DNA from: Octopus bimaculoides
Lineage: Eukaryota
Assembly (NCBI RefSeq): GCF_001194135.2
Contig: NC_068985.1
Span: 69,860,068 to 69,917,530, forward strand
DNA length: 57,463 nt
Reading direction: 5' to 3'
Below the pieces are notes generated by a model that saw only the letters and a list, made by a program, of their open reading frames with translations, searched no databases and was not told where the DNA came from. Position 1 is the stretch's first letter. Each line of letters opens with the position of its first letter. Shown here one piece after another: positions 1 through 57,463 of this stretch. The translations under genes were made by a program, and so were the position numbers.

Positions 1-305
1 ATATATATATATTTAATTATTTATATTTAATACTCAATATTTCATATATTCAATAAGACATTCAATACGTCATTTCATGTTACTATTTATATTAAATTAT
101 ATACTCCATATTCTATATCCCACATTAATTTTATAAGAATATAAATAAAACATAAAAAGACAGACAGAGTTGGAACTCTTTTAAATAATATATATATATG
201 TATATATATATATACATATATATACATCTACACACATACATGTATACATATACATCTATATATATGTATCTCTCTCTATAGAGAGAGAGAGCATTGGGCT
301 CGCAC

Positions 306-464
306 TAGGCAAGAAGTTAAACATTTTGGGGGCCTAATAAGACGTATACAATTTGAATGAAATTGGTTGTGTAGTTCTCAAGTTTTAGGGGTTCACACAA
401 ACAGACAGACAGTCTCACATACACACTGACAGATAGACACACATTGTTATCTTTATATATATAG

Positions 465-466
<2 letters not shown>
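306..466 (+). mobile_element. Possible Helentron/HINE-like non-autonomous element 3' part
   Basis: Ends in ACAGACAGACA...CACACATTGTTATCTTTATATATATAGAT, resembling the 3' end of Helentron-associated interspersed elements. No clear 5' subterminal inverted repeat was seen. Confidence 0.3.

Positions 467-467
<1 letters not shown>

Positions 468-530
<63 letters not shown>
468..530. repeat. (GTA/AGT)n microsatellite, 21 units
   Basis: Perfect trinucleotide run; it produces the poly-Leu of ORF 317..568. Confidence 0.98.
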
Positions 531-532
<2 letters not shown>

Positions 533-1069
533 CAGTATGAATCTATCTTGACTCTGTCCAGACATCAAAATTTCGACTGTTTTAACTCATTTTTTTAAAT
601 GAATATGCTTCAAAGCCCAAATTCCCATAAATTAAAAAAAGGACAAAACTTTTTCATTCGTTGAAGGTAATCGCACTGTCAGGCATAGAAAGACTACATT
701 TCAAAGACGTCCGCATAGAACTCAAGCGGTCATAAGACCGACAATTGCTCAGCAATTTAAGTCCGACACTTGATAGGATGAACAACAGGTTGTCGCGATA
801 ACCAAAATGGAGAAGTATGTTGTTTGTTTGTGTCCCACTGTCAGTAGGTTGTGCATAAGTAAGTCAGTATATGCTTATTTCTCTGCCTTTTGGAAAAGTG
901 TCACAATATAACAGTGCAATGTCTGAGTGATAAAATGCTTCATGAAAGTAATTGTTGAATTTGTCTACTATAAGGATTTCGCATATGGTGACATCGAATT
1001 CTCAATAAGTTTTTGGAAGAATATGTCGTTTCTTTGTCCGACATAATACTAGTTACACACATTACGTAT

Positions 1070-1391
1070 GGGTAAGCGGTAATGACCCCCTTCGATCATG
1101 AATAACCATGGGATTGCACCTAGAAAGTTACATTCTGAGGCAAGATTATTTATGAAGACTAGCAGTCGTGCATGCATAACAGCCTCCCCTCTCTACGTCA
1201 CTGAAGGAAAGGAAAATAACGATACAACTTGGCACCAGTGACGTCGCACCTCATTTCTACAACTGAGTGAACTGGGACAATGTGATATACAGTATTTCAC
1301 TCAAGAACAAAACACACCAGGTCAGAGAAACGAATTCACTACATCATGATTGTGAGCCCAGCGCTTTAACCATTGAGCCATGCGCCTTCAC
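1070..1391 (-). mobile_element. tRNA-derived CORE-type SINE
   Basis: The minus strand reads a tRNA-like head (A box TGGCTCAATGG, degenerate B box), then a CORE-like GTTCTTGAGTGAAATAC...CCAGTTCACTCAGTTGTAGAAATG segment. Homologous to 6585-6921 and 30355-30485. Confidence 0.85.
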
Positions 1392-2164
1392 ATTACATAT
1401 AGCATTTTTTAATAATCAGTTAATGTTCTACAATGAAAATGTTTATGATTTTGATATATACGAAGGATCCTTTATGAAGCTGTTAGAGCTTTTGCAGCTA
1501 AGTACACCGTACATTTTGACAACTTTATTGGTCATCTGAGTTTGATTAGGTTTTGTATGTCGAGAGTCGCTTCTCTAGATATTCAGCAGTAGGTAAGAAA
1601 AAAAATAATAGAACGAAAATATATAATTAGGCACTCCATGTTCGGGCCAAGCATAGCCACAGCCCAATGCCTAATATAAGTAAAGTGTTAAACGATTAAA
1701 TAATATATATTTCTCTGTTTGTGTGTATTCACGTGTGTGTATGTGTGCACATGTGTGTATATCTGTGTGACACGCAGATTTCTAATTAATTAAAAAGCAT
1801 ATCGTATTAAAGAAAACATTTAAATTAATGTACATTTAAAATTATTTTAAAATCTCACAAAATTTAATAATATCCGCTTGGTATTATTAGGAAATTTAAG
1901 AGTATAATCTGAGCATAATATTGAATGTCCCATTGGTAAATTTGATTGACTGCATCAGTATTCAGTTTACAAAACTGATAGATGTATATCTTCGTAAGGC
2001 ATGACTTTTCAATATTTTCTAAATAAAAGAAAAAATGCTTCTTTCATCCCCATTCACTAAAATATATTTATCAAAGTGATCAATGCTTAAAAGCTTTGTA
2101 TCTTTTTATCATTTTTGCCTTAACTAGTTTGCCATTATTTGCTATTAATATTCTACTATTATTA

Positions 2165-2374
2165 CTGGCGCATCGTACCTTTTAAAAGTCAGCAATTTGG
2201 GGAGAGGAGTATGTCGTTTAGATCCACCTTTGTAAGCAACTGGTGCATATTTTATCAATTCCGAAATGATGAGAATCAAAGATGACCTCGGAGAATTTTG
2301 AACTCACAACATGAGAACAGACAAATTTGCACTAAGCATTTTGCCAGACGTACTAGCTTGCTGCCAGCTCACTT
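2165..2374 (-). mobile_element. tRNA-derived SINE (second family), decayed
   Basis: Minus-strand head GTGAGCTGGCAGC...GTGAGTTCAAAATTCTCCGAGGTCATCTTTG matches the copies at 57100-57298 and 44805-44982. Confidence 0.75.
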
Positions 2375-4722
2375 GATGTCCATTATTTATCGAGTATGAC
2401 TCCAGTCAGCTTATATTAAATTTAATATATGCTATAAATTTATTTTGTTCTTGTTGCTTAGTTGCATGTCAAATCTGATCGAATAAACGTAGACTCAACG
2501 ACGATCCAACCACAGCCATCACATGTAGTTTTGATTTAAATGACACAATTTGCCTTTATGTCATAGTTTTACTTTTGTTTTTGTTTTTGTATTTGCCTTT
2601 TGTGAATTGAAGTTAGTTTACCGCTGTGCTTGCAGTTCGAATGACCGCTTAGAAACATCAATGTTGGTTCATATTTGTAGTCTAATGTTGTAGTTACACT
2701 AAAGTTTCATCTAGGAGGGAAACATTGATTATAATTTCATTAATATTCAATGCTTCATTAAATAGGATATAATGATTTGTTTATATATAATGTGCAGTTG
2801 GCAGCTAGTTCAAGTAATTTATTCATGCTATAGAAACCGTGTTTACGTACTATACTGTACAATGTAATATATCTAGAGTTTAAACAAAACAAACAGATGT
2901 AAGCAACTTATAGTTTTTATGCACTATCTTTGTTGACAATACAAAAAAAAATAAACAATGTTACCATTTTCATTCACATGTAGGGATTTCAAGATCGAAC
3001 GATTACCCTGACGGAGACACCGCTTACAAATTTGTTATCACTAAAGATTGATGTGTACCCGAGAAACTCATTTGCATATATGATGAATTTTAGGCAAATT
3101 AATGAAAATTGTTCGCACGTTCGTCCAATAGATTTATTTAACCTACTTGTTACGATGGTGATCTATTAGCAGTGTCGCCATCGACAGTTAAAACGAGTAA
3201 GCAAGTACTAAAGAGTCCGCAAGATAAAACTAAGGCTAATTCGGATGATCCTGCTTTCTACTGTCCACTGACATCATTTATATAAAGGCAAAGTTTTTAA
3301 CCAACTCTGGTTTAATGAATGTCAAATGAAATGTCCAATTATATTTATATTTTGTTGTGCAGTAGTGAACTGAAAAAATCATTCTTTACATACCATTTAT
3401 TTATGTGTTGCATAGTAGATTTTTGTTTATAATACAAACCTCGTTGCAAAACAGTATGGGACACGACGTACCTGACTAATAAACCCAATGATACAGTATT
3501 TCTGGGGGAAACGTTCAAGCACAATCAGTGCAACTACTATCTAGGGAGTCACATTAAGTTGTTTCTACCTTATAGAGCGATGTATTTAAAGGATGCTGAA
3601 CTTCTACAAGTTTTGAGAAACAAAATGTTCATGCAATAAATTCTTCTAATCAGGATTCCTTTCTATTGTAACTTGTATGGGAAAGTAATTGAAACAGTAT
3701 TTACTAGTACACAAAAGCAAAATTTATGCCAATGTATACAGTCCAAAGAAACAGACAATGATACGAAGAAGATAAATATCAATGTGACGTAATGAAAGTG
3801 TTTGAGGCTGATATAATACCGGTGCGATACTATTAAACAGAAACGATGTAAATTGTCTACAGAAAAATGTTATTTCATTTTATTGAGTTAATATTTACAT
3901 TGTTAGAACATCCATTGGTTTTGTTTATCTAAACTGCCCCGAGATACTATTTCGGAAACATGAACATGTAGAGAAAATCAATATCTTATCCTATAATATA
4001 CGCAATACCATCACAATATACACCATAAATATGTTTGGGGTGAGTGACACACGTTTCTAGTGGCATGAAAAAGTGAGGGAAAGTAGGATGGAATAGATAA
4101 TTTCAAGTAAATATCTCACCATAATACAGCATAGACTTACTCCCAACTATGTTAGCAAAGAATTTGAAAAGAGTTTTCTTCGTAGATATACATTTTCATT
4201 CAAACGCACTGCTGAGAATGCAAGGATTGGCTAAGATTTCGGAATGGTATACGGAATTTTGAGAAAGCCAAGTTAAAATTTAAATTTTGGAACTAATAAA
4301 TATATATTTTATCTGCAACTTATATAATGCTAGGTAACACTAAGAATTAAAATTTTAAATACTTTACTGATGCATTTACCCAATAACGCTGTATCTGAGA
4401 GGGGTTCATTAACTGAACTAAAATACAAGTTCAGTTTAAAAACAATGGATACTAAATGGTTAGAAAAGTAACCAATTGATTCATTGGCAAAATATTTATG
4501 AGTCTGACATACCGTACGTTAAGAGGGATACATTACATTAAATGAAGAAAATTATATGGGTTTTCACTTTTTCCTTCGATGATTCGTTTTAATTCGGCTG
4601 TTCCACTGAGCTTCGAGTACAAGTGATATTAACTGTCTGTTATTGCTGGAGCATTATAAATAGATAATACATTAATGAAATATTAATATTTACCACTCTT
4701 CATTTTGGTATCAGAGAGACCA

Positions 4723-4798
4723 GAGAAGTTGGTATGATGCAAATAGCTCACGTCTGAAGCGAACAGGGGAGAAGTTGGTATGAGGCAAATAGTTCGAG
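4723..4798. repeat. Two-copy direct repeat (30-bp core, 46-bp period)
   Basis: GAGAAGTTGGTATGATGCAAATAGCTCACG (4723-4752) versus GAGAAGTTGGTATGAGGCAAATAGTTCGAG (4769-4798). Confidence 0.85.
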
Positions 4799-5246
4799 TT
4801 TCATAGCTAAAATGTAGTAATATGTCTACATCTGATCAGCTTAGAAGCTAAGTGACTTAGCTTCTAAGTTTTTCAGTTCACCATACCATTTCTGGTCTAT
4901 AAAACAGTAATGAAAATAGGGCTAAAGCAGCAGAAGAATCAGTTATTTCCGGGGATTTAATGCTTCAGTCCAGATCGTTCTTCAAGGAAAGAATATTTTT
5001 CAGTATATGTGTGTATGTGTGTGTGTATAATGTTAAGATCCAAGGACCAAGGTGTAGGAAGTTAGTAAGCTTCGAGTAGTCTGTAGAAGATATAATAAAA
5101 GAACTTCCAGGAATGATAGTAATTTATTGACGTAGAAGTTTGTAAAGTTTCCAATATCGAATTTCGATAAGCTAAAAAGAGTTATCTTATATCTTAAAGT
5201 TAGCAGCTGGTATTGTTTGTATGCGACTAAAAATCCAAAATCAGCG

Positions 5247-5665
5247 GACTGAGTAGATAAAATCCAGTCTACATATGTTTCACTGCTAGCAGAACCTCGG
5301 AAGTAGTAATTGCACGAACGAGAGAGTAGAGCGAGGTTCTTTATGGAAGTAGAGAAATGTCTGAATTTGTTAAGGAAGAGAAACAGAATACAGAAAATAA
5401 AAGGGAAGTGGGCTGAGTAGGGGTAAAAATACGCTTTCCTTTTTCTTCTTTAACTTTCCACGCTTTATCGATCGAATTTCTAGCGAGTTCATTATATGAT
5501 TACTTTTCGAATATGCATATAATGAAGTCATTCCAAATTTCATTAGATTACTGTCTCTTTGGCCCAATGAGTAGCTAGCGGATTACCCTTCTTTTGAGCA
5601 ATTAATGCTTCCGAGGTTCTGCTAGCTATGAAACATATGTAGCATGCTATTTTATCTATTCCGTT
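5247..5665. repeat. Inverted repeat, arms about 67 bp (5247-5313 / 5598-5665)
   Basis: The reverse complement of the left arm, GCAATTACTACTTCCGAGGTTCTGCTAGCAGTGAAACATATGTAG, aligns to GCAATTAATGCTTCCGAGGTTCTGCTAGCTATGAAACATATGTAG at 5598. Confidence 0.85.
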
Positions 5666-5706
5666 CCCTAATTCTGGATATATATACAGAGACACAGAGA
5701 GAGAGA

Positions 5707-5748
<42 letters not shown>

Positions 5749-5756
5749 CTGAAAGA

Positions 5757-5915
5757 GAGAGGCGCCGAAAAGTTCTTGGCTTTGAGTACAAGAAAATACA
5801 GACTCACACACATATTACAGCATTCCTTCTGTGAGGTGCATTGCAATTCTTTATATCGTTCCCCAGCCACAAAGGAGCAGTGCAGAATTATGCTGAAAAG
5901 ATTGCCGAGATGAAT
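5757..5915 (-). mobile_element. Truncated mariner-family terminal fragment
   Basis: Begins with TIR-like GAGAGGCGCCGAAAAGTTCTTGGCTTT; 5757-5831 is the reverse complement of 6046-6121 at about 85% identity. Confidence 0.7.
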
Positions 5916-5951
5916 AAAGTATATGTATTTATGTATGTATGTATGTATGTA

Positions 5952-6121
5952 CGATGGATACTGAAATGTTCCTGGCTTTAAGGTTATCATGAAAGACTTG
6001 GTTAAAAGCCCAAGATTCCGAGTTCTTTTACAGGACATAGAAGAACAGAAGGAGTGCTGCAATATGTGTGTGCGTCTGTATTTTCCTGTACAAAAAGCCA
6101 GGAACTTTTCAGCAACACTCG
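5952..6121. mobile_element. Mariner-derived MITE (170 bp) with TA target duplication
   Basis: Left end TA|CGATGGATACTGAAATGTTCCTGGCTTT; the right end reverse-complements to TA|CGAGTGTTGCTGAAAAGTTCCTGGCTTT. Confidence 0.8.
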
Positions 6122-6138
6122 TATATATACGTATATAT

Positions 6139-6524
6139 ACCCAATAAAATTCGAAAATAGATTAAGGTTGTTCATCATTTTTGTTTTCAGTCTGCGGAGA
6201 AATAACGAAAACTTGCCCTGTTTATAATTATACCATATGTTACATATTTCTTATATCATACCTTGATACTTATATCATACCTTGGTATTTATAGAGTATT
6301 AAACACTTTCGGTATGCATATTAGGGACTCTTTCATAGAGTAACTGCTGCATTTGTTGAGCATATAAACTATTTGGCTGCTTGTATCTCTGGAGACTGTC
6401 AGAATGAGGTAGACGCCTCTGATGAGAACCCAATAAGTTTCGAAAATCGATTAAGGCTGTTCAACATTTTTTCAGTCTGCTGAGAAATAACTAAAGTTTG
6501 CCTTGTTTATAATTATACCATGCG

Positions 6525-6527
<3 letters not shown>
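6139..6527 (+). mobile_element. Penelope-like pseudo-LTR / retrozyme-like element (about 1.35 tandem units of about 289 bp)
   Basis: 6139-6240 is directly repeated at 6428-6527 (ACCCAATA...ATAATTATACCAT). It carries a type I hammerhead, has no ORF, and has a homologue at 12421-12660. Confidence 0.75.
6415..6457 (+). ncRNA. Minimal type I hammerhead ribozyme
   Basis: GCCT-CTGATGA-GAAC ccaataa GTTTC-GAAA-A TCGA T-TA^AGGC. Stem I GCCU/AGGC is 4 bp, the core CUGAUGA and GAAA are intact, stem III is 2 bp with a palindromic UCGA loop, and the predicted cleavage is after A6453 (UUA). Confidence 0.85.
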
Positions 6528-6567
<40 letters not shown>

Positions 6568-6584
6568 TGTGTGTGGATGTGTGT

Positions 6585-6921
6585 AAGAGGTAAAATGTAA
6601 AGGTACCCTTCGGTCATGAATCACCATGGGGTTGCACCTAGAAGCGTACCATCTGAGGACAAGTCCGGGCATGTTTGTTTATGGAAGACCAACAGTCACC
6701 CATACATATCAGTCCCCTGCTCTCCACGCCACCGATGTTGTCCAAGGGAGTGGAAAACTCCGATACAACTTCGCACCAGAGATGATGCAATTCATTTCTA
6801 CAGCTGAGTGATCTGGAACAACGTGGAATTAAGTGTCTTTCTCAAGAACACAATACACAGACCGACCTGACAATCGAACTCCCTACGTCATGATTTGAGC
6901 TCGATCTTCTAACCACTGAGC
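6585..6921 (-). mobile_element. tRNA-derived CORE-type SINE
   Basis: Minus-strand head GCTCAGTGGTTAGAAG...GGAGTTCGATTG, then TGTGTTCTTGAGAAAGACACTT...CCAGATCACTCAGCTGTAGAAATG. Same family as 1070-1391. Confidence 0.88.
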
Positions 6922-7249
6922 TTTGACACATCTATACACACACACATATATATATATACATACACGCATACATACCTAGACAGCATCAATATATGTATCT
7001 ATGTGTTTGAGCTTGTGTACTTTTACCTTGATTTATATTTATGTTCTTAAGATAGTCTAAGGCGATCGATAGTGGTGTGATGCCTTATTCTCCTCCAAGT
7101 TTCTGTGTAGACTGACCATTCCAGTTAGCCTTGTGTTGCATGAATTAGCTGTATTCACAGAGTATGTGCTCACTACATTTTTAACTCTCAGTTTTGAGTA
7201 TGCATATAATGAAATCATTCCTTTCTTTACTGTTCAGCAGTTATAGTCT

Positions 7250-7445
7250 GTATGCTATAATGCGACATTGAAAAGCTGTTTGGACTGACTTATTCCTCTA
7301 TCGCGATCACTTCGTCTCACATAGATCTCGTTGGTGTTGCTGTTGGTATGGAAGTTGCCAGTGTTGGTTAGTACCTTTCAAAGTTTGATGTCGAGCCTGC
7401 TGATACTGTCAAATGTGAAGTCCAGTAGCCCAAATGTTACACAGA
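7250..7445 (-). pseudogene. Decayed R4/Dong-clade LINE RT C-terminal relic
   Basis: Minus-strand translation TFGLLDFTFDSISRLDIKL*KVLTNTGNFHTNSNTNEIYVRRSDRDRGI resembles the xFG...LD.K.RK.LT...FH.NS...RLY..R..GGRGL block; compare the equivalent segment at 55578 in this window. Confidence 0.6.
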
Positions 7446-8324
7446 AAAAAGATTTGTGAGAGATTTTTTTTTTCAACGCAAACTGCTTTGAGTTGTATAT
7501 TTTCTCTTCTAAATATATGTAGATATATCTAGAACAGAAGTAGAAGAAATCTTATACACAATCACCAAACAAACTCTACCTCCACAAAACAGGAAAGTTA
7601 AAAATATATATATGTATATACGAAGCAAATTGTATAGAAAACAAAGAATACATACAGGGAAACATAAATATACAATATTTACTCAAATACATTTGTGAAC
7701 TTAAAAGCACAAGAGAAAAAAAATTCTGTACTAACAAAGTTATTGCACACCTGACCATTAACTCCAATCTTACAAATACAAACGAAAAATAACTAGAATA
7801 ACATCAGTAACAAGTAAATATAGGAACAGCCTAAACTTACCACCTACATACATTCTTTTGTGTAAGAAAGTTGGCAACCCCAATTATAAAGGGCTTAAAT
7901 AATGGACTTTGTACGTTTCACATTTATATTTTCAAAGCAAAATTATTAAATGCAGTAATACCAAAAACAAAATAAATACTGCCAAACTTTGTGCCTACCT
8001 AACAAAAGCAAAACACCTACAGGCTTGTTTTATAAAGTTCTGCATGCCTCTATCCATTCTAAACACTAGCATATACCCAAAATTAATTAAACATTTTTCC
8101 AAAACGCTTTCCCATAACAACTGACCATACAAACTTAACTGACACCCCACTCACACCCTCACACCCAAAGATCATTTTAACTTAACAAACACTATATAAA
8201 GGCAACATAAAATGTTATCCATTGCAGTGCGACTGCAATGGCTTAGCACGCCGAAACATCGAAGTCACAGTCACTAACATTCTTTGATACAAATAATACA
8301 CACGCACGCACGCGCGCACACACA

Positions 8325-8368
<44 letters not shown>

Positions 8369-8613
8369 CAATACAAAAAAATAAGCTCCCCTTATAGGGG
8401 TGTAAAACATCCAATTTTCACTGGTTAATTGTTCAATACCCAATACATAATACTTTTTAGAAACATTTCTTCAATATAAATGGGTATATATACACAATAT
8501 ACAAAATAAAAGGAAAACAGAGAATTCAAATTGACATATGTTAAAGTATTGACATAACATTATATTTTTATTACAACAATATTAATATAAAAACATAAGG
8601 ATGAATATAAGAA

Positions 8614-8868
8614 CAATCCCTACAATTGTTTCGATTTGTACCCCAAAACCAACAATAAATTTTTAAAATTCATATTATGGAAATATTTTGAGGTAAGAAT
8701 CTCATCAGGGTAACGGAAGAAAATCACATGTGAGAAGTTTAAAATCGCAAAACAGACTGAATCCATATATTGATAGAGTGCGTTTTGTGATTTTATATAT
8801 TTCCATAATATGAATTTAATAAATTCTTCTTGGTTTTCGTGTTTGAATTGAAACAATTGTAGGGACTG
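8614..8868. mobile_element. MITE (255 bp) with CAGT-type Tc1/pogo-like termini and long inverted arms
   Basis: Left CAATCCCTACAATTGTTTC; the right end reverse-complements to TA|CAGTCCCTACAATTGTTTC. The internal AAATTCATATTATGGAAATAT is also mirrored. Confidence 0.8.
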
Positions 8869-8884
8869 TATGCACGAAAACAAA

Positions 8885-9300
8885 GGCGAAAATTATACGC
8901 GGCTATAGAATATGTAAACAAGGAACTTGAAAGACTTGAAAGCCTACGAATAATCGAGAAGACGGACCACACAAAGTAGGAAGTACCTACGGTCTATATA
9001 AAAAATAAAAATAATTAGTTAAGAGTTTGTGCAGATTTTCAACGCTGTTGAATGATTGCTTGATCTCACATAACTAGTCATTGTCGAATCCTGAAAAAGT
9101 GTTCGTAAAATTGAATGGAGGGGAAATACATCTCAAAATTAGACCTCTCGGCGGCAAATGTGGAAATCCAAGTAGAAGAAGTATGCTCACACTTATTAAC
9201 CATTACTACACACCATGGCTTATTTAAATTTAAGCGGCTTCCCTTCGGAGCAAAAGTGGCCTTTTCCATATTTCAGCAAATAATGGATACACTGCTGGTT
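8885..9300 (+). pseudogene. Ty3/Gypsy LTR-retrotransposon reverse-transcriptase fragment (degraded)
   Basis: KELERLESLRIIEK...LRVCADF... then KYISKLDLSAANVEIQVEE...LLTITTHHGLFKFKRLPFGAKVAFSIFQQIMD (ORF 9115..9369), the Gypsy RT KLDL / RLPFG / FQ..MD motifs, with stops and frameshifts. Confidence 0.88.
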
Positions 9301-35850: not shown

Positions 35851-38522
35851 CTGACTTACCTTGCTTTTATCACAGCCTACTATAACTATAAAGCAGTACA
35901 GAGGAAATGTATTTTTTTAGTGTCCAATTTTATCACAGTGACATCGTCCGATATGTCAACATGAGTCTCTCATGTTCTATTTCGCACAGGATGCCCCCCC
36001 CCCAGCGTCTCTAGTTTCCATATTAGTGATTCTTGAGTCAGTACATACAAAAGAGTAGCAATCGCGACGGACCAGGTGCGTGATACTGAGCGGTTCTGTT
36101 ACGTGACCATTTACCCGAAATACCGTGTAGTTATCGCTTTACATTTCGGCAACCCAACTACTGAAGATAGGAACGAAAGCAGCTGCCGTTAGAACAGCTA
36201 CAGCCGTATCTACCTTTTTTTTATTAGCCTCCAGTTGAAAAGGTTGTCAACCATGCTAGAATCCTCTCCCACTCAATCTATAACGGATCGTATGAGGCAG
36301 AGGTGATCGTAGATAAATATTCTCAGGATGGCTTAGATATTCATGTCATCAATGAGATGCTCAATGGAAATCGCTAACCTATTCGCTGTCACTTTACTGA
36401 AACTTTTAAAATCTGTCATTAGTAGTGTTATGGTCTTAGAATTGTATTCATGTTCCTCCTTAATTGGATTATTTGTCTTCCTCGACTCACAACTATATGA
36501 ATCCTACCATTCTGTTGTTATTTGCGGTAGATATCAACCAAGACTTACAAATATATTAGACATATACAAGTAAATCTTGAATTGCAAATCATCCAAAACA
36601 GGTGATGTGGATAATGCAGCCAATCATTGTTTCCTATATCTCTGTTACTGTAATCGGTTCTGTTACCGTAACCCTCTGCATTTGTTGCCGAGAGTTATGA
36701 CAGGCTGTCTAACTGGGCACGGAAATGCACTCCTACATTTCGGTCCGCCATTTTTTGAACCGTGAGGCAATGTATGACGTGCGTTTTTCATAGTCAATCA
36801 AAAATTAGTGAAATGTTGTTTTGGTGCCTCCAACACTCAGTCACTTGAAGCGGCTTCCATTCATTTGTGTCTTAGAGCATAGTCCTTATCTCTAACATTG
36901 GAACCATCGTGCTTCATTCTGAAGAATTCAACCAGAGCCAATCTCACCAGTCGCATGTTGGTTGCAATGTATTTCCTAAGTGTCTTTCTAAGTTTCTAAT
37001 TCACATTCATTCTTTTTTTTTATCACCATAACCATACTAAAACTAATTTATTGCACTCTAATTGTCCTTTCTTAGGAAAAAAACTCACCATTTTAATCCC
37101 CTCTCTGGTCTTTGTAATCTCGGTACGCAGAGAGTGATACGTTCAGTTACAATTAATTGTGTTCCTTTCTACAAATCCTACGCAAGTGAATCGAACAGAT
37201 GAGAAAATTTGAGGTGTGGACAACCGTCAATTTTAAAATGTGAACAGTCTGTACTATCTTTATTGACTTGACTACAGGATACGATGTAAAGAGCCCCATG
37301 CAGTTCCAGGTAGTTTTGCTTTGTTTTTCTGTCAACACATATGCGACAACTTGGCATTCTTCCCTCAGTGGCCACGTATAATTGTGTGACATGTGGTTGA
37401 CTGATTTTGTCAATAACTTGGTGATCCGTTTTGGTCAACTGTTCCATCCATGGCTCAGACAAATTTTGTTTTGGCAGCCTCTATACTGCTAAAATGTTGA
37501 TTTTGTTCCCTACAGTTGTTTATATCTCGTGACATATTAACAATTTTTATTGTAACTCCATTGCAACCAATGTAGAGTAGGATGATGCCTAATTACTCTA
37601 TTCTTATAGATCATTACCTTGCCCTATCTTATGTAGGAAATATTATCTCTATTACACCAAAATTTGAATATATTTGTTTCGGTTTCAGATTTGTATCAGA
37701 CATTCTTCATTCTGTTATTATTTCGCTACTTTAGTTTACATTTTGTAAATAAAGTTTCATATACAGCTGTTCTAATTTATTTGCTGCTGAATGAATTCTG
37801 GGATGGGATGAGCGACGTTTTGGCCGCACATCATTAGGATAACTAATGCATTTTCCAGTTTCTAAAGTTTAAAAATATTCTGCGGCCATTAGGCGAGTCA
37901 CGTCGAAGAAATCGCTAACGCTAGATTTGCATTTTTTTCATTTTATTTTTATCTTTTTATGATAGTGACAATGGTGGCAGAGGAGATGGAAGTTGCTGTT
38001 GCGCTGAATGGAAAATTGCATTTTTAAAATTTGTTTTGAACAGTCTCAATTTTTTATATATCTCATCTCGTTGTTGTTCTTTTCATTTGCCTTGTCTTTC
38101 TTGTTTTGGTTTGGATTATAGATGGTAGTAGTGGCGGTATTGTTGGAGATACGTGAGAGTGGAGTGGGACGTCAGTGCCAAAACAGTTAGTGAAAGACCT
38201 CGATGCTATATTTTGGGAAACACCTCGAAGCCCAATTTTGTTACTTACTTTAAAATGCGAAGATTTTTAGAAAACACAACCAGAAATTTCTACCTCTAAT
38301 GGCTAAAATATACCAAAACCTACTAGATTCAGTGGTGCAAGTTGATGCATTAACAAGACAGTACAAATACAAATAAGTTCCTTTAAACAATATTAAAGCA
38401 ATTTACTCACAGGTTTGTAAAAGACATCCTCCCCCTTCTAAGCACATGAAAACTAATAATGATAAAAGTAATAAAGTTAAGTTATTGATATCTTACACAT
38501 TCTCACACACACACACACACAC

Positions 38523-38598
<76 letters not shown>

Positions 38599-39708
38599 GT
38601 ATGTATATATGTATGCATGTATATATTGTATAAAGGATTGTAGGTGAGGCCAAACAATGCGAAGTAAATTCAAGGTGAGTCGCGAGAAATCACACACGCG
38701 CACATCGGCAACATTCGTCAATTTCTTGAAAATGGTGTCATAACCCCAAAATATTGAATATAAGGTAAGTCTACATTAATTCACTTATTTATTTTCTTGT
38801 GATTTACCTTGCATTTACTTCGCATTATTTTGGCCATACCCACGATCCTTTATACAATATATTATATGCAATGCTTCATAGTAATTATTCCATTATATAT
38901 ATTTTTCTGCTTGTACAAATGCATCTATTAATAAATTTTTTAGGCGTAACATTAACTACTGTGTTAGATGTAAGGCCAGGCACTCAAAGAGGTACGAACT
39001 AGACTGGATTATAATACCTTTACAACATTTGTAGACTATACATGAAGTGTACGTACATAACATTTTGCAAGGTAGTGAGTATTCTTCAATATCACTATTG
39101 TTATATGAGTCAAAATAAACATGAATCTATATAAGATAAATAAACATATACATATCTAAAGTTGTGAGTCAAGTTATGTAGTTCGATATCGTATTAAATA
39201 AACATTTAGTGGAACTTTTAAAACTATTTTGAATATTTTACAATGTTTACCAATCTGAAATGGTTTCTAGAATATTTAAGAGAATATATANNNNNNNNNN
39301 NNNNNNNNNNNNNNNNNNNNNNNNNNNNNNNNNNNNNNNNNNNNNNNNNNNNNNNNNNNNNNNNNNNNNNNNNNNNNNNNNNNNNNNNNNNNNNNNNNNN
39401 NNNNNNNNNNNNNNNNNNNNNNNNNNNNNNNNNNNNNNNNNNNNNNNNNNNNNNNNNNNNNNNNNNNNNNNNNNNNNNNNNNNNNNNNNNNNNNNNNNNN
39501 NNNNNNNNNNNNNNNNNNNNNNNNNNNNNNNNNNNNNNNNNNNNNNNNNNNNNNNNNNNNNNNNNNNNNNNNNNNNNNNNNNNNNNNNNNNNNNNNNNNN
39601 NNNNNNNNNNNNNNNNNNNNNNNNNNNNNNNNNNNNNNNNNNNNNNNNNNNNNNNNNNNNNNNNNNNNNNNNCTCTCTCTCTCTCCCCCCCTGTCTCTCT
39701 GTCTCCCC

Positions 39709-39739
<31 letters not shown>

Positions 39740-40729
39740 TTATTTATATATATATATATAGTCATATCCATGCAAATATAGATATAAATGTGTCACTATC
39801 TATGCAAGTGTGTGTACTTGTTCATGTCTACTAGCGTGTGTGTTTGTGAGTGTGTGTATGTGTGTGTATGTGTGTGCGCGTGCGTGTGTGTATGTGCGCG
39901 TGCGTGTGCATGTGTGTGTGTGTGTGTGTATATGTGTGTCTGTGTGTGTGTGTGTGCGTGCAATCATCAAATTTATTCATCTGAAAACACATTTAGATAT
40001 ATATATGAAGAAAAGCGGTAAATCCTCAATCGTCTGGGGATTAAAATTTCTTATTCTACCTAAGATTTATTCACTCGGTCAACTCGATAAATTAAACATT
40101 ACAAAAAAATGTTATTGCTGAATTTCCTCTTGAAAAAGAAATATTTTGATACTTGAAAGACATTCCGTTCAATTCAATCATTGTGAAAGCTTTAATCAGT
40201 CATTATAGTGAATGTGTGTACATGTGATTATAAATATGTTCGTAAGTACATTTGCATTAATATGTTTCTAACTTTAAAAGTGTATTACTTGTTTCAGTGT
40301 GTGTGTGTGTGTGTGTGCGTGTGTGTGCGTGTGTGTGTGTGTGTGCATGTATGTGTGTGTGCGTATTTGTGTATGCCTGCGTTGGAGGCCGAAGTTTTAA
40401 CTGTTTATGTACTTACTAACATCAGGTCGTGCAAATTTCATCAACACCGATGCATTACCTGCAGCTATGCCACAACTATAAATGCTTTTAGACACGCATG
40501 CACAACCACGCACATATATACACACACACAAGTACACATAAACCACACACAAACTTCACGCAAGCACACCACACACATATACTACACACATACACAGATT
40601 TAAGAGAACAAATGTAATAACTTATATATTACAGTCCTTCAAAATTCTGTGGTACCGGAATGCATATATACATACAAGTATACGTACTTACATATATGCA
40701 CAAAAATTCACGTATAAATATTTTAAGCT

Positions 40730-41130
40730 GATTACCGCTTGTCCCCAATGGATCACCTGGTGATGAAAGGTCTTTCAACACGTTCACGTCAGGAACCTCT
40801 ATCCAGACCAGGCCGTCGTTTGCCGCGTCTTACGTCCACACTCTTTCAATAACCCTGAGAGGAACCTCATTTTATACACACACTGCATTCTGATTTCCAC
40901 TCAATCAATTTCTTCTGTGATCCCTTTCTCGGCATGCATAGAATTTGACTTAACATTTTTAACCATCTTATGTCTATTATATCTCTTAGGTTATTTTGTC
41001 CACTCTTATACATGATTTCATCATTCGTAATATGGCTGCACGAAATAATTATGTGGACGTCAACAGACTTGTACATGTTTGGTCTGGAATTTTCCACATC
41101 CCACAAACTTGCCATCGTTGACAACAGCGA
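40730..41130 (-). pseudogene. RTE-clade LINE 3' fragment
   Basis: ORF 40867..41124, SHITNDEIMYKSGQNNLRDIIDIRWLKMLSQILCMP...IEWK, resembles the RTE post-RT block (W.D.ITNEEV...IR.RRL...GH.LRM...P...W). Confidence 0.65.
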
Positions 41131-41445
41131 CTAAAGTATATGATATTATTGATAGCGTAGATTTTCCATAAATGTTTCGAGCATATGAAGACAACGGTTA
41201 TTTACTCAATAGCGTCTCGACGGCAGTTCTCGTATAGCCACCGTGGGAGATATTACTTTTGAGGTGCATCCTACTCCATCCCTGTGTATCCTACTCTTTC
41301 CCTGTCTCTCTCCTTATTTCTCTGCCCCCTCTCCCCGTCTCTCTCTGCTGTAACTTTCTTTAACTGCACACACACACACACACACACATTGTCTCTCCTT
41401 GTATAGCAGTAAAGTGTCAATAATTGTTGGTGATGTCCTGTAACC

Positions 41446-41924
41446 ATATATGCATATATATATATAACATTTATATTGTTTGATTGAACGTCACGCATCT
41501 ATATCCAGGTAAGCTTGCCTTAATCTCTTTGATGCGACTCTATACTGTTTTCTCCCCCATTGTTTTCTCTCTCATCCTTTTCTAACTCCTGTTTTTCCTC
41601 CCCATCACCGTCTTCTATCTGTCTCACTCTCTCTCTCTCTCGCTTCTTTCCTCTTTCTCGCTCTCGTTGCTTNNNNNNNNNNTATATATATATATATATA
41701 TATGCATATATATATATAACATTTATATTGTTTGATTGAACGTCACGCATCTATATCCAGGTAAGCTTGCCTTAATCTCTTTGATGCGACTCTATACTGT
41801 TTTCTCCCCCATTGTTTTCTCTCTCATCCTTTTCTAACTCCTGTTTTTCCTCCCCATCACCGTCTTCTATCTGTCTCACTCTCTCTCTCTCTCGCTTCTT
41901 TCCTCTTTCTCGCTCTCGTTGCTT
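41446..41924. other. Exact about 206-bp duplication across a 10-N gap (probable scaffolding artefact)
   Basis: 41446-41652 is identical to about 41698-41924, either side of N41653-41662. Confidence 0.8.
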
Positions 41925-42199
41925 ACACGTAACTATCGTCCATCATTCTTTTCTTCACGCGATCATCTTTTCTTTCGGGACTGTCTTAAGGACTAGCTGT
42001 ATCCTATCTCTACCTTCTATCTTTTGTCTTTTCAAAGAGAATATTTCTCCAGCGTTTGCTATTTTACCCTCGTTCTGGTCCATGTTTGTTTTCGTTCGGT
42101 TTCCTTGTGTCTTCACTGTTCTGTATTTGTTCCAAACTTTGATCCTCCATAAATCCCAAATTTTATTTTGGTACTTATGGGAGGAATTGTCTTCGAAGA

Positions 42200-42265
42200 C
42201 TCATATTGTCGTTCACTGCTCGAAATGAGAAGTAGATAGACAGCCGACAACTGATGAAGGGCCGT
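42200..42265 (+). ncRNA. Candidate hammerhead ribozyme with non-canonical (permuted) strand order
   Basis: CTCAT-A^TTGTCG (42200-42211), GCTC-GAAA-TGAG (42218-42229), CGACAA-CTGATGA-A-GGGC (42245-42262). Helix I is 6/6 and helix III 5/5 Watson-Crick; helix II is 4 bp with one extra A. Confidence 0.6.
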
Positions 42266-42394
42266 TCTTTATGTTACTTGTCCTGTTTTCCATTTGTTTC
42301 TCTCGTTGTTTGCGTATTGAAATCATTTGTTTTCTTATTTCATGTTGTTTCATGTTACTGACGTCCAGTACACATATATGCATATGTATGTTTG

Positions 42395-42445
<51 letters not shown>

Positions 42446-42449
42446 CGAG

Positions 42450-42489
<40 letters not shown>

Positions 42490-43006
42490 CGGAATTCCGA
42501 TTCAGACAAGGAAAGAGGTTAACAATTAAACCAACTTCATTTGCGCTTCCGAGATAATTTATGTTATAATTTTTCAGCTTGTGAACATAGCTATATAGAA
42601 CGGACAAGTATGGCACTTAGACAGATAACCACACTACATAAGGAACAGATCCATTTCCCACAGTACAGATAAATTACTTTGAGCAAACACATGGAGAGAT
42701 GTACAGGTAATATCCAACAGTTTTCCACGTCTATCAGAGCAAAGAAACAATTTCTGTACCAGAACATTTTGATAAAATAAAGATTATTTATCTAAAAATA
42801 CAGAACAAGCCTAAATATAACTTGCATAATCAACTTTGGTCTTAGTATATATTTCACCTCACTACTTTAGCTTTTGAGTTTTTGTATATTTATTTATCCC
42901 TTCCCCCAAAATACACAATTACCTCCCCTGTCCTGAATAATAACGATTACCAATTACATCCTCTTAGATTTTTCGATTTTTCTACTTGTTGATTCATTCA
43001 AAAACT

Positions 43007-43110
43007 CCCATACACAGCATGAACTAAAGTTTTCTTAAGAAAATACATAATTACTATAATTGCAATGTATGTAAACTATGCAAACTGTATGCAGTTTCGT
43101 TCTTTTGCTA

Positions 43111-43145
<35 letters not shown>

Positions 43146-43275
43146 NNNNNNNNNNCCCATACACAGCATGAACTAAAGTTTTCTTAAGAAAATACATAAT
43201 TACTATAATTGCAATGTATGTAAACTATGCAAACTGTATGCAGTTTCGTTCTTTTGCTATATATGTATATATATA
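43007..43275. other. Exact about 119-bp duplication across a 10-N gap (probable scaffolding artefact)
   Basis: 43007-43125 is repeated at 43156-43275, either side of N43146-43155. Confidence 0.8.
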
Positions 43276-44535
43276 CTGGGTGCGTAAGGTATTTGAGGAC
43301 ATACCTTTTTGAGTAATCGGTGCCTTTTTTTTTTGCTAACACTGTATATCATCTTTGTTTCAGAAAATAATAATGGCAGACCTGCAGATGACTCCAGAAA
43401 TGAAGGGGCATGCTGTTATTATGGTTGTAAAGGATGAGCATACCAATTTAGAAATATCTCGATTTTTAAAATTTGCCAGATCATTCGTTTCCAAAGTCTG
43501 TAAGGAGCTAGATAATGAAGATGGAAATATATCACCAGTATCAAAACATAAAACGCATTCTAAACGTTTTCAAATCATCAGAACACCTGAATGTATCCAA
43601 CAAGTTCAACTGACCGTTGATTGCAATCCTAGAAAATTCATGAGATCAATTGCAAAAGATCTCTAGTTGTCAGAAGGAACAGTCAGAAATGTCGTCTGCG
43701 AAGACATAAAATATAAGTCTTATATGATGATGAACGGTAAATTTGTCAGAAACACACAAAAGAAAATCACTACATCAGATCTGAAAGGCTCTTAAACGAA
43801 CTCAAAAATGCAGCAGGTAAAATGATTTGTTTTTTTCTCAAACGAGAGAAAAACATCGATGAAGATCAACAAATTAACAGAAGAAATGACAGATAGTTAT
43901 GTGCAGACCCTTCTGAAGTCCCAAGTGTTTTATGCATACAAAATTTCCTGAAACTGTCATGTCTTTAGGGGCTGTCAGCAATGAAGGACATGTGATACCT
44001 CTTAACGTCTTTCTACAAGGCTACATACATTGAGGTCCCGGAAATAATTGTTAAGCCCTCGATAGACAGTGTATGCAATGGAAGGCCATATGTGTTTCAG
44101 TAAGACTCTGCACTATCACACATGGCTCTTGTAACACAGGAATAGTTGGCCGAAAATATTCATGATCACATAACGCCTAACATTTGGCCTCCTAATGCTC
44201 CAGATCGCAATACATTGCACTATTACATGTGGAGCGCTGTTCAGAGGGAGGTCATTGAACACGCCCATAACACCAAAGATTATTTGAAAGCTGCTATAGT
44301 TACAGTAACGTCAAACATGAGCTAGGATCACTTGATTCGAACATATACATGATTTAGATGCCGTATGGAAGCAGTTGCTGAAGCTGAAGGTGGCTTTATT
44401 GCATAAAATTATAGAAAAGAAGGTTTATTTTTATCATTATAGCAGTTTTTGTTAAATTAATTTATTATCTGTTATTATATTTCTGTTTTGTTTTTTATAA
44501 ACATAAATCTGCCCTCTAACATCTTACGCACCCTA
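43276..44535 (+). mobile_element. Full-length but inactive maT/DD37D (Tc1-mariner superfamily) transposon
   Basis: Imperfect TIRs GGGTGCGTAAGGTATTTGAGGAC / GGGTGCGTAAGATGTTAGAGGGC. ORF 43355..43666 is followed by FSNEK, PYVFQ*DSA and WPPNAPDRNTLHYY; there are 37 residues from the second D to the third catalytic position (now CAC, His). Confidence 0.88.
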
Positions 44536-44804
44536 TGTATGTGTGCGTGCGTGTGTGTATGTGTGTGTGTGCATTAGAGGAAAAAGAACAAAACCAAGGT
44601 AGGACGAGTATCTCAGTTCATTAAGAGTATTCACTTGGAGTAAGGTGAATTAGCAGCCTTACAGCTGTTTCTGAGATATCCCAAGAGATAGATCAGCATC
44701 TTCAAACGCTGGGTATTCAGTCATAAAAGACAACATGGGTATGTAGGACAGTTCCAGACAGAGAATTCACAAATAATATTTTTCTATTAAGAAATTATTT
44801 TCGC

Positions 44805-44982
44805 AAATCAGGCAGCATTTCGTTCATTTTGCGTTCTCAGTTCAAATGCTATTAAAGTCGACTTTGCCTTTCATCCTTTTGGAACCGATAAAAGAAATAC
44901 CAGTGAAGTACTGGGATCAATGTAATTGACTTAACACCTTCTTACAAATTTGCTGGCCTTGTACCAAAATTTGAAACCAATA
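44805..44982 (+). mobile_element. tRNA-derived SINE, 5'-truncated
   Basis: CGTTCTCAGTTCAAATGCTATTAAAGTCGACTTTGCCTTTCATCCTTTTGGAACCGATAAA...GGCCTTGTACCAAAATTTGAAACC; same family as 57100-57298. Confidence 0.8.
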
Positions 44983-46179
44983 CTTCAGAAGGAAAAGAAA
45001 CACTGATTAGAAAATAACATATGTCTTTAGATTGACGTGAATATGAGTCCCTTTCTCTATTATCATTACAAACTCCTAAAGCTGTGTTAATTGTATTCCA
45101 TGTCAGCCGTTAATTGTATTCCATGTCAGTTAAGTATTGAATGATGAAGCGAAAAACCGACCACAATCACTTTGAACCATGTCTTCAATTTTTTTTTTCT
45201 TTGTTCTGAGTATTAAGTTCGAAAAGTTTTTGAAATGAAAATGAAATAAGTAATATAAATTTGTTTTATTAAAAGCTGTCAACGCAATGTATTTTCTGTT
45301 CTGTAGATCGAGGAATCTACATAAGTGACCACACTATACAAGTTTCGAGAATCCGGCAAGCTACTTTTAACTTCTTAAAAGAAAAAAATGCTCTAAGAAA
45401 ATATAACTATTCGTTAGCCATCTATAACTAGGAAGTTATAAAAATGTGTTATTGACTTTTATGCTTCACATAAGCATGGAAATTCTATACATCATTTAGA
45501 GTAGAATACATTCTACTCTTTGCCGACTGTCAATGGTAAATTATATTTATTTCTTATTCTTTTATTTTCAATATCTCTTTCATTTTATCTTTATATTTGA
45601 AAAAAGATTACTTAAAATCGAGTTATATAAGTAAGAATAAATGAACGTCGTTTAATAGTAACTCATATCATCACAGCGTTCAAATTATTTCTCAACGTCG
45701 TATAACGCCATGCTTTGAGGAGAACTATCAAACCACTGTTTCACATAAATGCAAACATACATGTGCGCGGGTAAAGTCCTAACACCTGATGAATATTTAC
45801 AAATGTAAGCTCGTGCAACTCTAGTTGACTACACTTGTTTACAACAAAAATATTCTGCACATCACTTGCATCACATACATTCATATTTTGCAGTGATCAC
45901 AATCAACGATAAACTGTCCAGACCAATGTGTACTAGGACAATTATATTCTAACTCATCAGCACAGATTGAAAATAGAGACAAAGCACAAAATATAATATC
46001 AAATTGAACTAAAGAAAAAGTCATAAAAGGGAGGTGAGAGTAATAAAATATTATTGCTAAATAAAATGACACTTCCAAAGAAAAACCTGTAGGGAATTAG
46101 TAATAATGGTACACCGCGTGACGAATGGAATAACATAGTCACTATGATTAAAGAGAAGTACGTGAAGTACCGGAGTACG

Positions 46180-47477
46180 TTGTAGGCGGTAGAGGGGCAA
46201 GTATATGACGTCCAATATCGTCGTGGGACGTTGGACAGAAGGTCCGGTTAAAATGCTAGGGATCTGGTTTGGTCCGGATCTACTGGTAGAGAAGAATTGG
46301 AGTGTCCCTTTTCCGCGTTTTGTGGAGAGGTGTACCACTTGTAAGGCGCTCTATCTGCTGCCAAAAGCCGTTAAAGGGTAGGATAGGAATGCCGTGGCTG
46401 AAGATGCGCAAGTTTGCGCTAAGGCCTAGGCACTTCAGGCTCTATTGGCTAGAGAATAGGTGTGATCACCGCTCGTGAAGTTTTTCTTACTGCAATTAAC
46501 CTTTCTTCGGCAGTTAAGTCCTTGAATCAAGCGGATACTCAGACTGAGTGATTGGCAGCTAGATTGCCAACAGGCACTCATGCTATTCTCACGGACGGGC
46601 AATATCGGCAGCTGACTTCTATAGCTGGTCGATAGAGTTCATGTCAGACGATGTCCTGGGGGAGATTCTGAGCTTCGATAGAAATCAGTTAACCAACTTG
46701 TTCGAAAGAACTTTCGGGTCGGGGTATCTGGATAATTACCAGAAAACCCTGACCTGGTTGGGTTATCGATCCGCCTTACCTATTCGAGAGAGGTTGTCAA
46801 GACACGATTGTGCCATCTCACCGACGTGTTTAGGATGCGAGCGGGACAGTGAAACTGTCCTACACGCCTTCGTACAGTGTGAGGAAATTAGGGAATTTAT
46901 AACCTATATCGAGCAGCTGTTATCAACGACAGAAAGAGTACAGCTATCAGCTGAATTTATTTTTAAGTTTGTGCCGTTCTCCTCCCTGAACAGGTAAAGA
47001 TGGCTCTTTCCTCTGCGTAGTGGTCATGCTCAAAGAGACAGTGTGGATAACACGTGTGAAAGGGATCGCAACAGGTACCTTCATCTCCACCCTAGAGAGG
47101 TTAGTTATTTTAACTACCACCTCCAAATAAAATCCTGCTTGAGAGGAGATACCTGTCGCATAGAACGTTTGATAAAAGATGGACGACAGCAGTAAGTAAG
47201 TAGCGGATGAATAGAAATAGCTAAATGCAGCCATCCGGCGATAAAAGGGAATACGTCGGATAACGGCGGTGGGTCAATTAACTCAGTTATATATTTGATA
47301 GGAATTTTTAATTATTTATCGATTTTCTCTGTAACTTTTGAAATATATTAATTCGATTTCAATATATTTGTTATTTTCATTGTAATCATTTCATTGTAAT
47401 CACACTGTTTACGTCCACTTGTCCGACATTGTAATCTCCCTTCTGTGTTGGGCCCTGTTTGGCCAATAAAAGAAATC
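46180..47477 (+). mobile_element. L1/Tx1-clade LINE 3' fragment (RT C-terminus, zf-RVT-like Cys/His motif, 3' UTR)
   Basis: GPVKMLGIWFGPDLLVEKNW, FRVLWRGVPLVRRSICC...GMPWL, and ORF 46641..46997 KTLTWLGYRSALPIRERL...PTCLGC...ETVLHAFVQC. Ends ...GGCCAATAAAAGAAATC. Confidence 0.82.
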
Positions 47478-48278
47478 ATACGCAGTAGGCGGTCATAGAT
47501 AGATGCATTTTGCTGGTTTTATCAAGAATACTGTATGCAGAAGTGGGCGTTATAACAATCCAACATTTTAAGAGTGAACCCGTTCTAAAGATAGCGAATG
47601 GAATTTGTTGATACACAAACATGATACACAGACATGAGATAGTAAAGTTAATTTGAAGAATACGACTTTCTAAACAGGCACCAGCACTACGACATCATAA
47701 ATGTGACGTAGGATGATAAAACATGGATATTCCAAATGGAATATTTGATGTTGGAATTTCAACAAAATTCAATATCCACAGAAATTTTAATACCATGACT
47801 ACTAAGCTGAAAATGCACTGAGAGATATCTTACAGCCATCTCTCTTGCAAGTCATAATATTTCGTTAGCCATTTTGCTGAAAGTTATGTTCGAAATTTCA
47901 TTGCATATTTAAAAAAAAAATTGAAATTATCATATTTTGCCAATTTTAAATGCAAGAGTTCACGTATTTCTTGTAAAATTCTGTAAGTGATAAAGGACTC
48001 TAATTATCAAGGACGAATACTGTTGTGCTTGTTGAGTAGTAACCAAGGGGAAAATAAAACAATAACTGCATTAAGTGCCACTCCAAATGAAATTACAACT
48101 ACATACTGAGAGAAAATGAGAGTTAGGAGTAGTACATCGAGGTGTGTGTGTGTGTGTGTGTGTGTGAGTGTGTGTACACGTACATAGACACAAATGTATA
48201 TATGTACGTATGTATGCCTGTCTATATATGGGTTTGTGTGTGTATATATATATATATATGTGTGTGTGTATATCTATG

Positions 48279-48360
<82 letters not shown>

Positions 48361-48389
48361 GAGAGAGAGAGAGAGAAAGAAAAAATAGA

Positions 48390-48420
<31 letters not shown>

Positions 48421-50409
48421 GCAGACAGACAGACAGTAGGAGACAGGAAGAGAGTAATAGAAAGGAAAATAAAATAAGAAACATTCATCTGCATCTGTGT
48501 CTGTGCTAGAAACATCTATTCATAGAGAAATTCTATTTAACAAACTTAAAACAGAATTAGTCGTATTCTGAACAGAAATTCAGGAAAAAAATCTATTTCA
48601 TATAGACACATCAATGAATGAGTGAGTGTTAATTTTCATTGAGTAGTTTGAATATCAGCTTATGTGTTTTGTTGGTGTAAATCATCTAAAAATCTCAAAT
48701 TTATTTCCTTGATCCGCATTGAAAGCGAGAGCGAGATTATGTAAATCTTATGTGTAAAAATGGTAAATGAAAATAATTCTTTCCCAACATATACGATAAG
48801 ATTCCTACCTATGCCATGAGACCATTTTCTAAGTGGAGTATCTTGTACAAATTGGTTCAGAATTTTGCAGAGAAATTCAATATAGATTGCACTTGATCGA
48901 ACTCAAAATACCGTATCTGAAATTCAAAGGATCAATTTTGTCACAATCTATCTGGCCGATTCTACTTTAAGAATATATATAAACCTGTAGAATACTCAGT
49001 CTCTTGTATGAAGGCAGAAGACGAGTATTAGTTTCCTAATATACTATAGCGTAACTTTAAATATGCAAGTAAGAAACACCTGTAATATTATTCTGAATAC
49101 ACTCATCAATGTTTCAAATCCTTCTCTTTTATGTTCTACTTAAGATGCGAGTGTGATGCCAGACCAACATATTTGCTTATCAACGCAAAAATACATTCGG
49201 CCGTCACATCAGAACAACACAAAAGATATGACAACAGGTTGCACACAAAAAACTTACCAGTATTCAATTATGCCGGTATATAAAAATTTTTTGTGATTTG
49301 AAATCAGCACATATAATGCCGGAGTAAATAAAAGGAATACCGTCCAACATTTTAGTGTTCCAGTAAAATCACATGTGTGAGTGTTTGTATGTGCTGCATT
49401 TCTGTTCTTCGTAACTTGCAATAAAATTCTTTCGTTTCTGCGATTAATGTGGGTGTGTTTGTTGTTGATGTGCCTTGAAAAATTCTCTATTGTTTAGTGG
49501 ATTTCTAGTACTGCTTGAACGACTGTACACTTCTGCAAACACGAAGCTGACAGCCCAAAGATATTATCTATTCAACCTGAAAGACTAAAAACATGATTTA
49601 TTCAGTTACTTTTAAGTAATATATTTTTTTAGTTTCATACGAAGTACATGTGGTGGGTGGTAAATTATATTAAGTTTACTTCACTTCGTCTGTTTTTCTT
49701 CATTTATTTTTAGAATTTAATTTTTCATTTTATTGTTTGCTTTGTTAAAATAAAAAAAAAATGTATTGTGCAAAAGTCGGAAAGAAATCTAGAATAAAGA
49801 CTAATATCTATTAAAAGAAAAAGGTAAAAACCAGAGAAAAGAAAACCATTTGTTTCAATGTTTTGTTTGCTTTAGTTTGGTTTATGTATTTATGTATATA
49901 TGCATGTATAGGTAAGATAGTTTGAGTATGCATAATTTGTATGCGTTTGCATTTACATACATACATACCTATATAGATACATACACACACACATACACAA
50001 ATACACACCCAGACACATATAAACACACACACATATGTATATACATATATATAGAGAGAGAAATGGGAGATGTCTATATGTATCTACATATATACGTATA
50101 TATGTGCGCGTTTGTATGTGCATGAGTATATGTAATATAAAAATACGGATACGCACACGTATATAAAAATACATAATTTTATAGATATATACGCATAAAT
50201 ATATATGCATTATATATATACATATATGTTAGAGTGTATCTGAGTGTTTGTATGTGTATGAATATATATGCATTTCTCTTCGTTTCTGTACAGATATATA
50301 TGAATATATATATTTATTTATATAAATCCATCTATGCTTGCATATGCCTGTTTCTATCTTTAAATTAATGTATGTGCATATGTATGTGTTTTTGATTGTG
50401 TGTTACCTA

Positions 50410-50448
<39 letters not shown>

Positions 50449-50924
50449 ATAGTATTTAAAAATCAAGTATGATCGACACATGCACAAGGTCACACCGGCA
50501 TACACAGACACACAGAGAGTTGAACTGAATTATTTTTCCTCTAAAAAAATCTTCTTTATATTCCACACACATCTTATAGTCTAAGCACAAACTTTACTTT
50601 CTATTTGAATATTGAATAATATACTGGTTTTTGTTGCTGTTTATTGGAACATTTCTCTTTCTGGAGCTATCTCAGCTTGGAATTTAAAGTAAATTATATA
50701 CCGAAAATATATCTGCTGCGTTGGTTTAGTGTTTTGTGTCATCATTTTTCTAAGTTCATAATATAAGTGGAGCTGTAGTTATTTATTGTTTTTAAATTAT
50801 ATGTTAACCATTACCATGCCGTTATATGACTTAAGTTTTACAGTCAGGCCCACAACTCTAAATCCAAACCTATCTTATTTTGAAACTACATGTTTATTTT
50901 GCTTCTTTCTTTCATATTTTAACT

Positions 50925-51195
50925 GTTCCAGCCATTAGGGCGTTGCCGTGCTGGGGCTCCACCGTGAATGTTTAGTCAAACAAAATGGTACATGTACTTA
51001 TTTTTCAGACCAAGTACTTTTTCGGTTACATTGTTTCGTCGAACCGTTAAGTGATAGGGACATAAACAAACCAACCTTAGTTGTACAGCGATGTTGGAGA
51101 ATAAAGACAAATACACGTAGATGTACAGACACGCATAAGACGGGCTCTTCCCACTTCCCGCTACCAAATACATTCACAAGCTTTTGGTCGGTGCC
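50925..51195 (-). mobile_element. SINE body (third family), decayed
   Basis: CAGCCATTAGGGCGTTGCCGTGCTGGGGCTCCACC...GAACCGTTAAGTGATAGGGACATAAAC...CTACCAAATACATTCACAAGCTTTTGGTCGG. Recognised from memory as an abundant Octopus SINE; not database-verified. Confidence 0.6.
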
Positions 51196-51222
51196 ATTGA
51201 TATTTTCTATTATGATAAATGA

Positions 51223-52115
51223 AGCTTCATTTTATCATGAAGAAGAGCAAACAAGTTCTTAGTGAGTTCAGGCAAAATGCACAGGTTAAACAGGATGATT
51301 GAATTGTGACAGATTTCGCTGTAAAGAAGGTGAAATCAAAAGCAAAACCAAAAGCGTTTGGGCAATTGGCTGATTGGTGGGAACAAAAACCTGTGAATGG
51401 CAAATATGTGGGCCGTAGCAAACAAACTGATGTACCCCAGAAGCACGCTCATCAGTGGCTATGGAGCTCAGTGCGAAAGGCAAAGAGTGAAGGCTTTATC
51501 TTGGCTGATCAAGATCAGAGCTTATTGATCCGGAACTACCAAGTCAATGTGATATAGACAAAAAGTGAGATACTGCAACAATAAGATTGAAACAGTGGAC
51601 CTCCTAATCTCTGGGTGTAAGGTTTTAGGACCAGTTGAGTATAAATCGAGACATGACTGAGTTAGCCAATATCTTCAATGGATAATATGTTGGCATTAGA
51701 AGATGAAGACTGCAGACATATGGTATATGCACAACACTGACTCTGTAACTGAGGGGAAAATGTAACGTTTTTTTTGGAACATTCCAGTATACACAGACTG
51801 GAGAAGCAAAGCTAACAACCCAGATAGTATTGTGAAAGAATAAAACAATGAAATGTGTATATTGATTGACGTGAGCATACCTTGTGATCATCATATCTCG
51901 GCAGAAGAATTTCATAAGTCCAGAAAATATAAACATTTGTTGATTGGAAAAAAAAAAAAGCTTTACAATACTAGTGATTGTAGGAGTTTTTGGAATGATC
52001 CAAAAAGAAATTGAAAATTATTTGAGGATGATCCGTGTCTTACCATTCATGCAGGAAGTGCAAGAGATTGTGTTAACCCTTAGGACACTCGTACTGAGAA
52101 GAGCATTTTCACTGT
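51223..52115 (+). mobile_element. R4/Dong-clade LINE 3' fragment (CCHC + restriction-like endonuclease), degraded
   Basis: WEQKPVNGKY...EGFILADQDQSL, RYCNNKIETVDLLISGC, RHD, ANNPD...ILIDVSIP, IVGVFG. Confidence 0.85.
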
Positions 52116-52469
52116 GAATATTTTAACCTTTTCACCTTCATTTTCCTTGTTTCCTTTCTTACATTCTTCCTTTTTAGCTTCTTTCCTTTTTCCTCTCTGT
52201 CCGTCTTTTCTATCACATGTCTTTGTAAATGAACCATCTGGTGTATTCATCTTAATGGCCTACCAATGTATACAGTAAGTATTTTGCTCTAGGTGTTTGG
52301 AAGACATTCGGCAGGAAATGGAAACAAAATTGAAAGAAGATATTGATGGCTTCTGACCTTAACTGATTGGAGGTCTTATCGTGTACATGTTTTTTGCTTG
52401 GTATAAAATATGGAGTACAGAAAATATTTTTGTTCAATACTACAAATTTGGCCGTAAGCAGTTAAGCAT

Positions 52470-52907
52470 ATCATTTAGTGGTTGCCCAGTCCTGGCTAAG
52501 AAGGAATATATTCACAGACACGACAGAGCTGGGACCTATATACACTGGAAGCTATGCCAACACTATGGAATAACAACAGAAAAAAGATGGTATAAACACA
52601 CGCCAGAAAAGGTCACAGAAAACGAGAAAGCAACCATACTCTAGGATATGCCAATACACACAGATAGAGAAATTAAGGTAAATAGACCAGATATAGTTGT
52701 CAAAGATCATGAAGAAAAAAATGCTTTCTAATTGATATATCAATACCAGCAGATGACAACGTTTCTCGAAAAGAAATGGAAAAACTTTCAAAATACGAAG
52801 ACCTGGAAATAGAGATAACTCGAATGTGGAGTCTAAAAACAGAAACAATTCCTATCATAGTAGGTGCCTTAGGTATAATAAAAAAATATTCAATCAAATA
52901 CATAACA
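52470..52907 (+). mobile_element. Second R4/Dong-clade LINE 3' fragment, running into a gap
   Basis: SGCPVLAKKEYIHRHDR...HWKLC...WYKHTPE, NRPDIVVKD...LIDISIP, KLSKYEDL...IPIIVGALG. Confidence 0.9.
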
Positions 52908-53340
52908 NNNNNNNNNNNNNNNNNNNNNNNNNNNNNNNNNNNNNNNNNNNNNNNNNNNNNNNNNNNNNNNNNNNNNNNNNNNNNNNNNNNNNNNNNNNNN
53001 NNNNNNNNNNNNNNNNNNNNNNNNNNNNNNNNNNNNNNNNNNNNNNNNNNNNNNNNNNNNNNNNNNNNNNNNNNNNNNNNNNNNNNNNNNNNNNNNNNNN
53101 NNNNNNNNNNNNNNNNNNNNNNNNNNNNNNNNNNNNNNNNNNNNNNNNNNNNNNNNNNNNNNNNNNNNNNNNNNNNNNNNNNNNNNNNNNNNNNNNNNNN
53201 NNNNNNNNNNNNNNNNNNNNNNNNNNNNNNNNNNNNNNNNNNNNNNNNNNNNNNNNNNNNNNNNNNNNNNNNNNNNNNNNNNNNNNNNNNNNNNNNNNNN
53301 NNNNNNNNNNNNNNNNNNNNNNNNNNNNNNNNNNNNNNNA

Positions 53341-53352
53341 ATGATGATGATG

Positions 53353-53392
<40 letters not shown>

Positions 53393-53406
53393 TGATTGTG
53401 ATGATG

Positions 53407-53482
<76 letters not shown>

Positions 53483-53496
53483 TAATAATAATAATG
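53341..53496. repeat. (AAT)n/(GAT)n microsatellite
   Basis: Directly visible; it borders the 5' end of the LINE at 53530. Confidence 0.95.
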
Positions 53497-53529
53497 TTAT
53501 TGCATGTTATCACTTTTGGTAGAGAAGGG

Positions 53530-56307
53530 TATGTTCAAAGTAACTGAGCAGATATTAGAAGATCAAGATAATGCTTTTTAGAGAAGAAAGTGGTTGACAG
53601 AATTGGAGGTAGCGGAGTTCACACGAGTAACAGTAAGGAAATACCAAGCAGTAGGAAAGACAAACAACATAAGAGATACAGCTCAGACCAAAGAAGAACC
53701 TAAAGTAAAAAAATAATATCGCTCTCAATAAAGAAGGGACAACTCGCGCCAGCAACTTATGGGATTTAAGTTCGAAATTCAGAAGATTTTAGATGAGTTG
53801 CAGGAAGTGATAAGTAAAGAAGTAAGAAAAAAATTGTTAGCATTAAAAGGCACAAACAGAAGGAAGCTGCTAGAAATGATTAGGAAACTAAATTCTAGTA
53901 TCAGTATGATAGATACTAAAAATATAGGAGACATTAACTTATTGATGTATGCAGGAGTGGTAGTAGTAACTAGAAAATTAGTTATCTCACAGGGAAAGAT
54001 TAAAAAAGAGGAAATATGGAAAATGAGAGTACAGAATAAAGTGAAGATTTTAAGACAAGATCGGAGTAAAATAGAAGACTGCAAACTGAACAATTTAGGA
54101 AACACCACAAGCAAATCTTCGCTCTAGAAGACAGTAATAGAAGTGTTGAAACAGCGTATCATATCATTAGCAGGCTAGCTCTCTAGATATCAGAAAAGAA
54201 CAGATCAGTGTTGACAGAAAAGATTAGTTGAGACAAACAAGAGGAGAGTTTACAACCAAATAATTAGTGGAAATCTAAGTACTCCAGATTAGAAGCCTAA
54301 TGTAGAAGAAGCTAGAAATTTCTGGAGTAATATTTGGTATAAGCCATTCAATTATAATTAGAGATGTAGTATAGTTAAACAAAGTGAAGGAAGAAGTAGT
54401 GAGTTAGAAGCAGCTAGATCTAAGATTAACTAGTGCATTAATGAGTAAAGTGTTAGGGAAATGACGAAGACCCAGGACCGGATTTAGTTTAAGTGTAATG
54501 GCTAAAGAAATTTAGTTGCTTACATGATGATGGAACAACTTTAGGATTGCCTTAATGAAGGAATAATACCAGACTGGATGACTAGAGGAAGGACAATACT
54601 CATTTTGAAAGATAAGAGCAAGGATAGTACAAATAGTAACTATAGACCAATTACTTGCTTACTATTAGTGTGGAAGGTGTTAACAGGAATGCTTTCAGAA
54701 AGCATTTACGAGCACCTTGACAACCAGAATTTACCAGAAGAACAGAAAGGTTGCAGGAAGAAGGCTAGGGGCACGCATGATCAATTATACATAGACAATG
54801 AAGTTCAAAATGAAGCAAACGCTAGAAAGGAAAATCTAGCAATAACATGGATAGATTATAGGAAAGCCTATGTCATGATCCCACATTCATGGATAAGGGA
54901 ATGTTAGAGTATATTCAGTATAGCAGACGGCATAAAAGAATTAACTAGCTTTATCATGAAAAAAATGGAAAGAATATCTCTACACAGGTGACACACTCTT
55001 AAAGAAAGTTACTATCAAAAGATGAATGTTTCAGTGGGTCTAGTGCTCCACTTTAATATTTGTCCTATGTATGATCCCCCTCAATTTTGTATTAAGGAAG
55101 GCAAAGGCAGGGTATCAGTTCAGAAATAGTAAGGGAAACATTTGCCACTTTCTATTCATGAAGCTTTTTAGTAAGAATGAAAAGAGATAGATTGCTAAAA
55201 AAAAAAAAAAATATGAAGGACTCTTCAGCAAAGATATAGACATGGAATTTGGCATAGATTAGGTGCAATATTAAGAGACAAGTAGTCAACAGTGAAGGTA
55301 CCAGATGGCTATACAATAAATCATTGAAAGGAGGAGTTATAAGTATCTAGGAGTGTTAAAATCTGGCAGAAGACTAACTACAGAAATGAAAACGAAAATT
55401 TGGAATGTGTACATCCGAAAAGGGAGGAAACTAATGAAGTCAAAGCTAAATGGTCCGAATCTAGTGAAAGTTGCAAATACATGGGTAGTACCTTTACTTG
55501 GATGCTCAGTAACTTTAGTAGGTTGAACAAAAATTGAATTAGCAAAGGTAACCAGAAGAACTACTAAGGAATTCAATATGAATCGAGACCTCCACACAAG
55601 GGCAGGAGTAGAGAGATTATACTTACGTGGAAAAGAAGGCAGAAGAGGGTTAATATCAGTAGAAGATTGTGTGGAGTTAGCTAGAGTAGATATAGACTCC
55701 TATGTAGTTAAAAGTGAAGAAAATTCATTAAAAGCTGCTAGAGTCACAGCAAAACATAGGGAACCAAAAACCCAAACGATGTTAAAAACCAGAAAAAAGA
55801 ACAGAAATCATTAGACTGGCAGGAAAATGCGTTGCATGGTAGATTCCCAATGATAGTTTCATTAAATAGCAGTAGGGAGAATGGTTATGGTTGTAGAAAA
55901 GGATGTTGAAGAGGGAGACAGGAGGTGTGTTAATAGCTGCAGAAAATCAAGCATTAAGGACGAATTGGATAACAACCAAGGCAAACAAAGACTAAGTAAA
56001 TTCCCAATGTAGATTATGCAAATCAAAACAAGAAAACGTTATTCATATAGTAAATGAATGTAGTATGCAAGCACAGAATGTACAAGGACCTAGCTATTTA
56101 TTTACACGGACTATGGAAAGTCTGCGTAAAATGTATTCCAATAGTTATAGGTGCATTGGGAACTATCCTCAAAGATCTGGATAGACGAAATAAGCATAAA
56201 CCCAAATTTAGTACAGCTGAAGAAAACAGAAGGATACTTAGGATGGTTCTTGGCATCTTGTTGTAGCCCGATGTTAGGACTTTTGTTTTCCAACTGTCTG
56301 TTGACTG

Positions 56308-56310
<3 letters not shown>
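53530..56310 (+). mobile_element. About 2.8-kb R4/Dong-clade LINE with RT domain, degraded and internally deleted
   Basis: ORF 54578..54907 NYRPITCL...EEQKGCRK...DQLYID...WIDYRKAY..IPHSWI; YKYLG; VERLYL...GRRGLISVEDCV; CRLC...HIVNEC; IPIVIGALG. (AAT)n lies on both flanks. Confidence 0.92.
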
Positions 56311-56578
<268 letters not shown>

Positions 56579-56579
56579 G

Positions 56580-57075
56580 TGTTATCATGTACATTGTTTT
56601 GTCTAGGTTTAAAAGATGGGCTACAGCAAATCTTCTGCTCAATGCCATAGATTTGCTTGTCAGTTGGTTGACCTTAACCACTTGACTATGTCCCTTGGTG
56701 GCTGAAGATGTGTGTATCTCTGATCACGATCTGAAGTAGTGGGGGAGCATCTTAGCCCTGTGTTGAGAGGAATTTTTTGGGGCTTGGATAATTCACCTCT
56801 GGAAACGAGGCTGTTTTGTTCAACATCGTTAAACAGTTCTTATTCAGGGACCTTTTAAGTGAAATGGGCTATTCGTCCTGAAGAAAATTCTAGCTGGGTC
56901 CACATGCAAGTTCATGTTCTGTTTATATTGATCCATGTAACTGGTGTACCCTTATGAGACGGGCAGTCATGAAGGATATACTTGGCTTCGTATATTTTAC
57001 CCTAGTGTAACTTTGATGGCATGCACTGCTTTCTCACTCAATAATAATAATAATAACAATAATAATAATAATAAT
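56580..57075 (+). mobile_element. Interspersed repeat (SINE/LINE-tail-like) ending in CTCACTC(AAT)n
   Basis: A 460-bp higher-GC block between microsatellites with an (AAT)n tail. Family not identified. Confidence 0.45.
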
Positions 57076-57099
57076 GATGATGATGATGATAATAATAAT

Positions 57100-57298
57100 G
57101 CTTTCTAATCTAGTCACAAGGGCTGAACTTGTTGGAGAGGGGACTAGTCGTTTACATTGGCCCCAGTGCGTAATTGGTATTTATTTCATCAAACGCGAAA
57201 GGATGAAAGGCAAAATCGACCCTGGCGGAATTTGAACTCAGAACGTAAAGATGGATGAAATACCGCTAAACTTAACGATGTTGCCAGCTCACCGCCTT
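57100..57298 (-). mobile_element. tRNA-derived SINE (second family)
   Basis: Minus-strand head AAGGCGGTGAGCTGGCAAC...GTTCTGAGTTCAAATTCCGCCAGGGTCGATTTTGCCTTTCATCCTTTCG, with A-box and B-box-like motifs. Confidence 0.85.
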
Positions 57299-57300
57299 GA

Positions 57301-57463
<163 letters not shown>

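What the first reader, a model, noticed from the sequence alone, without database searches (positions are those of the whole stretch)
42200..42265. Hammerhead ribozyme with a strand order that is none of types I, II or III (candidate double-pseudoknot hammerhead)
SEEN: strand A = CTCAT-A^TTGTCG (42200-42211; AUA cleavage triplet, cut after 42205). Strand C = GCTC-GAAA-TGAG (42218-42229). Strand B = CGACAA-CTGATGA-(A)GGGC (42245-42262). Helix III (ATGAG/CTCAT) is 5/5 and helix I (TTGTCG/CGACAA) is 6/6 Watson-Crick, each in exact register with the invariant core (A15.1-U16.1, H17, C3UGANGA9). Helix II is GGGC/GCUC plus G-C and U-A beyond one mismatch, but needs one extra A after A9. KNOWN: natural hammerheads of types I, II and III are circular permutations of the order A->B->C. 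INFERENCE: here the order is A->C->B, which no circular permutation, and no circularisation of the RNA, converts to the canonical order. A monomer would be doubly pseudoknotted, with a 3-6-nt linker joining the distal ends of helices I and II (which lie side by side in the active fold) and a 15-nt linker from helix III to helix I. Eleven in-register pairs on one strand are very unlikely by chance. Descriptor searches written for types I-III would miss this arrangement. I know of no description of it but could not search the literature.
Basis: partly seen in the sequence, partly recalled or inferred. Interest (0 to 1): 0.92.

Follow-up and report, generated by a model that had tools for sequence, protein, structure and literature searches.

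The report
Probable chance type-SGC hammerhead look-alike
The sequence really does carry every hammerhead-ribozyme core base in an order that types I-III cannot give, but that order was published in 2023 as the "type-SGC" hammerhead. This lone copy in junk-like animal DNA is about as good as a match that chance produces a few times per large genome.

Summary
The letters and coordinates are exact: site strand 42200-42211, GAAA strand 42218-42229 and CUGAUGA strand 42245-42262. Helices I, II and III have 6, 4 and 5 pairs in register with the core.

The claim of an undescribed strand order is wrong. A->C->B is the "type SGC" non-circular permutation of Eckert, Friedrich, Weinberg and Weinberg (NAR 2023, PMC10085705). 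They report 583 natural examples, all from metatranscriptomes, with cleavage and disrupt/rescue shown in vitro.

The candidate fits that blueprint well. It shares the family's extra base after A9. It also has a possible fourth helix (42236-42244 with 42264-42272) in the family's position, though a very weak one.

Nothing shows that it is a selected ribozyme. I found no second copy and could retrieve no homologue. It lies in no recognisable repeat, has no Rfam hit, and scores E = 0.45 against a model of the main type-SGC family. Its fold is no more stable than shuffled sequence.

Simulation gives about 0.4 equally good four-helix matches per Gb per strand. That is roughly 4e-5 to 2e-4 per window, and a few per 2.5-Gb genome.

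Verdict: a known architecture, and this instance is most likely fortuitous. P(selected ribozyme) is about 0.07; P(detectable cleavage in vitro) is about 0.3.

The parts
42200..42204 (+). Helix III, 3' strand (16.5-16.1), CTCAT
   Evidence: Pairs 5/5 Watson-Crick with 42225-42229. Duplex energy -3.1 kcal/mol.
42205..42205 (+). H17 = A. Predicted scissile bond lies between 42205 and 42206.
   Evidence: Position follows U16.1 and precedes helix I. The cleavage itself is inferred, not shown.
42206..42211 (+). Helix I, strand 1.1-1.6, TTGTCG
   Evidence: Pairs 6/6 Watson-Crick with 42245-42250. Energy -5.4 kcal/mol. In the minimum-energy nested fold it pairs instead with GACAG 42239-42243.
42212..42217 (+). 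Linker from the distal end of helix I to the distal end of helix II, TTCACT (6 nt)
   Evidence: In published type-SGC ribozymes this linker is typically 3 nt. I read it as 2-4 nt in the family alignment rows.
42218..42221 (+). Helix II, strand 11.4-11.1, GCTC
   Evidence: Pairs with GGGC 42259-42262: G-C, G.U, G-C, C-G. Energy -2.9 kcal/mol, against -7.1 and -4.8 in SGC-1 and SGC-3.
42222..42224 (+). Core G12 A13 A14
42225..42229 (+). Helix III, 5' strand (A15.1 to 15.5), ATGAG
42230..42235 (+). Unpaired spacer after helix III, AAGTAG
   Evidence: The published consensus allows 0-44 nt here.
42236..42244 (+). Candidate fourth helix, 5' strand, ATAGACAGC, directly 5' of the helix I strand
   Evidence: 8 of 9 positions pair with 42264-42272, with one CxC mismatch and two G.U. 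Only -0.9 kcal/mol as a duplex. The stretch reads like a degenerate GATA repeat (my reading of the sequence).
42245..42250 (+). Helix I, strand 2.6-2.1, CGACAA
   Evidence: In the 261-nt fold it pairs instead with TTGTC downstream at about 42279-42283.
42251..42257 (+). Core C3 U4 G5 A6 U7 G8 A9, CTGATGA
   Evidence: One of 27 CTGANGA sites on the two strands of the window.
42258..42258 (+). Extra A between A9 and G10.1
   Evidence: Nearly all HRIMA-1 rows and SGC-3 carry an extra base (U) at this position.
42259..42262 (+). Helix II, strand 10.1-10.4, GGGC
42263..42263 (+). One-base spacer (C) between helix II and the fourth helix
   Evidence: The family has a 1-3-nt spacer here.
42264..42272 (+). 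Candidate fourth helix, 3' strand, GTTCTTTAT
   Evidence: A pairing this good in any of 12 registers occurs at 2.7% (Markov), 4.5% (real window) or 1.6% (local) of random positions.

Best explanation
Positions 42200-42272 (+) are a fortuitous, unselected match to the already published type-SGC (non-circularly permuted) hammerhead architecture. The stretch is solitary and lies between microsatellites in non-coding DNA of a draft animal genome.

It carries all invariant core bases and four helices in the right register. If the + strand were transcribed, it could in principle fold into the doubly pseudoknotted hammerhead core. It would then cut slowly between A42205 and U42206 by ordinary hammerhead chemistry: attack by the 2'-OH of residue 17, leaving a 2',3'-cyclic phosphate and a 5'-OH.

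No evidence indicates that it does this in the organism or was selected to do so. The sequence match is shown. Any folding or cleavage is inferred.
For: 1. The architecture is known, so no new fold needs to be invoked.
2. Chance is adequate at genome scale.
- I used a compact four-helix SGC descriptor: linker up to 8 nt, 0-1 inserted base, helices I/II/III and the fourth helix of at least 4/3/4/4 pairs.
- It gives 11 hits per Gb per strand, and 0.365 per Gb per strand at the candidate's total of 23 pairs (137 Gb-equivalents).
- That is about 4e-5 per window and about 2 per 2.5-Gb genome, and more if real sequence is 2-3 times richer than Markov sequence, as searches suggest.
- With the two cores held fixed, the probability is 2/150,000, whether the rest is shuffled by local or by homogeneous composition. 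With about 15 core pairs per window this gives about 2e-4.
- With decoy cores on the real window, one decoy reached 22 pairs in about 850 window-equivalents.
3. No second copy of 41930-42365 exists in the window. No homologue was retrievable through ORF look-ups or exact DNA scans.
4. There is no Rfam hit. A covariance model of the HRIMA-1 family gives only 11.8 bits, E = 0.45.
5. Helix II (-2.9 kcal/mol) and the fourth helix (-0.9) are far weaker than in validated SGC-1 and SGC-3 (-7.1/-4.8 and -6.5/-6.5). The fourth helix is required in SGC-3.
6. The nested folds are no more stable than shuffles (z = +0.52 and -0.94), and they use the helix I and core strands in other pairings.
7. All known rearranged hammerheads come from metatranscriptomes, on contigs that also carry hairpin ribozymes. 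An RNAMotif/DARN search of all RefSeq yielded no covariation-supported example from a genome.
8. The locus is not inside a recognisable mobile element of the kinds that carry animal hammerheads.
Against: 1. The match is good.
- It has 23 pairs in four helices, the same number I count by hand in validated SGC-1 and SGC-3 (sequences).
- All core positions are canonical.
- G10.1-C11.1 is present.
- An extra base follows A9.
- A fourth helix starts 0 nt before the helix I strand and 1 nt after helix II.
3. Only about 12% of chance SGC-order hits have so short a helix I to helix II linker.
4. At the scale of this one window the chance probability is only about 1e-4. If few windows were scanned, chance is not a comfortable explanation.
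5. Local base composition does not make the helices cheap.
6. Comparative data, the decisive evidence, could not be obtained either way.
Confidence: 0.8

Rival explanations
1. It is a genuine, selected type-SGC hammerhead encoded in an animal genome. It would be an independently evolved or divergent member of the known permuted class, cutting its transcript at 42205/42206.
For: It satisfies the full type-SGC blueprint: block order, all core bases, an extra base after A9, three helices in register, a short I-to-II linker, and a fourth helix in the family's position. Its pair count equals that of validated SGC-1 and SGC-3 (my count). It is the top hit of the HRIMA-1 model in the window. The window-level chance is about 1e-4.
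Against: - It is a single copy with no homologue found.
- The model score is not significant, E = 0.45.
- Helix II and the fourth helix are weak.
- The linker is 6 nt rather than the typical 3 nt.
- Competing nested folds exist.
- No DNA-encoded type-SGC example is known, despite a search of all RefSeq.
- There is no second ribozyme and no repeat context that would give the cleavage a purpose.
- A few equally good chance matches are expected per large genome.
Confidence: 0.07
2. It is unselected but catalytically competent. The RNA self-cleaves detectably in vitro, as the singleton GCS-1 did, yet has no biological role.
For: All core bases and helices are in register. The paper's lone type-GCS sequence had no covariation support and still cleaved at 0.014 per min. 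[quoted passage not shown]
Against: The fourth helix is nearly unstable (-0.9 kcal/mol) and helix II has only 4 pairs. Disrupting the fourth helix abolished cleavage of SGC-3. Alternative pairings of the helix I and core strands compete.
Confidence: 0.25
3. It works only between molecules, as a strand-swapped dimer or in trans. The site strand of one transcript would dock on the GAAA-linker-CUGAUGA part of another.
For: Strands C and B joined by the 15-nt linker form a circularly permuted Haseloff-Gerlach-type enzyme whose two arms match strand A (my inference). The 6-nt cis linker is longer than in the family.
Against: Published type-SGC ribozymes act in cis with even shorter linkers. The arms are short (5 and 6 pairs), so dimers would need high RNA concentrations. 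Nothing in the sequence favours a dimer.
Confidence: 0.03
4. It is a rearranged relic of a canonical hammerhead-bearing repeat (retrozyme, Penelope-like element or satellite), with the three blocks shuffled by deletion or recombination.
For: Animal genomes carry many repeat-borne hammerheads (general knowledge; context). The paper considers rearrangement as one possible origin of permuted forms.
Against: The window has no canonical hammerhead and no repeat or mobile element at the locus. Getting S-G-C from tandem C-G-S units needs several precise deletions that preserve the helix registers.
Confidence: 0.03

Closest known systems
Type-SGC hammerhead ribozymes: the HRIMA-1 motif and type-SGC variants (Eckert, Friedrich, Weinberg and Weinberg, Nucleic Acids Res 2023, PMC10085705)
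   Same: - Identical block order (site, GAAA, CUGAnGA) and two core pseudoknots.
- All invariant hammerhead bases.
- One extra base between A9 and G10.1.
- A short linker from helix I to helix II.
- A helix between the stretch 5' of the helix I strand and the stretch 1 nt after helix II.
- Similar overall size, about 73 nt.
   Different: - Helix I is UUGUCG/CGACAA, not the invariant AUGUU/AACAU of HRIMA-1.
- The extra base is A, not U.
- Helix II has 4 pairs including a G.U, instead of 5 GC-rich pairs.
- The linker is 6 nt, not the typical 3 nt.
- The fourth helix is AU/GU-rich with a mismatch.
- It is DNA-encoded in an animal genome rather than on a metatranscriptomic RNA contig with a hairpin ribozyme.
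- It is a single sequence without covariation or cleavage data.
- The family model gives E = 0.45.
GCS-1, the lone type-GCS hammerhead candidate of Caballeronia peredens (same paper)
   Same: A singleton genomic sequence with all expected hammerhead features in a non-circular order and no covariation support. The authors judged its biological significance unclear.
   Different: A different block order (G-C-S). GCS-1 was shown to cleave in vitro (0.014 per min). The present sequence is untested.
Canonical hammerheads of types I, II and III (Rfam hammerhead families)
   Same: The same catalytic core bases, the same three helices and the same predicted cleavage site rule (after H17, 3' of U16.1).
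   Different: Their three helices form a nested three-way junction closed by hairpin loops. Here no two strands that pair are joined by a hairpin loop, all helices cross, and no Rfam model matches.
Hammerheads with an inserted base after A9, e.g. the chrysanthemum chlorotic mottle viroid plus-strand hammerhead (recalled from memory, not checked here)
   Same: One extra base between A9 and helix II is tolerated by the core.
   Different: Those are canonical type III ribozymes of viroids.

Membership tests
Type-SGC hammerhead (architecture, Eckert et al. 2023) | Block order 5'-Site, GAAA, CUGAnGA-3' (a non-circular permutation) | tested here: met
   Site 42200-42211, GAAA block 42218-42229, CUGAUGA block 42245-42262. 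Definition.
Type-SGC hammerhead (architecture, Eckert et al. 2023) | All invariant core bases: C3 U4 G5 A6 N7 G8 A9, G12 A13 A14, A15.1-U16.1, and H17 not G | tested here: met
   CTGATGA 42251-42257. GAA 42222-42224. A42225 pairs with T42204. H17 = A42205.
Type-SGC hammerhead (architecture, Eckert et al. 2023) | Helices I, II and III abut the core blocks with at most 1-2 inserted bases | tested here: met
   6, 4 and 5 contiguous pairs, with one inserted A at 42258. The 1-2-base tolerance is stated.
Type-SGC hammerhead (architecture, Eckert et al. 2023) | Extra base between A9 and G10.1 (seen in nearly all HRIMA-1 rows and in SGC-1 and SGC-3) | tested here: met
   The family has CUGAnGA-U-G. 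The candidate has CUGAUGA-A-G. The base differs (A, not U).
Type-SGC hammerhead (architecture, Eckert et al. 2023) | Short linker from helix I to helix II, typically 3 nt | tested here: inconclusive
   6 nt (42212-42217), or 3 nt if helix II is extended across a C x U mismatch. That extension competes with the fourth helix. About 12% of chance SGC-order hits have a linker of 6 nt or less.
Type-SGC hammerhead (architecture, Eckert et al. 2023) | Fourth helix joining the other sides of helices I and II; required for cleavage in SGC-3 | tested here: inconclusive
   42236-42244 pairs with 42264-42272 at 8 of 9 positions in the family's register (0 nt and 1 nt spacers). It has one mismatch and two G.U, and only -0.9 kcal/mol against -6.5 in SGC-1 and SGC-3. 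The requirement is shown.
Type-SGC hammerhead (architecture, Eckert et al. 2023) | Covariation in the helices among homologues (the authors' acceptance criterion) | not testable with these tools
   No homologue was found in the window, through ORF look-ups or in metagenome and viral scans. No eukaryotic genome collection was available.
Type-SGC hammerhead (architecture, Eckert et al. 2023) | Site-specific self-cleavage that is abolished by mutating the first conserved G of CUGAnGA | not testable with these tools
   This needs in vitro transcription. Criterion.
Type-SGC hammerhead (architecture, Eckert et al. 2023) | Context: RNA (metatranscriptome) contigs that also carry hairpin ribozymes, presumed circular RNA replicons | tested here: not met
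   The window is draft eukaryotic DNA with N gaps, microsatellites and retroelement fragments. No ribozyme family reaches the Rfam threshold. The published context is described.
HRIMA-1 motif (the homologous family within type SGC) | Invariant helix I AUGUU/AACAU | tested here: not met
   18 of 18 sampled family rows have it. The candidate has UUGUCG/CGACAA.
HRIMA-1 motif (the homologous family within type SGC) | Significant score against a covariance model of the family | tested here: not met
   Model R1 was built from 18 published rows. It contains helix III and the fourth helix, because pseudoknots cannot be modelled. The candidate is the best hit in the window, but at 11.8 bits and E = 0.45.
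Canonical hammerhead types I, II and III | Nested three-way junction, with strand order a circular permutation of CUGAnGA, GAAA, site | tested here: not met
   The order is site, GAAA, CUGAnGA. All three helices cross. No Rfam hammerhead match appears even at E up to 10.

The most novel reading that the evidence does not exclude
This is the first DNA-encoded type-SGC (non-circularly permuted) hammerhead in an animal genome. It would be an independent origin of the doubly pseudoknotted form, outside the metatranscriptomic RNA contigs (which also carry hairpin ribozymes) where all known examples were found.
Probability: 0.07. Interest if true: 0.6.

Novelty: not a real feature. Interest (0 to 1): 0.2.

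Why it matters
If it were real, the permuted, pseudoknotted hammerhead would no longer be confined to one group of environmental RNA contigs. It would also arise in cellular genomes. That would strengthen the idea that the hammerhead core is reinvented easily in any connectivity, and it would argue for re-scanning animal genomes with all six block orders.

As things stand, the value is mainly cautionary.
- The arrangement is already published.
- Single descriptor matches of this quality are expected by chance in Gb-sized genomes.
- The authors of the class accepted only candidates with covariation, for exactly this reason.

Tried and rejected
- Rfam on the whole window at gathering thresholds, and on 41700-42800 and 42150-42320 at E up to 10: nothing hammerhead-like. 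The only hits were microsatellite artefacts that resemble mir-297 and similar families.
- Looking for a canonical hammerhead hidden in the same bases: no GAAA follows a helix II hairpin after 42257, no CTCAT follows 42229, and no CUGANGA lies between 42211 and 42222 (reading). Rejected.
- Self-BLAST of 41700-42800 and 41930-42365 against the window: only microsatellites and a duplication flanking an assembly gap.
- Inverted-repeat search for mobile-element ends around the locus: only TA repeats.
- Fetching other copies through ORFs that overlap or flank the motif: four exact look-ups and one homology search found nothing. A search with the LINE-fragment ORF gave a single 65%-identical Logan protein. 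The source species is therefore essentially absent from the protein collection, and the organism could not be named.
- Exact-pattern scans for the candidate in metagenome and viral contigs: 0 hits.
- A scan of metagenome contigs for HRIMA-1 (helix I plus cores), meant to fetch natural examples: 120 loci, but none was a full HRIMA-1 ribozyme. I therefore took family sequences from the paper's supplement instead.
- The idea that the fourth helix and helices I and III are cheap because a purine-rich island sits in pyrimidine-rich flanks: rejected. Compartment-preserving shuffles and homogeneous shuffles give the same probability.
- The idea that the motif lies in the 5' part of the LINE whose zf-RVT domain is at 46641-46997: rejected. 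RT-like ORF pieces start only at about 46190.
- Literature searches for later work on permuted hammerheads, or for hammerheads in cephalopods: nothing beyond the 2023 paper and papers citing it.

Full report
**Observation.**
- Site strand: CTCAT-A-TTGTCG, 42200-42211.
- Linker: 6 nt.
- GAAA strand: GCTC-GAAA-TGAG, 42218-42229.
- Spacer: 15 nt.
- CUGAUGA strand: CGACAA-CTGATGA-A-GGGC, 42245-42262.
- Helix I has 6 Watson-Crick pairs and helix III has 5, including A15.1-U16.1.
- Helix II has 4 pairs (G-C, G.U, G-C, C-G) once one extra A after A9 is allowed.
- All invariant hammerhead bases are present, and H17 is A.
- The three helices cross one another, so the order site, GAAA, CUGAUGA cannot be reached by circular permutation of types I-III.
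- In keeping with that, Rfam 15 finds nothing in the whole window at gathering thresholds, and nothing hammerhead-like around the locus even at E up to 10.

- They divide the hammerhead into blocks S (site), G (GAAA) and C (CUGAnGA). Types I, II and III become CGS, GSC and SCG.
- Cleavage occurs at the predicted site and is lost in a core G mutant.
- Disrupt/rescue experiments cover helices I, II and III and a fourth helix that ties the other sides of helices I and II together.
- Rates were 0.007-0.19 per min.
- The linker from helix I to helix II is 'typically three nucleotides'.
- All their rearranged ribozymes come from assembled metatranscriptomes.
- They searched all RefSeq and their metagenomes with RNAMotif/DARN descriptors, expected false positives, and kept only candidates with covariation.
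- No later paper on this class, and none on hammerheads in cephalopods, turned up.

**How well the candidate fits the class.** I rebuilt SGC-1 and SGC-3 from the oligonucleotides in Supplementary Table 1 and read the HRIMA-1 alignment in the supplement.
- Nearly every family member has CUGAnGA-U-G, an extra base between A9 and G10.1. The candidate's extra A sits in the same place.
- In the family, the fourth helix is formed by the bases directly 5' of the helix I strand and the bases 1-3 nt after helix II.
- In the candidate the same register gives 42236-42244 (AUAGACAGC) against 42264-42272 (GUUCUUUAU). That is 8 of 9 positions paired, with one CxC mismatch and two G.U.
- I checked my reading of the family's four-helix pseudoknotted structure on 18 published rows. 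89.6% of cells are paired, helices II and III and the fourth helix covary, and helix I is invariant.
- By my hand count, the candidate's four helices hold 23 pairs, the same number as in SGC-1 and SGC-3.

**Where it differs.**
- Helix I has a different sequence from the invariant AUGUU/AACAU of HRIMA-1.
- The linker is 6 nt.
- Helix II is shorter and weaker: -2.9 kcal/mol against -7.1 and -4.8.
- The fourth helix is barely stable as a duplex: -0.9 kcal/mol against -6.5.
- A covariance model of HRIMA-1 (helix III plus the fourth helix, since pseudoknots cannot be modelled) puts the candidate first in the window, but at 11.8 bits and E = 0.45, which is not significant.

**Chance.**
- Three-helix test at the candidate's stringency: 5 hits in 420 Mb of first-order Markov sequence over all six orders, about 1.3e-3 per window, and one sixth of that per order.
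- Decoy cores of the same composition on the real window give 3.5-4.7e-3 per window. Real sequence is therefore some 2-3 times richer than Markov sequence.
- To avoid setting thresholds after the fact, I scored a compact four-helix SGC descriptor by total pairs. It allowed a linker up to 8 nt, 0-1 inserted base, at least 4/3/4 pairs in helices I/II/III, and a fourth helix of at least 4 pairs with at most one mismatch.
- Over 137 Gb-equivalents this gives 11 hits per Gb per strand, and 0.365 per Gb per strand at 23 pairs or more.
- That is about 4e-5 per window and about 2 per 2.5-Gb genome, or roughly 5 with the real-sequence factor.
- Holding the two cores fixed and shuffling the rest gives 2 in 150,000. 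The result is the same whether local compartment composition or window composition is used, so local composition does not explain the match. With about 15 core pairs per window this is about 2e-4.
- On the real window with decoy cores (about 850 window-equivalents), only the candidate reaches 23 pairs and one decoy reaches 22.
- The motif is therefore unlikely in one given window, but a few equally good ones are expected somewhere in any genome of this size. I do not know how many windows the first stage read.

**Independent evidence for function.** None could be obtained.
- The window contains no second copy of 41930-42365.
- ORFs that overlap or flank the motif are not on record and have no homologues.
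- Exact scans of metagenome and viral contigs found nothing.
- No eukaryotic genome collection was available, so orthologues and paralogues could not be examined.
- The locus lies between an assembly-gap duplication with a TA repeat upstream and (TA)n(ATAG)n downstream.
- The neighbourhood shows only a 5'-truncated LINE fragment at 46193-46994 (zf-RVT, E = 2e-9) and ORF pieces at 43340-44322 that look transposase-like by eye only. The motif is in neither.
- Nested folding of 86 nt and 261 nt around it is no better than shuffles (z = +0.52 and -0.94).
- Those folds use the helix I strand (with GACAG 42239-42243), the core and helix II strand (with the palindromic flank 42190-42195), and the CGACAA strand (with TTGTC at about 42279-42283) in competing pairings.
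- The 5' strand of the fourth helix reads like a decayed GATA repeat (my reading).

**Weighing.**
- The chance rate for a match this good is about 4e-5 to 2e-4 per window.
- A real rate of that size would need several true type-SGC ribozymes per genome.
- No DNA-encoded example has been reported from any genome, despite a descriptor search of all RefSeq.
- Known animal hammerheads sit in repeats or conserved introns, and neither is evident here.
- I therefore put about 0.8 on a fortuitous, unselected motif and about 0.07 on a genuine selected type-SGC ribozyme.
- Separately, I put about 0.25-0.3 on detectable self-cleavage in vitro, whatever the biological role. The core is complete, and the authors' own singleton GCS-1 cleaved without any evolutionary support.
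- If the RNA does cleave, the mechanism is ordinary hammerhead transesterification between A42205 and U42206. This is inferred.

**Verdict.** The kind is already known (type-SGC hammerhead). This instance is most likely not a real functional feature, and if it were real it would be a new member of a known kind. The decisive tests are comparative (copies and orthologues with covariation, genome-wide enrichment over shuffles) and biochemical (cleavage at 42205/42206 that is sensitive to the G5 mutation).

Noticed in passing
window 41448-41672 and 41700-41924, either side of the 10-N gap 41673-41682: Two 225-bp stretches, 100% identical, 252 bp apart, flank a 10-N gap (TRF reports period 252 at 100% match). 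This is most likely a gap-closure or scaffolding duplication rather than a biological tandem repeat.
   Followed up: partly
window about 43023-43145 and 43172-43309, either side of the 10-N gap 43146-43155: The same translated stretch (TKVFLRKYIITIIAMYVNYANCMQFRSFAIYVYIYI) appears on both sides of the gap. This suggests a second assembly duplication artefact.
   Followed up: no
window 6415-6457 (+): A hammerhead-like motif in type I order: GCCT-CTGATGA-GAA...TTC-GAAA, then the zero-loop palindrome AATCGATT where helix III should be, then A-AGGC. Helix I has 4 pairs and helix II has 3. The palindrome could pair only between two molecules. There is no Rfam support. About 0.15 motifs of this loose quality are expected per window by chance.
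   Followed up: partly
window 46193-46994 (+): A 5'-truncated non-LTR retrotransposon fragment. The ORF pieces contain an LGIWFG-type RT tail and a zf-RVT domain (PF13966, E = 2e-9). The protein collection holds only one homologue, a Logan protein at 65% identity. The source species is therefore barely represented there, and the organism could not be named.
   Followed up: partly
window 43340-43663 and 44146-44322 (+): ORF pieces that look by eye like the N- and C-terminal ends of a Tc1/mariner-type transposase (for example WPPNAPDRNTLHYYMW). Pfam gave no supporting hit, so this stays a guess.
   Followed up: partly
window 42366-42448: Weak matches to mir-297, mir-1277, mir-3149 and mir-466 (all far below gathering scores) are artefacts of the (TG/TA)n microsatellite.
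   Followed up: yes
L098 about 2770-2850 (+) and L075 about 1110-1190 (+), metagenome contigs: Two related metagenome contigs carry an SGC-order motif: CATCTT-T^ATGTT-tag-GATG-GAAA-GGATG-tttgtgt-AACAT-CTGATGA-a-TATC. It has a 3-nt linker and an extra A after A9. Helix I and the cores were forced by my search pattern. No fourth helix is visible, and L075 has G in place of U16.1, so it is probably a chance match.
   Followed up: no
window 52776-52907 (+): An ORF start, MEKLSKYEDLEIEITRMWSLKTETIPIIVGALGIIKK, runs into an N gap. It looks like a retroelement-derived peptide (from memory). Pfam gave no hit.
   Followed up: no
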